Origin: Gemmatimonadales bacterium
Lineage (GTDB): Bacteria; Gemmatimonadota; Gemmatimonadetes; Palauibacterales; Palauibacteraceae
Length of the DNA stretch: 64,000 nucleotides
NCBI GenBank assembly: GCA_050114915.1
Contig: JASFRN010000001.1
Coordinates: 5,020 to 69,019, forward strand
Reading direction: 5' to 3'
The position numbers and the translations under genes were made by a program. Of the stretch, positions 1 to 64,000 are shown piece after piece (position 1 is the stretch's first letter; every line of letters begins with the position of its first letter). The notes beneath the pieces are model-generated. The model made no database searches and was not told the origin of the DNA. It saw only the letters and a program-made list of their open reading frames with translations.

Positions 1-257
1 GCACGCCGGGCAAGCGCCTGCTGGGCATCCGCGTGGTCCGGCTGGACGGGAAGCCGCTCGGGTACTGGGCGGCCTTCGAGCGCTACGGCGGGTACGCGGC
101 GTCCCTGTTCACCGGTCTCGAGGGCTTCGGCCGGCTGATCTGGGATCCGAACCGCCAGGCTCTCGAGGACAAGCTGGCCGGTACGGTGGTCCTGCGGGAC
201 ACCGCCGAAGCGCGCGCGAAGGTCGACGCGCTGCACGCCCGGGCGGTGTCCGCCTGA
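1..257 (+). CDS. RDD family membrane protein, C-terminal fragment (N-terminus lies outside the window)
   Basis: The frame is open from base 1. Its translation (...GKRLLGIRVVRLDGKPLGYWAAFERYGGYAASLFTGLEGFGRLIWD...) matches the RDD-domain C-terminal motif. The ORF track reports 33..257. Confidence 0.5.
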   Translation, partial: TPGKRLLGIRVVRLDGKPLGYWAAFERYGGYAASLFTGLEGFGRLIWDPNRQALEDKLAGTVVLRDTAEARAKVDALHARAVSA

Positions 258-278
258 CCGGTTGCCGCCCGACGACGG

Positions 279-1346
279 CTACGACCGGCTGATGCCGATG
301 TCTCCGCTGCCCGTCTCGATCTCGATACGGGCGCTGCCGCCCTCGCCGATCCGTCCCTCGATCTCGTCGTCCTGCCGCCGGAGCAGCGTGATCGGGAGGT
401 CGGTGCGAAGATCGCCCGAGCTCGTCTCGAGTCGGATGTCGCCCCGGTAGTCCCCGGGCACCGCGACGTCCACGTCGCCCGAGCCGGTGTCCACGCTGAT
501 CGAGGCGCTTCCGGCCACGGTCTCGATCTCGACACTGCCCGAGCCCGTGTCGACGCTGACCTCACCCGTGCGAGCTCCGAGCAGCGTCACGTCGCCGGAA
601 CCGGTGTCGATGCTGATCTCCGGCGCGTCGGCGCCGTCGACCCGCACGCTCCCCGATCCGGTGTCCACGTAGAGCTCCGGGCCGCGCATCGATCGTACGT
701 CGACGTCGCCGGAGCCGGTGTCGATGTTCACTTCGCCCTCGGCCCCGTCGACGGTCACGTCGCCCGAACCGGTGTCCAGGTTGAGCTCTCCGTGCGTCGC
801 GGCCGTGCTGATCGAACCGGAGCCGGTGTCGAGGAACAGGTCACCGTTCACGTTGCGCGCCTCGATCGTACCCGCCGCCAGGGCCACGTAGACGCGCTTC
901 CCCTCGGGCACCGCGATCTCGAGGTCGGCGTGCGCGTCCAGACCGTCGACCCGGTCGCCGATCCGCACCTTCCGGCCACGGTCCCTCCAGCCCCCGCCCC
1001 AGAACGTGCCGTCGTCGCGGACGCGGATCTCGGTGTTGCCCTGGAACTGCTCGTAATGGATCCGGTCGGACGGATAGATGACCCGCAGCGACTCGGTCTC
1101 GCCCCAGTCGTTGCTGCGCACGTCGACCGGTCCGGTCTGGATCTCGAGACGGCCGCCGTCCGCGCCGAGGCGGCGCACCGTCACGCTGACGTCGGATCCC
1201 GAGCCCGCGCTCAGCGAGACGCGGCCGGCGAGGTTGTAGATGGCCACGGAAGAGCCGCGCAGCGGAACCGTCTGCTCCTGGGCGCGCGCCGCGGCCGGCA
1301 ACGCGAGGAAAGCCGCCAGGGCGGCGAACGTGAGTCTGGTCTTCAT
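279..1346 (-). CDS. DUF4097-type repeat protein (putative adhesin-like beta-strand repeats), secreted
   Basis: The ORF is 279..1499. I place the start at the internal Met of MKTRLTFAALAAFLALPAAARA, a signal peptide. The protein carries about eight tandem DTGSGDV-containing repeats. Confidence 0.6.
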   Translation of the reverse strand: MKTRLTFAALAAFLALPAAARAQEQTVPLRGSSVAIYNLAGRVSLSAGSGSDVSVTVRRLGADGGRLEIQTGPVDVRSNDWGETESLRVIYPSDRIHYEQFQGNTEIRVRDDGTFWGGGWRDRGRKVRIGDRVDGLDAHADLEIAVPEGKRVYVALAAGTIEARNVNGDLFLDTGSGSISTAATHGELNLDTGSGDVTVDGAEGEVNIDTGSGDVDVRSMRGPELYVDTGSGSVRVDGADAPEISIDTGSGDVTLLGARTGEVSVDTGSGSVEIETVAGSASISVDTGSGDVDVAVPGDYRGDIRLETSSGDLRTDLPITLLRRQDDEIEGRIGEGGSARIEIETGSGDIGISRS

Positions 1347-1511
1347 CGGCACGTGCGTTCCTCCGTCAAGCGTGTGTAGTCGTCTTGGGTCGGATGACCG
1401 CTTAATGAGATGGTCCCGCCCGGGCGTTGGTTGACGAGCCTCCGTACGAGGCCGGCGGGCCCCGCGGTTTCGCGGTATCGCACCGGCCCGGCGACCCATA
1501 TCTTCGCGCCC

Positions 1512-3440
1512 ATGTCGACCAACGACTCATGGACCGCCGCCGACGCGGCCCGCCTGTACCAGATCGACCTGTGGGGACAGGGCTATTTCGCCGTCGGCGG
1601 TGACGGCCGACTGAAGGTTCGGCCCGACCGCACGACCGACAGCGAGATCGACCTGCCAGAGGTCGTCGAGGGCCTCGCGGAGCGCGACCTCCAGGCGCCG
1701 CTGCTCATCCGCTTTTCCGACATCCTGGCGGACCGGCTGCGCGGCCTGCACGGCGCGTTCGACCGGGCGATCCGCGAGCACGCGTACGGCGGCCGCTACG
1801 TGGCGGTGTACCCGATCAAGGTGAACCAGCAGCGCTCGGTCGTGGAGGAGGTGTACCGCTACGGCCGCGAGTTCGACTTCGGCCTCGAGGTGGGGTCGAA
1901 GCCGGAGCTCCTGGCGGTGATGGCGATGACCGCCGAGGCGGAGGAGCGCCTCATCGTCTGCAACGGCTTCAAGGACGACGAGTACATCGAGGCCGTGATC
2001 CTGTCGACGAAATTGGGCCGCAACATCATCCCCATCGTCGAGAAGTTCAGCGAGCTGAAGCTGATCCTGAAGCACGCGGCGGCGTACGGCGTGCGCCCGA
2101 AGATCGGGGTGCGGGTGAAGCTCGCGAGCCAGGGGGCGGGGCGCTGGCGGCTGTCGGCCGGGGAGCGCTCGAAGTTCGGGCTGTTCGTCAGCGAGATCCT
2201 CGACATGGTCGAGTTGCTGGCCGCGCACGACATGCTCGACTGCCTGAAGCTCATCCATTGTCACCCCGGCAGCCAGATCCAGGACATCCTCCGCCTCAAG
2301 GAGGCGATCGGGGAGCTCGGTCACATCTACGCGGAGCTCGTGGGTCTCGGGGTGCCGCTGGAGTACATCGACGTGGGCGGCGGGCTGGGCGTCGACTACG
2401 ACGGCAGCCGCACGGCGTCCGAGGCGTCGATGAACTACACGCTCGAGGAATACGCCACGGAGATCGTCTACCGCCTCCGGGGCGTGTGCGACGAGCGCGA
2501 CGTCCCCCATCCCACGATCATCAGCGAGTCGGGCCGGGCGATGACCGCCTACCAGAGTGTCCTGGTCGTGAACGTGCTCGGGGCCGCGGGTCCGCGGACC
2601 ACGCACCACGAGGTGGAGGACCTCGACGCCGAGGAGGACGACGTCCCGCAGCCGCTGCGCGATCTCGCCACCGCGTACGAGCATCTCGGCTCCACCAACC
2701 TCGTCGAGACCTATCACGACGCCGTGCAGGCGCGTGACGAGGCGATGGGCCTGTTCAAGCTCGGATACCTGAGCCTCGAACACCGCGGAATGGCCGAGCG
2801 GATGTTCTGGGCGATCTGCGCCCGCGTGCAGGACCTGTCGGCGGGGCTCGAGCGCGTGCCGGAGGAGATCGCGGAGCTCGAGGAGATCCTCAGCGAGACC
2901 TATTTCTGCAACTTCTCGCTGTTCCAGTCGCTGCCCGATTCGTGGGCGATCGACCAGCTGTTCCCGATCATGCCGATCCACCGCCTCGACGAGCGGCCGA
3001 CGCACCGGGCGGTGCTCGCCGACATGACCTGCGACTCGGACGGGAAGATCGATCGGTTCGTCGATGTGACCGACGTGCGCCGGACGCTGGACGTGCACGA
3101 GCTGCGCAGCGAGGAGGACTACTATCTCGCGGTGTTCCTCGTCGGCGCCTACCAGGAGATCCTGGGCGACCTGCACAACCTGTTCGGCGACACGAACGCC
3201 GTGCACGTGCGCCTGCACGAGGAGGGCGGCTGGTGGCTCGACCGCACCGTGAAGGGCGATACGGCGCGCGCCGTCCTGGGGTACATGCAGTACGACGTGG
3301 ACGACCTGCTGCCGCGGATCGAGCGGGACTGCGAGATCGCGGTGCGCGGGGGGCGGATGACGCTGGCCGAGAGCCGCATCCTGACGAAGTTCTACGAGAA
3401 GGCCCTCAACGGCTACACCTACCTGGAGAGCGATCGGTGA
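1512..3440 (+). CDS. speA: biosynthetic arginine decarboxylase
   Basis: The 1410..3440 ORF has an ATG at 1512 (MSTNDSWTAADAARLYQIDLWGQGYF...), the typical SpeA N-terminus. The product is full length (~640 aa) with PLP-fold decarboxylase motifs. Confidence 0.85.
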   Translation: MSTNDSWTAADAARLYQIDLWGQGYFAVGGDGRLKVRPDRTTDSEIDLPEVVEGLAERDLQAPLLIRFSDILADRLRGLHGAFDRAIREHAYGGRYVAVYPIKVNQQRSVVEEVYRYGREFDFGLEVGSKPELLAVMAMTAEAEERLIVCNGFKDDEYIEAVILSTKLGRNIIPIVEKFSELKLILKHAAAYGVRPKIGVRVKLASQGAGRWRLSAGERSKFGLFVSEILDMVELLAAHDMLDCLKLIHCHPGSQIQDILRLKEAIGELGHIYAELVGLGVPLEYIDVGGGLGVDYDGSRTASEASMNYTLEEYATEIVYRLRGVCDERDVPHPTIISESGRAMTAYQSVLVVNVLGAAGPRTTHHEVEDLDAEEDDVPQPLRDLATAYEHLGSTNLVETYHDAVQARDEAMGLFKLGYLSLEHRGMAERMFWAICARVQDLSAGLERVPEEIAELEEILSETYFCNFSLFQSLPDSWAIDQLFPIMPIHRLDERPTHRAVLADMTCDSDGKIDRFVDVTDVRRTLDVHELRSEEDYYLAVFLVGAYQEILGDLHNLFGDTNAVHVRLHEEGGWWLDRTVKGDTARAVLGYMQYDVDDLLPRIERDCEIAVRGGRMTLAESRILTKFYEKALNGYTYLESDR

Positions 3441-3454
3441 GCGAGGCGTGGCCG

Positions 3455-4333
3455 ATGTACCTCGGCGACGAGGTCTGGGAGGACGCCCCGGCGGGGAACG
3501 GCGAAGCCGCGGCGGTCATCATCCCCGTGCCCTACGATCTCACGAGCAGCTACAAGAAGGGGGCCGACCGCGGCCCGCGCGCGCTGCTCGAGGCGTCGGC
3601 CTACGTCGAACTCTACGACATCGAGACCGACAGCGAGCCCTGGCTGCGAGGGATCGAGACCGCGCCGCCCGTCGAGTGCGGGGAGTCGCCGGAGGAGCTG
3701 GCGCGCCTCGTCCACCACCGGGTGGCCGAGGTGCTGCGGCGGGACGCGATGCCGATCGTCCTCGGGGGTGAGCACTCCGTGACGATCGGGGCCGTCGAGG
3801 CGGCGGCCGCGGCGTCGAAGGCCGCAGGGCGGTCGTTCTCCGTCCTGCAGGTCGACGCCCACGCGGACACCCGCGAGTCCTATCACGGCTCGACGCACAA
3901 CCACGCCTGCGTGATGGCCCGCGCCAGGGAGCACGGACCGATCGTGCAGGTGGGAATCCGCGCGATCGACGCGTCCGAGCGCCCCGGGATGGACGAGGAG
4001 CGCGTCGTGTGGGGCCCGTCGATCGAGGCCGCCCGCCGCCGGGGCGAGAGCGGTTGGATGGATCGTGCGATCGACGGCCTCGCGGAGGACGTCTACCTGA
4101 CGATCGATCTCGACGCCTTCGACCCCTCCCTGGTGCCGGCCACCGGCACCCCGGAGCCCGGCGGCCTCGAGTGGTACGAGGTCAACGAGTTGATCCGCCG
4201 CCTCGTCGCCCGCCGGCGGCTGGTCGGCTTCGACGTGGTCGAGCTGCTGCCGCAACCCGGCGAGCACGCCAGCGATTTTCTCGCGGCGAAGCTGGTCTAC
4301 CGCGTACTCGCGGAAGCCTGGGCCGGCCGCTAG
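3455..4333 (+). CDS. speB: agmatinase / ureohydrolase (arginase family)
   Basis: MYLGDEVWEDAP...GGEHSVTIG...DAHADT...DLDAFDP are arginase-fold Mn-binding motifs. It sits immediately downstream of speA. An alternative GTG start at 3437 would overlap the speA stop as GTGA. Confidence 0.75.
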   Translation: MYLGDEVWEDAPAGNGEAAAVIIPVPYDLTSSYKKGADRGPRALLEASAYVELYDIETDSEPWLRGIETAPPVECGESPEELARLVHHRVAEVLRRDAMPIVLGGEHSVTIGAVEAAAAASKAAGRSFSVLQVDAHADTRESYHGSTHNHACVMARAREHGPIVQVGIRAIDASERPGMDEERVVWGPSIEAARRRGESGWMDRAIDGLAEDVYLTIDLDAFDPSLVPATGTPEPGGLEWYEVNELIRRLVARRRLVGFDVVELLPQPGEHASDFLAAKLVYRVLAEAWAGR

Positions 4334-4336
4334 CTC

Positions 4337-5389
<1,053 letters not shown>

Positions 5390-5540
5390 GGTCTTACCCC
5401 GCATTATCTCATGTCGAATATCGCCAACCGGACCGGCCGCGCCGGTCGTCGTCCGAACCGCCGGGAAGCTTACCCCCGTCGGCCGCCGCCGGGCAATCGT
5501 ACGGCTTGCCGGACACGCCGGGAGAGCGGACGTTCGGGCC

Positions 5541-6944
5541 ATGCACATTCAATTCTGGGGCGCCGCCCGCGAGGTGACCGGATCGATGCACCTGGTCGAC
5601 ACCGACCGCGGCCGCCTGCTCCTCGACTGCGGCCTCTACCAGGGGCACCGCCACCAGGCGTTCGAGCGGAACCGGGACCTGCCGTTCGACGCCGGGTCGA
5701 TCGACGCGGTGGTGCTCAGCCACGCGCACCTCGACCACGCCGGGAACCTCCCCTCGCTGGTCCGCTCGGGCTTTCGGGGTCGCATCTGGACCACGGCCGC
5801 GACGGCGGATCTCTGCCGCTACATGCTGATGGACTCCGCGCACATCCAGGTGAGCGACGTCGAGTACGTGAACCGACGTCGCAAGCGGCAGGGCCGGCGG
5901 CTGTTCGAGCCGCTGTACACGCCCGAGGACGTCGAGGCGACGCTGGAGCGTTTCCGGTCCGTCGACTACGGGCAGCCGTTCGAGCCCGTGAAAGGCACGC
6001 AGGCGCGGCTGGTCGACGCCGGGCACATCCTCGGATCGGCCACGGTCGTGCTCGACCTGGCGGGCGGCGGACGCGAGCGGAAGCTGGTGTTCAGCGGCGA
6101 CATCGGCCGGCGCGGGTTGCCGATCCTCCGCGACCCGGTGCGACCCGATGGCGCGGATCTGGTGATCATGGAGAGCACGTACGGCGATCGGATGCACGAG
6201 GAGGCCAGCCACGCGAAGCAGGTTCTCTCGGAGTGCGCGGCGATCGTGCAGGAGAGCAAGGGGATGCTGATCATCCCGGCGTTCGCCCTCGGGCGGACCC
6301 AGGAGGTCGTGTACCGGCTCAACCAGCTCTGGGAAGCGGGCGAGCTCCGCCGGTTGCCCATCTGGGTCGACAGCCCGCTCGCCACCAACGTGACGGACGT
6401 GTTCCGGCGTCATCCCGAGTGCTGGGACGCGGAGATGCTCCGGACCCTGAAGCACGATGCCGACAACGATCCGCTCGGCTTCGAGACGCTGACGTACACG
6501 CGGGACGTGTCGGAGTCGAAGGCCCTGAACGATCGCGACGGCCCCGGCGTCATCATCGCGGCGTCCGGCATGTGCGAGGCGGGGCGCGTCCTGCATCACC
6601 TGCGCAATCATGCGACGAAGCCCGGCAGCGTGGTCCTGTTCGTCGGGTACCAGGCGGAGCATACCCTCGGCCGCCGGATCCTCGACGGCATGAACCCGGT
6701 CCGGATCTATGGGGAAGAAGTGACGATCAGGGCGGAGGTCCGGCGGGCCGACGCCTACAGCGCCCACGCCGATCGGGCCGAGCTGCTCTCGTGGGCCGAT
6801 TCGGTTCGTGACCGGGGCCAGGTGGAGCGCTTCTTCCTGGTGCACGGCGAACCGGACGCGCAGGAGGCGCTCGCCGGCGGGCTGAAGAAACGGGGGGCGG
6901 CGGCCGTGGAGATCCCCGCGCGCGGCGAGACATTCGAATTCTGA
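5541..6944 (+). CDS. MBL-fold metallo-hydrolase, beta-CASP / RNA-specificity domain (RNase J-like)
   Basis: MHIQFWGAAREVTGSMHLVD...HAHLDHAG... are metallo-beta-lactamase HxHxDH motifs, followed by a beta-CASP region. The start is the ATG at 5541 inside the 5367..6944 ORF. Confidence 0.7.
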   Translation: MHIQFWGAAREVTGSMHLVDTDRGRLLLDCGLYQGHRHQAFERNRDLPFDAGSIDAVVLSHAHLDHAGNLPSLVRSGFRGRIWTTAATADLCRYMLMDSAHIQVSDVEYVNRRRKRQGRRLFEPLYTPEDVEATLERFRSVDYGQPFEPVKGTQARLVDAGHILGSATVVLDLAGGGRERKLVFSGDIGRRGLPILRDPVRPDGADLVIMESTYGDRMHEEASHAKQVLSECAAIVQESKGMLIIPAFALGRTQEVVYRLNQLWEAGELRRLPIWVDSPLATNVTDVFRRHPECWDAEMLRTLKHDADNDPLGFETLTYTRDVSESKALNDRDGPGVIIAASGMCEAGRVLHHLRNHATKPGSVVLFVGYQAEHTLGRRILDGMNPVRIYGEEVTIRAEVRRADAYSAHADRAELLSWADSVRDRGQVERFFLVHGEPDAQEALAGGLKKRGAAAVEIPARGETFEF

Positions 6945-6953
6945 GGGGTCGGC

Positions 6954-7778
6954 TTACCGGGCCTGCCCGGTAGCCGGCCGCTGGCGGGTGCGCGTCCCCG
7001 GCTCGTTGGTCGGTTCGATCCCGCCGCGCTCCTCCCACATCTTCAGGTTCGCCTCGATGATCTCGACGGCTCCGTCGACCGTGTCGACGCAGACCGGGAT
7101 TTCGACGTCGGGCGGATCGGCGAGCTGCCGCTGACCGTTCACCCAGCTCTTTCGTCCCCACTCGGCGAGGTCGCGCCACATCTCGCCCACGAAGATCAGC
7201 GGGCGGTCTTCGAGGTGACCCACCTGCGCGAGCTGCCACACGAGCATCGCCTCCAGCGTCGTGCCGATGCCGCCCGGCATCACGACGAAGGCGCTCGACA
7301 GGTGGACGAAGTGGTGCAGGCGCGAGAAGAACGTGCCGTGCTGGTAGAGCTTGTCGACGTATGGATTCGAGGTCTGCTCGTGGGGAAGGTCGACGTTGAG
7401 ACCGATCGAGTACGTGCGGTCGCCGACGTCGCCGAGTCGCTCCCCCTCGTTGGCCGCCTGCATGAGTCCCGGACCGCCGCCGGTGATGATGTCGATTCCC
7501 ATCCGCGACAGCTCGCGGGCCAGCCGGCGGACCTCGCCGTACAGGTGGTCGCCCTCGTGCATGCGGGACGAGCCGAAGATCGTCACCCGGTAGTACGTCG
7601 GGCGCGGCGGGAGGAGGGTGGACAGGTTGTCGACGACGCTCCAGAGTTCCCGCAGGGAGCTCTCGATCGACTTGTAGGCGTGACGCGACTCTTCGGCGCT
7701 CATCGGCGGCGAAGGGATCCGGAGCGCCAGCGGGCGAGGCGGCTCCTGGCGTGGCGTGTCGGCGGATTCGTCGTTCAT
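6954..7778 (-). CDS. LOG family protein (TIGR00730; cytokinin riboside 5'-monophosphate phosphoribohydrolase-like, often mis-called lysine decarboxylase)
   Basis: RVTIFGSSR...GIDIITGGGPGLM...PGGIGTLEE LOG motifs. AGGAAG lies 6 nt upstream of the ATG at 7778. Confidence 0.75.
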   Translation of the reverse strand: MNDESADTPRQEPPRPLALRIPSPPMSAEESRHAYKSIESSLRELWSVVDNLSTLLPPRPTYYRVTIFGSSRMHEGDHLYGEVRRLARELSRMGIDIITGGGPGLMQAANEGERLGDVGDRTYSIGLNVDLPHEQTSNPYVDKLYQHGTFFSRLHHFVHLSSAFVVMPGGIGTTLEAMLVWQLAQVGHLEDRPLIFVGEMWRDLAEWGRKSWVNGQRQLADPPDVEIPVCVDTVDGAVEIIEANLKMWEERGGIEPTNEPGTRTRQRPATGQAR

Positions 7779-7898
7779 GCGGTTCTTCCTGTCCTGCGCT
7801 TCCGTGTCGTAGGGCGTCGAGCCCGTCGGGCGGGCAGACGCCCTCGCTGTGTTGCGAAACCGGTGCCAGCGGCGACCTCCGGGTCCCGGCCCCGGCGG

Positions 7899-7927
7899 TT
7901 GAACGCCTCCGGCACCCGCGCTAAGAT
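7899..7927 (+). promoter_or_regulatory. candidate sigma70-type promoter for sdhCAB (TTGAAC-N17-TAAGAT)
   Basis: Read directly from the sequence: TTGAAC at 7899, a 17-nt spacer, then TAAGAT at 7922. It lies ~40 nt upstream of the sdhC start and its CAGGAG RBS. Confidence 0.3.
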
Positions 7928-7966
7928 TCCCAACCCCAACTCGTTCACCAGTATACAGGAGCCGGC

Positions 7967-8650
7967 ATGGAACGGGGCAGAGCGCTCTTCCGCACGACGA
8001 TCGGCCTGAAGGTGACGATGGCCGTCACCGGCATCGTGTGGGTCGGCTTCGTGATCGGCCACATGCTCGGCAATTTGAAGGTGTATCTCGGTCGGGAGGC
8101 CTTCAATCATTACGCCGAGGGCCTGCGAGTGTTCGGCGAGCCCTTCCTGCCCAGGGAAGGCGCCCTGTGGATCGCCCGTATCGTGCTGATCGTCGCGCTC
8201 GTCCTCCACGTCTGGTCGGCGTGGAAGCTCACGCGCCGGAGCCACGCGGCGCGCGAGGTCAAGTACCGCAAGCACGAGGCGATCGTGATGAGCCGTGCCT
8301 CGAAGGCGATGCGCTGGGGCGGCGTGATGCTGCTGGCGTTCATCGTTTTCCACATCCTGCACCTGACGCTCGGGACGGTCCACCCGGATTTCGTGCCCGG
8401 TGATCCGTATCACAACTTCGTCACCGGCTTCCAGGTGTGGCCCGTGTCCGCGTTCTACGTGCTCGCGATGGTCGCGCTCGGACTCCACCTGTACCACGGG
8501 GTCTGGAGCGGCCTCCAGACGCTCGGCTGGGGCGACGGCCAGCACCACGAGCACCGCTGGCACCGGAACCTCGCGCTCCTGATCGCGCTCGTCGTCATGC
8601 TCGGCAACATCTCATTCCCGGTCGCGGTGCTGGCCGGCATCGTGTCGTAG
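7967..8650 (+). CDS. sdhC: succinate dehydrogenase cytochrome b558 subunit
   Basis: Multi-TM protein with conserved His residues, resembling the B. subtilis-type SdhC. It directly precedes sdhA and sdhB. Confidence 0.8.
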
Positions 8651-8666
8651 GGGAGTAGTCTCTGCC

Positions 8667-10580
<1,914 letters not shown>

Positions 10581-11330
10581 ATGAATCTCACACTGCACGT
10601 ATGGCGCCAGGCGTCGTCCCGCGAGAAGGGCGGCTTCGTCACGTACGAGGCCGAGGGCGTCGACCGCCACATGTCGTTCCTCGAGATGCTCGACGTGGTC
10701 AACCAGGACCTCATCGAGCGCGGCGAGGAGCCGATCGCGTTCGACCACGACTGCCGCGAAGGGATCTGCGGCAGCTGCGGGATGGTCGTGAACGGGCGGC
10801 CGCACGGTCCGTGGGACCAGACGACGGTCTGCCAGCTCCACATGCGCGCCTACGACGACGGCGACGAGATCTGGATCGAGCCCTGGCGGGCCACGGCCTT
10901 CCCGGTCGTGAAGGACCTCATGGTCGACCGCTCGTCGTTCGACCGGATCATCGCCGCCGGCGGCTACATCACGGCGCGTACCGGGAGTCCCCCCGACGCG
11001 AACGCGATCCCCGTCCCGAAGGACGTCGCGGACCGGGCGATGGACGCGGCCGAGTGCATCGGGTGTGGGGCCTGCGTGGCCGCCTGCCCGAACGCCTCCG
11101 CGATGCTGTTCACCTCCGCCAAGGCCGCGCACCTCAACCTCATGCCGCAGGGACAGCCGGAGCGGTACGAGCGGGTGCTCGACATGGTCCTGCAGATGGA
11201 GTCCGAGAGCTTCGGCAACTGCACGAACCACGGGGCGTGTGAAGTCGCCTGTCCGAAGGGGATCAGCATCCAGAACATCGCGATGCTCAACCGCGACTAT
11301 CTCGCCGCGCTGGCGGGACGGACCGACTGA
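10581..11330 (+). CDS. sdhB: succinate dehydrogenase iron-sulfur subunit
   Basis: [11 protein letters not shown] ([2Fe-2S]) and [12 protein letters not shown] / [12 protein letters not shown] cluster motifs. Its start codon abuts the sdhA stop. Confidence 0.9.
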
Positions 11331-11371
11331 AGCTCCTGGCGTTCGTCGCGTTCGGCGGCGCCGTCGGGGCC

Positions 11372-11713
11372 GTGGCGCGCTACGGCGTCAGCGGATGGGT
11401 GCACGGCTTCGCCGGGACGGCGTTTCCGTGGGGCACGCTCGCGGTGAACGTCGCCGGCGCCTTCGTGCTCGGGTTCACGCTGCGCGTCCTCCAGGCGTCG
11501 ATCGCCCCGCCGGAGATCCGCGGGTTCCTCACGGTCGGTCTCCTCGGCGCGTTCACGACTTTCAGCACGTTCACCTACGAGGCGGTCGCCCTGATCCAGG
11601 ACGGCGAATGGACCCGCGCCTCGCTCTACCTCGGCGGCAGCGTCGTCGCCGGGGTCGCGGCGGTGGTCGCGGGGATCGGCCTCGCGGCCGTCCTCTTCCA
11701 GGCGAGAGGCTGA
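11372..11713 (+). CDS. crcB: fluoride ion channel CrcB/FluC (start probably upstream, see findings)
   Basis: GFAGTAFPWGTLAVNVAGAFVLGF...GLLGAFTTFSTF are CrcB motifs. The in-frame upstream peptide [16 protein letters not shown] is the canonical CrcB N-terminus but has no ATG/GTG/TTG. A CTG at 11327 overlaps the sdhB stop. Confidence 0.7.
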   Translation: MARYGVSGWVHGFAGTAFPWGTLAVNVAGAFVLGFTLRVLQASIAPPEIRGFLTVGLLGAFTTFSTFTYEAVALIQDGEWTRASLYLGGSVVAGVAAVVAGIGLAAVLFQARG

Positions 11714-11717
11714 CGAG

Positions 11718-12089
11718 ATGGAACGAGGGATCGAAGGCGAGCGGACCCTGATGCGGGTGTTCATCGGCGAATCGGACCGTTGCCGGTCCGGGCCGCACGC
11801 CGGGAAGCCCCTCTACGAGGCGATTCTCCTCACCCTGCGGGAGGCCGGGATCGCCGGCGCCACGGTCCTGCGCGGGATCGCCGGCTTCGGCGCCTCCGCC
11901 GTGATCCACACCGAGAAGATCCTCCGCCTCTCTCTCGACCTCCCGGTGATCATCGAGGCCGTGGACGAGGAGGAGCGGATCCAGGACGTCCTCCCGATGC
12001 TCGACGGGCTGATCGGCGGCGGACTCATCACGCTGGAGCGGGCCCGCGTCGTCCTCTACCGACCCGCGGACGACGCCGACCGCGGATGA
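11718..12089 (+). CDS. DUF190 (PII-like) protein, the usual CrcB partner
   Basis: MERGIEGERTLMRVFIGESDR...GGLITLERARVV. It sits 4 nt after crcB. The DUF190-crcB pairing is an established association. Confidence 0.75.
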   Translation: MERGIEGERTLMRVFIGESDRCRSGPHAGKPLYEAILLTLREAGIAGATVLRGIAGFGASAVIHTEKILRLSLDLPVIIEAVDEEERIQDVLPMLDGLIGGGLITLERARVVLYRPADDADRG

Positions 12090-12748
12090 AGCCGCGCGGT
12101 TTCAGCGACGAGCAGGTCGACCGCCTCGGTGTCCTGTGGGGCGAGATGCTCGCGCATCCGCTGCTGCGCGGCATGCGGGACGGCAGCCTCGACGGTGAGG
12201 CGCTCGTCCGCTGGATGCGGCAGGACTACCTGTTCGTATCGGCGGCGATCCCGTTCCTCGCGGCGCTGATCCCCCGCGGGCCCGCCAGCCACTGGCAGCC
12301 GCTGGCCCGCGCCGTCGGCGCGCTGGAGCGCGAGATCCGGCTGTTCGAGGAGCAGGCGGAGGGGCTCGGCGTGGCCCTCAAGGGGGCGGTGCCCTCGGAG
12401 ACGGTGAACGCGTTCAACCAGTTCCTGCTGGCCACCGCCCAGCAGTCGTCCTACGAAGAGGCGTTCGCCGTGCTCTACGCGGCGCACCGGGCGACGCACG
12501 AGTCGTTCAAGTACGTGAAGGCCGGTCTCGCGCCGGACTCGCCGGTCGGGCCGTTCGTCAAGAACTGGGCGGGTCGCGAGTTCGGCTTCTACCTCGGCTA
12601 CCTGGGCACCGAGCTCGACCGGCTGGCCGAGGAAGCGAGCCCGGAGACCCTGGCGGGCATGGCCGACGTGTTCGAACGGGTCGTACGGTACGAAATCGCC
12701 TTCTTCGACGCCGTGCTCAATGGCCAGGACTGGCCGCCGGCGGACTGA
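12086..12748 (+). CDS. tenA: TenA/THI-4 family protein (thiaminase II / aminopyrimidine aminohydrolase-like)
   Basis: The ATG at 12086 overlaps the DUF190 stop as ATGA. MKPRGFSDEQVDRLGVLWGEMLAHPLLRGMRDGSL... is TenA-like. Confidence 0.7.
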   Translation: MKPRGFSDEQVDRLGVLWGEMLAHPLLRGMRDGSLDGEALVRWMRQDYLFVSAAIPFLAALIPRGPASHWQPLARAVGALEREIRLFEEQAEGLGVALKGAVPSETVNAFNQFLLATAQQSSYEEAFAVLYAAHRATHESFKYVKAGLAPDSPVGPFVKNWAGREFGFYLGYLGTELDRLAEEASPETLAGMADVFERVVRYEIAFFDAVLNGQDWPPAD

Positions 12749-13229
12749 CCTCGGATCCGGACCGCGGCCGTTCGAGCAGGATCTGCACCCACACCCCGCC
12801 GCGCTCGCCGATCGCCTCGTCCGTGAAGGCGCAGTCGTCGAGGTTCAGGCGGTGCGGCGGGCTGTCGCGCCACAGCTCGAACGCCGCGGACGCCCCGGCC
12901 TGGGTCAACGCGATGTTCTCTGCCGTCTTCCGGGCGCGGATCCCCGCTTCGCGGAGCTCGTCGAACACGTCGTGACCGTCGGGCGTCACGTGATCGAAGT
13001 AACGGCGCTCGATCATGTCCGCGGCGCGGTGCTCGGCCACGGCGGCCGCGGGCGCGTACCAGTCGAGCGGCGGGCAGCCGTAGTTGCGGCGGTGCCGGTT
13101 GACGAGCTCGTGCAGGCGGGCTTCGGCCCCGGTCGGGGCCGCATCCTGGGCGGGAGACGTCGCCGGAAGGAAGAGGAGCAGCAGGACCGCCGCCAGCCTT
13201 TCGCCGGAACCTCTCCCTCGTCGTCGCAT
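12717..13229 (-). CDS. secreted CAP/SCP/PR1-like domain protein
   Basis: The ATG at 13229 opens a signal peptide, MRRRGRGSGERLAAVLLLLFLPATSPAQD. CAP motifs follow (HELVNRHR...GENIA...WRDSPPHRLNL). It overlaps the tenA 3' end convergently. Confidence 0.65.
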   Translation of the reverse strand: MRRRGRGSGERLAAVLLLLFLPATSPAQDAAPTGAEARLHELVNRHRRNYGCPPLDWYAPAAAVAEHRAADMIERRYFDHVTPDGHDVFDELREAGIRARKTAENIALTQAGASAAFELWRDSPPHRLNLDDCAFTDEAIGERGGVWVQILLERPRSGSEVSPPAASPGH

Positions 13230-13334
13230 GTTCCCCCAGCGAGTAACTATATTCCCGGAGTCGGCCGCACGGGCCGGCTCTGCAAGACCACCCCGGAGCG
13301 GGTCGCGGGATCCGCACAGTCCGAAGGAGACCGG

Positions 13335-13931
13335 ATGACAGCGCGCCGTATCTTCGCCGCACTCCTCGTAGCCGCCGGGCTGGCGGGCGCTCCGTCCGCG
13401 GCGGCCCAGGTGGCCGACGTGGCCCCCGAGCCGCTGGCCGTGGGGACGAAGGCGCCGGACTTCACCCTGGTGGGTGCCGACGCCGACGGGGTGCTCTCCG
13501 ATTCGATCCGACCCACCGACTTTCGGGGACATACCCTGGTGATCGCGTTCTTTTTTCGGGCGCGATCCAGCGGGTGAACGGTGCAAATGGAAGCGTACCG
13601 TGATCAGTACGCCAGCATCTTCAACAGCGGGAAAGACGTAACGCTTCTCGCGATCAGCACCGACGATCCCGAGACGCTGCACGACTGGGCGGACGACGCC
13701 GATTTTCCGTTCGTGTTCGCCAGCGATCCCGGGGCGAAGGTCGGACAGCGCTACGGCGCGTTCCGGCAGCTCGCCGATGGGAAGTTCCAGGACAACCGGA
13801 CGGTGTTCGTAATCGATCCGGACGGCGTTATCCGCTACGTGGCGGCTCCGTTCCGGGAGATCGACCCGACGGCGTACCGGCAGCTCGAGGCCGCGATCGA
13901 CGACGTGGCGGCGCAGCGGACGCCGGAGTAG
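13335..13931 (+). CDS. secreted PrxQ/Bcp-type peroxiredoxin with in-frame TGA (13575..13577) at the peroxidatic Cys position, candidate selenoprotein
   Basis: GAAGGAGA RBS then ATG at 13335. Signal peptide MTARRIFAALLVAAGLAGAPSAAAQ. The two track ORFs (ending 13577 and starting 13581) are in the same frame, separated only by TGA. Joined, they read FFFRARSSG-U-TVQMEAYRD...LLAISTDD, which aligns with E. coli Bcp YFYPKAMTPG-C-TVQACGLRD...VLGISTDK. Confidence 0.65.
13593..13612 (+). promoter_or_regulatory. SECIS-like hairpin downstream of the in-frame UGA (GCGUAC-CGUGAUCA-GUACGC)
   Basis: A perfect 6-bp stem with an 8-nt loop begins 15 nt after the TGA. This is the expected position for a bacterial SECIS element. 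Confidence 0.35.
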
Positions 13932-13934
13932 CCC

Positions 13935-14480
13935 TCAGGACGGTTCTTCGAGGACCCTCGCGAGCGCCCCGAGCACGTCCTGCTCGGTGTCGACCCCCGT
14001 GTACGCGACCTTCCCGGCCGCGTCGAGGATGACGATGTAGGACGTCGTCGGGGCCATGAACCGCCGGGTCGCTTCACCGTCGGCGTCCCACAGCATCGGG
14101 TAGGGAAGGGGATGCATCGCGAGGTGCTCCCGAACCCGCTTCGGGTCCTGGCCGACCGCGACCGCGATCCCGTAGAAGTCGACGCGGTCGCCGAAGCGCT
14201 TCTTCGCCTCGGCCATCTGCGGCTCGAGCGCCTTGCACTTGGGGCACCAGGTCGCCCAGAACTCCAGGACGACGGGGCGCTTCCCGAACGAATTCGCCAG
14301 GTTCACGGATCCGCCGTCGATCGCCTCGAGGGTGAGCGGGGCCGGCGTGGCGCCACGTTCGATGCCGATTCGGGTCTGCGTGAGCGCGGTCCGCGGGAAC
14401 GCGGCGCCGAGCAGAAACAGCCCGACGATCGCCCATCGATGGTTTGCCCATCCGTGCGTCGCGCGGTGTCGAATCCCCAC
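13935..14480 (-). CDS. TlpA/ResA-like thiol:disulfide oxidoreductase (thioredoxin fold, membrane anchored)
   Basis: EFWATWCPKCK active site. The GTG start at 14480 is preceded by GGGGAG and lies 20 nt after the ccdA stop. No in-frame ATG fits. The 444-aa track ORF extends upstream as junk overlapping ccdA. Confidence 0.65.
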   Translation of the reverse strand: MGIRHRATHGWANHRWAIVGLFLLGAAFPRTALTQTRIGIERGATPAPLTLEAIDGGSVNLANSFGKRPVVLEFWATWCPKCKALEPQMAEAKKRFGDRVDFYGIAVAVGQDPKRVREHLAMHPLPYPMLWDADGEATRRFMAPTTSYIVILDAAGKVAYTGVDTEQDVLGALARVLEEPS

Positions 14481-14500
14481 CTGTCTCCCCGTTCGCGGGT

Positions 14501-15208
14501 TCAGCGGACCTGCCAGGCTCCGTAGAAGTAGTACGCCGCCATCGCCAGCAGGATCAGCCCGCCCAGCCATTTGATCCGGACGGTCCACGGTCCCGGCTTC
14601 GGCAGCCGTCCAGCGAGGCCGCTGACCAGCCCCACGGCGGCGAGCAGCGCCGTCATTCCCAACGAAAACACGAACAGGTAGAGAAAGCCGAGGGTTCCGC
14701 TGCCCGTCGTCGAAACGAACGTCAGCACCGCCGCGAACGCGGGCGCCCCGCAGGGCGCCGCGACGAGGCCCGAGCTCGCGCCGAGGAGGAAGACGGCCGG
14801 GACCGATCCCCCCTTCAGCCCGGCGACGCGGTCGAGCAGGCGACGCGGGACGGGGACCGGCAGGACGTCGAGCATCGCGAGCCCGAACCCGGTGAGCAGG
14901 ACCGCGATCAGCCCCCGACTCCACCAGCTGGCCGAGATGGTGCCGAACAGGGAGCCCGTGAGGCCGGCGATCAGGCCGGCCGTGGCATACAGGGCGGCCA
15001 GGCCGGTCACGTAGGCCGCCGTCAGCGCGGCCACCCGCCCGCGGCTGGCGTTGGCGCCGCTGCTCCCGCCGATGATCCCCGCCGTGATCGGGATCATCGG
15101 GTACACGCACGGCGTCAGGCTCGTGAGCACCCCCCCGGCGAACAGGAGCACGACCGCGAGGAGCGGATCGTGCTGCAGCGCGTCGCCGAGGCTCTGGAAG
15201 TCGGGCAT
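14501..15208 (-). CDS. ccdA: cytochrome c-type biogenesis / thiol-disulfide transporter CcdA (DsbD transmembrane domain)
   Basis: MPDFQSLGD...LTPCVYPMIP...APCGAPAF conserved Cys pair within a polytopic membrane protein. The start is the ATG at 15208 inside the 14501..15271 ORF. Confidence 0.75.
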   Translation of the reverse strand: MPDFQSLGDALQHDPLLAVVLLFAGGVLTSLTPCVYPMIPITAGIIGGSSGANASRGRVAALTAAYVTGLAALYATAGLIAGLTGSLFGTISASWWSRGLIAVLLTGFGLAMLDVLPVPVPRRLLDRVAGLKGGSVPAVFLLGASSGLVAAPCGAPAFAAVLTFVSTTGSGTLGFLYLFVFSLGMTALLAAVGLVSGLAGRLPKPGPWTVRIKWLGGLILLAMAAYYFYGAWQVR

Positions 15209-15343
15209 GGTGGGAACAACGTGCGCGGAGCGGGGGTGGTTCCGGGAGGGGGCGGGCCGGTCGGCCCACATCGGCCCTGCGACGTCGGCCTCCCGTTCCT
15301 ATCTTGTCGAACTGCCCGCTCCCTCAGCCCCGGGGGTCAAGAG

Positions 15344-15523
15344 ATGCCCGCCAACGAGCTGCTCGTCACGCTGAGCCTGGCGCTCGGCGTCGGCTGTGCG
15401 ATCCTGTTCTGGGCACGTGGGGTGAAGATCGCCGGCAGCCGCACGATCGCGGTCGTCGTGGCGCTCGTCCTGGGGCCGTTCTCGCTGCCGCTGCTCTACT
15501 TGTTGCCGGGGGCGCGCCGCTGA
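15344..15523 (+). CDS. small two-TM membrane protein, PLDc_N-like
   Basis: MPANELLVTLSLALGVGCAILFWARGVKIAGSRTIAVVVALVLGPFSLPLLYLLPGARR. Two hydrophobic helices with GC3-rich codon use. It is the tail of the otherwise antisense 14444..15523 ORF. Confidence 0.35.
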   Translation: MPANELLVTLSLALGVGCAILFWARGVKIAGSRTIAVVVALVLGPFSLPLLYLLPGARR

Positions 15524-15541
15524 CGTGGCTGGTTGCCCGGC

Positions 15542-16876
15542 CTACACCCGCGGCCACGCGAACCAGTAGCGCCACCCGAGCGTCAGGGCGCGCACCGCCA
15601 TCAGGGTCGTCATCCCCCACCACACGCCGACGAGTCCCCAGCCCATCGGCAGCACCAGCAGGAGCACGGCCATGGCGGCGAGGCCCGACAGCACCATCTG
15701 CACGGCCAGGAACCGGAAGTCCTCGGCCCCCAGAAAGACGCCGTCCCAAACGAACACGACGGCGTTGAGGGGCTGCATGAAGACCACGAACGGGTAGACC
15801 ACGAGTATCGTGGCGATCACCTCCGGCTCGTTCGTGAACAGGCCGGGCAGGACGGGCGCGAGCGCGAGGAATAGGGCGGCCAGCCCGACCCCGATCCGCA
15901 GCCCCCAGCCGAGGAGGCGGTTCGAGGCGTCCCGGGCGGCACGCGGATCGCCGGCGCCGCGGTAGCGCGCCACGAGCGCCTGGCCGGCCACGGCGAGCGC
16001 GTCGACGACCAGGGCGAGCAGGAGCCAGATCTGGGTGACCACCTGGTGGGCGGCGACCTGCACCGTGCCGATACGCGTCGCGACGGCGGTCGCGAGGGTC
16101 ATCGTGCCGATGAGCGCGAAGGTCCGCAGGGCGAGCGCACCGCCAATTCGCAGGAAGGGCACGAGCTCGTGCAGTCGGGGGAGCGCGATCGTGATGCCCA
16201 GCTCTTCCCGCTTGCGGCGGAGCAGGAGATCGAGGAACCACAGGGCGCCGGCCCACTGCGCCACGGCCGTGGCGATCGCGGCGCCGGCCAGTCCCATCCC
16301 GAGCCCGAAGATGAGCAGCGGATCGAGGACGAGGTTCACGACGTTGAGGCCGAGGGTCACGATCAGCGGGGTGCGGGTGTCGAGATAGCCCCGGAAGATG
16401 CCGTGGCCGGCCGTCACGACGAGCACGGCCGGGGCCGCGAGCGCCCTGATCCGCAAGTAGACGAGCGCCGGCTCGCGGAGCTCGCCGGCCGCGCCCATCA
16501 GGGTGACGATCGGCCCCCCGAAGCCCACGAGCAAGAGCGTCGCGACCGGGCCCGCGAGGGCGGCCACCGCCAGCGCCTGGATCACCGTCCGTCCGGCGCC
16601 CTCGTGGTCCCCGCGACCGCCGGCCCGCGCGACCATCGGCGTCGTGCCGTACTCGAGCACGTTGAACAGCACGAAGGCGAGCGAGAAGATCGCCGCGTTC
16701 ACGCCCAGCGCGGCGAGCGGCACGACGCCGAGCCGGCCGACGAAGATTGTGTCGACGATCGACACGAGCGGATCGGCGGCCAGCGCCCCCAGGGCGGGGA
16801 GGGCGAGCCGCGCGATGTCGCGGTCGTGCTCTCGGGCTGTGCGGGGAGCCACGGGCCTCCGGTGGATCGGGTTCAC
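15542..16876 (-). CDS. MATE family efflux transporter
   Basis: A 444-aa, 12-TM protein with a MATE-type sequence pattern. Confidence 0.8.
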   Translation of the reverse strand: MNPIHRRPVAPRTAREHDRDIARLALPALGALAADPLVSIVDTIFVGRLGVVPLAALGVNAAIFSLAFVLFNVLEYGTTPMVARAGGRGDHEGAGRTVIQALAVAALAGPVATLLLVGFGGPIVTLMGAAGELREPALVYLRIRALAAPAVLVVTAGHGIFRGYLDTRTPLIVTLGLNVVNLVLDPLLIFGLGMGLAGAAIATAVAQWAGALWFLDLLLRRKREELGITIALPRLHELVPFLRIGGALALRTFALIGTMTLATAVATRIGTVQVAAHQVVTQIWLLLALVVDALAVAGQALVARYRGAGDPRAARDASNRLLGWGLRIGVGLAALFLALAPVLPGLFTNEPEVIATILVVYPFVVFMQPLNAVVFVWDGVFLGAEDFRFLAVQMVLSGLAAMAVLLLVLPMGWGLVGVWWGMTTLMAVRALTLGWRYWFAWPRV

Positions 16877-16995
16877 GCTCGCGGGTCGGCGGCGGGCGGC
16901 AAGATGCGCGTCGGGCGCCGCCCCGCCAAGCGGGCGCCCTCCCGGCCTGCCCGGAGGGCTACTAGGTTGCCGCCGACTCGAGCCGACGAGGTCCG

Positions 16996-17673
16996 ATGAG
17001 CCACATATCCGCCGAGCTGTTCGGTTATCTGCGCGAGCTGCGCACCAACAACGAGCGCTCGTGGTTCGAGGCGAACCGCGAGCGCTACGAGACCGCGGTC
17101 CGGGAGCCGCTGTTGCGCTTCGTGCGCGATTTCGAGACGCCGCTGTCGGAGATCAGCCCGTCGATGCTCGCGATCGCGAAGAAGCGGGGCGGATCGCTGT
17201 TCCGCATCCACCGCGACGTCCGCTTCTCGCGAGACAAGAGTCCTTACAAGACGTGGGCGGCGTTGCAGTTCCGGCACGAGGACGGCCGGGACGTGCATGC
17301 GCCCGGCTTCTACCTGCACCTCGCGCCGGGCGAGGTGTTCGCGGGCGCTGGCGTGTGGCGTCCCGGGCGGCGGGAGCTGGGCGCGATCCGCGACCGGATC
17401 GTCGAGCGGCCGGACGCCTGGCGGACTGTCCGCGACACCGTGAGCGGGCGGGGCTGGACGCTGGCGGGCGACAGCCTGAAGCGGGGTCCACGGGGCTACG
17501 ACCGCGAGCACCCGCTGATCGAGGATTTGTGCCGGAAGGACTTCGTCGTTACTCGACCGCTGACCGAGGACGAGGTGACGCGTCCCGGCTTCCTCGGCGA
17601 CTTTGCCGCCATGTGCGCGCAGACCGTGCCGCTGATGCGGTTCCTCGCGCGCGCCGTCGACCTGGAGTTCTGA
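16996..17673 (+). CDS. DUF2461 / TIGR02453 family protein
   Basis: MSHISAELFGYLRELRTNNERSWFEANRERYE... is the characteristic N-terminus of this family. Confidence 0.7.
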   Translation: MSHISAELFGYLRELRTNNERSWFEANRERYETAVREPLLRFVRDFETPLSEISPSMLAIAKKRGGSLFRIHRDVRFSRDKSPYKTWAALQFRHEDGRDVHAPGFYLHLAPGEVFAGAGVWRPGRRELGAIRDRIVERPDAWRTVRDTVSGRGWTLAGDSLKRGPRGYDREHPLIEDLCRKDFVVTRPLTEDEVTRPGFLGDFAAMCAQTVPLMRFLARAVDLEF

Positions 17674-17674
17674 G

Positions 17675-18286
17675 ATGTGGAACGAGTACCTGCCCGACGA
17701 GCTCGACGCCCGGACCCGCTACCAGCTGCTCACGTCGCTCGTCGTGCCCCGGCCGATCGGCTGGCTCGGCACCCGATCGTGTGAGCGCGGTGACAATCTC
17801 GCCCCGTTCAGCTACTTCGCGGCGGTTTCGGCGTCGCCGATGCTCGTGAGCGTGTCGATCGGACACCGGCTCGACCGGCCCAAGGATTCGCTCGCGAACA
17901 TCCGGGAGACCGGCGCGTTCACCGTCAACGTGGTCGACGTCGCGCACCTCGACGCGATGAACACGACCTCCGCGCGCGCTGCGCACGGGGTCGACGAATT
18001 CGACCTCGCGGGCCTCGCGAAGGCGGAGGCGACGGAGATCGACGCGCCGTATGTTGCGGACGCGCCGGCAGTGTTCGAGTGTCGGCTCGAGCGCGAGGTC
18101 GACCTCGGCGAGGCGCCGAACACACTCGTGCTCGGACGGGTGGTCGCACTTCGGGTGCGCGCCGCCCTCGGACGGCTGCCGGGTACGGAGTTCGTCGACA
18201 CGACGGAGTTGCGGCCCGTCGGACGACTGTGGGGCCCGGCCTACATGCTGCCGGGGGAGATCGTGACGAAGGAGCGCCCCGATTGA
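17675..18286 (+). CDS. flavin reductase-like FMN-binding split-barrel protein
   Basis: PRPIGWLGTRSCERGDNLAPFSYFAAVSASPMLVSVSI is a flavin-reductase domain pattern. The stop/start junction with the upstream gene is ATGA-like. Confidence 0.7.
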   Translation: MWNEYLPDELDARTRYQLLTSLVVPRPIGWLGTRSCERGDNLAPFSYFAAVSASPMLVSVSIGHRLDRPKDSLANIRETGAFTVNVVDVAHLDAMNTTSARAAHGVDEFDLAGLAKAEATEIDAPYVADAPAVFECRLEREVDLGEAPNTLVLGRVVALRVRAALGRLPGTEFVDTTELRPVGRLWGPAYMLPGEIVTKERPD

Positions 18287-18308
18287 ACGATAGGAGAGAG
18301 GGATACGC

Positions 18309-18839
18309 ATGAGTTCTCGAAAGCGCTGGATCCTGCTCGGAGCGCTGGCGGTGGCGCCGATGGCGGCCGCCTGCGGCAACGATTCGAACGCGGCGCAGGA
18401 GGCCCGGCCCGACGACGCGGCGCCCGTGTCCGTAGCCGCCACGATGGAGGCGGCCGACGTCTCGCTGCCCAAGGTGACCGTGTACAAATCGCCCACCTGC
18501 GGGTGCTGCGAAGACTGGGTCGAGCACATGCGGCAGGCCGGATTCGAGGTCGAGACCCACGACATGAACGACCTGTCGGGGATCAAGGCCGATCTCGGCG
18601 TGCAGCCGAAGCACCAGTCCTGCCACACGGCGACGGTGGGGGATTACGTGGTCGAGGGTCACGTACCCGCCGACCTGATCAAGAAAATGCTCGACGAGAA
18701 GCCGCAGATCGCCGGACTCGCGGTGCCTGGTATGCCGCGCGGCTCACCGGGCATGGAGATGCCGAACGGGGCGAAGGACGCCTACGACGTGGTCGCGTTT
18801 ACGGCGGACGGCAGCAGCTCGGTCTACGCCCACCGCTAG
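18309..18839 (+). CDS. DUF411 metal-binding lipoprotein (CopG-like)
   Basis: Lipobox LGALAVAPMAAAC, then VYKSPTCGCCEDW...SCHTATVGDYVVEGHVPA...GLAVPGMPRGSPGM, which are DUF411 motifs. Confidence 0.7.
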   Translation: MSSRKRWILLGALAVAPMAAACGNDSNAAQEARPDDAAPVSVAATMEAADVSLPKVTVYKSPTCGCCEDWVEHMRQAGFEVETHDMNDLSGIKADLGVQPKHQSCHTATVGDYVVEGHVPADLIKKMLDEKPQIAGLAVPGMPRGSPGMEMPNGAKDAYDVVAFTADGSSSVYAHR

Positions 18840-18845
18840 GCGGGG

Positions 18846-19325
18846 TCAGGTTCGGGCGCGATCGAGCTCGAACGACTCGAGAATGCGGCGGTTCGTGGCG
18901 TTCAGCGGACCGTCGCTCCGAAACTCCAGCCCCAGCTCGCGTCCCCGCCAGGGGATGACGAAAGAGACCATCCGGCTGCAGAAGGGCCCGTCGCAGTGGC
19001 GATACTCGTAGCGCCGGCCTTCGACGCCGCCGAGCTTCGCCGGGCCCACGGATGACTCGCCGAACCACAGGCCGCGATGCGCCGCCTCCTCGGCGGTCGT
19101 CCAGTAGGCCTTCACCGGCACGCCGCGCTTCCAGCGGAAGAGCACGGCGTTACCGGAACCCTCCTCGTCCGGCGCGTAGACGTCGGGGACCTCCATCGTG
19201 AAACCCGCGGCATGGTTCGTGTAGCTCTCCCAGCCGAACGTGCCGGCCTCGGGTCCGGGCGCCGCGCACGAGGTGCACGCGGCGGCAAGCAGCAGAGCGG
19301 CGGCGTGGGCCGCGTTCTTCGTCAT
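18846..19325 (-). CDS. hypothetical lipoprotein
   Basis: N-terminal signal/lipobox MTKNAAHAAALLLAAACTSC. The codon bias is coherent. No known domain recognised. Confidence 0.5.
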   Translation of the reverse strand: MTKNAAHAAALLLAAACTSCAAPGPEAGTFGWESYTNHAAGFTMEVPDVYAPDEEGSGNAVLFRWKRGVPVKAYWTTAEEAAHRGLWFGESSVGPAKLGGVEGRRYEYRHCDGPFCSRMVSFVIPWRGRELGLEFRSDGPLNATNRRILESFELDRART

Positions 19326-19687
19326 TTCGAGGGTCCCTCCCGAGCCGTTCGGATGATCGCCTCGAGGTGCTCCAGGTAGCGGTCGAGCTCGGCCCGTCCC
19401 TGGACCGTCAGCTCGTACTCCGTGAGGGGAGTTCGCTCGACGAACGACTTGTGGACGACGAGATAGCCCGCGTCCTCCAGCTTCCGGGCGTGGGCGCTCA
19501 GGTTGCCGTCCGTGAGGCCGAGGGCGTCGCGCAGGTCAGTGAACGCCAGCCGTTCGTGCCCGGCGAGGGCGCTCACGATCCCCAGCCGCGTACGCTCGTG
19601 GATGAGGGAATCGAGGGAGAGCGCCTCGGCCGCGTCGGAGGTCGGCTCGTGATCGCCCGCGTCGTGATGCCGCGCCGGGTCAGCCAT
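19322..19687 (-). CDS. winged-helix transcriptional regulator
   Basis: TRLGIVSALAGHERLAFTDLRDALGLTDGNLSAHARKLEDAGYLVV is a wHTH pattern. It overlaps the upstream membrane-protein gene by 8 nt. Confidence 0.55.
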   Translation of the reverse strand: MADPARHHDAGDHEPTSDAAEALSLDSLIHERTRLGIVSALAGHERLAFTDLRDALGLTDGNLSAHARKLEDAGYLVVHKSFVERTPLTEYELTVQGRAELDRYLEHLEAIIRTAREGPSK

Positions 19688-20258
19688 CGTGCCGCGCTCC
19701 GATCCAGGCGCCGAAGCCGATCTGCAGGATCCCGAATCCCAGCAGAAGCGCCACGCCGCCGAATTCCGGGAACAGGCCGGCCAGCGCGCCGAGTACGAGG
19801 AAACCGCCGCCCAGGAGGGGGAGGGCCGGGACGGAGAAAGCGCCCCCCGCCATGATCGCGGCGCCGTACAGCGACAGCCACGCGGCCGGCAGGGTGGCGG
19901 GGGCCGTTCGGACGAGCGTCCAGGTGACGATGACGCCGGCGACGACGACGGGCAGGAAGCACAGGGCGAACTTCCGGGCCGCGGCGCCCGACAGCGTCAC
20001 GCCGGTCCGCTCCGACTTCCACCACATCGCTCCGGCGCCGAGCGGACCCGCGATGGCCGCGGCCGACAGCCAGGTGAGTATCCAGGTCGGGCTGCCGAGC
20101 GGATCGCCCGCCGCGAGAAGGGCGGCGCCGGTGCCGACGACGCCCATCGCGACGCCACCCCAGCCGGAGACCGCGGTGAACCGGGTCGAACGCTCCATCG
20201 TGTGGCGGATGAAGCGGAGATTGTCCTCCGCCCTCGCGCCGAGGTCATGTTGTCTCAT
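19680..20258 (-). CDS. hypothetical polytopic membrane protein (co-transcribed with the wHTH regulator)
   Basis: Four to five hydrophobic helices. It overlaps the downstream regulator. Confidence 0.5.
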   Translation of the reverse strand: MRQHDLGARAEDNLRFIRHTMERSTRFTAVSGWGGVAMGVVGTGAALLAAGDPLGSPTWILTWLSAAAIAGPLGAGAMWWKSERTGVTLSGAAARKFALCFLPVVVAGVIVTWTLVRTAPATLPAAWLSLYGAAIMAGGAFSVPALPLLGGGFLVLGALAGLFPEFGGVALLLGFGILQIGFGAWIGARHDG

Positions 20259-20281
20259 GCCCGCAAGATGGCGCCCGGGAG

Positions 20282-20310
20282 TTGTGGTGTCAAGTACTTT
20301 GTGTTATAGA
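20282..20310 (+). promoter_or_regulatory. candidate sigma70-type promoter (TTGTGG-N17-TATAGA) upstream of the FMN reductase gene
   Basis: Read directly in a lower-GC intergenic patch. AGGAGG lies 6 nt before the GTG start at 20391. Confidence 0.3.
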
Positions 20311-20390
20311 GTGAACGACGATGTCGCTGTGCCCGTTGGAAGGATGGCAGCGAGCCGATCAACCCTGGACCTGGACCGGAAGGAGGCGGC

Positions 20391-20955
20391 GTGAGCGAGC
20401 GAAATCCACCATGGCAGGTGTGCGGGATCGCCGGAAGCCTGCGGAGCGGATCGTTCAACCGTGCGCTCCTGCGGGCCGCCAGGGAGCTGGCCCCGCCGGA
20501 GCTTGACATCGTGATTCTCGACACCCTGGCCGGCGTGCCGCTGTTCAATGCCGATGTCGAGGCGGAAGGCGATCCGGCGTCCGTGGTTCAGCTGAAAGAG
20601 GCGATCGCCGCCGCGGACGGCCTGCTCCTCGTCACCCCCGAGTACAACGCCGGCATCCCGGGCCCGATGAAGAACGCGGTGGACTGGGCCTCGCGCCGTC
20701 ACCGCGACGGCCCACCGGTTCTGAAGGGCAAGCCGACGGCGATCATGGGCGCCACCCCGGGGCGGCTGGCCACGGCGCGGGCCCAGGCGAACCTGCGCGT
20801 CTCGCTCGCGAACACCGGGGCGGTGGTCATGGACTCGCCGCAGGTCCACGTGATGCAGGCGCGCGAGCGGATCGTCGACGGAGAGCTCGTCGACGAGGAT
20901 TCGCAGCGCTTCGTGCGCAACATGCTCGAGGCGTTCGCCGCCTGGATCGCCCGGT

Positions 20956-20966
<11 letters not shown>
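20391..20966 (+). CDS. NADPH-dependent FMN reductase family protein
   Basis: [18 protein letters not shown]...[22 protein letters not shown] are NADPH-dependent FMN reductase motifs. GTG start with an AGGAGG RBS. Confidence 0.7.
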
Positions 20967-21968
<1,002 letters not shown>

Positions 21969-21972
<4 letters not shown>

Positions 21973-22811
21973 TGGTGCTCTCCTTCGGAGGTGGTCGTGG
22001 CGGCGGCGGGCTCCGCGCGCAGGGCGCGCAGGAACGCGGCCGGATCCTCACCCGCCGCCAGGCGCTCGATCAGGGCGCTGCCGACGATGACGCCGTCGAC
22101 GTCGGGGGCGAGATCGCGCACCTGCTCCGGCGACCGGATGCCGAAGCCGGCCAGGACCGGTCGCGGCGACAGTCGGCGCAGCTCGCGGAGGTAGGCGGAG
22201 GTGGCGGCCGGCACCTCGCCGGCGCCGGCGTTCGGATCGGCCGTGGCTCCCGTAGTGCCGGCACGGGTGACGGCGTAAAGGAAGCCGCGCGTCGCCTCCG
22301 CCAGGCGCTGACGGCGTCCCGGCGGCGTGAGCGGCGTCACGAGCTGCACGAGCCCGACCCCCGTCGGGGCGAGGGCGGCCCGCAGCGGTCCCGACTCCTC
22401 GTAGGGCAGGTCCGGCACGATGAACCCCGAGACGCCGGCCGCGGCGGCGTCCGCCGCCAGCTCGCGGCAGGAGCGGCCGAGCAGCGGGTTCAGGTAGCTC
22501 ATCAGGACGATCGGCGTCTCGAGGCGCAGGCTGTTCACGAGCTCGAGGATCCAGCCGAGCGTCACCCCGCCGGCGAGGGCGACGCGGCTCGCCTCCTGGA
22601 TCGTCACGCCGTCCGCCATCGGGTCGGAGAACGGGACGCCGAGCTCGATCACGTCCGCCACTTCGGCGACGCGCCGTACGACGTCGGCGAACCCGTCGCG
22701 CGAGGGAAACCCGGCGGTGAGGAACGCGGCGAGGGCGGGGCGCCCGGAGGCTCGCGCCGCGTGGATCGCCGTCTCGATCGCCGCCGCGCCCGGTCGGTCG
22801 TGGAGCATCAC
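21969..22811 (-). CDS. trpA: tryptophan synthase alpha subunit
   Basis: [11 protein letters not shown]...[14 protein letters not shown] are TrpA motifs. Confidence 0.85.
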
Positions 22812-24034
22812 GCCTCCTCCCGGGCCGCGAGGGTCGGCATGTCCTTGTCGCCGCGTCCCGACAGGCCGACGAGGATGCGGGAGCCCGGGTGCCGGGCGGC
22901 GTGGCGGCGGGCGCCCGCGAGAGCGTGCGCGGACTCGAGGGCGGGAAGTATGCCCTCGGCCGCGCAGCAGTCGTCGAGCGCCTCCAGGGCCTCGGCGTCG
23001 GTGGCCGTCGTGTACGCGGCGCGGCCGAGGGCCGCCAGGTAGGCGTGTTCAGGGCCAACGCCCGGGTAGTCGAGCCCCGCGGACACGGAATGCGTGTCGC
23101 CGATCTGCCCGTGTTCGTCCTGCAGGAGCAGGGAGTGGCTGCCGTGGAGCACACCCGGCCGTCCGTGTGCGATCGTCGCCGCGTGGCGCCCCGGACCCGT
23201 CCCGTCTCCGCCGGCCTCGACGCCCACGAGGGCGACATCCCGGTCGGCCAGGAACGGGTGGAAGAGTCCGATCGCGTTGCTTCCGCCGCCGACGCAGGCG
23301 ATCGCCACGTCGGGCCGGCCGCCGGCCGCGCGCTCGAACTGGGTCCTGGCCTCCCGCCCGATCACGCTCTGCAGGGTGCGGACGAGCCACGGGTAAGGGT
23401 GCGGGCCCACGGCCGAGCCGAGCAGGTAATAGGTGCGGCGGGGGTCGGCCACCCAGTCGCGCAGGGCCTCGTCGATCGCGGCGCGCAGCGTGCGGTCGCC
23501 GGTGTCCACCTCCCGGACTTCGGCGCCGAGGCGGCGCATGCGGAGCACGTTCGGCGCCTGCCGGCGCACGTCGAGGCTCCCCATGTAGACCGTGCAGGGC
23601 AGGCCGGCCCGGGCGCACGCCGCCGCGGTGGCCACGCCGTGCTGGCCGGCCCCGGTCTCCGCGACGATGCGCTCCGCGCCCATCTCGCGGGCGAGCAGCG
23701 CCTGGCCGATCGCGGCGTTGATCTTGTGGGCACCCGTGTGCGCGAGATCCTCGCGCTTGAGCCATATCTCGCCCCCCCAGCGCTCTTCGAGGCCCCGGGC
23801 CCTGGTGAGCGGGGTGGGCCGTCCGACCCAGTCTCGGAGCTCTTCGTCCAGCCGGTCCCGGAAGGTGTCGTCGGCGAGCGCGGCCCGGGCGGCTTCCTCC
23901 AGCCGCGAGATCGCGCCCACCAGCGTTTCCGGCACGAACCGCCCGCCGAACGGGCCGTACCGTCCGTGCTCGTCGGGCAGTCGGCCTTCGATGAGCGCCT
24001 CGAGGGGCGGGAGCTCCGTCGCCGTCGCCGTCAT
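22808..24034 (-). CDS. trpB: tryptophan synthase beta subunit
   Basis: GRYGPFGGRFVPE...HTGAHKINA... The ATG at 24034 is preceded by GGAGGA. The rest of the 740-aa track ORF upstream is read-through junk. Confidence 0.9.
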   Translation of the reverse strand: MTATATELPPLEALIEGRLPDEHGRYGPFGGRFVPETLVGAISRLEEAARAALADDTFRDRLDEELRDWVGRPTPLTRARGLEERWGGEIWLKREDLAHTGAHKINAAIGQALLAREMGAERIVAETGAGQHGVATAAACARAGLPCTVYMGSLDVRRQAPNVLRMRRLGAEVREVDTGDRTLRAAIDEALRDWVADPRRTYYLLGSAVGPHPYPWLVRTLQSVIGREARTQFERAAGGRPDVAIACVGGGSNAIGLFHPFLADRDVALVGVEAGGDGTGPGRHAATIAHGRPGVLHGSHSLLLQDEHGQIGDTHSVSAGLDYPGVGPEHAYLAALGRAAYTTATDAEALEALDDCCAAEGILPALESAHALAGARRHAARHPGSRILVGLSGRGDKDMPTLAAREEA

Positions 24035-24663
24035 GCGTCCTCCGGGTTGAAATCTCGTGCGGCCGCCACGAAGGCGGCGATTCGTCCCGCCGACTTGATG
24101 CCGGGTGCGTCTTCGACGCCGCTGCTCACGTCGACTCCCGCGGGCCGGACGAGGCGAAGCGCGGCGCCCAGGTTGTCCGGATCGAGTCCGCCCGCGAGGA
24201 GGAGCGGCCGCCGGGCGGCCAGGCCGGCGGCCCGCGTCCAATCGGGCCGCCGGCCGCGGCCCCCGTGTCCGGCCGCTTCCAGCAGCACCGGCCGGTCCGG
24301 CGCCAGGACGGCGAGCTGCGCCTCCAGCGTTCCGTCGTCGTGCACGACCGGCAGCAGGCGGTCGGCGAACGGCGCGCGCAGCAGCGCCGGCGTCGCCTCC
24401 ACCTGAATGCGGTCGGCCGGAAACTCGTCCAGCGCCCGCGCGATCTCGTCCGGCCCGGCGAGACGGAATACCGCGACCCGCTCCACCTCGCCGTGGAGGT
24501 CCCCGGCGATTCGCCGCGCCTCGGCGGGCGCCACCCGTCGGGGAGACGGGGCGAACACGAAGCCCACGGCGTCGGCGCCGGCCTCGGCCGCGGCTCGCGC
24601 CGACGCAGCGTCGCGCACGCCGCAGATCTTCACCGTGAGGCGAGGCGTCTCCTTCGCTCTCAT
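24031..24663 (-). CDS. trpF: phosphoribosylanthranilate isomerase
   Basis: MRAKETPRLTVKICGVRDAASARAAAEAGADAVGFVF... The stop overlaps the trpB start as ATGA. Confidence 0.8.
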   Translation of the reverse strand: MRAKETPRLTVKICGVRDAASARAAAEAGADAVGFVFAPSPRRVAPAEARRIAGDLHGEVERVAVFRLAGPDEIARALDEFPADRIQVEATPALLRAPFADRLLPVVHDDGTLEAQLAVLAPDRPVLLEAAGHGGRGRRPDWTRAAGLAARRPLLLAGGLDPDNLGAALRLVRPAGVDVSSGVEDAPGIKSAGRIAAFVAAARDFNPEDA

Positions 24664-25517
24664 GCGGCCTCCCGCCGCGCGCGGCGTCCCGCGGCCACCA
24701 GCTCCGCCAGGCGGCCGGCCGGATCGGCGCACGCCGCGAGGGCCCGTCCGACGAGCGCGAAGCGGTAGCCGAGCCGTGACGCCGCGGCCACGTCGGCCGG
24801 ATCGCGCAGGCCGCTCTCGGCCACCGCGGAGATCCCCGGCGGCAGCCTGGCCGCGGCGCGCGCGAGGCGTCCCGGGTCGACGTCCAGGGTCCGCAGGTCG
24901 CGCACGTTGACGCCGAGCAGGGCCGTGACGCCCCGCGCGGCCGCGGCGGTCGCCACCGCGGCGGCCGTCTCCAGCTCCGCGTCGCCGAACGCCTCGACCA
25001 GGAGCCACAGACCGGTCTCCGCCGCCGCATCCAGGCAGCGGGCGGCGCGATCGGCGTCGAGAAGCTCGGCGATCAGCAACACGCCGCCGGCCCCCGCGGC
25101 GCGCGCCTCGAACAGCTGGTAGGGATCCACGACGAAGTCCTTGCGCATCGTCGGGATCGGCCGGTCGGAGGACGCGAGGCGGCGGCTGGCTCGCGCCAGG
25201 TCGTCGAGCCCTCCCCCGAACGCCACGGGTTCGGTGAGCACCGATACGGCCACCGCGCCGCCCCGGGCGTACGCGTCGGCCAGCCGTTCCGGGAGATCGG
25301 GGGCGTCGCCGCCGGCGGAACCGCCGCCCGGTCCGTCGCCGGGAGCGTGGCGCTTGATCTCCGCGATCACGTCGAATCCCTCCGCGGCGGGTGCGAGAGG
25401 CGGGGGCGGGGGAGCGTCGGCCGCCCGGGCCCGCAGCTCCGCCGGCGCTTCGCGACGTGCGGCCGAGCGCACCCGGCGCAGGGAGGCGATCTCCATTCCG
25501 CGGAGGAAATCAGCCAC
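24660..25517 (-). CDS. trpC: indole-3-glycerol phosphate synthase
   Basis: VIAEIKRHAP...NVRDLRTL are IGPS motifs. Its stop overlaps the trpF start. Confidence 0.8.
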   Translation of the reverse strand: MADFLRGMEIASLRRVRSAARREAPAELRARAADAPPPPPLAPAAEGFDVIAEIKRHAPGDGPGGGSAGGDAPDLPERLADAYARGGAVAVSVLTEPVAFGGGLDDLARASRRLASSDRPIPTMRKDFVVDPYQLFEARAAGAGGVLLIAELLDADRAARCLDAAAETGLWLLVEAFGDAELETAAAVATAAAARGVTALLGVNVRDLRTLDVDPGRLARAAARLPPGISAVAESGLRDPADVAAASRLGYRFALVGRALAACADPAGRLAELVAAGRRARREAA

Positions 25518-26559
25518 GGGTGCCCGTCCTCGCGGCCGACGTCGTGTCGGCCCCGAACCGGGACAGCCGGTCGAGCAGCCGGCCCGCGTCGCCCGCGTCG
25601 ATCGCGCCCCGCGCGATCTCGAGCCCCTCGGCCAGGTCCCGGGCGCGGCCCGTCACCTCGAGGGCGAGCGCCGCGCCGAGGGTCAGGGCGTCCCGGTGCG
25701 GGCCGTCCTCGCCGGACAGGGCCGCGCGCAGGGCGCGTGCGTTGAACGCCGCGTCCCCGCCAAGCAGGGCCTTCGGGACACACCTGGGCAGGCCGAGCTC
25801 CGCCGGATCGCGCCGCCGGGCGCGGACGTCGCCGGGCCGCACGTCGTAGAGGAGGAACGGGCCGCAGGGCGTCGGTTCGTCCCAACCCGGGGCGCCGTGC
25901 ACGACGAAGGCCCGCTCGATCGGCAGGCCGGCCAGACAGCGGGCGATCTGCTCGGCGACCGCCTCGGACCAGGCGCCGATTACGTGGAAGGGTGGGGCGG
26001 CCGGGTTGGTGAGCGGGCCGAGGAGGTTGAACACGGTTCGCACGCCGAGGGCCCGCCGGATGCCGGCGACGTGCTTCATCGCCGGGTGGAAGCGCGGTGC
26101 GAACAGGAAGGTGAACCCGGTCGCCTCGAGGCAGCGACCCGCGGCCTCGGGCTCGAGTGGCATGGGGAGTCCGAGCTCGGCCAGCACGTCGGCGCTTCCC
26201 GAACGGCTCGTGATCGATCCGTTGCCGTGCTTGACGACCGGCAGCCCCGTCGCCGCGGCGAGCAGGGCCGAACCGGTCGACAGGTTGAGGCTGCCGGAGC
26301 CGTCTCCTCCGGTGCCGACGACGTCCACCGCTTGCCGGGTCAGCGCCTCGGGGAGCTCCGGCCGGACGGCCAGGGCCCGCATGCCGCGGGCGAAGCCGCG
26401 CACTTCCTCGGGCGTCTCGCCCTTCAGGCGCAGGGCGACCAGCACCGCGCCGGCCACGGCCGGATCGACGTTGCCGCTCGCCAGTCCCCGCAGGACGCTC
26501 TCCGCCTCGGTTTCGGACAGGTGTCCGCCCCCGAGGATCCGCCGGATCTCGCGGGTCAT
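25510..26559 (-). CDS. trpD: anthranilate phosphoribosyltransferase
   Basis: MTREIRRILGGGHLSETEAE...DVVGTGGDGSGSLNLSTG... The ATG at 26559 lies inside the 652-aa ORF. Confidence 0.85.
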   Translation of the reverse strand: MTREIRRILGGGHLSETEAESVLRGLASGNVDPAVAGAVLVALRLKGETPEEVRGFARGMRALAVRPELPEALTRQAVDVVGTGGDGSGSLNLSTGSALLAAATGLPVVKHGNGSITSRSGSADVLAELGLPMPLEPEAAGRCLEATGFTFLFAPRFHPAMKHVAGIRRALGVRTVFNLLGPLTNPAAPPFHVIGAWSEAVAEQIARCLAGLPIERAFVVHGAPGWDEPTPCGPFLLYDVRPGDVRARRRDPAELGLPRCVPKALLGGDAAFNARALRAALSGEDGPHRDALTLGAALALEVTGRARDLAEGLEIARGAIDAGDAGRLLDRLSRFGADTTSAARTGTRG

Positions 26560-27149
26560 GCCGCCGCCCTCCGCCGCCCGCCGAGATCCAGGAAATTGCG
26601 CAGCAGGCGCTCTCCCTCGGGGGTCAGCACGCTCTCCGGGTGGAACTGCACGCTTTCGAGTCCGAACTCGCGGTGCCGCAGGCCCATGATCTCGCCGTCC
26701 GAGGTGTAGGCGCTGATCGCCAGCTCGGCGGGCAGCGAGTCCTCGACCACGGCGAGGGAGTGGTAGCGTCCGGCCGGAAACGGGTTCGGCAGCCCCTCGT
26801 ACACGCCGCGGCCGTCGTGGTAGACCCGCGAAGCCTTCCCGTGCACGAGGGAGGTGGCCGGGCCGACCCGGGCTCCGAACGCGGCCGCGAGCGCCTGGTG
26901 CCCCAGGCATACGCCCAGGACGGGTATCCGTCCGGCGGCCGCGGCGATCAGCGGCACCGACACCCCCGCGTCCTCGGGCCGGCCGGGGCCGGGGGAGACG
27001 ACGATGTGAGTGGGACGCCCGGCGAGCAGCGCGTCCACGCCGGCGGCGTCGTTGCGAACCACGGTCACGTCGGCGTCGAGGCAGGCCATCGCCTGCACGA
27101 GGTTGTACGTGAACGAGTCGTAGTTGTCGATCAACAGGACGTGTCTCAC
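26556..27149 (-). CDS. trpG: anthranilate synthase component II (glutamine amidotransferase)
   Basis: GTG start (VRHVLLIDNYDSFTYNL) preceded by GGGAGGG. Triad region GVCLGHQ...HPES. Confidence 0.8.
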   Translation of the reverse strand: MRHVLLIDNYDSFTYNLVQAMACLDADVTVVRNDAAGVDALLAGRPTHIVVSPGPGRPEDAGVSVPLIAAAAGRIPVLGVCLGHQALAAAFGARVGPATSLVHGKASRVYHDGRGVYEGLPNPFPAGRYHSLAVVEDSLPAELAISAYTSDGEIMGLRHREFGLESVQFHPESVLTPEGERLLRNFLDLGGRRRAAA

Positions 27150-28543
27150 AGGCCCTCCCGGGCGAGCTCGAGCGCGGAAGCCAGCGCCGCGCCCTTGGCG
27201 TGGATCTCTTCGTATTCGCGGTGGGGGATGCTGTCGGCGACGATTCCGGCCCCTGCCTGGTATGTGCACTCGCCGGGGCGGAACACGAGCGTGCGGATCG
27301 TGATCGCCTGGTCCATCCGCCCGCCCGCCCCGAAGTAGCCGACGGTGCCGGCGTAGAGTCCGCGGGGCGTGGGCTCGAGCTCGTCGATGATCTCCATGGC
27401 TCGGATCTTCGGGGCGCCGACGACCGTGCCGGCCGGGAAGGCGGCGGCGAACAGGTCGAACATGTCACGGTCCTCGGCCAGCACGCCCTCGGTGCCGCTC
27501 ACCATGTGCATGACGTGGCTGTAGCGTTCGATCACCCGGTAGGGCTTCACCTCGATCGAGCCCGGCACGGCCACGCGGCCCAGGTCGTTGCGCGCGAGGT
27601 CGACCAGCATCACGTGCTCGGCGTTCTCCTTCGGATCGGCGAGGAGCTCGGCCTCGAGCTCGGCGTCGCGGGCCTCCGAGCCGCCCCGCGGCCGCGTGCC
27701 GGCGATCGGGCGGAGCGACGCGGCCCGGCCTTCGAGCCGCACGAGCGCCTCCGGCGAGGACCCGACCACGCAGGTGTCGTCGAATTCGAAGAAGTACATG
27801 TAGGGCGAGGGGTTCAGCAGGCGCAGCGCCCGGTAGGCTTCGAACGGGTCCAGGTCCGTCCGTCCGGCGAACCGCACCGACAGCACGAGCTGGAACACGT
27901 CCCCCGCGGCGATGTGCGACTTGATGCGCCGGACACGCTCGTCGAAAGCGGCCTGGTCGAGCGCCGGTTGCGGAACCTGGTGAAGGGGCGAGCCCGCAGG
28001 CGGGTCCCGCCGTGACGTGACGGGGCCGCGGAGCGCTCGCACGACGTCGCGCCGCAGCGCGGCCCGCTCGTCGCCGGGCCCGTCGTGCAGCAGGGCGGCG
28101 CGGCGGGTGAGGTGGTCGAAGGCGAGGATCGAGCGGGGGGCGAACCACGCCCCGTCCGGCCCGTTCGGCGATCGTCCGGCGGGGCGGGGGAGCCGCTCGA
28201 GGCGGCGGACCAAGTCGTACCCGGCCACCCCGACCAGGCCGCCTGCGAAGGGCAGCCCGACTTCGCTCGGGGCGGGAGTCGGGGCCGCGTCGCGGGCCGC
28301 GCGGAGGGCGTCGAGCAGGGCCGACCGGTCGGGGCCCGCCGCGATCCGCTCTTCGCCGATCTGCAGGTGGCCGTCGACCAGGCGCACGTCCAGCCCGTCG
28401 CCGAACCCGATGAACGAGTAGCGGCCGAGCCGCTCGCCGCCCTCCACGCTCTCCAGCAGGAAGCGCGGTCCGAACGGGGACAGTTTCAGATAGGCGGAAA
28501 CCGGGGTGTCGAGATCCGCCACGATGTCGAAAACAGGATGCAA
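27146..28543 (-). CDS. trpE: anthranilate synthase component I
   Basis: (M)HPVFDIVADLDTPVSAYLKL... The TTG start at 28543 has GAAAGG 9 nt upstream. Chorismate-binding core. Confidence 0.85.
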   Translation of the reverse strand: MHPVFDIVADLDTPVSAYLKLSPFGPRFLLESVEGGERLGRYSFIGFGDGLDVRLVDGHLQIGEERIAAGPDRSALLDALRAARDAAPTPAPSEVGLPFAGGLVGVAGYDLVRRLERLPRPAGRSPNGPDGAWFAPRSILAFDHLTRRAALLHDGPGDERAALRRDVVRALRGPVTSRRDPPAGSPLHQVPQPALDQAAFDERVRRIKSHIAAGDVFQLVLSVRFAGRTDLDPFEAYRALRLLNPSPYMYFFEFDDTCVVGSSPEALVRLEGRAASLRPIAGTRPRGGSEARDAELEAELLADPKENAEHVMLVDLARNDLGRVAVPGSIEVKPYRVIERYSHVMHMVSGTEGVLAEDRDMFDLFAAAFPAGTVVGAPKIRAMEIIDELEPTPRGLYAGTVGYFGAGGRMDQAITIRTLVFRPGECTYQAGAGIVADSIPHREYEEIHAKGAALASALELAREGL

Positions 28544-28584
28544 CGTTCCGCGCCTTTCGTGGACATCCGGACGCGGAAGGGGGG

Positions 28585-28621
28585 AAAGAAAAAACCCCGC
28601 TTCCGGTGTCCGGAAGTGGGG
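28585..28621 (-). terminator. intrinsic terminator / trp attenuator hairpin (minus strand: CCCCACUUCCGG-ACA-CCGGAAGCGGGG followed by UUUUUUCUUU)
   Basis: A 12-bp GC-rich stem, 3-nt loop and U-tract. It lies between the leader peptide stop (28648) and the trpE RBS and start. Confidence 0.55.
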
Positions 28622-28647
28622 TCGTCTTCGCTTCTGTCAGGGCCTGG

Positions 28648-28740
28648 TCAGCCGGACGCCACCTCCGCACGCACGTGTCCGGGCCACCACCAGCTGGCGG
28701 AGGTACGAATCGCGGCGTCGAAGTTCGTCCGGTCGATCAT
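28648..28740 (-). CDS. trpL: trp operon leader peptide (30 aa, MIDRTNFDAAIRTSASWWWPGHVRAEVASG)
   Basis: Short ORF with three consecutive TGG codons. It ends 27 nt before the terminator hairpin and ~100 nt upstream of trpE. Confidence 0.55.
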   Translation of the reverse strand: MIDRTNFDAAIRTSASWWWPGHVRAEVASG

Positions 28741-28778
28741 GGGCCGATGAATACGCCGTCGGGCGGGAGTCGTCAAGT

Positions 28779-31100
28779 TCAGGGTCGCCCCGCGTCGTGC
28801 AGCAACCACGCCGGGGGCACCGGACCGTCGTGTCCGTCGGGTCCGCGCACGCCGAGCTCCAGGGTCCGGCCGCCCGCGGACTGGAAGTAGCGGAGCTGAA
28901 AGGCGTGCCGTCCCGCGGACAGCGCGATCGCCCCGGTCCGTTCGGTCGCTCCGTGATAGCCGTCGTGGTCGACCACGAGCCGGCCGTCGATGTCGAGCGT
29001 GCTGCCGTCGTCGGAACGCAGCGCGAACCGGTACACGCCGGTGACCGGGACGTCGATCCAGCCGGCGAAGGACAGTCCGAAATACTCGTCCCGGGCGAAG
29101 CCCGGAATCCCGACGTTCGCTCGGACCACGCGCCGGCTCGGCTCGGCACCGTTGAGATCGGCGACCTCGGCGGCGGACGTTTCGAAGTAAGCGAGCTCGA
29201 GGCCCGCGTCGGCGGCGGCGGGACCCGGCACGGCCGGCAACGGCTCGACGCGACGCACGACGGCGCGCCGTAGCGGACTCGCACGGCCTCCCGGAGAAAA
29301 TCGCCGGGCGCTCACCACCGTTCCGGCACGCGTCGCTTCGACCCGCAACGGACCTTCGTAGACCGGGCCGTCGGGGCCCGGATCGGACCCGTCGAGGGTA
29401 TACCGAATCGTGCCGAAGGGTAGCCCGCCCAGCCGGATCGTCACGGCGTCCTCCAGGGTCGGGACGTCCTCGTCGAGGCCCGTGGGAGGCGGCACCCGGT
29501 AGCCGATCCCCCGGTCGTCGAGCGCTTCGAGGCGTGCCGGCAGCCGGCGGAGAAACGACGTGCTGTCGCGGAGCGCCCGTGGCGTCCAGGCGACCTCGGA
29601 GAGCGCCAGCAACCGGGGGAACACCATGTATTCGACCTGGGCCTCGTCCGGCATGTACTCCGTCCACACGTTGGCCTGCGGCCCCAGGACGTGCCGTGCG
29701 GCGTCGCCGGTCAGCCCGTCGGGCACCGGCTCGAAGGCGTATACCTGCATGAGCGGCGTGAAACCGCCGATCGCGAGCGGCTCGCGGGCGGGGTCTCCCT
29801 GGTAGTGGTCGAGGTAGAGATTCGCGTTGGGAGCCACGATGACGTCGTGCCCGGCGCGGGCGGCCGCGACGGTGGCGTCGGCGCCGCGCCACGACATGAT
29901 CGCGGCGCGCGCGGGGACGCCGCCCTCGAGGATCTCGTCCCACCCGATCATCGTCCGGCCGTGTTCGTTCACGTACCGTTCGATTCTCGTCATGAACCAG
30001 CCCTGCAGCGCCTCCTCGTCGGCCAGGCCTTCGCGGCGCATCACCGACTGCGCCACCTCGCTTTCCTTCCAGCGCGTCTTCGGGACTTCGTCGCCGCCGA
30101 CGTGGACGTAAGGACCGGGGAACAGCGCCATGACTTCGTCGAGCACCGTCTCGAGGAAGCGGAACGTCGCCTCCGTCGGGCAGAAGATGTCCTCGAACAC
30201 GCCCCACGTCGTTCCCACTTCGATCGGCCCGCCGGTGCACGAGAACTCCGGGTAGGCGGCGAGCGCCGCGGTGGCGTGCCCGGGCATCTCGATCTCGGGA
30301 ATGATCGTGATGTATCGTTCCGACGCGTATCGGACGATTTCGCGGATCTCGGCCTTCGTGTAGTAGCCGCCGTACGGTTGCCCGTCGCCCACGTAGGGAT
30401 CGAGCTGCCGGCCGACGACGGTCTCCGAGCGCCGGCCGCCCACCTCCGTCAGCCGGGGGTATGCGTCGATCGGGATGCGCCAGCCCTGATCGTCCGTCAG
30501 GTGCCAGTGGAAGGCGTTCAGCTTCAGCCGCGCCATCTCGTCGATCAGCCGCTCGATCTCCTCGGGCGGCATCATGTGGCGGACCACGTCCAGGTGCATG
30601 CCCCGATAGCCGAACTGCGGGGCGTCCTCGATCGCGAGGTCGGGCAGCGGGCCGGCCGACGCGAGCTGCCGCAGGGTCTGGATCCCGTAGAACACGCCCG
30701 CGTGCGTCGACGCCGAGATCTCGACCGCGGAATCCGAAACGGTCAGCCGATAGCTCTCGTCACGGTGAGGGAAGGGACGTGCCGCGCCGGACGTGTCGGG
30801 CCGCAGCCTGAGGCGCAGCTTGCGGCCGCCGACGTCCCCCGCGAGCCCAACGAGCCGCTGCAGCTCGCCGTCGCCCGGATCGGACGGCGGAAGCGTCGAC
30901 GCGCCTCCGGTGGCCGGGCCGGTCACCGCGGCGGACGTGCCGAGCGTGAGTTCCGCGGGCCACGGCACGAGCGGCAGTCCGCGAGGGGCCCGTTCCACGC
31001 GCGTGGCCCGCCCGCCGGAACAGGCGGAGAGGGCGAGGAGGACCGCGCAGGCGATGACGGCGTCGCGCCACGGAGAATGCGTCTGCTTCGGTGTCGACAT
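28779..31100 (-). CDS. beta-N-acetylhexosaminidase (GH20) with a C-terminal PA14/GLEYA-like domain, lipoprotein
   Basis: GH20 catalytic motifs HWHLTDDQGWR and HVGGDEV. N-terminal lipobox LLALSAC. The C-terminal ~150 aa are PA14-like. Confidence 0.8.
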   Translation of the reverse strand: MSTPKQTHSPWRDAVIACAVLLALSACSGGRATRVERAPRGLPLVPWPAELTLGTSAAVTGPATGGASTLPPSDPGDGELQRLVGLAGDVGGRKLRLRLRPDTSGAARPFPHRDESYRLTVSDSAVEISASTHAGVFYGIQTLRQLASAGPLPDLAIEDAPQFGYRGMHLDVVRHMMPPEEIERLIDEMARLKLNAFHWHLTDDQGWRIPIDAYPRLTEVGGRRSETVVGRQLDPYVGDGQPYGGYYTKAEIREIVRYASERYITIIPEIEMPGHATAALAAYPEFSCTGGPIEVGTTWGVFEDIFCPTEATFRFLETVLDEVMALFPGPYVHVGGDEVPKTRWKESEVAQSVMRREGLADEEALQGWFMTRIERYVNEHGRTMIGWDEILEGGVPARAAIMSWRGADATVAAARAGHDVIVAPNANLYLDHYQGDPAREPLAIGGFTPLMQVYAFEPVPDGLTGDAARHVLGPQANVWTEYMPDEAQVEYMVFPRLLALSEVAWTPRALRDSTSFLRRLPARLEALDDRGIGYRVPPPTGLDEDVPTLEDAVTIRLGGLPFGTIRYTLDGSDPGPDGPVYEGPLRVEATRAGTVVSARRFSPGGRASPLRRAVVRRVEPLPAVPGPAAADAGLELAYFETSAAEVADLNGAEPSRRVVRANVGIPGFARDEYFGLSFAGWIDVPVTGVYRFALRSDDGSTLDIDGRLVVDHDGYHGATERTGAIALSAGRHAFQLRYFQSAGGRTLELGVRGPDGHDGPVPPAWLLHDAGRP

Positions 31101-31379
31101 GTGCGAGATGCTAGCGGTCGGAGACGGCCGCCGACAGGCGATCCGGAGCCGGCATTCGCTTGCCGCGCCGGAGCGGTTCGCGATACTCTCACTCCATCGC
31201 TCGGACGGGAGACGGAGCCGGTGCGGTGGGGCGAGCGTCAGATCTGCCAGGACACTTCCCGACAGACACTTCGGATCCGCCGGAACGGAGCCGGGTATCC
31301 CGTCCCTCGTTGCGATCGAATATGCGCTTCACCGCGCCGGCCCGGCCGGCGACATCTTTTTGGCAGGAGGCTAGACGTG

Positions 31380-33797
31380 ATGCATCGAATCGTGTCCGCG
31401 CTTGGGGGCGCTTTCCTGGTTCTCGCCGTTTCGGCGAGCGCCGGTGCGCAGAGCATGCCCGACCGGTCCGCCAGGCCGCAGGTCCAGCAGGGCTTCGGCA
31501 GCACCGTGGCCGTGGCCGAGGGACGGGTCATCGTGGGTGAGCCCGCGAATCAGACGACGCCGGGCTACGTCTACACGTACGAGAAGGACGGGTCCGGCGC
31601 CTGGCAGCGCACGTCGCGGCTCGAGGGACCGGCCGCGGCCGAGGGTGACCAGTTCGGTCGCGTGCTCGCCGTCGACGGCGACGTCATGGCGACCGCCGCG
31701 ACGACCGGAGACGCGCAGGCCACCGTCTACGTCTACACGCGCGACGGGTCCGAGTGGAAGCTCCAGCAGAGCATCGAAGCGCCGGCCGACGCGTCTGCCG
31801 CCGAGTTCGGCCGCGCCGTCGCTCTCTCGGGCGACAACCTCCTCGTCGGCGCCTGGGCCGCCGCCGACTCCGCCGGAGCCGTGTACGCCTACCGCCGCAG
31901 CGGCAGCGGGGAGTTCGCCAGCGTCGGCACCCTGACCGCCGCCGACAGCGCCGCGGGCCAGGCCCGGTTCGGATCGAGCATGACCGTCGCCGGCGACGTG
32001 GCGCTCATCGGCGCTCCGTGGGCCGACGGCCAGACCGGCGCCGTCTACCTCTTCCGGGCCGGCGACGCGGGCTGGAAGAAGGAAGCCAAGCTCGAGTCGC
32101 GCGAAGTGGAGCAGGGGGATCGCTTCGGTTCCAGCCTGCTGCTGTCCGACGGCACGGCGTTCGTCGGCACCGAGCGGGTCAACCGCTTCGTCGGCGCCGT
32201 GTTCGCCTTCGAGCAGGACGAGGACTCGGGCGATTGGGACGAGTCGTACACGCTGCAGCCGTTCGATGCGGTGCAGCAGACGCGCTTCGGCATGAACATG
32301 GCCGCCGTGGACGGCGAGCTGTGGATCGGGGCGATGGGCGTCAACAGCTTCGCCGGGGCCGTGTACCGGTTCGAGCGCGGCGAGGACGGCGGCTGGCAGG
32401 CCGCGGAGAAGCTGACGGCCGACGATCTCGCGTCGAGCGACGTGTTCGGCATTCGGTTCGACGCGGAGGGCGACCTCGCGGCGATTGCCGCGCCGAACTC
32501 CGACTTCGGGCTCGGCTCGGTGTACGTCTTCGAGCGTAACGCCGACGGCGACTGGACGACCGACCAGGAGCTCTACACGCAGCCCTCCGAGATGGCGGCC
32601 GTCACCGGCAACCAGGTCCAGTGCACCAGCGGTGAAGCGGCCGGCTTCCAGTGCGAGGGCATGGACCTCGAGGCGTTCATCCCCGTCGACCAGCTCGGCG
32701 GCGGACGGGGCGTCAACCTCAACGACATCTGGGGCTGGACGGATCCGGAGACGGGTCACGAATGGGCGCTGGTGGGCCGCATGGACGGTACCACGTTCGT
32801 CGACGTGACCAACCCGCAGAACCCGGTCATCGTGGCCAACCTCCCGATGACGAAGGGCGCCCGCGCCAACGCGTGGCGGGACATCAAGACGTACAAGAAC
32901 CACGCGTACATCGTGGCCGACGGCGCGGGTCCCCACGGGATGCAGATCTACGATCTGACGCAGCTGCGCGACCTGGCGCCGGGGCCCGACGGTCCGGTGA
33001 CCGTCGAGGAGACGGCCCATTACGACAACGTCGCGAGCGTTCACAACATCGTGATCAACCCGGAGACCGGGTACGCATATGCCGTCGGCGCGGGCCAGGG
33101 CGGAGAGACCTGCGGTGGCGGTCTGCACATGATCGACATCCGCGATCCGGAGAACCCGCAGTTCGCGGGCTGCTTCTCCGACACGTCCACGGGTCGCCAG
33201 AAGACCGGATACACGCATGACGCGCAGTGCGTCGTGTACAACGGTCCCGACCAGGACTACCAGGGCCACGAGATCTGCCTGGGCTCCAACGAGACCGCGC
33301 TGTCGATCGCCGACGTGACCGACAAGAGCAATCCGGTCGCGATTTCGATGGCGACGTATCCGAATGTGGGCTACACCCATCAGGGCTGGTTCGACGAGGA
33401 TCAGCGGTACTTCTATCTCGACGACGAGCTCGACGAGATGCAGGGCCTGGTGGACCACACCCGCACGCTGGTGTGGGACCTGACGGATCTCGACGAGCCC
33501 GTTCTCGTCAAGGAGCACATGGGGACGCAGTCGACGATCGACCACAACCTGTACGTGAAGGGCAACTTCATGTACCAGTCGAACTACACGTCCGGTCTGC
33601 GGGTCCTCGACATCACCGACCGCGAGAATCCGGAAGAGACCGCCTACTTCGACACCACGCCCTACGACGACAACGAGGCGCAGTTCGCCGGGTCGTGGAG
33701 CAACTATCCGTATTTCGAGAGCGGCACGATCGTCGTGACGAGCATCTCCGACGGCCTGTTCGTGCTCAAGAAGCAGGAAGGACGTCCGGTTTCATGA
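31380..33797 (+). CDS. secreted FG-GAP-like beta-propeller repeat plus choice-of-anchor-B-like (LVIVD-type) domain protein
   Basis: AGGAGG lies 9 nt upstream of the ATG at 31380. Signal peptide MHRIVSALGGAFLVLAVSASAGAQS. The N-terminal half has repeated xFGxxVAxxGDxLxVGA units. The C-terminal half resembles the choice-of-anchor B family. The first 563 codons of the 29691..33797 ORF are antisense junk. Confidence 0.6.
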   Translation: MHRIVSALGGAFLVLAVSASAGAQSMPDRSARPQVQQGFGSTVAVAEGRVIVGEPANQTTPGYVYTYEKDGSGAWQRTSRLEGPAAAEGDQFGRVLAVDGDVMATAATTGDAQATVYVYTRDGSEWKLQQSIEAPADASAAEFGRAVALSGDNLLVGAWAAADSAGAVYAYRRSGSGEFASVGTLTAADSAAGQARFGSSMTVAGDVALIGAPWADGQTGAVYLFRAGDAGWKKEAKLESREVEQGDRFGSSLLLSDGTAFVGTERVNRFVGAVFAFEQDEDSGDWDESYTLQPFDAVQQTRFGMNMAAVDGELWIGAMGVNSFAGAVYRFERGEDGGWQAAEKLTADDLASSDVFGIRFDAEGDLAAIAAPNSDFGLGSVYVFERNADGDWTTDQELYTQPSEMAAVTGNQVQCTSGEAAGFQCEGMDLEAFIPVDQLGGGRGVNLNDIWGWTDPETGHEWALVGRMDGTTFVDVTNPQNPVIVANLPMTKGARANAWRDIKTYKNHAYIVADGAGPHGMQIYDLTQLRDLAPGPDGPVTVEETAHYDNVASVHNIVINPETGYAYAVGAGQGGETCGGGLHMIDIRDPENPQFAGCFSDTSTGRQKTGYTHDAQCVVYNGPDQDYQGHEICLGSNETALSIADVTDKSNPVAISMATYPNVGYTHQGWFDEDQRYFYLDDELDEMQGLVDHTRTLVWDLTDLDEPVLVKEHMGTQSTIDHNLYVKGNFMYQSNYTSGLRVLDITDRENPEETAYFDTTPYDDNEAQFAGSWSNYPYFESGTIVVTSISDGLFVLKKQEGRPVS

Positions 33798-34906
33798 AGA
33801 TCAGAGCCGTACGGCTGGTCGCCATCCTCGCCGCCGGGTTGATCCCGGCGGCGGGATGCGCGTCCGCCGGCAACGCCGCGCCCGTCGGGCAGGCCGCCAC
33901 GCGGACCGCCGACCAGGCGCAGCACCAGTACCTGTACGTGACGAACCAGAGCTCGGCCACCGTTACGGTGATCGACATGGAGACCGACGAGGTGGTCGAC
34001 ACGGTGGACCTCCAGGCGCTCGGCTTCAGCGCCAACTGCAAGCCGCACGACATCGCGGTCGAGCCCGACGGCAGCTTCTGGTACGTGTCGCTGATCGCCG
34101 ACGGGTTCGTGCTGAAGTTCGATCGGGACAACGAGCTGGTCGGCCGGGCTCCGTTCGAGACGCCGGGCCTGCTGCAGCTCGATCCGAGCAGCGACCTGCT
34201 CTACGTGGGGCGGTCGATGGCCGCGGTGAACCCGCCGCAGCGCATCGGCGTCATCGAGCGTCCGACCATGGACATCGACGAGGTCGACGTCTTCGTGGCG
34301 CGGCCGCACGCGCTCGCCGTGTCGCACGACGGCAAGTACGTCTACACGGCGAGCCTCGCGACGAACGACATGGTCGTCTACCGGCCGGAAACGGGTGAGA
34401 GCGAGGTCATTCACGTGCCGGGCACTGACGAGCATCCGCACACGTTCGTCGACTTCGAAGTATCGCCGGACGGGAGGAGCCTGATCGCCACCACCGAGAT
34501 GACGAGCAAGCTGCTCGTGATGGACGAGACGAAGCCGGCGACGATCCCGATCGTGCACACGACCGACGTACCCCAATCTCCCTGGCACCCGGCGTTCTCG
34601 CCGGACGGCAGCCGCCTGTATTTCGGAAATCTCCGTGCGAACGCCGTGACGTTCATCGACACCTCGGACTGGTCGATCGCCCGGGTCGTGGAGGACCCGC
34701 GATTCGCGCAGCCGCACGGCATCGCCGTGTCCGCCGACGGCAAGAAGCTCTACGTCGGCAATCGCAACACGTCGGCCAAGGACGAGGACGGTAACGCCGT
34801 GGACGGCTTCGTGGCCGTGATCGACACGAGCACCGGGAACGTCATCAAGCTCATCGAGGCCGATCACTACCCGGCCGGAATGGGCACGAACACGCGCGTC
34901 GACTGA
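33794..34906 (+). CDS. YVTN-family beta-propeller repeat lipoprotein
   Basis: ATGA overlap with the upstream stop. Lipobox AAGCAS. YLYVTNQSSATVTVID and repeated ~40-aa YVTN-like units. Confidence 0.6.
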   Translation: MKIRAVRLVAILAAGLIPAAGCASAGNAAPVGQAATRTADQAQHQYLYVTNQSSATVTVIDMETDEVVDTVDLQALGFSANCKPHDIAVEPDGSFWYVSLIADGFVLKFDRDNELVGRAPFETPGLLQLDPSSDLLYVGRSMAAVNPPQRIGVIERPTMDIDEVDVFVARPHALAVSHDGKYVYTASLATNDMVVYRPETGESEVIHVPGTDEHPHTFVDFEVSPDGRSLIATTEMTSKLLVMDETKPATIPIVHTTDVPQSPWHPAFSPDGSRLYFGNLRANAVTFIDTSDWSIARVVEDPRFAQPHGIAVSADGKKLYVGNRNTSAKDEDGNAVDGFVAVIDTSTGNVIKLIEADHYPAGMGTNTRVD

Positions 34907-34934
34907 GCGGCCGCCACAGACCGGGAGAATCACC

Positions 34935-36845
34935 TTGAAGTTCGCACGAACGGGGGTCGCCCTGCTGACGTCCGCCGTCATGGCGGCCTGCGCCTCGGCG
35001 TCCGGCGGTTCGCCGGCGGGCGGGGCGTCGCCGGACGGAACGCGCTCCGGCGGGACCGAGGCGACCGGCCCCTTTCCCGCCTATCGCATGAGCGTGACGG
35101 GGATCGCCGTGGCCGACAGCGCCGGGGTCGACTACCCGTATCCCTGGCTCGGAGGTTTCAACCTCCCGCGGCCCCAGGTCATCGACATCGATGGCGACGG
35201 GGACCTCGACCTGTTCGTCCAGGAGGCGTCGGGCCGGGTCATGTTCTTCGAGAACACGGGCTCGGCGACGCAGCCGGAGTTCACGTGGCGGACCGCCGCC
35301 TACCAGGGCATCGACGCCGGCGAGTGGTACCGGTTCGCGAAGATGGACGACGACGCCGACGTGGACCTGCTCACCGAGCGGGTGTTCAGCTACGTCAGCT
35401 ACTGGCGGAACGACGGCACCGTGCGGTCTCCGGACTTCGTGCTCGCGGCCGACTCCCTCCGCGACGCCAACGGCGAGCCGATCTTCTCGGACCGGCAGAA
35501 CATCCCGAACATCGCCGACATCGACTGTGACGGGGATCTCGACCTGCTGATCGGCCGGCTCACCGGTTCGATCACGCACTACGAGGAGGTCGGCCGGGAC
35601 GAGAACGACCTGCCGCGCTTCCGCCACGTGACGGATAATTTCCAGAACATCTCGATCATCGCGAACTTCGGCCCGGGCGCCGCTCCGAACGTGCCCGGTG
35701 GGGCGGGGGCCGTGAATCCGAGCGGGAGCAGCAAGCACGGCGCGAACACGCTGGCCCTGGCCGATTTCGACGGCGACGGCGACCTCGACCTGTTCTGGGG
35801 CGACTATTTCGAGGCCGGACTGCTCTACATTCCCAACGAGGGGACGTGCCAGCGCCCCGACCTCGACTCGGAGCCGGTGCAGTTCCCGCCGAACGCGCCG
35901 ATCGAAACCTCGGGCTACAACGCTCCCACCCTGGGCGACCTCGACGGCGACGGCGACCTCGACATGCTGGTCGGGGTGCTGGGCGGGGCGTTCAACCCGA
36001 ACCGCACGATGATCGACAACTTCCTGTTCCTCGAGCAGACGGGGCCCAACACGTTCGAGCAGCGGACCAGCCGGTTCCTCCCGAACCTCGACGTAGGCAG
36101 CGAGAGCGTCCCGACCTTCGTGGACTGGGACGGGGACGGGGACCAGGACCTGCTCGTGTCGAACAAGCTGGAGCAGGACGGCTCCCCCACGTCGCGGATC
36201 TACCGGTTCGAGAACGTCGGCGATCGGAGCGCGCCGCGCTTCGCGCTTCGTGGCGTCCTGCCGATCGAGGGAGACTATCACTACGCCCCGGCGTTCGGCG
36301 ACCTCGACGGGGACGGCACGCTCGAGATCGTGCTCGGGACGTGGCGCTCCGACCTGCGCCTCTATCACCGCGAGGGCGACGCCCTCGTCCGTGACACGAC
36401 GTTCGACGTCAAGCTGACTCGCGGCACGAACGCCGCGCCCGCCCTGGCCGACATCGACGCCGACGGGGACCTCGACCTGTTCGTCGGTGAGGCGTCGGGC
36501 GAGCTGAACTTCTATCGGAACGTCGGCACGCCGCAGAAGGCCGTGTTCGAGCTCGAGTCGGACAATTTCGGAGAGTTCGACCCCGGCCGGCGGAGCTTCC
36601 CGCGGCTCGTCGACTTCGACGGTGACGGAGACCTGGACCTGTTCCTCGGAACCGAGACCGACGGCATCGTCATGTACCGGAACGAAGGGACGCCCCGAGC
36701 GTTCGCTTTCGAGCGGGTGGGTGCCATGCCGCTGCCGGCGCCGGCGTTCGCGGTCCCCGCCTTCGTCGACATCGACGGCGACGGGGACCTGGAGCTGTTC
36801 GTCGGAGGGAATTCGGGGGGCGTCCTCTACTTCGAGACCCCGTAG
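34935..36845 (+). CDS. FG-GAP/VCBS repeat (ASPIC/UnbV, CRTAC1-like) lipoprotein
   Basis: TTG start with signal/lipobox VMAACAS. At least eight DxDGDGDLDL calcium-binding FG-GAP repeat motifs. Confidence 0.65.
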   Translation: MKFARTGVALLTSAVMAACASASGGSPAGGASPDGTRSGGTEATGPFPAYRMSVTGIAVADSAGVDYPYPWLGGFNLPRPQVIDIDGDGDLDLFVQEASGRVMFFENTGSATQPEFTWRTAAYQGIDAGEWYRFAKMDDDADVDLLTERVFSYVSYWRNDGTVRSPDFVLAADSLRDANGEPIFSDRQNIPNIADIDCDGDLDLLIGRLTGSITHYEEVGRDENDLPRFRHVTDNFQNISIIANFGPGAAPNVPGGAGAVNPSGSSKHGANTLALADFDGDGDLDLFWGDYFEAGLLYIPNEGTCQRPDLDSEPVQFPPNAPIETSGYNAPTLGDLDGDGDLDMLVGVLGGAFNPNRTMIDNFLFLEQTGPNTFEQRTSRFLPNLDVGSESVPTFVDWDGDGDQDLLVSNKLEQDGSPTSRIYRFENVGDRSAPRFALRGVLPIEGDYHYAPAFGDLDGDGTLEIVLGTWRSDLRLYHREGDALVRDTTFDVKLTRGTNAAPALADIDADGDLDLFVGEASGELNFYRNVGTPQKAVFELESDNFGEFDPGRRSFPRLVDFDGDGDLDLFLGTETDGIVMYRNEGTPRAFAFERVGAMPLPAPAFAVPAFVDIDGDGDLELFVGGNSGGVLYFETP

Positions 36846-36889
36846 AGAGCGACCCCGCGAAGCACTCCCGGGCCCGGCCCGGCCCGGCC

Positions 36890-37759
36890 TCAGTCCATTC
36901 GGACGATCAGCGCCACGGTGAACTGCGTGTCGAGCTTGTCGAGCGGCACGGACACCGTTCCGGTCGCCGGCCCGCCCGGGGCGGAGAGGAGGGTGACCTC
37001 CTCGAGAGCCGGCTGGTTGTCGAACAGCAGCTTCACGCCCGTCTTGAGCGCCAGGGCATCGCTGATGTCCACGGCGACCGCGTTGTCGAAGTCGGCCCGC
37101 AGGTCCTCGGTGTCGGAGAGGTTCTCGTCGACGACGAGGGCGCTGGTGAACTTCGTGGTCTGCGTGAGCGCGTGCGACAGGTCCCACGTGAACCGCAGTC
37201 CGGCGAACGAATCGGTTTCACCCACCACCGGCCGCTCGCTCGTCACCGTGGCGCCGAGATCGGCCTGGAAGGCGGTCCGATCCGTCTCGATCAGCTTCCA
37301 GCCCAGTCCCGCCGCACCCGTCCAGCGATCGTCGATCCCGGCGAACCGGTTCCGCACCCAGCCGCCCGAGCCGTACAGGTAGCTCCGGGCCGTCAGATCA
37401 CGGTCGTAGCGGAGACTGGCGAAGTAATTCTCGGCCTTCGTCTCGGTGTCCGTGGTCTCGACCACCTCGAAGTCCGTCGGCGAGCCGATCGCGGTGCGGT
37501 CCGTCGTGCCGGATTCGACCCGCAGGCCCCCGACGTCGAGGGCCAGCCGCGCGGCGGGGAAGAGCCTCTCGAGCTTGTTCTTCACGCCGAACGTGTTGGA
37601 CTGCGTGTTGCCGGCCGTGAGGACCAGGGAGAATTCCGCCTGGTCGTACCAGCCGGGCGTACGCTCCTCCTGGGCGAGCAGGTTGGAGCGCGGCGCGGCG
37701 AGCGCCACGAGCGCGAGCAGCGTCGCAAGCGTAAGGGTGCGTCGGGCCGTGATATGCAT
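36890..37759 (-). CDS. DUF481-type outer-membrane beta-barrel protein
   Basis: The ATG at 37759 opens MHITARRTLTLATLLALVALAAP, a signal peptide. The protein has alternating beta-strand character with a C-terminal aromatic residue. Confidence 0.6.
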   Translation of the reverse strand: MHITARRTLTLATLLALVALAAPRSNLLAQEERTPGWYDQAEFSLVLTAGNTQSNTFGVKNKLERLFPAARLALDVGGLRVESGTTDRTAIGSPTDFEVVETTDTETKAENYFASLRYDRDLTARSYLYGSGGWVRNRFAGIDDRWTGAAGLGWKLIETDRTAFQADLGATVTSERPVVGETDSFAGLRFTWDLSHALTQTTKFTSALVVDENLSDTEDLRADFDNAVAVDISDALALKTGVKLLFDNQPALEEVTLLSAPGGPATGTVSVPLDKLDTQFTVALIVRMD

Positions 37760-37876
37760 CAGCGTACCTTCCGGAATTCGGGGCTGGAATTTTCGCCCCG
37801 CTAAGCAACGCCCGGAAGGCGGAGATCGCAAGGGCGGGGCGGCGGGATCGGGGCCCGCGCTCCGCCTCGCGACAGG

Positions 37877-38446
37877 TCAGGGGGCGCCCACGTCGTCGAT
37901 CTCGAGAGCGTCCGGATCCCCGGTGTAGTTGACGACGAAGCGCTGCCGCACCGTCGACTCGAGGCCCTCGGCGGCTCGCACCGACACGGTGAGCCGATAG
38001 CGCCCGGGGGGATACTCCAGCATCATGCCCGAGCTGATCTGCAGGGGCGTGACGAGGCGCATCTTCTTCTGGTTCAGGTACGTGAGTACGAGCGGAAGCT
38101 CACAGCTCGTCTCTCCCGCGGCGACGTTGAGGCGGCCCGTCGATCCCACGCCGGACCACGGCAGCTGCAGTACGAAGGGGAAGCCCGGGTGCCGGTGCCA
38201 GAGGGCGCCGTCGAAGTATTCGAGTCGCTCGATCATCGCCTCGCAGCCGCGGGCGGTCTCGAGCCCCGTGTTGATCAGCCGGAGCATGTAGACGAGGACG
38301 GGGACGTTGCCGAACCGAACGCGCTGTGGTGCGGCGCCGGGGTCGACGCGCAAACGCAGCTTGGGCATGCGGCGCATCTTCATGACGCGCCGCGCCTGCA
38401 GTCCGGCCGCCCCGGAGGCGGCGATCATCACGGCGAGATCCGTCAT
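37877..38446 (-). CDS. hypothetical protein
   Basis: Coherent GC3-rich ORF. The internal ATG at 38446 has GAGGA ~8 nt upstream. No recognisable domain. Confidence 0.35.
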   Translation of the reverse strand: MTDLAVMIAASGAAGLQARRVMKMRRMPKLRLRVDPGAAPQRVRFGNVPVLVYMLRLINTGLETARGCEAMIERLEYFDGALWHRHPGFPFVLQLPWSGVGSTGRLNVAAGETSCELPLVLTYLNQKKMRLVTPLQISSGMMLEYPPGRYRLTVSVRAAEGLESTVRQRFVVNYTGDPDALEIDDVGAP

Positions 38447-38732
38447 AGCGAGATCCTCAATCGTCGGTATTCGTCGCGGGAGACCGTGCACCGGGCCTCC
38501 ATCGGTCCCGTCCCTTCGGACGGCACGCCGACAAATTGCAAGAAGCTTGCCGTTGCGTGAACGCCACACACGGCCTGCGACCTGGACCGATGTAAACTAA
38601 GGGGAAAACGTGTCTAACTTGCTGTTGGATAGTGAGATGCATGGAATGCTCCAGCGGGCCGGGGTGCGCGGAGGTGCGGCTGGCACGTGACTTGGGCGGG
38701 GGCCGGCAGGACGCCATGCCAGCGCACAAAGT

Positions 38733-38936
38733 TCAGCAGCCGGAGTCGCCGTCCGTGTCGGGCGGCCCGTCGGGAGCCCCCCGCTCGAAGCCCGGGCAGC
38801 GCAGGACGGGAAGCTGCGGATAACGGCGCAGATCATCGCGCCACGCCGCGGCACGGCAGAGCCAGAACCGCGTTCCGCGGTCGCTGGTGACCACCCGCGC
38901 CCACCGGCAGTTCGCGCACAGGCCGGGGTCGATCAA
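38733..38936 (-). CDS. hypothetical small Cys-rich protein (67 aa, TTG start)
   Basis: MIDPGLCANCRWARVVTSDRGTRFWLCR...RCPGF... Five Cys residues, GC3-rich codons, in an otherwise gene-free 500-bp gap. Confidence 0.25.
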   Translation of the reverse strand: MIDPGLCANCRWARVVTSDRGTRFWLCRAAAWRDDLRRYPQLPVLRCPGFERGAPDGPPDTDGDSGC

Positions 38937-39095
38937 GGGACGGGCACGGCGAATGAAGGCATGGGTCGATGTGACGCCCGTCGCAGGCCAGCGTCAAGGC
39001 CGGCGGCTCTATCGGGCGTCCCCGGGGACCGCGACCTTGGTGCGGTGACCACGAATCCGACGCTTCGACCTGCCGACGACACGTCGCGGGCGCGC

Positions 39096-40832
39096 ATGGC
39101 CCGGCTCACGGCCGCCTATGGCGCGGCCGCCCTCGTGCTGGTCGGCATCTCGCGCTGGCTGGCGGGAGGCGGTCGACTGTCCGCCTCGTCGCTCACGTCG
39201 ATCGCGTTCGTCGTCGTGGCGGCGTACCCGCTCGTGCTGGCCTTCGCCTGGTGGAGGACGACACGGGCCCCGGCGGCAAAGGCGGCGGCGGACACGAGGA
39301 CCGAGCGCCGTCTGTCGGCGAGGGGGGTGGGCCTGGTCGCGGCCGGGGTGGGGGCCCTGGTCGCCGCCGCCTGGGTCGGGATGCGGCCGCTCCCCGAGGC
39401 GACGAAGTCCGACCCGGGCGCGGCCCCGCCCGCGCCCCTCGTTGCCGTGCTGCCCCTGCTCGACCTCGACCGCCGCGGCGATCGCACGCTGGCCGACGGG
39501 GTCACGGAGTTGTTCGTCGACGGGCTCGCGGCGGTGGACGGGCTCGAAGTGCGCGGTCGCGTCTCGGCGGAGTCGTTCATCGACGTGAACCGCGACGCCG
39601 CCGACATCGGCGCCGTCCTCGGCGCCGCGGTGGTCCTCGACGGCACGATCCGACGCGCGCCGGGGGATCTGCGGCTGGTCGTGCGGCTCGTCGACGTAGC
39701 CTCCGGCGAGTCGCTGTGGACGGTGTCGGCCGACACGACGGAAGCGGGGCTGTTCGTAATCCGCGATCGGGTCGTTCGTGGCGTCGCCGGAGCGCTCGGG
39801 CTCGGGGTCGGCGATCGGGTCCTGCGGCGACTGGAGCGCCGACGCACGAACCCTGCCGCCCTCGATCTATGGATGCTCGGTCGCTTCCGCTGGGCGGCGG
39901 GCGCACGCGGCGACCTCGCGGAGGCGGCCTCGTTCTACCATCAGGCGATCGGCGCGGATTCCGGTTACGCGGCGGCCTGGACGGCGCTCGCCGACGCCTA
40001 CGCCACGCTTCCCCGGTTCACGCGTTACCCGCCCGCCGGAGCCCGCGAGTACGGCGCGGCGGCCGCACGCACGGCCCTGCAGCTCGATGCGGAGGGGGCG
40101 GGCGCCCACACGGCGCTGGGCGAGATTCTGTTCGTGTACGAACACGACTGGGCGGGGGGGCGCTCTCACCTCGAACGGGCGGCCGAGCTCGATCCGGGGG
40201 ATGCGGCGCCGCGCGACCGTCTGTGCGAACTGGATTTGGCGCTCGCCCACCTCGAAGCGGCGCGTGCCGAGTGCGCCGAAGCGCGGCGGCGCGATCCGCT
40301 CGCCTACCGGCCCGCCTGGCTCGCCGCCGGTCTCGCGCGCGCCTCGGGAGACCTGCCCGCATCCCTTCGAAGCCTGGACAGTCTCGCGGCAGCGTACCCG
40401 GACTTCGAACCGCTGGCGGGGGAGCGCGCGATCACCCGCCTGCTGGTCGTGCGATCCAACCCGGAGCCCGAATCGAGTCGGGCGGCCGTCGAAGCCGACC
40501 TGGCGGGGTGGTTCGAGCTTCTCGCCGATCCCCCGGTGGCGGACTCGCTGGCCTCCACCCTCGCGACCGCGGCGGTCGGGACGGGTTCGGCGGGCTCGGC
40601 GCGAAGGGCGCTCGAGGAAGTCGCGGCGAACCTGGCCCCGGCTCCGGCGCAGCTGGTGGCGCTGTACGCCCGGTTCGGACAGCTCGATCGGGCGGCCGAA
40701 CTGGCGCTGCAGGCGCTGGCGGATCGCCGGCCGGGAGCCCTGGGGTTCGGCGTTCAGCCGGAGTATGCGAGCCTCAGGGCCCGCGCCGACGTGGCGCAGG
40801 CGCTCGCCGCCGCAGGACTTCCCGCGAGCTGA
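39096..40832 (+). CDS. membrane-anchored TPR-repeat protein (TolB-N-like plus TPR architecture)
   Basis: The N-terminus has two TM segments. The C-terminal TPR-like helical repeats recur with the AAAW..LADAY pattern. The start could equally be 38961. Confidence 0.5.
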   Translation: MARLTAAYGAAALVLVGISRWLAGGGRLSASSLTSIAFVVVAAYPLVLAFAWWRTTRAPAAKAAADTRTERRLSARGVGLVAAGVGALVAAAWVGMRPLPEATKSDPGAAPPAPLVAVLPLLDLDRRGDRTLADGVTELFVDGLAAVDGLEVRGRVSAESFIDVNRDAADIGAVLGAAVVLDGTIRRAPGDLRLVVRLVDVASGESLWTVSADTTEAGLFVIRDRVVRGVAGALGLGVGDRVLRRLERRRTNPAALDLWMLGRFRWAAGARGDLAEAASFYHQAIGADSGYAAAWTALADAYATLPRFTRYPPAGAREYGAAAARTALQLDAEGAGAHTALGEILFVYEHDWAGGRSHLERAAELDPGDAAPRDRLCELDLALAHLEAARAECAEARRRDPLAYRPAWLAAGLARASGDLPASLRSLDSLAAAYPDFEPLAGERAITRLLVVRSNPEPESSRAAVEADLAGWFELLADPPVADSLASTLATAAVGTGSAGSARRALEEVAANLAPAPAQLVALYARFGQLDRAAELALQALADRRPGALGFGVQPEYASLRARADVAQALAAAGLPAS

Positions 40833-40838
40833 CGCGGC

Positions 40839-41357
40839 TCAGTTCAACCGACGCGGCTCCACGTCGGGTTGTCCGAGGCGGGCTCCCAGGGCACGCAGCA
40901 ACCGCTCCATCGTGGCGGTCTGGCTACGGAAGGTGGTGAGGCCGCGGATCACGAGGTTGTCGATGCGGGCTTCTTCGGTGAGGGTCACGCGCGACCCCGA
41001 GCCGGCGGGCTCTACGGCGTACGTCCAGCGCCCGATGAACATCCCCGCGTCGGCCAGCGTCGTGAAGCGCCTCGGCGGCTCACGTCCGGTGACCGTGATT
41101 GTCATAGAGCCGTCCGGACCTGAAATCCGGTAACTCTGCTGCTCGGGCTCGTCGCCGATCGGAGTCAGTTCGCGTACGCTCGGGTGCCACTCCGGCCAGC
41201 TCTCGATGTCGCTCAGCACGGCATAGACCGAATCGACGCTGGCTCGATAATCGGCCGAGACCTGGGCCACGTGCACGTTCGGCATCGAGTAGCCGATTCC
41301 GGCGAGAACGGCGATCACGCCCGCGACGACTCCGAGACCGATCAACAACCAGCGCAT
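40839..41357 (-). CDS. SRPBCC (polyketide cyclase/dehydrase-like) protein with an N-terminal TM anchor
   Basis: GGGAGG lies 6 nt upstream of the ATG at 41357. MRWLLIGLGVVAGVIAVLAG is a TM segment, followed by an SRPBCC-like fold. Confidence 0.55.
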   Translation of the reverse strand: MRWLLIGLGVVAGVIAVLAGIGYSMPNVHVAQVSADYRASVDSVYAVLSDIESWPEWHPSVRELTPIGDEPEQQSYRISGPDGSMTITVTGREPPRRFTTLADAGMFIGRWTYAVEPAGSGSRVTLTEEARIDNLVIRGLTTFRSQTATMERLLRALGARLGQPDVEPRRLN

Positions 41358-41550
41358 AATTCGCCTCCCCCTGTGACGATCCGCTGCTGCAAAAATCATC
41401 GCATGCGGCAGCGCCTGCCGAAAGTCCGTATCGGACGGTCGAGCGGCTCTCGCCTGTGGAACCCGCGCCACGCTTACGCCGGCGCGACCACGAATCGCCC
41501 GTCTGGACGGGCTCCGCGGCGTGGCATGACGGATGCTCGGGTACGGAGCC

Positions 41551-41844
41551 ATGCGTGACCGAACTTTCTGGCACTCCGATCCCGAGGCCCTGCTCGCCGA
41601 CGCCGCCCGTGCCCTGGAGGCGAAGCAGCAGCTCGCCCGCCATCTCGGGCGGGACTGGACCTACGTCGACGCGAACCTCGGCGAAGTGCTCCTTTCCGCG
41701 GTGCGCGACGTCCCGGACGCCGAGCGGCGCCGACGCAGGGAGGACCGGAGAGTGATCGACTGGGTCGGACGGCTGGTGGCGGAGATTCCGGACGACGATC
41801 CCTATCGGGACCAGGTCCTGCGGAGGCTACGTCAGGTGATCTGA
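41551..41844 (+). CDS. hypothetical protein
   Basis: Coherent charged, helical protein. ATG at 41551 with GGAG 3-7 nt upstream. Confidence 0.4.
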   Translation: MRDRTFWHSDPEALLADAARALEAKQQLARHLGRDWTYVDANLGEVLLSAVRDVPDAERRRRREDRRVIDWVGRLVAEIPDDDPYRDQVLRRLRQVI

Positions 41845-41902
41845 GACGGCGGGGCGGGAGAGGGGAAGAATGAGGGGGAGGTGAAAGGGGGGCGCTACCC
41901 CG

Positions 41903-42370
41903 TCAGGATCCCCGACCGCTGGACCTTCGGGAGGTCTCGGCCGGGGCATCGTCCTCGGGCTCGGCGCCGGTGGACGACCGAGGCGCGTCGCTGGCCAGGG
42001 CGACGCCCGCCGGCACGAGCAGGCGTCCGAATACGAAGCCGAGCGGCTTCGCCTCCGATCGCCGCACCAGCGGCACCCTGTAGACTTCGTACCAGCCGCC
42101 CGGCGCCGGCTCCACGCGCACGCTGTCGCCGGGCGCGAGCGTCCCCACGATCTGGCTGGACGTATTGGCCTGCGCCCGGATGTTCGAGGTGACCTTGGCC
42201 ACCCGAAGCTCGCCCCATTCGACGTTGGCCGGTGCGGTCACCTCGCCGAGCAGCGGCAGGGCGGATGGCGCGAAGATCCCGGCCATGACCGTCCCGAAGG
42301 CGCTCACGACGAAGAACAGCAGCACGAGCGGGACGCTACTTCCCCCGCGTCGCGCCGGGGACGGCGCACG
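41903..42370 (-). CDS. membrane-anchored bacterial SH3 (SH3b) domain protein, possibly a frameshifted remnant of a zinc-ribbon-TM-SH3 gene
   Basis: TM helix LLFFVVSAFGTVMAGIFAP, then the SH3b-like region VTSNIRAQANTSSQIVGTLAPGDSVRVEPAPGGWYEV. An upstream GTG near 42370 is the tentative start. Confidence 0.4.
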   Translation of the reverse strand, partial: RAPSPARRGGSSVPLVLLFFVVSAFGTVMAGIFAPSALPLLGEVTAPANVEWGELRVAKVTSNIRAQANTSSQIVGTLAPGDSVRVEPAPGGWYEVYRVPLVRRSEAKPLGFVFGRLLVPAGVALASDAPRSSTGAEPEDDAPAETSRRSSGRGS

Positions 42371-42686
42371 TCGGCCCGACTCGTTTCCCGAAACGGCATA
42401 GGAGCCGGCGGCGTCACAGTCCTTGCAATACCGATGGCCCTTCGGCGTTTCGTTCCCGCACAGCGGGCAAGATTGCGTTCCCAGCTGGATACCCTCCGCG
42501 AATTGTCGCTTCCGTGACGGCCTCGAACAGTGCGAAACCCGTGCCGCGACGGAACGACGTCGCTTGCGACGACATAAGTACTGATGTGATAGGCTGTTAG
42601 GATATGTTTCAGCGAGCCCTGGCCCCCCGGGTCCGATCCGGGGCCGGCGCTAGATTTTGCAACCCCTCGGTTATCGAACGATGGCG

Positions 42687-45422
42687 CTAGCGGGGCACGT
42701 CTCCGGTGGGGAGCGAAGCGGTCGGCACGATCCGGCCGAGAGCCGCCGCGTAGCGGGGATCAGCGGCCAGGCGGCCGAGGTCGGGGAGAGAGGTCGCGTG
42801 CAGCCATGCGCGGCCGCTGATGCCGCGCCGCAGGCCCTCGCTGAGCAGCGAGAGGGCCCGCTCCGGGTCGCCGCCGGCTGCCTCCATGCGGGCCAGCGTG
42901 ACGAACTGATGGCCCTGCATCGGCTCCCGGTCGATCGTCTCCCGCTGCACCTCCGCTCCCTCGAGATGGGCACGGGCCACGAGGAAGCCGGCGCGGTAAT
43001 CCGTGCGCTCGGGGTGGTCGTTCCAGAGCTCGCTGTACAGGCGGGCGGACTCCGGATAGTCCTCGAGGTCGTAGTGCGCCGCCGCCAGCCAGTACCGGTG
43101 GGTGCGATCACCCGGATCCTCCACCAGCCTGGATCGCAGCCAGTCGATCGCCGCGCGAAGATCGGCGGCGGCCGTTGCCGTGTCGCCGCGGTGCGCTCGG
43201 GCCTCCTCGCCTGCGACCACGCGCGCCGCTCCATACGACCAGTACGTGTCGGGCGGGAGCAGTCGGAGAGAGGCGAACAGGGAGTCGAGTTCGGCCCGCC
43301 GGCCGGCGGACGCCAGGGCGCGGGCGGCGAGCACGGTGCCGATCCGCCGCTCGGGGAACCGGGCCCACATCTCCCGGGCCGCCTCGAATTCCTCGTCGTA
43401 GCGGCCGAGCTCGTGGTAGGCGTGCGCCAGCTGCGTCCAGTACTGGGCCCAGCCTCGCAGCCCGGGAGAGTTCGGATCGAGACCGAGGAGGAGCCGCAGC
43501 GACTCCGCGGGACGGTTCAACTCGTTGGCGAGGCTGGCGGCGTTGTAGGATCCGAGAGGTGTGGGTCCGAGCTCCGCCCGCTGGAGCTCGAGGCGGTATG
43601 CGCGCTCCCCGTCCCCCTCGCGCTGTGCGGTGAGCGAGCGTCGCCGCAGGTCGTGGTACGCCGACAGGCGGTCGCGGCGGCGTTCGAGCCAGGCCAGGCT
43701 GGAGTCGACCGCCGGCCAGCGGCCCTGGTTCCACTGGGCGAGCGCGACGGAAAGCCGGGCGACCAGAAAGGTCGTGTCGAGGACGAACGCCCTCTCGAAC
43801 TCCCGTTCCGCCTCGGCGTACTCCTGGGACTCGAACAGCTCGTGACCCCGCTCGAACGCCCGGTAGGCCTCGAGCAGCGGGGGTTTGCCGCTGAATCCGG
43901 GCAGGGTGGCGAAATAGGGGTCCTGCGCGATCGCGAGGCTGCCGAGGATGCGGTCGCGGAGCTCGCGGACCGCCGTCTCGACGGAGTCGGCGGAGACGTC
44001 GATGGGCGCCGGGGCGCTGATCACGCGTTGCGTTCCGGCGTCCGTCACCACCGCGGCGAAACTCAGGCGATCGCCGATACGGTAGATCGCCCCGGTGATG
44101 AGCGTTCCCGCGGCGAGGTCTTCCGCCAGGGTGCTCGCCAGGCTGTCGTCGGAGCCCCCCGTGCGCGCGAACGCCTCGGCGGCCGCGAGCGTGGCCGACC
44201 AGGGGACGACCGGGCCCACGTCGGCCTGCTGAAGGCCCTGGACGATCCAGTCGGCCGCGAACCGGCCCAGCATGTCGAGCGACGGGTCGTCGGTCTCGTT
44301 TCGGAACGGGGCGACGGCGAACGGTGTCGGGAGCGAGGCTTCGAGCTCGGTGGGCGTCGCGGCCCGACGGGCTCGCCACGCGCCGCCGAGCGCGAGGAGC
44401 GTCAGTGCCAGGGCGGCCGCCGCCCACGGCCAGGCACGTCCGGCCAGCTGGCGCCATGCCGGGGCCACCTCGGAGATCGGGGCGACCGCCCTCCGCAGCA
44501 CGCCGGCGTTCGCCGGACGCTCGCTCGGATCGGTGCGGAGACAGGCCGCGACCACCTCGTCCCATGGCGGGGGGGTGTTCCCGGTCCACAGCTCGCGCGC
44601 GATGAGGCCCCACGCGTAAAAGTCCGTACGGGCGTCGACCGGTCGGCCGGCTCGTTGCTCCGGCGACATGTAGCGAGGTGTCCCGAGCGCGAGACCGGGA
44701 CGGGTGAGACCGTCGTCGGGCAACTCGGCGAACGGCCGCGCGATCCCGAAGTCCATGATGTACGCGTGGTCCCCGGCGCACAGGACGTTTTCCGGCTTCA
44801 GGTCGCGGTGCACCACGCCGAGCTCGTGTGCGTGCGACAGGCCGGCGGCCAGGTCATGGAGCAGGGTGCGGACCGTCTCCGGCGGGAGCGGACCGCCGCG
44901 CTCGAGCCGAGCCCGCAGAGTTTCGCCCGGCACGAATGGCATCACGAAGAAGGGAAGTCCGTCGGCCGTCCCGGAATCGATGAGGCCGATGATGTTGGGA
45001 TGCGACATCCGCGAGGCGATGCGGACCTCGCGCTCGAACCGATCCTCGCCGAGAAGAGGTACGAGCTCCGGGCGGAGGATCTTGAGCACCACGGCGCGAT
45101 CGTGCTTGCGCTCTCGGGCTCGGAACACGATCGCCATTCCCCCGCGTCCCAGCTCCTCGGCGAGCTCGTAGCGGTCGCCGACCGCCGCCTCGATGCGCTC
45201 CCGCAATCGCTCCGCGTCCACCGTGTCACCCGAAACGTGGAGCGGCCGGTCGAGAGGGCCCGCCTCGGCGTCGTGGGCGGACAGCAGGCCGCGCAGCCGG
45301 TCGCAGAGTGCCTCGTCGCCCCCGCATTGCTCCGCGATCCACGCGTCCCGCTCGGCGGCCGGAACGTCGAGCGCCCGGTCGAACAGCTCCAGGAGACGTC
45401 GTTGATCCTCGGTGCGGCTCAC
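42687..45422 (-). CDS. Ser/Thr protein kinase with C-terminal TPR repeats and a central TM segment
   Basis: Hanks kinase motifs GRGGMAIVF, HRDLKPENVL, DFGIA, GTPRYMSPEQ. The GTG start at 45422 overlaps the sigma-factor stop as GTGA. The C-terminal half carries TPR repeats. Confidence 0.8.
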   Translation of the reverse strand: MSRTEDQRRLLELFDRALDVPAAERDAWIAEQCGGDEALCDRLRGLLSAHDAEAGPLDRPLHVSGDTVDAERLRERIEAAVGDRYELAEELGRGGMAIVFRARERKHDRAVVLKILRPELVPLLGEDRFEREVRIASRMSHPNIIGLIDSGTADGLPFFVMPFVPGETLRARLERGGPLPPETVRTLLHDLAAGLSHAHELGVVHRDLKPENVLCAGDHAYIMDFGIARPFAELPDDGLTRPGLALGTPRYMSPEQRAGRPVDARTDFYAWGLIARELWTGNTPPPWDEVVAACLRTDPSERPANAGVLRRAVAPISEVAPAWRQLAGRAWPWAAAALALTLLALGGAWRARRAATPTELEASLPTPFAVAPFRNETDDPSLDMLGRFAADWIVQGLQQADVGPVVPWSATLAAAEAFARTGGSDDSLASTLAEDLAAGTLITGAIYRIGDRLSFAAVVTDAGTQRVISAPAPIDVSADSVETAVRELRDRILGSLAIAQDPYFATLPGFSGKPPLLEAYRAFERGHELFESQEYAEAEREFERAFVLDTTFLVARLSVALAQWNQGRWPAVDSSLAWLERRRDRLSAYHDLRRRSLTAQREGDGERAYRLELQRAELGPTPLGSYNAASLANELNRPAESLRLLLGLDPNSPGLRGWAQYWTQLAHAYHELGRYDEEFEAAREMWARFPERRIGTVLAARALASAGRRAELDSLFASLRLLPPDTYWSYGAARVVAGEEARAHRGDTATAAADLRAAIDWLRSRLVEDPGDRTHRYWLAAAHYDLEDYPESARLYSELWNDHPERTDYRAGFLVARAHLEGAEVQRETIDREPMQGHQFVTLARMEAAGGDPERALSLLSEGLRRGISGRAWLHATSLPDLGRLAADPRYAAALGRIVPTASLPTGDVPR

Positions 45423-45967
45423 GACGACTCCGTGTCGTCGTCGCGCTCGGACAGCTCGGTGTGCAGCCAGGCGCGCGCCTTCGCCCAATCGCGATGGATG
45501 GTGCGTGGCGTCAGCTCGAGGGCCTCGGCGGCCTCCTCGACGCTGAAGCCGCCGAAGAAGCGGAGCTCGACCACCCTACGCAGTCTCGGGTCGACGCGCT
45601 CGAGCCGGTCGAGGGCGGCGTCGAGCGCGAGGAGCTCGTCGAGGTCGACGTCGAACCCGGGATCTCCCAGGGTCGTCCGCCGCCGGTCGCCGCCGCGCTT
45701 TTCGGCCGCGGCGCGACGGGCGTGGTCGATCAGCACCTGTCGCATCGCGTGCGCGGCGATGCCGAGCAGATCGGCACGGCGTTGCTTCGGGAGGTCGGCG
45801 CCGGCGACGAGCTTCAGGTAGGCTTCGTTGACGATGGCCGTCGGCTGCAGGGTATGACCCGGGCGCTCCCGGGCGAACTGCCGGGCCGCGATCCGGTGCA
45901 TCTCTTCGTAAAGAGTGCGGAACGCCGCGTCGAAATCGCGCCGCCGCTCGTTCGTCTCGTCGCTCAA
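45419..45967 (-). CDS. ECF-type RNA polymerase sigma factor (sigma-70 region 2/4, TIGR02999-like)
   Basis: ERPGHTLQPTAIVNEAYLKL (region 2) and VVELRFFGGFSVEEAAEALELTPRTIHRDW (region 4). The TTG at 45967 with GGAGAGAG upstream is the tentative start. The track start at 46024 is also a TTG. Confidence 0.7.
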   Translation of the reverse strand: MSDETNERRRDFDAAFRTLYEEMHRIAARQFARERPGHTLQPTAIVNEAYLKLVAGADLPKQRRADLLGIAAHAMRQVLIDHARRAAAEKRGGDRRRTTLGDPGFDVDLDELLALDAALDRLERVDPRLRRVVELRFFGGFSVEEAAEALELTPRTIHRDWAKARAWLHTELSERDDDTESS

Positions 45968-46101
45968 CCGCTCTCTCCGTCTCCGGGGACGCCCCAAGAT
46001 ACTGGCGGGCCGGGATCGTCCCAAGAGCGAGAAAGCCCGCCGACCTCTCGGCCGGCGGGCTTTCGTCGAGCGGTGCGCCGGGAAGCGGCGCGCGGTTCAG
46101 A

Positions 46102-46719
46102 TCAGGGGCCGAAGGGGAATCCCAGCCCCGCGAAGAACTGCCACGAACGATTCTTGACGCTCGTGTCCGGGTCGCCGCTGTCCTCGATGTTGGTGGCGCC
46201 CAGATCGTAGCGTCCGTCGAACGTGATCACGACCGGACCGGCCGGAACGTCGACGCCCGCGCCGAACACGAGGCCGAAGTCGGCGCTCTTGGTCTGCGTG
46301 TCACCTTCGTCGCAGGTGATCGATACGCCCCCCTGCGCGAGATCGCAGCTCATCTCGAACGCGAGCGACGGGCCCGCGAACAGCCGCGGCGACACGACCG
46401 CCGCCGGAATGTGGTACTGCAACAGGATTGGTACCTCGAGGTAGCTGAGCTTCACCTCGAAGTTTCCGTCGACGTCGGAGCCCTTCGCCACGTAGAGGGC
46501 CTCGGGTTGAATCGAGAAGCTCTGGCCGACGTTGACCTGGAGGAACGCACCACCGGCGAAGCCGGTCCGGGCATCGAACGTTCCCTCGACGTTGCTCGTA
46601 TTCAAATCGGCCGAGACGAACCCGCCCTTGACGCCGATCATGTTCTGCTGGGCCAGCGCCGGCTGCGCGGCGGCGGCGAGGGCGCACACGGCGGCGCCGC
46701 TGACGATCAGTTTCCGCAT
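46102..46719 (-). CDS. outer-membrane beta-barrel protein (OmpW/OmpA-beta-barrel-like)
   Basis: AGGAG lies 6 nt before the ATG at 46719. Signal peptide MRKLIVSGAAVCALAAAAQPALAQ. Alternating beta-strands with a terminal F. Confidence 0.65.
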   Translation of the reverse strand: MRKLIVSGAAVCALAAAAQPALAQQNMIGVKGGFVSADLNTSNVEGTFDARTGFAGGAFLQVNVGQSFSIQPEALYVAKGSDVDGNFEVKLSYLEVPILLQYHIPAAVVSPRLFAGPSLAFEMSCDLAQGGVSITCDEGDTQTKSADFGLVFGAGVDVPAGPVVITFDGRYDLGATNIEDSGDPDTSVKNRSWQFFAGLGFPFGP

Positions 46720-46867
46720 TTCCATCTCCTTTGCCTGTCGATCGGCACGGTTCCACCGGGCGATCCCCGGCGCACGGCCGCACCGCAAAGCTTACGTGGC
46801 CTGCAGAAATCGGGCCGGGGGCGTGGTGGATCCACCGTCGGCGGCATGCGGTCGCGCGGTCTCGCAT

Positions 46868-46948
46868 GTCGAATATAGAATATACATTAGATGATTAGTG
46901 TAAAAGTACTATTCATATATATATAGAATGCAGTGAACCGATGAAAGC
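46868..46948. other. ~80-bp AT-rich island (about 25% GC) with a direct ATATAGAAT repeat in a 70%-GC genome
   Basis: TCGAATATAGAATATACATTAGATGATTAGTGTAAAAGTACTATTCATATATATATAGAATG. It lies in the divergent region between the OMP gene and the ATP-grasp gene. Confidence 0.4.
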
Positions 46949-47217
46949 ATTCGACGGACGCCGCGATCCGGGCGGCTGTCATCCGCCTGCCGAACGGGCG
47001 GAGAAGGACCGAGCGGCCGGTCGCACGCGAGACTTTTCGACCGGGTCGCACGAAGTTGCCGGCTCCGGACCGGACGGCTCGGTCGGGATGGGGGACCCGT
47101 CCGTGGCGGGGATTCCGGGGGCGGGCATGGTCGTGCGGGCAGCACCCGGCATAGATTCGCTGTGTCCGTCCGGATCCGGCATTCATCGAGCACCGGGTGA
47201 AATCCCCATGAGAGCCC

Positions 47218-48696
47218 TTGTCGGAATCGAGTGACGGTCCCGCCCGGTCGCTGATCGTCGTCGACGCGGTCAAGGGATGGCCGGTCGAGGTCCCCGGAGC
47301 CGAAGTCGTGACGTCGAGCGACTACCTCACCAATCCCCGCTATGCGGGCGGTGCGGGCACGAAGGTGTTCAACCTCTGTCGCTCGTATCGCTATCAGACG
47401 GCGGGGTACTACGTGTCACTGCTGGCCGCGGCGCGCGGCCACCGGCCGCTTCCGTCCGTGGCGACCCTTCAGGATCTTAGGCTCGCCCCGATCATCCGGC
47501 TGGCCGGCCAGGAGCTCGACGAGCTGATCCAGCGCTCGCTCCGACCGATTCGCTCGAAACGGTTCGAGCTCAGCATCTACTTCGGCCGCAACCTCGCTTC
47601 GCGCTACGACCGGCTCAGCCTCGCCCTGTTCAACCTGTTTCCGGCGCCCCTGCTGCGGGTCACGTTCCGGAAGGCCGATGCGGAGTGGACGATCGATACC
47701 GTGCGTCTGATCGGCGCCGGGGAAATACCGGCGTCTCATCGAGACTTCGTCGTTGAGCAGGCGCGTCGGCACTTCGCGCGCTCGCCGCGCCGCCGCCGCG
47801 AGGCGGAGCGGATGCGCTTCGACCTGGCGATCCTCCACGACCCCGCGGAGGCGCTGCCGCCGTCGGATCCGGCCGCCCTCGGCCGCTTCATCGACGCGGG
47901 CCGTTCGATCGGACTGCGCTGCGAGCTGGTCGAGAAGGACGCCTACGGCCGCGTCGCGGAGTACGATGCCCTGTTCATCCGCGAGACGACGGCCGTGAAC
48001 CACCATACCTACCGGTTCGCCCGCCGGGCGGCGGCCGAGCGCCTTGTGGTGGTCGACGATCCCGAATCGATCCTGCGCTGCTCGAACAAGGTCTTCCTGC
48101 ACGAGACGCTGGTGCGCCACCGGCTCCCCACACCGAAGACGGTGGTGTTCTCGGAGGACACGGCGGGCGAGGTGGAGCGCAAGATCGGGTTTCCGTGCGT
48201 GCTGAAGCAGCCGGACAGCTCGTTCTCACGCGGGGTGACGCGCGTGGATTCCGCCGGGGAGTTCAGCCGCCGGGCCGACGAGTTGTTCGCGGACACCGAG
48301 CTCCTCGTCGCCCAGGAGTTCGTGCCCACGGAATACGATTGGCGGATCGGCGTGCTCGGTGGGGAGCCGCTGTTCGCGTGCCGCTACTACATGGCACGGG
48401 GACACTGGCAGATCGTCCAGCGTACGGGACGCCGGGTTCGAACCGGCCCGGTCGAGACGCTCGCAACGCACGACGTGCCCGCCGGCATCGTCCCCCTGGC
48501 CGTTCGCGCCGCCCGGCTGATCGGTGACGGGCTGTACGGCGTGGACCTCAAGTTGATCGACGGCCGGCCAACCGTCATCGAGATCAACGACAATCCGAAC
48601 ATCGATGCGGGCGTCGAGGACCAGGTGCTCGGCGACGAGCTCTATCTGCGCGTGATGCGCCACTTCCTGTCGCGTCTCGAGGACCGCCGCCGATGA
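47218..48696 (+). CDS. RimK-like ATP-grasp amidoligase with an N-terminal RLAN-like domain
   Basis: The C-terminal 300 aa are a RimK-type ATP-grasp (VVDDPESILRCSNKVFLHETL...CVLKQPDSSFSRGVTRV...GVDLKLIDGRPTVIEINDNP). The N-terminal ~190 aa are a distinct domain. TTG start. Confidence 0.65.
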   Translation: MSESSDGPARSLIVVDAVKGWPVEVPGAEVVTSSDYLTNPRYAGGAGTKVFNLCRSYRYQTAGYYVSLLAAARGHRPLPSVATLQDLRLAPIIRLAGQELDELIQRSLRPIRSKRFELSIYFGRNLASRYDRLSLALFNLFPAPLLRVTFRKADAEWTIDTVRLIGAGEIPASHRDFVVEQARRHFARSPRRRREAERMRFDLAILHDPAEALPPSDPAALGRFIDAGRSIGLRCELVEKDAYGRVAEYDALFIRETTAVNHHTYRFARRAAAERLVVVDDPESILRCSNKVFLHETLVRHRLPTPKTVVFSEDTAGEVERKIGFPCVLKQPDSSFSRGVTRVDSAGEFSRRADELFADTELLVAQEFVPTEYDWRIGVLGGEPLFACRYYMARGHWQIVQRTGRRVRTGPVETLATHDVPAGIVPLAVRAARLIGDGLYGVDLKLIDGRPTVIEINDNPNIDAGVEDQVLGDELYLRVMRHFLSRLEDRRR

Positions 48697-49940
48697 ATCC
48701 CCCGGAGCGAGGCGAATATCCGTTCGGTCTGCTGGAGCGCGTGGGGATCGAGCTCGAGTACATGATCGTCGACATCGAGACGCTCGACGTGCGCCCCCTG
48801 GCCGATCTACTGCTGCGCGACGCGTCGGGCGGCGAGGAATGGGTGTCCGACGTCGAGCCGGAGGACGGCGGCGGCATCGGCTGGTCGAACGAGCTCGTGA
48901 ATCATGTGATCGAGCTCAAGACGATCGAGCCGGTCGCCGACCTCGCCGGCGTGGCCGGACGTTTCCAGCGGCAGGTCGCTGCGATCGAGGCACTTCTCGC
49001 CGGTCGGGGAGGGCGGCTGCTGCCGACGGCCATGCATCCGTGGATGGACCCGTGGACCGAGACGCGGCTGTGGCCGCACGAGCACAGCCCGGTGTACGAG
49101 AAACTCGACGAGATCTTCTCGTGCCGCGGCCACGGCTGGTCGAACCTGCAGAGCGCGCACCTGAATCTCCCGTTCGGCGACGACGCGGAGTTCGGCCGGC
49201 TGCACGCCGCGATCCGCGCCGTCCTGCCGCTGCTGCCGGCTCTCGCGGCCAGCTCGCCCGTGCGCGACGGGGTGCCGACCGGGCTCGCGGACGGCCGTCT
49301 GGCGGCCTACCGGGACAACTGCCGCCGCATTCCGTCGATCACCGGGCGGGTGATTCCCGAGCCGGTATACGACCGCGCTTCCTACGAGGCCGAGATCCTC
49401 GCCCGAATCGGCCGGGACGTGGCCCCGTTCGATGCGGCGGGCGTCCTGCAGCCGGACTGGACGAACGCGCGCGGAGCGATCGCCCGGTTCGATCGCGGAT
49501 CGATCGAGATCCGGTTGCTCGACGTCCAGGAGTGCCCGGCCGCCGACCTGGCGATCGCGGAACTCGTGTGCCGTACGGTGGGGGCGCTGCTGGACGAGCG
49601 CTGGACGCCGCTCTCCGAGCTGCGGGCCCTGTCGACGGGGGAACTGGTCGACGTGCTCGAGCGCACGATCGCCCGCGGCGAGGAGGCGGAAGTAGCGCCG
49701 GGTGCACTGCTGCGGGCGCTGGGGTTGACCGGCGCCCGGGAATCCGCCGGCGAGGTCTGGGCCGCCGTGCGGAGAGAGCTGATGCCCGAGCCGGGCGAGT
49801 TCACCTCCGCCCTGGCGACGATCGAGAACTCCGGTACCCTGGCGACCCGCATCACCCGGCGCCTGGCGACAGGCGCCGGGCTGCGGGACGTCTATGCCGA
49901 GCTCGCGGACTGCCTGTCGATGGGACGTCCGCTGTCCTGA
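48693..49940 (+). CDS. glutamate--cysteine ligase family 2 (GCS2/YbdK-like carboxylate-amine ligase)
   Basis: The ATG overlaps the upstream stop (ATGA). GIELEYMIVD...HLNLPFGDD are GCS2 motifs. Confidence 0.7.
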   Translation: MNPPERGEYPFGLLERVGIELEYMIVDIETLDVRPLADLLLRDASGGEEWVSDVEPEDGGGIGWSNELVNHVIELKTIEPVADLAGVAGRFQRQVAAIEALLAGRGGRLLPTAMHPWMDPWTETRLWPHEHSPVYEKLDEIFSCRGHGWSNLQSAHLNLPFGDDAEFGRLHAAIRAVLPLLPALAASSPVRDGVPTGLADGRLAAYRDNCRRIPSITGRVIPEPVYDRASYEAEILARIGRDVAPFDAAGVLQPDWTNARGAIARFDRGSIEIRLLDVQECPAADLAIAELVCRTVGALLDERWTPLSELRALSTGELVDVLERTIARGEEAEVAPGALLRALGLTGARESAGEVWAAVRRELMPEPGEFTSALATIENSGTLATRITRRLATGAGLRDVYAELADCLSMGRPLS

Positions 49941-49958
49941 GCCGGCGGGACGAGCCGG

Positions 49959-51227
49959 TTACTCGTCCGCCAGCGACCGGCGCAGCCGGCGTGCCAGCTC
50001 GCTCGTGTCGATCGTCTCGATGTCCGCGTTGCGAACGACCATGCCGAGGGCCCAGATCGCCTGGTCGCGCACGTCGTCGTCCTCGTCTTCCAGCGCGTCG
50101 GAGAGTGGACCCGCGGCGCGCGGGTCTTCGATCATCCCGAGCGCCCAGGCGGCCTGCTCCCGCACCTTTGCGCTCACGTCACGGCCGAGGGCGCGCACCA
50201 GCCCGTCGAGCGCCGCCGCGTCCTCGATCATCCCGAGCCCCCAGGCCGCCTGCTCGCGCACCTCGGCTTCCGGGTCATCGAGCAGGCGGACCAGCGGTTC
50301 GACGGCCTCGCCGCTCTCGATCATCCCGAGGCCCCAGGCCGCCTGTTCGCGCACCTTCGCGTCCGCGTCCCGGGTGAGCCGCGTGAGTGGATCGACACCT
50401 GCGGGGCTCTCGATCATCCCGAGCGCCCACGCGGCCTGCTCCCGCACCTTCGGTGAGGCATCGTCCGTGGCGCGGGCGAGCCACGGCACGGCCCGCGGAT
50501 CTTCGATCATCCCGAGCGCCCACGCCGCTTCCGCCCGCACGGCCGGACTCGTATCCCCGATCAGGGAGCCGAGGGGGTCGACCCCCTCGGCGCTCTCGAT
50601 CATTCCGAGTGCCCATGCGACCTGCTGGCGTACGTCGTCGCTCTCGTCCGAACGGGCCCGGGCGAGGGCCTCCACCGCCCGACTGTCTTCGATCATTCCC
50701 AGCGCCCACGCGGAGCGCTCCCGCACCCGGGCCTCGCCGTCCGAGCCGAGGCGACGCTCGAGGGCCGGCAGCGCCCGGGCGTCTTCCAGCAGGCCGAGTG
50801 CCAGCGCAGCATTGGCGCGTGCCGGTGCCGATCCGCCGTCGAGCACCCGGACGAGGGGGTCGAGCGCCGCCGAGCCGACCTCTTCGAGAGCGATTGCGGC
50901 TTCGCGTCCGGGCGAGCTGTCCTCGTGCCACCCCCGCCGCCAGCCGTAACCGTCGCGGCACAGGCGGCCCTCGACGGTGGAGTCGTCGGCGAGGAGATCC
51001 AGCAGTCGCGGCATCGCCCGGCGCACCGCCGTGGCCCCTAGCTCGCCGAGCTCGCAGGCGGCCATCGCCCGCGCGTGGGCGTCTGCCGCGTCGAGCCCCC
51101 GCAGCAGCTCGTCGACCTCCTGGGCGCCGGCCGGTGCCGCGCACCCGAGTGCCAGGAGGGAGGTAGCGGCGAGCAGGGTGGTCCGGATCAGGTGCGGCCG
51201 CTTCGTCTCGTATGATCGATCGCTCAT
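49959..51227 (-). CDS. secreted HEAT/PBS-lyase repeat protein
   Basis: Signal peptide, then at least nine ~31-aa repeats of the VREQAAWALGMIEDPRAV type. Confidence 0.65.
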   Translation of the reverse strand: MSDRSYETKRPHLIRTTLLAATSLLALGCAAPAGAQEVDELLRGLDAADAHARAMAACELGELGATAVRRAMPRLLDLLADDSTVEGRLCRDGYGWRRGWHEDSSPGREAAIALEEVGSAALDPLVRVLDGGSAPARANAALALGLLEDARALPALERRLGSDGEARVRERSAWALGMIEDSRAVEALARARSDESDDVRQQVAWALGMIESAEGVDPLGSLIGDTSPAVRAEAAWALGMIEDPRAVPWLARATDDASPKVREQAAWALGMIESPAGVDPLTRLTRDADAKVREQAAWGLGMIESGEAVEPLVRLLDDPEAEVREQAAWGLGMIEDAAALDGLVRALGRDVSAKVREQAAWALGMIEDPRAAGPLSDALEDEDDDVRDQAIWALGMVVRNADIETIDTSELARRLRRSLADE

Positions 51228-51310
51228 CGGATCCTCGCTGGTGGTAAAATTTTAGCAGTACGTGGTCCGAAAAAGCCCGCCGGAGCGGGCCTTTCCGGGA
51301 CCGCGGCTGT

Positions 51311-53284
51311 TCAGCCCATGACCTGTCCGAGCGCCCACAGGGCCTGCTTCCGGACATCCGGATCCGGGTCTTCGAGCGCATCGACGATCGTGTCGACGGC
51401 CTCCCGGTCCTCGATCATTCCGAGCGCCCAGACGATCTGCGACCGCACGTCAGATTCGGCCTCCGAGGCGAACGCCGACGACAGGCCCGTCACGGCTTCG
51501 GGGGATTCGATCATCCCGAGGCCCCATGCCGCCTGGCTCCTTACCTCCGCATTCGCATCGCCCAGCAGGCCGAGCAGCGGATCGACGCCGTCGACGCTTT
51601 CGATCATCCCGAGTGCCCAGGCGACTTGCGCCCGAACGGCGTCCGACGGATCACCGGCCGCCTCGGTGAGCGCGGCCACGGCGCGGTCGGATTCGATCAT
51701 CCCGAGCGCCCAAGCCGCCTTCTCACGGACCATGGCGCTCTCGTCGTCCGCGACGACCCCGACGAGCAGATCGACGCCGCGTGGGCTCTCGATCGAGCCG
51801 AGCGTCTGGGCCACCTCTGCGCGCACCTCCGGATCGTCGGACGCCAGCGCCCGGGCGAGCGCATCGTAGACGCGCTGCTCGATGGTGTCGCCCTTCGCCG
51901 CCGTCGCGAGCTCGAGTCCGGCGAGCGCGGTGCTCAGATCGGAGCCCCGGGGTGCAGTCTCGGGCGCCGCCGCCTCCGACTCGTCGGTAGCGGCGGGCGT
52001 CGCTTCTGCCTCTGCCTCCACATTCCGATCGAGTGCCGGGACCGGCGTCTGCCGCTCGAGGGAACGCTCGGCAACCGGCGCCGGCCCTCCCTGGTCGGCC
52101 GGGTCGGCCGAGGCGCTGGCGGTGGCCGGTCGTATGGCCGCTACCGGCAGGAGCAGGGCGGCCGCGCCGACGAAGGCCAGGCGCGACGTGCGCCGGCCGA
52201 GAACCCGACGGCTCCTCCGCTCGTCGAGAATCGCGACCACGCGGTTCTCGAGCTCCGACGGCCGGGCCATCGCGACGGCTGCGCGCGCCGGCTGTCCCGG
52301 TCGCGAGAGTCCACGCGCGATCTCGACCAGGTGATGGGCGTACGAAGGACCGCGCACGCCGGCCGTGAGCACCGCGTCGTCGCAGGCCTGCTCCCGCTCG
52401 GCCGTGATCCGCCGGGCGGCGAACCAGGCGAGGGGATTCGGCCAGTGGACCGCGAGGGCCAGGCGGGCGATCGCCTGGGCCAGGCAATCCCGGCGGCGCA
52501 GGTGCGCGAGCTCGTGGAGGACCACCACCCGGCGGCGCTCCACCGGCCAGGTCTCGAAGTCTTCGGGAAGCACCAGCCAGCGGCCGAGGATTCCCCACGC
52601 CATCGGTACGTTCACTTCGGGGCTGGACACGACGCGGACGCCGCGTCCCAGGCCGGCCTTCAGCGACAGCAGGGAGACGAGGACGTTCCACTGGCGGTCC
52701 GTCACCGGCCGGGCCCTGCGTACGAGCAGCGCCGCCCGGCCGACGTCGACCACGAGGCGCAGGGCGAATGCGAAGAATCCGGCCCCCCAGGCGAGCAGCA
52801 GGAGGGCGGGCCAGGTCAGGCCGGCCTCGCCGGCCGCATTCCCGGGCCGGTGGACACTCTCGACGCGCGAGTCCCGGACGGCGTCCCCGGTCACGGCGGC
52901 AGCGTGCGCTCCGGCGGTCTCGAAGTCGGCGCGGCCGTCGGCCTTCGACATGGTCGGCCCGGTCGGGTCGAACGCCGCCCGTTCCGCCGATGCCGCGATC
53001 GACGCGGGCCCCGTCGCCGGCCAGGCGGCCGTCACCACCTCGGGCAGCGGGACCCTCCAGCCGGGCAGGGCACCGGTGAGGAGCGGCAGGATCAGCAGCC
53101 CCGTCATCGCCAGCATCCAGACGTGATGGCGCAACGAAGCCGGTGCGCGGCGCAGCAGCAGCGTGGCGGCCGTGGCCAGGGCCAGCAGGGCGGCGCCCCG
53201 GAGCAACATCTCTCCGGCGAAGCCGGCCGCCGGCGCGGCGGAGTGTGCGGACAGAGCTTCGAGCAAGGCGTGCATCATCGTCAT
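51311..53284 (-). CDS. BlaR1/MecR1-type M56 peptidase sensor fused to C-terminal HEAT repeats
   Basis: N-terminal TM segments and the M56 zinc motif VVLHELAHLRRRD. The C-terminal ~200 aa carry the same AWALGMIES HEAT repeats as the downstream gene. There is no PBP/beta-lactam sensor domain. Confidence 0.7.
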   Translation of the reverse strand: MTMMHALLEALSAHSAAPAAGFAGEMLLRGAALLALATAATLLLRRAPASLRHHVWMLAMTGLLILPLLTGALPGWRVPLPEVVTAAWPATGPASIAASAERAAFDPTGPTMSKADGRADFETAGAHAAAVTGDAVRDSRVESVHRPGNAAGEAGLTWPALLLLAWGAGFFAFALRLVVDVGRAALLVRRARPVTDRQWNVLVSLLSLKAGLGRGVRVVSSPEVNVPMAWGILGRWLVLPEDFETWPVERRRVVVLHELAHLRRRDCLAQAIARLALAVHWPNPLAWFAARRITAEREQACDDAVLTAGVRGPSYAHHLVEIARGLSRPGQPARAAVAMARPSELENRVVAILDERRSRRVLGRRTSRLAFVGAAALLLPVAAIRPATASASADPADQGGPAPVAERSLERQTPVPALDRNVEAEAEATPAATDESEAAAPETAPRGSDLSTALAGLELATAAKGDTIEQRVYDALARALASDDPEVRAEVAQTLGSIESPRGVDLLVGVVADDESAMVREKAAWALGMIESDRAVAALTEAAGDPSDAVRAQVAWALGMIESVDGVDPLLGLLGDANAEVRSQAAWGLGMIESPEAVTGLSSAFASEAESDVRSQIVWALGMIEDREAVDTIVDALEDPDPDVRKQALWALGQVMG

Positions 53285-53288
53285 CCCC

Positions 53289-53678
53289 TCATCCCTCCTT
53301 GCGGCGCGCGCGCCGTATCAGGTCGGAGAGCCGGTCCAGCTCGGCGTCCGACAACTCCGCGGCGCCCTCGTCCAGGAGCGACGCCATCATCTTCGCGGGA
53401 GAGCCGTCGAAGAACGTCTCGGCGACGTGTGCGAGGGCGGACTGCTTGGCGCGGTCGACGGGCATGTTCGGCTCGTACACGTACCGCGGACCCTCTTCGG
53501 TGTGGTGGATGTGGCCCTTCTCCTCGAGGATGCGCAGCTGGGCGCGTACCGCGGAGTAGCTGGGCGGGTTCGGCAGGTTCTTCTGCACGTCGGCCACGCT
53601 GGCCCGCTCGAGACGGAAGAGCACGTCCATGATCTGTCGTTCCCGCCGGCTCAAGCGATGCTGCAGGCGCTCCACCAT
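53289..53678 (-). CDS. BlaI/MecI/CopY family transcriptional repressor
   Basis: LSRRERQIMDVLFRLERASVADVQKNL...YSAVRAQLRILEEKGHI is a winged helix of the BlaI family. It sits 4 nt upstream of the M56 gene. Confidence 0.75.
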   Translation of the reverse strand: MVERLQHRLSRRERQIMDVLFRLERASVADVQKNLPNPPSYSAVRAQLRILEEKGHIHHTEEGPRYVYEPNMPVDRAKQSALAHVAETFFDGSPAKMMASLLDEGAAELSDAELDRLSDLIRRARRKEG

Positions 53679-53700
53679 GTATCCTCCGATGCTAAATTGC

Positions 53701-53715
53701 TAGCACTAAGTGCTA
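53701..53715. promoter_or_regulatory. perfect 7-1-7 palindrome TAGCACTAAGTGCTA, candidate BlaI-family operator
   Basis: Located 23 nt upstream of the blaI-like start, in a low-GC patch (GCTAAATTGCTAGCACTAAGTGCTAAGTATTTAACA). Confidence 0.4.
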
Positions 53716-53742
53716 AGTATTTAACATCTGGCGCGCGGGGTG

Positions 53743-54039
53743 TCAACTCCCGTCGTCGGGCGTCGCTTCCCGAGAGTCTTCCCACGCCCCCGCCGCCCAC
53801 TGGCCGGCGGCCGCGGCGCCCGCCACGACGCGATCGCCCGTCCACGAAAGCCAATCGCCGACGACCGTTCGGTCGAGGAAGCCGGCCCATACGGCCGCGA
53901 TCACGAGGCCGGCGATCACCAGGGCGGGTTTGAGGATGATCCGCAACGTCTCCCTGACGAGCAGCCAGGCGAGCATTCCCAGGACGCCGAAGAAGACCAG
54001 GGCGCCCACGAGGGACGATGGCACCGGCAGCGCCTCCAT
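53743..54039 (-). CDS. hypothetical small membrane protein
   Basis: Two to three hydrophobic helices (LVGALVFFGVLGMLAWLLV; ALVIAGLVIAAVWAGFL). Confidence 0.4.
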   Translation of the reverse strand: MEALPVPSSLVGALVFFGVLGMLAWLLVRETLRIILKPALVIAGLVIAAVWAGFLDRTVVGDWLSWTGDRVVAGAAAAGQWAAGAWEDSREATPDDGS

Positions 54040-54238
54040 CAGATCGGATCCCCGGATGTCGCCGTCATCTGCGCCTCGCGCCGAAAGTGGTCGTGTCGCG
54101 CCGCGCTCGAAGACCGACGCGGCCGCCGTCCAACTTGCCGTCGGAGGCGTCCGGCCACCAGCCGACCCGATCGAGTGTCAGAGGGTGGCCCCATGATGTG
54201 TCCGTGGAAACGCCCCAGTGGAGGAGAGGAACGCGAAG

Positions 54239-54991
54239 ATGAACATGCTGGCATTCGATATCGAGGCGACGGGCCTGGATCCGTACGAAGACCGGATCCT
54301 CGAACTGGCCGTGATCCGGGTCGAGGACGACGCGCTCGTCTTCCACGCCTTCTTCGATCCGGAGTGCGCAATTCCCGAGGAAGCTACCTCCGTGCACGGG
54401 ATCACCGACGCCGAGGTGGCGGGTTGTCCGACCTTCCGTTCGTACGCGGAGGCGATCCAGCGGCTGGTCGACGGAGCCGTGCTGGTGGGGTTCGTCTCGC
54501 GCCGTTACGACACCCTGCTTCTCGACGCGGAGCTGCGGCGGGCCGGGTGCGGGGGGCTCGATCTCGGAACGGTCCGGGAGATCGACCTGCATCGGGTCTG
54601 GCGGGAAGCGGAGCCGCGCGACCTGGGCACGGCCGTGAAACGCTTCCTCGACCGGGACCACGAGATGGCCCACAAGGCCGTGCCCGATACTCGCGTCCTC
54701 CCGCCGTTGTTGCGCGAAATGGCGAAGGTGTTCGGGTACACCGCCGACGACATGATTCGGCTGAGCCGCCCGGCCTGGGAGGTCGATCGCTCCGGGAAGT
54801 TCCGCCTCGACGAGGAAACCGGAGAGGTCGTGTTCAACTTCGGCCGGCACCGGAGGCAACCCGTGCGGCTGAACGACGAGTACCTCGAGTGGATGCTGGG
54901 GGCGACGTTCCCCCCGGACACGAAGGCGGCGATCAGGGTGCTCCGGCGGAACGGATTCCGCTGGCCACCGGCGGGCGCGGCAGCCGCCTGA
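54239..54991 (+). CDS. DnaQ-like 3'-5' exonuclease (DEDDh) domain protein
   Basis: GGAGGAGAGG lies 8 nt before the ATG at 54239. LAFDIEATGLDP exo I motif, then HGITDAEV, then an H-x4-D region. Confidence 0.65.
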   Translation: MNMLAFDIEATGLDPYEDRILELAVIRVEDDALVFHAFFDPECAIPEEATSVHGITDAEVAGCPTFRSYAEAIQRLVDGAVLVGFVSRRYDTLLLDAELRRAGCGGLDLGTVREIDLHRVWREAEPRDLGTAVKRFLDRDHEMAHKAVPDTRVLPPLLREMAKVFGYTADDMIRLSRPAWEVDRSGKFRLDEETGEVVFNFGRHRRQPVRLNDEYLEWMLGATFPPDTKAAIRVLRRNGFRWPPAGAAAA

Positions 54992-55006
54992 GAAAGCCCG
55001 GTTCGG

Positions 55007-56308
55007 TCAGGGAGCGGCTTCGGGGATCGTCGGCGGTACCGGCAGGGCGTCGAGACTGATCCGTTCACCGAGCAGGACCACGCTCGACCCGTCGGCGAGG
55101 GCGGCGGGCTGGCGAAAGGTGAAGCGGCCGTCGGCTTCGTGGCGGAATGCTCCCGTGAAGACCGTCGGCGTTGCGTCGGTGGACCCGTCCGCCGCGAGCG
55201 CGTCGGGTTCGGGCGGCCGTAATCCGGCGAGCACCTCGATACCCGGGAAGCAGGCGGCGACGAACGAGGTCTCGAGCTCCGCGCGCCAGCCGCGCGGCGC
55301 GTCGCCGGGCGTGAACTCGACGGCCGCCACCCGCAATCCGAGGGCGCGCACGCAGCCCGAGGGCGGCGGGGCTCCCGGATCCGCCGCCGGCAGGTCTTCG
55401 GGCCGGTCGGCGAGAGCCACCGCCGCGGCATACGTGTCGGAGGGCCGGGGAGCGGCGGGCAGGGGACCGGCCGCGGCTTCCTGGTCGTCGAGCGGTTCGG
55501 TGCCGACGTATCCGGTCCGCAGGAGGAAGGTCGCGAGGGTGTCGGCATCGCGTTCGACCCGCATCCGATACGTCCCCTCGAACGGCAGCGGCGTGCTCCG
55601 GACGCGGGCGAGCTCGGCCATGCGGAACGCGGCCCGGATCAACGTGCCGGCCGGGTACGCCTCGGCCCGGTCACCGGCGGCGCGGCGCCACTCGACCAGG
55701 TCGCTGACCGCGCCGTAAGGGCGTGCGGCGATGGCGGCCTCGGTGGGCAGCCGGTCGTAGAGTTCGAACACCTCGTCGGCGCCGAGCAGGGGCCGGCCGG
55801 CGGCCATGGGATGTTCCCACGGGCTGGCCGGGAATCCCTCCCACACGGCGGCCAGAACGTCCAGGGTCGGTCGGCCGTCGATCCACTCCGACCGTGGGCG
55901 CAAGCGCGCCCGGAAGAACCCCTCGTGGCCGACCGTGGCCCAGCGCCACGGACCGCTCCACTCGATCGGCCGGCAATCGTCGTCGAATCCCCACGGAACG
56001 AGGATCACGCCGCCGTCCCGGGCCGCGGCGGAGACGGCCTCCGCTTCGTCGCCGCCGACCCGGGCCACGTCGGCGAGCTGGCCGAAGGCGTCACCGTCTC
56101 CGCGGGTGTCGGGCACCGTGTCGCCGCGCGGCGTGGCGAGCAGATAGGTGACGTCGGGCATCCGCATGCCGCCGAAGGGTTCCCTGCAGCTCGGGCGGTG
56201 GATCCGATCCGCGGACCGCGCGGGGGCCGCGGACGGAGCGGCGATCGCCGTGCCCACGATGAGCGCCAGCGCGGCGGCGAGCCCGGCCCGGCCGGAAGAC
56301 GTCGGCAA
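55007..56308 (-). CDS. hypothetical secreted protein
   Basis: TTG at 56308, 2 nt after the mscS stop, with GGAGG upstream. It opens a clear signal peptide (M)PTSSGRAGLAAALALIVGTAIAAPSAAPA. The upstream 270 codons of the 700-aa track ORF are antisense to mscS. Confidence 0.45.
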   Translation of the reverse strand: MPTSSGRAGLAAALALIVGTAIAAPSAAPARSADRIHRPSCREPFGGMRMPDVTYLLATPRGDTVPDTRGDGDAFGQLADVARVGGDEAEAVSAAARDGGVILVPWGFDDDCRPIEWSGPWRWATVGHEGFFRARLRPRSEWIDGRPTLDVLAAVWEGFPASPWEHPMAAGRPLLGADEVFELYDRLPTEAAIAARPYGAVSDLVEWRRAAGDRAEAYPAGTLIRAAFRMAELARVRSTPLPFEGTYRMRVERDADTLATFLLRTGYVGTEPLDDQEAAAGPLPAAPRPSDTYAAAVALADRPEDLPAADPGAPPPSGCVRALGLRVAAVEFTPGDAPRGWRAELETSFVAACFPGIEVLAGLRPPEPDALAADGSTDATPTVFTGAFRHEADGRFTFRQPAALADGSSVVLLGERISLDALPVPPTIPEAAP

Positions 56309-56310
56309 GC

Positions 56311-57240
56311 TCAGGCGCCTCCGTCCGCAGGAGCGACCGTCCCGTGCAGGTGGACGTCGCGCTGCGGGAACGGAATCGAAACGCCCTCCTGGTCGAACGT
56401 GAGCTTTACCTGGCGCGTAACGTCCCATCGCACTTCCCAGTAATCCGCGGTCGCGCACCAGGGTCGTACGATGAAGTCCACCGAGGAGTCGCCGAGATTC
56501 GACAGCTTCACCACCGGCGCCGGCTCCTCCAGCACCTTCGGGTGCTCGGCCAGAATCTCGTCGAGCAGACGCTCGGCCAGGGGAATGTCGTCCTCGTACC
56601 CGATGCCGAACACCATGTCGACCCGGCGCACGGACTCGGCCGTGATGTTCTTGATCACGTCTCCCCAGATCTTCCCGTTGGGCACGATTACCCGCTGGTT
56701 GTCGAAGGTCAGGATCGTCGTCGATACGAGGCTCATCCCGTCCACCTTGCCGGTCACGCCTGCGACCTCGACCGCGTCGCCGACGTCGTAGGGCGCGTAC
56801 AGGAGAATCATCGCGCCGGCTGCGAAGTTCGCGAGGCTGTCCTGCAGCGCGAAGCCCATGACGAAGCCCGCGATCCCCAGGCCGGCGAGCACCGGTCCCA
56901 GGTGGATGCCGACGAAGGAGAGCGCGAGGATGAGCCCGAGCAGCAGCACGAGCTTGCCCGTCAGCGATACGAGGGTCTGCTCGAGGAGGTGAGAGCCCTG
57001 CACCCGATCGGATCCGAAGGCGCGCCGCACGATCCGCTTGGCCACCCGGCCGAGGATCCAGAACACGAAGAGCGTGCCGAGGAATATGGCGGCCCTGGAT
57101 ACGAGCCACGGCCAGTGTTCGGACAGGAAGCCCGGAAAGTCCCTCATCAGCGCGCCGGGCGAGGGCGCCCCGCCGGTGGCGGCGCTGGCGGCGTCGGCCT
57201 GCTGAGCGGCCAGGGCACGGATCAGGACGTTCGGGGCCAT
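56311..57240 (-). CDS. mscS: small-conductance mechanosensitive channel
   Basis: Three TM helices then the MscS beta-domain (VVEVAGVTGKVDGMSLVSTTILTFDNQRVIVPNGKI). Confidence 0.8.
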   Translation of the reverse strand: MAPNVLIRALAAQQADAASAATGGAPSPGALMRDFPGFLSEHWPWLVSRAAIFLGTLFVFWILGRVAKRIVRRAFGSDRVQGSHLLEQTLVSLTGKLVLLLGLILALSFVGIHLGPVLAGLGIAGFVMGFALQDSLANFAAGAMILLYAPYDVGDAVEVAGVTGKVDGMSLVSTTILTFDNQRVIVPNGKIWGDVIKNITAESVRRVDMVFGIGYEDDIPLAERLLDEILAEHPKVLEEPAPVVKLSNLGDSSVDFIVRPWCATADYWEVRWDVTRQVKLTFDQEGVSIPFPQRDVHLHGTVAPADGGA

Positions 57241-57347
57241 CTATGTCCTCCGGGAGTCAAGTTCGTGGGTGAGGGACCCCTCGCGGAGCCCGCACGAACC
57301 TATGCGGAGAGCGGCACGGATCAAAGCCCGCGGAGGGCCGCCCGGCC

Positions 57348-58796
57348 TCAGGAACTCTCGGTCTGGCGCAGGATCCCCGGGACGTCGATGCCGTAGGTGG
57401 CGGGGGGCACGCTCTCCACCACGTCGCGCTCGAACCGACCGTCCGCGAGGCGAGTACGCAGGTCGCAGGTCCGGCCCGGCCCGGCGTCCGGGGCCGAGGG
57501 ATCGACGAGCACGATCGTGGGATGGAGGGCGTCGTCGTCGTGCGTGCGGACGACGACGCCGAGCTCGTCCCGGGTGGTCCTCACCAGCGTGCCGACCGGG
57601 AAGAAGGTCACCACGCTCACGAACGCCTTCACGAGCGCCGGATTCAGCTTCTCGCCGGCCATGCGCGCGAGGATCAGGCACGCCTGATCGGGGGTCGCCG
57701 GATCGCGGTAGGTGCGGGCGCCGGTCACCGATTCGTAGACGTCGACGACGGACACGATCTGACTGATCGCGTGCGGGCGACGGTCGCCGCCGAGGTGCGG
57801 GTACCCGCCTCCGCCGAATTCCACGTGATGCTCGAGTGCCGCCACGGGCGTCAGCGGCGTGAGTCCTTCGAGCTCATTCAGGATCTCCGCGCCGATCAGC
57901 GGATGCCGGCGGATCGTCCTCCACTCGCGTTCGGTCGGGCGCCCGGTCTTCGTGAGGATGTCGACCGGAATCTGGGTCTTGCCGACGTCATGCAGGAGCG
58001 CCGCCTCGGCTAGCACCATCAGCTCCCGCTGGTCCATGCCGAGGCGCTCGCCGAGGCGAACCGCCAGGAGCGCCACGTTCACCGAATGGAGGTAGGAGCG
58101 GTTCTCGTAGTCCTTGAGCGCCATCACCTGGTGCAGCGCCACGCTGCTGCGCGCCACGCGGCCGACGAGCACCTCCAGCATGTCGTGGATGGCGCGCACA
58201 TCCGGCGCGTACCCCTGCTCGAGGGAATCGAACGCGTTCCGCGCGGCGTCGGCCGTGGCGCGGTAGCCCTCGTCGTGCAGGGCATCGGGCGCTTCGGGAG
58301 GACGGGCCCGCACGCGGTGCTTGATCGGAAGCACCCGGCCCAGGCTGACGTGCCGCACGCCCCGGCTCTGCAGCGTCTCGACGACGGGATCGCCGGTGCC
58401 CGGTCCACGGTGCTCGTGGGCGAGATACGAACCGACCACCCGCAGCTCCGCCGGCTCGAGGCCGGCCGCCAGGTGGATGCTGTCGATCCCGATCGCCGTC
58501 ATTTCACGCAGAGCGCGGGCGTGAATCCGGCTCTCCCGCTGAAGTGGTGACCCGTTGCAGTGGAGAATGCCGCGGATGATGTCGAGACGCACGAGGGACT
58601 GGCCTCGCAGCAGCGTCCGTGCGTGCCGCAGGACTTCCTCGACCTGGGTGTCGATGGCCGGATGTCCTTCCGGGTAGAGGACGCAGGCCGAGCGGAGGGC
58701 CGCCATCGTGCGGAGAACGTGACCGGCTTCCGGCCGCTCCTGTCCCTCCTCGTCGCGCCGCGCCGCAGGCATGGCGACCTGGCCGACCTCGTTCAT
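57348..58796 (-). CDS. HD-GYP domain phosphohydrolase (c-di-GMP phosphodiesterase family)
   Basis: HD core (LLHDVGK) and the HHVEFGGGGYP HD-GYP signature. The ATG at 58796 overlaps the upstream stop (ATGA). The N-terminal region is a non-canonical sensory domain. Confidence 0.65.
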   Translation of the reverse strand: MNEVGQVAMPAARRDEEGQERPEAGHVLRTMAALRSACVLYPEGHPAIDTQVEEVLRHARTLLRGQSLVRLDIIRGILHCNGSPLQRESRIHARALREMTAIGIDSIHLAAGLEPAELRVVGSYLAHEHRGPGTGDPVVETLQSRGVRHVSLGRVLPIKHRVRARPPEAPDALHDEGYRATADAARNAFDSLEQGYAPDVRAIHDMLEVLVGRVARSSVALHQVMALKDYENRSYLHSVNVALLAVRLGERLGMDQRELMVLAEAALLHDVGKTQIPVDILTKTGRPTEREWRTIRRHPLIGAEILNELEGLTPLTPVAALEHHVEFGGGGYPHLGGDRRPHAISQIVSVVDVYESVTGARTYRDPATPDQACLILARMAGEKLNPALVKAFVSVVTFFPVGTLVRTTRDELGVVVRTHDDDALHPTIVLVDPSAPDAGPGRTCDLRTRLADGRFERDVVESVPPATYGIDVPGILRQTESS

Positions 58797-61033
58797 CGCC
58801 GGTCTCGCAGCTGGCGCCAGGCACGCAGGCCGAGGCGGCGTCTGGGCGGGCTCCACAGCGCGAAGGCGTGCCAGCGCAGGTGGCGCAGCGCCGAATCGAG
58901 GCCGTCGAGGTCGCGCCGCGCGGCGCCGTCCATGAGATCGCCGATCAGGTCGGGATCCTTTGCCAGAAGCTGACGATCGCCAAGCGCCGCATGCAGCACG
59001 GTGCGGGACACGCTCGGGTCGAAGCGCCAGACCGTTTCACCGGCATGGCGGCGCACGGCCGCCGAATCGTGGCGCAGGGCCCGCGCTACGTGCGATGCGG
59101 CGGTGCGCGTGCCGACGCGCGCGAGGGCGAGGAACGCCTCGCGGACGACCCGATCGTGCGCGTGCTCCGTCGTCTTCGCGATCGCTCCCTCCCAGCCGGG
59201 ACCGGCATGACCGAGGAGAGCGAGCACGTTGCGGACGACGTACCACTTCGGATGTGACAGGTACGGCTCGAGATGCTCCGCCAGCTCTCGGGCCCGCGGC
59301 TGCAGGGCGAGCATCAGTCGATGCCGGGCGGCCAGGTCGGCTTCCGACGCCAGGCTGTCGACGAGCGCACCGACACCCGTGGCGCCGAGCTCGCAGATGA
59401 TCGTCACCAGGGGTGGCTCCCCCTCCTCGGTCGGCGGCAGGGACGAGACCCGGTGAATGAACTCGGGCGTCACGTACTGGTCGAGCGTTGCGCGGATCCG
59501 CTGGGCCACGTCTTCGTCCTGCGCCGCCCGCCGACGCGCCACGCGGGCGAAGGCGGCCAGCCAGCCGGCCAGGCGGCCGGCGTCGCCGCGCGACTCGAGG
59601 TTGAAGAACAACCCTCGCGACCTCCGGACGGTCGCTCCGATGACGGCCGGGTCCGAGCTCAGGCCGAGGATGTCCAGGCAGCAGCGGAGCCGATTCTCGG
59701 TCGGATCCGACTCCACCACCCGTCGTACTACCGCGTCGAGCTCTCCAGCGGCTTCCTCGTCGACGGCGAGATCGAACGCATGCAGCGCGACGTAGTCGGC
59801 GTCCTCGCCGTCCTCGACCGTCAGGCGCCGATCCACGTCGTCTGCGTCCTCACGGATCGTCGACTCGTCGTCGGACCCGAGCCCGTCGTCGGGGTCGCTC
59901 AGCCGCCGGGAAACCTCGGCTAGCACGCGCGGGCGTCGGGACTCCGGCAGATCCAGCCGGGCGAGTCCCGCCGTCAGCATCTCGCGGCCGCCGACCCCCA
60001 GGTCGAGGAGCATGGTCATGGCGTCGGCGATCTCGGCATCGTCGAAGTGACGAAGAATCGAGCCGCCTCCGCGCCCGTCGACCAGCTCCGGCAGGACGGA
60101 GTCCTTCAGGAGGCGTTCGCGGACGGCTTTGGGCAACTCGCGAACGGTGTCGGCGAGACGCCGGAACAGCGTTTCCGCCACCGCCGGATCGGTGTGCGCG
60201 TAGAGCTCGGTGATTTCGCCGAAATGACGCAGCATCGCCTCGGCGGGGGAGGCGGTCTCCGTCGATCCGCCGGCCATCTGGTGAAGGGCCATCCCGAGGG
60301 ACGGCGCGTCCCGGAGTAGCAGCGGCAGGTCTTCGATCCCCACCCGGTCGAGTGCCGCCGAGGGGTCGAGGCGGATCCAGCCACCCTCCACGGAGCTCGT
60401 CGTATCGTCGGCAGGCAGAGCCGTGCGATTGCGCTCCAGGAGCTCGAGCAGGCCGGTGGGCACGGTTCCCGCCTCGACCGTCTGGTGCGTGTTGATCACC
60501 TGCGCCTCGATGTACGACACGCCCCGCTCGGCGAGGATCTCCGGCAGCACCTCGACCCGTTCGGCGAGAGCGTCGGGGAAGGCGAGAAGCTGGCAGAGCT
60601 GCCGGAAATCGCGGATCGGGGCGCCGCGCCGGAAGGCGAGGGACGACACGTACGCCTTCCGCAGGGCGAGAGCGAGGGCGCGCTCGGGCCCGCGCTCGCC
60701 GTGCACGAGCTCGCCGGCGTGGCGCAGCCCCTCGTTCGTCACGTCGAGGATCAGCGGCGCGTCGTCGTTCGGAACGCAGGGCTGGAGAGCCGTCCGGGCG
60801 ACTTCCAGAACGTCCGCCCGCGCCGGGCTGCCGGCGGGATACGTGTGGAACGCATGAACCGCTCGGGCGAGGGCGGTGGTGAACTTCGCGACCTCGGCCG
60901 TCGAGGACGGGGCCGTTCCGCCGCCGTCCAACGACGCGGCCGGGTCGGCGGCCGCCGCTTCGACGGAGGGACCACCGCTCCCGGGATCGCCGACGTTTGG
61001 TCGCAAAGTGCAGACTCCTCTGGATGCATGCAT
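58793..61033 (-). CDS. large hypothetical protein (746 aa) with C-terminal HEAT-like repeats, co-transcribed with the HD-GYP gene
   Basis: Coherent GC3-rich ORF with no recognised catalytic domain. The C-terminus has ARM/HEAT-like helical repeats (HPKWYVVRNVLALLGHAG...VREAFLALARVG). The start is uncertain. Confidence 0.5.
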   Translation of the reverse strand: MHASRGVCTLRPNVGDPGSGGPSVEAAAADPAASLDGGGTAPSSTAEVAKFTTALARAVHAFHTYPAGSPARADVLEVARTALQPCVPNDDAPLILDVTNEGLRHAGELVHGERGPERALALALRKAYVSSLAFRRGAPIRDFRQLCQLLAFPDALAERVEVLPEILAERGVSYIEAQVINTHQTVEAGTVPTGLLELLERNRTALPADDTTSSVEGGWIRLDPSAALDRVGIEDLPLLLRDAPSLGMALHQMAGGSTETASPAEAMLRHFGEITELYAHTDPAVAETLFRRLADTVRELPKAVRERLLKDSVLPELVDGRGGGSILRHFDDAEIADAMTMLLDLGVGGREMLTAGLARLDLPESRRPRVLAEVSRRLSDPDDGLGSDDESTIREDADDVDRRLTVEDGEDADYVALHAFDLAVDEEAAGELDAVVRRVVESDPTENRLRCCLDILGLSSDPAVIGATVRRSRGLFFNLESRGDAGRLAGWLAAFARVARRRAAQDEDVAQRIRATLDQYVTPEFIHRVSSLPPTEEGEPPLVTIICELGATGVGALVDSLASEADLAARHRLMLALQPRARELAEHLEPYLSHPKWYVVRNVLALLGHAGPGWEGAIAKTTEHAHDRVVREAFLALARVGTRTAASHVARALRHDSAAVRRHAGETVWRFDPSVSRTVLHAALGDRQLLAKDPDLIGDLMDGAARRDLDGLDSALRHLRWHAFALWSPPRRRLGLRAWRQLRDRR

Positions 61034-61195
61034 GACGCCGCGGCCGCGCCGCGACCATCAGAGGCCGCGGAGGGCCGAAGTCACCCATAGAGGGGCAGGA
61101 TGCGTGCCGCCGCCGGCACGGGTCGTTGCCGCGTTTCGCCCGCCGCGAGTAGCTTAGACGCCCGTCCCGGTCCCCTTCCAACGGAGATTTGCGCG

Positions 61196-61633
61196 ATGCT
61201 GAAGGAATTCAAGGAATTCGCCGCCAAGGGAAACGTGCTCGACATGGCGGTGGGAATCGTGATCGGCGCCGCGTTCGGCACGATCGTGAAGTCGTTCGTC
61301 GACCAGGTGCTCATGCCCCCGATCGGCCTTGCGCTGGGCAGGGTGGATTTCTCGAACCTGTACGTGCAGCTGGCCCCCGGGGACCCGACGGGCCCCTATG
61401 CCTCGCTGGCGGCTGCCCAGGACGCCGGGGCCGTAGTCATCGCGTGGGGCGCGTTTCTCAACGCGGTGATCTCTTTCCTGATCATTGCCTTCTGCGTGTT
61501 CCTGGTCGTGAAGGGATACAACCGGATGATGCGCGAGGACGAGCAGGAGGAGACGCCCGCGGCGCCGCCCGAACCGCCGGCCGAGGAGAAGCTGCTGACC
61601 GAGATCCGCGACCTGCTGAAGGCCCGCGGCTGA
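61196..61633 (+). CDS. mscL: large-conductance mechanosensitive channel
   Basis: [31 protein letters not shown]... is the canonical MscL N-terminus. GGAG lies 9 nt upstream of the ATG at 61196. Confidence 0.85.
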
Positions 61634-61684
61634 TCCTGTTCGGTGTGGCGGCCGGCCCCGGCAGGGACCGGCCGCCCGCCGCGG

Positions 61685-64000
61685 TCAATCCACCACGACC
61701 GTCGCCTCGAGAACCCGGTCGACGCGGGCCCGCGTCTCCGCGAGGTGCGCCCGGGTGGTCCGGTCGACACGCGCGCCGGCGAGCGCCCGCCCGAGTCGGG
61801 CGGAGAGCTCCGACAGCTCGAGGCGAGCCAAGGCGGTGGCGTCTCCCGGCGCGGCGTCGGACAGGGCGAGGCCGATCAGATCATCGGTGTAGATGCGCTG
61901 CAGGTTTCGCCGCATCGGGGATGTCGATCGGGCGTTGGCGCCGCGTCCCAGCTCGCTCCATACCGAAGCGGTGAGGGTCCCGAACATCTCGCTCACCGTG
62001 TAGACGTCGTCCCCACGGGTGGCGAGGGTCTCCTGGTCCAGCATCCGGGCGAGACGCGGCGGCGTCAGGAGGTTCGACAACAGGCTCGCGTGGATCGCCT
62101 GCATGTTCGCCAGCACCGGAAACTGCAGGATCGTGGCGGGATCCTGGCCCCACGTACTCCAGCGGTTCGGCAGCAGCTTGTTCAACAGGGTCGCGTCGAA
62201 CGTGAATGAACCCTCCGCCAGCATGGTGCCGGCGATCAGGTCGACGGCGGCCCGCTGCTTCTCCGCCGACACGGGGGTGAACGCCGGGCGCTGGCCGGGA
62301 TCACCGCGGTGGTCGCGCGCCACATAGGCGCCCCCGACGTACTTGACCAGCGGCATGGTCGCGTTCAGACGCTCGAACGTCAGGCTGTTGACGGCCGACC
62401 GCAGCCGCTGATAGCCCTCGCCCTCGTCGACGATTCGTTCCTCGACCGTCGGCATGATTTCGTCGACGATCTGCGCCCGGGTGCGGGCGTACGCGAAGTG
62501 ATCGCTGCCCAGCTCCCACGCGCTGCTGAGCGGATCGACGGCGTAGGCTCCCAGCCAGTTGTCCTCGTCCGTGCCGTAGGTATGCATCGGGTCGGACGCT
62601 TGCGCGGCGATCTTGCGCAGCCCGTTGAGCTCGTCCTCCGAAGAGGTCGCCGGCGTGCCGTGCGTCACCAGGGCTCCGTCGGCCGGCTGCTCGTAGATCG
62701 TCGAATACGCATACTGGATCGCCCAGCGGTCGTAGGAGCCCGGGCCGGTGTTCCAGTACTGGCCCTGGTCCTCCGGGTTCGGCGCGATGTTCACCGGGTT
62801 GTAGTCCATGACCGAGAGGCTGAGTCCGTTGACCTTCGTGAACGATTCGTCGTTCAGGCGGTCGCTCGGAACGCCGGCCGAGCTCTTGAAGTTGTGCCGC
62901 AGCCCCAGCACGTGCCCGGTCTCGTGCAGCACCAGGTCGACGATCGCGTCCCCGATATACTCCTCGGGCACCTCTTCACCGGGCTTCAGCGTACCGAGCC
63001 CGAGCAGGGCGGCGTGCTCGAAGCCCAGCTGCTGGGCCATGCCCACTTGGGCGTAGCACCGGTAGGCCAGCTGCCACGGGTCGAGCGTCAGCGCCTGCCG
63101 GTTCTCCGCTTCGCGCGCCGCGATCATGGCGGCGAGCTCGCTCGTCGGCTGCGCCTCGCTTCCGGGATTGCCCATGCGCTGGAAGTTCCAGATCCAGCTC
63201 TGCATGAAACCGGACGACAGGAGAACGTCGCCGTTGAGCTGCTCGCCCGTCCGCGGATCGGACTGCGAAGGGCCGATCGCATAGCCCATCTGGTGCGCGG
63301 CGGTCCAGCGCACGGCCGAGTAGCGAATGTCCTCGGCGTTCCAGTTCGGATCGTCCGGGGCGTCCTTCGCGACGACGGCATTCCGGAAGCCCGCCTGCTC
63401 GAAGGCCGAGTTCCAGGCCTCGATGCCGCGGCGCACGTAGGGCCGGTACTCGACCGGGACGCTCCGGTCGATGTAGAACACGATCGGCTCGACGGGCTCG
63501 GACATCTCCGCCGTCGGGTCCTTCTTCTCGAGCCGCCAGCGGCGGACGATATCCACGTACAGGTCTTTCTCCTGGTCGCGGGAGAAGTCCTTGACGGCGT
63601 CGAGGAAATGTCCGACCCGGTCGTCGGCCAGCCGGGCCCGCATCGGGACCTCGGGGAGGGCGTAGATCGAGTAGCGAACGCCGACGGGAACCGAGCGCGT
63701 GTCGGGGACGCCCTCGCCGCCGAAGGTCGGACGCGTCCGCGACGTGTAGGTCAGCATCGCGTCGATTTCCAGGTTTTTCGGAAATGCCTGGATGTTCGCG
63801 ACGTAGCTCCGGTCCTCGTCCAGGCTGGGCGTCTTGTCGTCGTAATACGGCTCGAGGCGACGGGCGAGATCGGAGTAGTCGGAGACGAGGAAATCGGTGA
63901 CGTCGACCAGGAGGTTGTGGGTCGAGTCGTTCTCGCTCGCCACGTCCCAGGCGGCGACGATCGAGTGGGCGGTGTTCCCCTCGACGGACGTGCGCATCGG
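61685..64000 (-). CDS. zinc-dependent metalloprotease (DUF4953/DUF5117-type zincin); N-terminus beyond the window end
   Basis: HETGHVLGLRHNF zincin motif. The ORF stays open to the window edge. Confidence 0.6.
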   Translation of the reverse strand, partial: PMRTSVEGNTAHSIVAAWDVASENDSTHNLLVDVTDFLVSDYSDLARRLEPYYDDKTPSLDEDRSYVANIQAFPKNLEIDAMLTYTSRTRPTFGGEGVPDTRSVPVGVRYSIYALPEVPMRARLADDRVGHFLDAVKDFSRDQEKDLYVDIVRRWRLEKKDPTAEMSEPVEPIVFYIDRSVPVEYRPYVRRGIEAWNSAFEQAGFRNAVVAKDAPDDPNWNAEDIRYSAVRWTAAHQMGYAIGPSQSDPRTGEQLNGDVLLSSGFMQSWIWNFQRMGNPGSEAQPTSELAAMIAAREAENRQALTLDPWQLAYRCYAQVGMAQQLGFEHAALLGLGTLKPGEEVPEEYIGDAIVDLVLHETGHVLGLRHNFKSSAGVPSDRLNDESFTKVNGLSLSVMDYNPVNIAPNPEDQGQYWNTGPGSYDRWAIQYAYSTIYEQPADGALVTHGTPATSSEDELNGLRKIAAQASDPMHTYGTDEDNWLGAYAVDPLSSAWELGSDHFAYARTRAQIVDEIMPTVEERIVDEGEGYQRLRSAVNSLTFERLNATMPLVKYVGGAYVARDHRGDPGQRPAFTPVSAEKQRAAVDLIAGTMLAEGSFTFDATLLNKLLPNRWSTWGQDPATILQFPVLANMQAIHASLLSNLLTPPRLARMLDQETLATRGDDVYTVSEMFGTLTASVWSELGRGANARSTSPMRRNLQRIYTDDLIGLALSDAAPGDATALARLELSELSARLGRALAGARVDRTTRAHLAETRARVDRVLEATVVVD

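What the first reader, a model, noticed from the sequence alone, without database searches (positions are those of the whole stretch)
49959..53742. BlaI repressor plus BlaR1-type M56 protease whose sensor domain is replaced by HEAT repeats, plus a secreted HEAT-repeat paralogue, with a perfect palindromic operator
Seen in the sequence, as a minus-strand operon:
- BlaI-like repressor at 53678..53289.
- M56 membrane protease with the HELAH motif at 53284..51311. Its extracytoplasmic C-terminus is about six AWALGMIES-type HEAT/PBS-lyase repeats, where a BlaR1 would carry a penicillin-binding domain.
- A separate secreted protein (51227..49959) made of nine or more of the same repeats.

A 15-bp perfect palindrome, TAGCACTAAGTGCTA, sits 23 nt upstream of blaI in a low-GC patch. 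That fits an autoregulated BlaI-type operator.

The system therefore looks like a BlaR1/BlaI-style proteolytic signalling switch that senses something other than beta-lactams. One possibility is a protein-protein interaction through the HEAT arrays of the sensor and the soluble paralogue.
Basis: partly seen in the sequence, partly recalled or inferred. Interest (0 to 1): 0.55.

Follow-up and report, generated by a model that had tools for sequence, protein, structure and literature searches.

The report
BlaR1-like switch with HEAT-repeat sensor
An uncultured Gemmatimonadales bacterium pairs a BlaI-type repressor with a BlaR1-like membrane protease whose outward-facing sensor is a HEAT-repeat solenoid, not a penicillin-binding domain; repressor-site-like sequences also precede a secreted HEAT-repeat paralogue, so the module probably senses and answers an unknown envelope signal that is not a beta-lactam.

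Summary
The M56 protease keeps HEXXH plus the third zinc ligand (E298, aligning to BlaR1 E242). Predicted topology puts the protease in the cytoplasm and six HEAT repeats in the periplasm.

Two corrections come from 118 related loci:
- **Operator.** The unit is a 16-bp dyad, TGCTA-N6-TAGCA. Two copies (O1, O2) overlap the blaI promoter.
- **Not one operon.** A strong terminator follows the M56 gene. The HEAT-only gene has its own extended -10 promoter carrying a third dyad (O3). These are the only three dyads (at most 1 mismatch) in 64 kb (0.13 expected).

The arrangement and the dyad before the HEAT-only gene recur in Gemmatimonadota and Acidobacteriota, and dyad variants co-vary. Sensor and partner repeats fix the same Gln/Trp/Met residues at the positions that form the binding face in alphaRep proteins.

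Best reading: a BlaI/BlaR1-type proteolytic derepression switch whose output is a secreted paralogue of its own sensor. The ligand is unknown. This is a new variant of a known kind, of moderate interest.

The parts
53741..53746 (-). -35 box TTGACA of the blaI promoter. It overlaps the stop codon of the upstream small ORF.
   Evidence: Read directly. A TTGACA lies exactly 14 nt upstream of the first dyad in the window and in L081, L083, L085, L087, L088, L089, L100, L101, L110 and L111.
53711..53726 (-). Operator dyad O1, TGTTAAATACTTAGCA (1 mismatch to TGCTA-N6-TAGCA). It contains the extended -10 element TGnTAAATA.
   Evidence: The identical 16-mer is found in L081, L082, L083 and L111; L085 has TGGTAAATACTTAGCA at the same place.
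53701..53715 (.). It consists of the right half of O1, the spacer CTTAG and the left half of O2.
   Evidence: The central spacer is not conserved in length or symmetry in L083, L085, L110 or L111.
53690..53705 (-). Operator dyad O2, TGCTAGCAATTTAGCA (perfect). It lies between the -10 element and the Shine-Dalgarno sequence.
   Evidence: It is conserved as TGCTA-N6-TAGCA in relatives.
53289..53678 (-). blaI-like repressor gene (129 aa).
   Evidence: Pfam Penicillinase_R, E = 1.7e-23. [quoted passage not shown] There is no C-terminal Cys motif.
51311..53284 (-). M56 metalloprotease fused to a HEAT-repeat domain (657 aa). It has 4 transmembrane helices, a cytoplasmic protease domain and a periplasmic C-terminus.
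52502..52516 (-). Codons for HELAH (H257, E258, H261), the zinc-binding and catalytic motif.
   Evidence: H257, E258 and H261 are invariant in 23 homologues. The motif aligns to HEYAH of S. aureus BlaR1.
52391..52393 (-). Codon for E298, the third zinc ligand, in the EREQACDD motif.
   Evidence: Invariant. By counting from the printed alignment end-points it aligns to position 242 of PDB 8exs/8exp BlaR1.
51314..51877 (-). Six HEAT/PBS-type repeats (aa 470-657), the predicted periplasmic sensor domain.
   Evidence: Block-mean pLDDT 92-99 (96-99 up to aa 650), 12 helices. Foldseek matches alphaRep with rmsd 1.4 A over 189 columns.
51264..51302 (-). Intrinsic terminator hairpin followed by a U-run, directly after the M56 stop codon.
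   Evidence: RNA fold gives -31.7 kcal/mol, z = -4.2, and 0 of 200 shuffles fold as well. A hairpin plus T-run with different stem sequences sits at the same place in L081, L083, L084, L085, L087, L088, L089 and L092.
51242..51257 (-). Dyad O3, TGCTAAAATTTTACCA (1 mismatch). It overlaps the extended -10 element TGCTAAAAT and ends 14 nt upstream of the HEAT-only ATG.
   Evidence: Equivalent sites occur in L004, L005 and L006 (perfect), in L081, L089 and L092 (1 mismatch) and in L011 (two copies of that lineage's variant).
49959..51227 (-). Secreted HEAT-only paralogue (422 aa). It has a signal peptide, an N-terminal module with a conserved Cys pair, and 9 canonical repeats.

Best explanation
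This is a BlaI/BlaR1-type proteolytic derepression switch with a non-beta-lactam sensor and a two-promoter regulon.

**Resting state (inferred from the family and the site positions).** BlaI dimers occupy two tandem 16-bp dyads. O1 covers the -10 region of the blaI-M56 promoter and O2 lies between the -10 element and the Shine-Dalgarno sequence. A third dyad, O3, covers the extended -10 of a separate promoter for the HEAT-only gene, downstream of a terminator.

**Signalling (inferred).**
- The M56 protein has BlaR1's topology: N-terminus out, zinc protease in the cytoplasm, C-terminal domain out.
- Its periplasmic domain is a six-repeat HEAT solenoid on a disordered tether of about 80 residues.
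- Binding of an extracytoplasmic ligand to the concave face activates the protease. The long tether makes clustering of sensors on a periodic or multivalent ligand more likely than rigid coupling.
- The protease removes BlaI, and both promoters fire.

**Output.** The main output is a secreted (in this clade possibly lipid-anchored) eleven-or-so-repeat paralogue of the sensor. It carries the same Gln/Trp/Met/Glu ladder. It most likely binds or sequesters the same ligand, which both protects the envelope and feeds back negatively on the sensor. This is analogous to the penicillin-binding BlaR1 sensor controlling a penicillin-binding or -hydrolysing output.

**Shown here:** domains, catalytic residues, dyads and their conservation, the terminator, synteny and the shared ladder.
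**Inferred:** BlaI binding to the dyads, cleavage of BlaI, the ligand class and sequestration.
For: - **Families.** Penicillinase_R, E = 1.7e-23; Peptidase_M56, E = 1e-29; HEAT_2, E = 6.5e-42 and 6e-117.
- **Catalytic set.** H257, E258, H261 and E298 are invariant in 23 homologues and align to BlaR1 HEYAH and position 242.
- **Topology.** Four hydrophobic helices. K/R counts are 0 in the N-terminus, 3 in the 12-aa TM1-2 loop and 31 in the protease loop. The C-terminal linker is acidic.
- **Dyads.** TGCTA-N6-TAGCA at up to 1 mismatch occurs exactly 3 times in 64 kb, all at these two promoters. The expectation is 0.13, and 0 of 100 shuffles reach 3.
- **The same dyad elsewhere.**
  - It lies upstream of blaI in most of 80 genome loci, often in tandem and sometimes single, which fixes the unit.
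  - 24 of 33 M56-HEAT loci with upstream sequence have it near blaI.
  - A dyad at up to 2 mismatches lies within 220 nt after the M56 stop in 22 of 42 loci, against a background of 0.26 per kb.
- **Co-variation.** L011 uses TGCTGA-N4-TCAGCA both at blaI and, twice, at its HEAT-only gene.
- **HEAT-only genes with no blaI/M56 ORF in the held flank.** Those in L100, L101 and L108 carry tandem dyads; L109 has one dyad at up to 1 mismatch followed by a TGCTG/CAGCA variant.
- **Terminator.** -31.7 kcal/mol, z = -4.2. It is conserved in position with different stems in relatives.
- **Synteny.** Kept from 84% down to about 35% identity and across phyla.
- **Ladder.**
  - Positions matching alphaRep's variable, concave binding positions 22/23, 26 and 30 (PMC3754942) are fixed as (E/S)Q, W and M in nearly every repeat of both proteins.
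  - The ladder changes together in sensor and partner in L002 (W-L-KGD) and L011 (W-Q).
  - Within-genome sensor-partner identity (48-56%) does not exceed between-lineage identity. The shared ladder is therefore not recent gene conversion.
- **Partner is extracytoplasmic.** It has a signal peptide and, in most of the orthologues printed across Gemmatimonadota and Acidobacteriota, an A-x-A|Q-like cleavage motif and a Cys pair (MAAC...GRLC).
Against: - There is no experimental evidence for any step, and the organism is an uncultured MAG.
- The right half of O3 is degenerate in the window's close clade (TACCA, TAACA, TACCT). There it could be mainly an extended -10 promoter.
- The S. aureus BlaI cleavage dipeptide (Asn-Phe) is not conserved in this BlaI, judged by my own by-eye alignment.
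- A disordered tether of about 80 aa between TM4 and the HEAT domain (block-mean pLDDT below 50) makes BlaR1-style allosteric coupling hard to picture.
- In Vicinamibacterales loci the sensor ladder (F/Q/R) differs from the partner ladder (W/A). That fits a 'same ligand' model less well.
- 13 of about 37 M56-HEAT loci have no HEAT-only gene nearby.
Confidence: 0.6

Rival explanations
1. Sensor-partner interaction. The secreted HEAT protein is not a ligand sink. It is a co-receptor or feedback inhibitor that docks onto the sensor's HEAT domain, concave face to concave face. The signal is then the presence, absence or modification of the partner, not a free ligand.
For: - alphaRep proteins can bind each other through their concave faces (A3/bA3-2 complex; PMC3754942).
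- The sensor and partner ladders co-vary.
- In Vicinamibacterales the two ladders differ in a consistent way (F/Q/R against W/A in 5 loci). That looks more like complementarity than shared specificity.
- The partner has a conserved extra N-terminal Cys-loop module that the sensor lacks.
- A long tether would suit capture of a soluble or outer-membrane-anchored partner.
Against: - No interaction was computed, because no multimer prediction was available.
- 13 of about 37 M56-HEAT loci lack a neighbouring partner.
- Partner-type genes also occur in loci whose held flanks show no blaI or M56 ORF (L100, L101, L108, L109).
- Identical ladders on both proteins in the window clade would mean like-with-like contacts (Trp/Met/Gln against Trp/Met/Gln). 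That is possible but is not a typical complementary interface.
Confidence: 0.22
2. The HEAT domain is an anchor or scaffold, not a sensor. It tethers the protease to an envelope structure, or recruits substrates. The M56 protease would be switched by something else, for example a metal ion acting on the protease itself as proposed for cyanobacterial PetP, or membrane or envelope damage.
For: - M56/BlaI pairs that lack any sensor domain still signal. PetR/PetP respond to copper (PMC7896320). M. tuberculosis and M. abscessus BlaIR and P. aeruginosa PvmSR also lack the sensor domain (bioRxiv 10.64898/2026.08.03.742534).
- The disordered tether argues against direct conformational coupling.
Against: - The HEAT domain is the best-conserved part of the protein after the catalytic core.
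- Its putative binding face is fixed in every repeat.
- The regulated output is a paralogue of this very domain. That is hard to explain if the domain has no part in the signal.
Confidence: 0.1
3. The TGCTA-N6-TAGCA elements are promoter architecture, not repressor sites. They would be extended -10 elements plus an AT-rich spacer typical of these phyla. The HEAT-only gene is then simply a neighbouring, independently expressed gene.
For: - TGnTAnnnT inside each dyad reads as an extended -10.
- In the window clade only the left half of O3 is strictly conserved.
- The consensus promoter scan did not call a sigma-70 promoter here.
Against: - A promoter element need not be a dyad, yet the right half TAGCA is conserved at O1 and O2 and at the HEAT-only gene in L004, L005 and L006 (perfect) and in L092.
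- Tandem copies are the rule.
- Half-site variants change together on both arms and at both promoters in L011.
- In the 64-kb window the motif occurs only at these two promoters, although dozens of other genes need promoters.
Confidence: 0.06

Closest known systems
Staphylococcus aureus / Bacillus licheniformis BlaR1-BlaI-BlaZ and MecR1-MecI-PBP2a
   Same: - Winged-helix BlaI-family repressor encoded next to a 4-TM M56 zinc protease.
- HEXXH plus a downstream Glu ligand.
- N-out, C-out topology with an extracytoplasmic C-terminal sensor.
- Tandem dyad operators overlapping the promoter, giving autoregulation.
- A separately promoted output gene under the same operator type.
- The output protein belongs to the same ligand-binding class as the sensor.
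   Different: - The sensor is a HEAT solenoid on a long disordered tether, not a penicillin-binding (class D beta-lactamase-like) domain seated on TM4.
- The operator half-sites are TGCTA/TAGCA with a 6-bp spacer, not TACA/TGTA (the latter from my own knowledge).
- Gene order is blaI then M56.
- The BlaI Asn-Phe cleavage site is not conserved.
- NCBIfam blaR1_generic scores 69.6 against a cut-off of 400.
Cyanobacterial PetR/PetP (copper-dependent plastocyanin / cytochrome c6 switch)
   Same: A BlaI-family regulator degraded through a BlaR1-family M56 protease in response to a signal that is not a beta-lactam, with a small dedicated regulon (PMC7896320).
   Different: Copper is proposed to act on the PetP protease itself, and I know of no HEAT domain in it. 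Its regulon is photosynthetic electron carriers. Here there is a large dedicated periplasmic domain, and the output is its paralogue.
Sensor-less BlaIR systems: M. tuberculosis Rv1846c/Rv1845c, M. abscessus MAB_2415c/2414c and P. aeruginosa PvmSR
   Same: A BlaI/M56 pair with HEXXH and EXXXD motifs that lacks the beta-lactam sensor domain, with an unknown or non-canonical signal (bioRxiv 10.64898/2026.08.03.742534).
   Different: Those proteins have lost the C-terminal domain. This one has it replaced by another fold and has a co-regulated paralogue.
Prokaryotic HEAT-like / PBS-lyase repeats and their designed derivatives (alphaRep; MTH187, YibA, CpcE/CpcF, NblB)
   Same: A 31-residue two-helix repeat with the core VRxxAAxALGxI. 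The predicted fold superposes on alphaRep at 1.4 A. The binding surface is formed by positions 18, 19, 22, 23, 26 and 30.
   Different: - In natural families and in the libraries those positions are the variable ones. Here 22/23, 26 and 30 are fixed, giving a uniform Gln/Trp/Met ladder.
- These proteins are exported, and one is fused to a membrane protease.
- Phycobilin-lyase equivalog scores are far below their cut-offs (CpcE 100.9 against 330).
Importin-alpha / designed armadillo repeat proteins
   Same: A solenoid that presents one conserved aromatic and polar ladder per repeat and binds an extended, periodic peptide in modular fashion (my own knowledge). The Pfam Arm model also hits these proteins (4.4e-15 and 5.5e-33), and Foldseek lists designed ARM-peptide complexes.
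   Different: Two-helix HEAT repeats, not three-helix ARM repeats. The resemblance is one of logic only, and no ligand is known.

Membership tests
BlaI/MecI/CopY repressors (Pfam PF03965 Penicillinase_R) | Winged-helix DNA-binding domain plus C-terminal dimerisation helices, matching the family profile above its gathering score. | tested here: met
   83.6 bits against a cut-off of 22.6, profile positions 1-114 of 115. A weak phmmer match to the B. licheniformis BlaI N-domain, 1p6r.
BlaI/MecI/CopY repressors (Pfam PF03965 Penicillinase_R) | Dyad-symmetric operator(s) overlapping its own promoter. | tested here: met
   Two TGCTA-N6-TAGCA dyads lie over the -10 region and upstream of the Shine-Dalgarno sequence and are conserved across related loci. 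Binding itself was not tested.
BlaI/MecI/CopY repressors (Pfam PF03965 Penicillinase_R) | Inactivation by cleavage in the dimerisation domain (Asn101-Phe102 in S. aureus BlaI). | tested here: inconclusive
   The equivalent stretch reads ...KMMASLLDEGAAEL... with no Asn-Phe (aligned by eye to my recollection of S. aureus BlaI). Cleavage cannot be tested in silico.
CopY/TcrY copper repressors (NCBIfam TIGR02698) | C-terminal CxCx4CxC metal-binding motif and an equivalog score above the cut-off. | tested here: not met
   32.3 bits against a cut-off of 121.95. The protein has no cysteine in its C-terminal half.
Peptidase family M56 (BlaR1/MecR1-like) | HEXXH zinc motif plus a downstream Glu ligand (ExxxD). 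| tested here: met
   H257, E258, H261, E298 and D302 are invariant in 23 homologues. They align to HEYAH and, by counting from the printed alignment ends, positions 242/246 of BlaR1 8exs. Pfam gives 104.1 bits against a cut-off of 31.
Peptidase family M56 (BlaR1/MecR1-like) | Four-TM topology with the protease domain between TM3 and TM4 on the cytoplasmic side. | tested here: met
   Hydropathy and the positive-inside rule. The AF2 model has helices at the same places. This is prediction only.
Peptidase family M56 (BlaR1/MecR1-like) | Gene adjacent to, and co-oriented with, a blaI-family gene. | tested here: met
   A 4-nt gap in the window. A co-oriented blaI ORF sits directly upstream of the M56 gene in most of the 80 genome loci.
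BlaR1/MecR1 proper (beta-lactam sensor-transducers; NCBIfam NF000326 blaR1_generic) | C-terminal penicillin-binding (transpeptidase / class-D-like) sensor domain, and an equivalog score above the cut-off. | tested here: not met
   No transpeptidase or beta-lactamase Pfam hit; the C-terminus is HEAT. NF000326 gives 69.6 bits against a cut-off of 400 and matches only aa 162-308.
HEAT_PBS / alphaRep-type HEAT-like repeats | Tandem repeats of about 31 aa and two helices with a VRxxAAxALGxIG core, forming a right-handed alpha-solenoid. | tested here: met
   HEAT_2 and HEAT_PBS hits, repeat register, phmmer against alphaRep at 2.6e-53, AF2 block-mean pLDDT 92-99 and Foldseek rmsd 1.4 A.
Phycobilin lyases / NblB (CpcE, CpcF, NblB equivalogs) | Equivalog-level similarity. 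| tested here: not met
   For the HEAT-only protein, CpcE gives 100.9 against 330, NblB 74.9 against 300 and CpcF 50.6 against 220. This is repeat-level similarity only.

The most novel reading that the evidence does not exclude
The module defines a widespread, unstudied envelope-surveillance circuit of Gemmatimonadota and Acidobacteriota. A membrane protease carries a tethered solenoid, and its secreted paralogue carries the same solenoid type. Both read a periodic polymer in the periplasm (an extended or unfolded polypeptide, a peptide antibiotic, or a glycan strand) with an identical one-Trp-per-repeat ladder. Multivalent binding clusters the sensors and triggers BlaI proteolysis. The induced paralogue then coats or sequesters the polymer and switches the system off. 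In some lineages an ADOP (MacB-like) permease is part of the same output. This would be a new ligand class and a new activation mode (clustering through a flexible tether) for BlaR1-type signalling.
Probability: 0.2. Interest if true: 0.7.

Novelty: new variant of a known kind. Interest (0 to 1): 0.5.

Why it matters
BlaR1/BlaI is the textbook one-way proteolytic signal for beta-lactam resistance. Evidence is growing that the same chassis senses other things: copper in cyanobacteria, and unknown cues in mycobacteria and Pseudomonas.

- **A domain swap that keeps the logic.** The output is a paralogue of the sensor, as in the bla and mec systems where sensor and output share a ligand class.
- **A testable operator code.** TGCTA-N6-TAGCA and its lineage-specific variants recur upstream of blaI in most of the 80 M56/BlaI loci retrieved from soil and sediment phyla.
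- **A concrete regulon.** This makes the system experimentally approachable by EMSA, reporter fusions and binding screens with the soluble partner.
- **Possible outcome.** Finding the ligand could reveal a new envelope-stress or antibiotic-sensing pathway in poorly studied, abundant soil bacteria.
- **A natural uniform binding face.** These proteins are natural alphaRep-like solenoids with a fixed repeat-by-repeat binding face, which may interest protein engineers.

Tried and rejected
- **CopY-like metal-sensing repressor.** Rejected: no Cys motif, and the score is far below the cut-off.
- **Phycobilin-lyase or NblB function for the HEAT proteins.** Rejected: equivalog scores are far below their cut-offs, and the proteins are exported.
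- **Cu(I) binding by the Met/Trp ladder.** Considered unlikely. There is one Met per repeat and no His or Cys in the repeats. Met is replaced by Leu, Gln or Ala in other lineages that keep the system.
- **Recent gene conversion as the cause of the shared ladder.** Rejected: within-genome sensor-partner identity (48-56%) is no higher than between-lineage identity.
- **The 15-bp palindrome as the operator unit.** Rejected in favour of two flanking 16-bp dyads, because single-copy sites in L002, L005, L011, L030 and L050 are TGCTA-N6-TAGCA, and the inter-dyad spacer varies from 3 to 6 bp.
- **scan_promoters_terminators.** It found neither the promoter nor the terminator. Its rules require T at -10 position 6 and a T-run outside the stem. 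I therefore relied on folding and on conservation.
- **Foldseek of the full-length model against the PDB.** The HEAT domain dominated, and no BlaR1 chain appeared in the top 50. Membership in M56 therefore rests on sequence.
- **The search for homologous proteins with the partner's N-terminal module.** It returned one weak hit. The partner's exact sequence is absent from that collection. The exhaustive representative search worked instead: 3020 hits at E up to 1e-3.
- **Literature searches** for M56 + HEAT or for this operator found nothing specific.

Full report
**What is there**

Three co-oriented genes lie on the minus strand.
- 53678..53289 encodes a 129-aa protein matching Penicillinase_R (BlaI/MecI/CopY), E = 1.7e-23.
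- 53284..51311 encodes a 657-aa protein with Peptidase_M56 (E = 1e-29, aa 157-352) and HEAT repeats (HEAT_2, E = 6.5e-42) at its C-terminus.
- 51227..49959 encodes a 422-aa protein made almost entirely of the same repeats (HEAT_2, E = 6e-117, nine stretches).

[quoted passage not shown] The 15-bp palindrome is at 53701-53715, in a 52%-GC patch of a roughly 72%-GC region. It is the only site in the window matching at up to 3 mismatches, reported on both strands because it is palindromic.

**The protease is intact and has BlaR1's topology**

In an alignment of 23 M56-HEAT homologues (33-86% identity), H257, E258, H261, E298, C301, D302 and D303 are invariant. A phmmer alignment to S. aureus BlaR1 (PDB 8exs/8exp) puts HELAH on HEYAH. 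Counting from the printed alignment end-points puts E298 on position 242, which from my own knowledge is the third zinc ligand.

Hydropathy gives four TM helices at about 26-44, 55-73, 158-180 and 367-387. The N-terminus has no K/R, the short TM1-2 loop has three, and the TM3-4 protease region has 31. The post-TM4 linker is acidic. This gives N-terminus out, protease in the cytoplasm and C-terminus out.

AlphaFold2 with the 23-sequence alignment models the M56 core mostly above pLDDT 90. It models aa 470-657 as 12 helices (six repeats) with block-mean pLDDT 92-99 (96-99 up to aa 650). Residues 88-153 (TM2-3 loop) and about 389-461 (tether) have pLDDT below 50. The HEAT domain superposes on designed alphaRep proteins at 1.4 A over 189 columns.

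**The operator is a 16-bp dyad, present three times**

I took the regions upstream of blaI in 80 M56 loci from species-representative genomes (gene calls). The recurrent element is TGCTA-N6-TAGCA with an AT-rich spacer. It is usually in two tandem copies 3-6 bp apart, downstream of a TTGACA.

Several loci have a single copy (L002, L005, L011, L030, L050). This shows that the unit is TGCTA-N6-TAGCA and not TAGCA-N-TGCTA.

In the window, read on the minus strand, the sequence is:
TTGACA(53746-53741)-N14-TGTTAAATACTTAGCA(O1, 53726-53711)-CTTAG-TGCTAGCAATTTAGCA(O2, 53705-53690)-tcGGAGGAtacATG.

Close relatives keep O1 and O2 but not the spacer. L083 and L085 have tcgtga, L110 has tcaag and L111 has tcatag. 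Only L081 (84% identical protease), and L082, a second contig carrying the same protein, share CTTAG.

A search for TGCTA-N6-TAGCA at up to 1 mismatch finds exactly three sites in 64 kb: O1, O2 and a third, O3, at 51242-51257. The expectation is 0.13, and no shuffle out of 100 reaches three. Allowing 2 mismatches adds six sites, against a chance expectation of 3.26 for all sites at that threshold; I did not examine them.

**The third gene is a separate, co-regulated transcription unit**

Directly after the M56 stop codon is a GC-rich hairpin with a U-run (51302-51264; -31.7 kcal/mol, z = -4.2). O3 (TGCTAAAATTTTACCA) follows, and its left part reads as an extended -10 (TGCTAAAAT). It ends 14 nt before the ATG of the HEAT-only gene.

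Relatives show the same layout with different terminator stems (L081, L083, L084, L085, L087, L088, L089, L092).
- In the window's clade the left half-site is strict and the right half is degenerate.
- In Acidobacteriota loci L004, L005 and L006 the dyad before the HEAT-only gene is perfect.
- L011 (Gemmatimonadota) uses the variant TGCTGA-N4-TCAGCA at blaI and has two copies of that same variant before its HEAT-only gene. This is co-variation between the two promoters.

HEAT-only genes in loci whose held flanks show no blaI or M56 ORF also carry the element: tandem dyads in L100, L101 and L108, and one dyad plus a TGCTG/CAGCA variant in L109.

Over 42 M56-HEAT loci:
- 22 have a dyad (up to 2 mismatches) within 220 nt after the M56 stop, against a background of 0.26 per kb.
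- 24 of about 37 loci with enough downstream sequence have a HEAT-only gene downstream.
- In L086 and L096 an ADOP duplicated permease lies between the dyad and the HEAT-only gene. It matches TIGR03434 at 2.8e-275 in L086. L090 and L105 carry the same post-M56 dyad, but their downstream ORFs were not examined.

**What the HEAT arrays look like**

Both proteins use the repeat xxVR(E/S)QAAWALGMIE(S/D)xxAVxPLxxLLxDxx. In the alphaRep scaffold built from this repeat family, positions 18, 19, 22, 23, 26 and 30 are the naturally hypervariable ones. They form the concave binding face (PMC3754942).

Here positions 22/23, 26 and 30 are fixed as (E/S)Q, W and M in nearly every repeat of both the sensor and the partner. 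The result is a uniform Gln/Trp/Met ladder, with Glu replacing the usual Gly after Ile.

The ladder is the same in sensor and partner in the window clade, in L001 and in L081-L095. It changes in both together in L002 (W-L-KGD) and L011 (W-Q). In Vicinamibacterales it differs consistently, with sensor F/Q/R and partner W/A.

Within-genome sensor-partner identity (48-56%) is not higher than identity between lineages (52-62%). The two are therefore old paralogues, and the shared ladder is maintained by selection and not copied by recent conversion.

The partner has, in addition:
- a signal peptide with an A-x-A|Q-like site, plus an L-G-C lipobox-like motif conserved in the close clade;
- an N-terminal module with a Cys pair (MAAC...GRLC) and an SSPGREAA loop that recurs in most orthologues printed, across phyla. 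This fits an oxidising, extracytoplasmic location.

An exhaustive search with that module finds 3020 representatives at E up to 1e-3. Many are 250-450-aa proteins with a hydrophobic N-terminus and the 'ERAxAAC' cap.

**Mechanism**

The best-supported model is a BlaI/BlaR1-type derepression switch.
1. BlaI dimers on O1 and O2 shut off blaI-M56, and BlaI on O3 shuts off the HEAT-only gene.
2. A periplasmic ligand engages the sensor's Trp ladder.
3. The cytoplasmic zinc protease is activated and removes BlaI.
4. The secreted paralogue is made in quantity from its own promoter.

Sensor and output share the same binding face. The simplest function for the output is therefore to bind the same ligand, which gives protection plus negative feedback. 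This parallels penicillin-binding BlaR1/MecR1 controlling BlaZ/PBP2a.

A repeat-by-repeat identical face suggests a periodic ligand, either an extended peptide (as on importin-alpha or designed ARM proteins) or a glycan strand. The disordered tether of about 80 aa argues for activation by clustering and not by rigid coupling. These last points are inference.

**Comparison and novelty**

The proteins are members of PF03965 and of peptidase family M56. The protease is not a BlaR1/MecR1 orthologue: it has no penicillin-binding domain, and NF000326 scores 69.6 against a cut-off of 400. The repressor is not a CopY.

BlaI/M56 pairs that sense something other than beta-lactams are already known: PetR/PetP and the sensor-less mycobacterial and Pseudomonas systems. 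The M56+HEAT architecture is already present, unstudied, in public annotation across Gemmatimonadota, Acidobacteriota, Longimicrobium and a gammaproteobacterial MAG. I found no paper on it.

What appears to be new:
- the sensor swap together with a co-regulated secreted paralogue;
- the operator definition and its conservation;
- the fixed binding ladder.

I rate this as a new variant of a known kind, with moderate interest (0.5).

Noticed in passing
window 53743-54039 (-): A 98-aa ORF with two predicted TM helices lies directly upstream on the same strand, and its TGA stop overlaps the blaI -35 box. Gene callers also call it: 98 aa in L081 and L082, 95 aa in L083, and it appears as a hypothetical protein at NCBI and JGI. 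It has no Pfam or NCBIfam hit. Whether it belongs to the module is unknown.
   Followed up: partly
L086 3025-5436 and L096 5665-8097; dyads at L086 2983, L090 5050, L096 5571 and L105 481: In L086 and L096 (39-42% identical sensors) the gene behind the post-M56 dyad is an ADOP-family duplicated MacB/FtsX-like permease (TIGR03434, 2.8e-275 in L086), and the HEAT-only gene follows it. L090 and L105 carry the same dyad, but their downstream ORFs were not examined. This hints that the output can include an export or extrusion device.
   Followed up: partly
L001-L080, upstream of blaI: BlaI operators of non-HEAT M56 systems keep the same 5-6-5 geometry, but the half-sites differ between loci. TGCTA/TAGCA recurs in loci from many phyla. 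CGTTA/TAACG and GGTTA/TAACC occur in several Verrucomicrobiota and Planctomycetota loci, TGCGA/TCGCA in L069, GCGAA/TTCGC in L052, GTTGA/TCAAC in L013 and L060, and TGTCA/TGACA in L075. How paralogous systems that share TGCTA/TAGCA avoid cross-talk is unexplained.
   Followed up: partly
window 51311-53284 (-), aa 88-153 and 389-461; L096 2947-5523: Both periplasmic segments that flank the folded parts are low-complexity and predicted disordered. In L096 the tether is a Q/E/L-rich repeat (QLQEQ...) of about 150 aa. Tether length and composition vary widely between orthologues.
   Followed up: no
window 53289-53678 (-); protein cluster: The repressor is much more conserved than its protease. BlaI proteins from contigs whose M56 proteins are only 59-84% identical to the window's fall into one 90%-identity cluster of 22 members.
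   Followed up: no
window 49959-51227 (-); L081 7052-8320: The HEAT-only protein's exact sequence is absent from the 15-billion-protein collection. Its 422-aa L081 orthologue has no Pfam hit on record, despite a HEAT_2 E-value of 6e-117 when scanned directly. The family may be under-annotated in precomputed resources.
   Followed up: partly
window 47218-49940 (+): Convergent with the HEAT-only gene is a pair with overlapping stop and start codons: a RimK-like ATP-grasp protein with an RLAN N-domain (E = 4.2e-47) and a GCS2 carboxylate-amine ligase (E = 2.3e-24). The GCS2 gene is syntenic in L081, where a further ORF follows it. It is probably unrelated to the module.
   Followed up: no
window 54218-54991 (+): An RNase_T/DnaQ-like exonuclease gene is divergently oriented upstream of the small membrane ORF. 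It is syntenic in L081, L082 and L083, together with an MscS-type channel and an HD-domain gene in L081 and L083.
   Followed up: no
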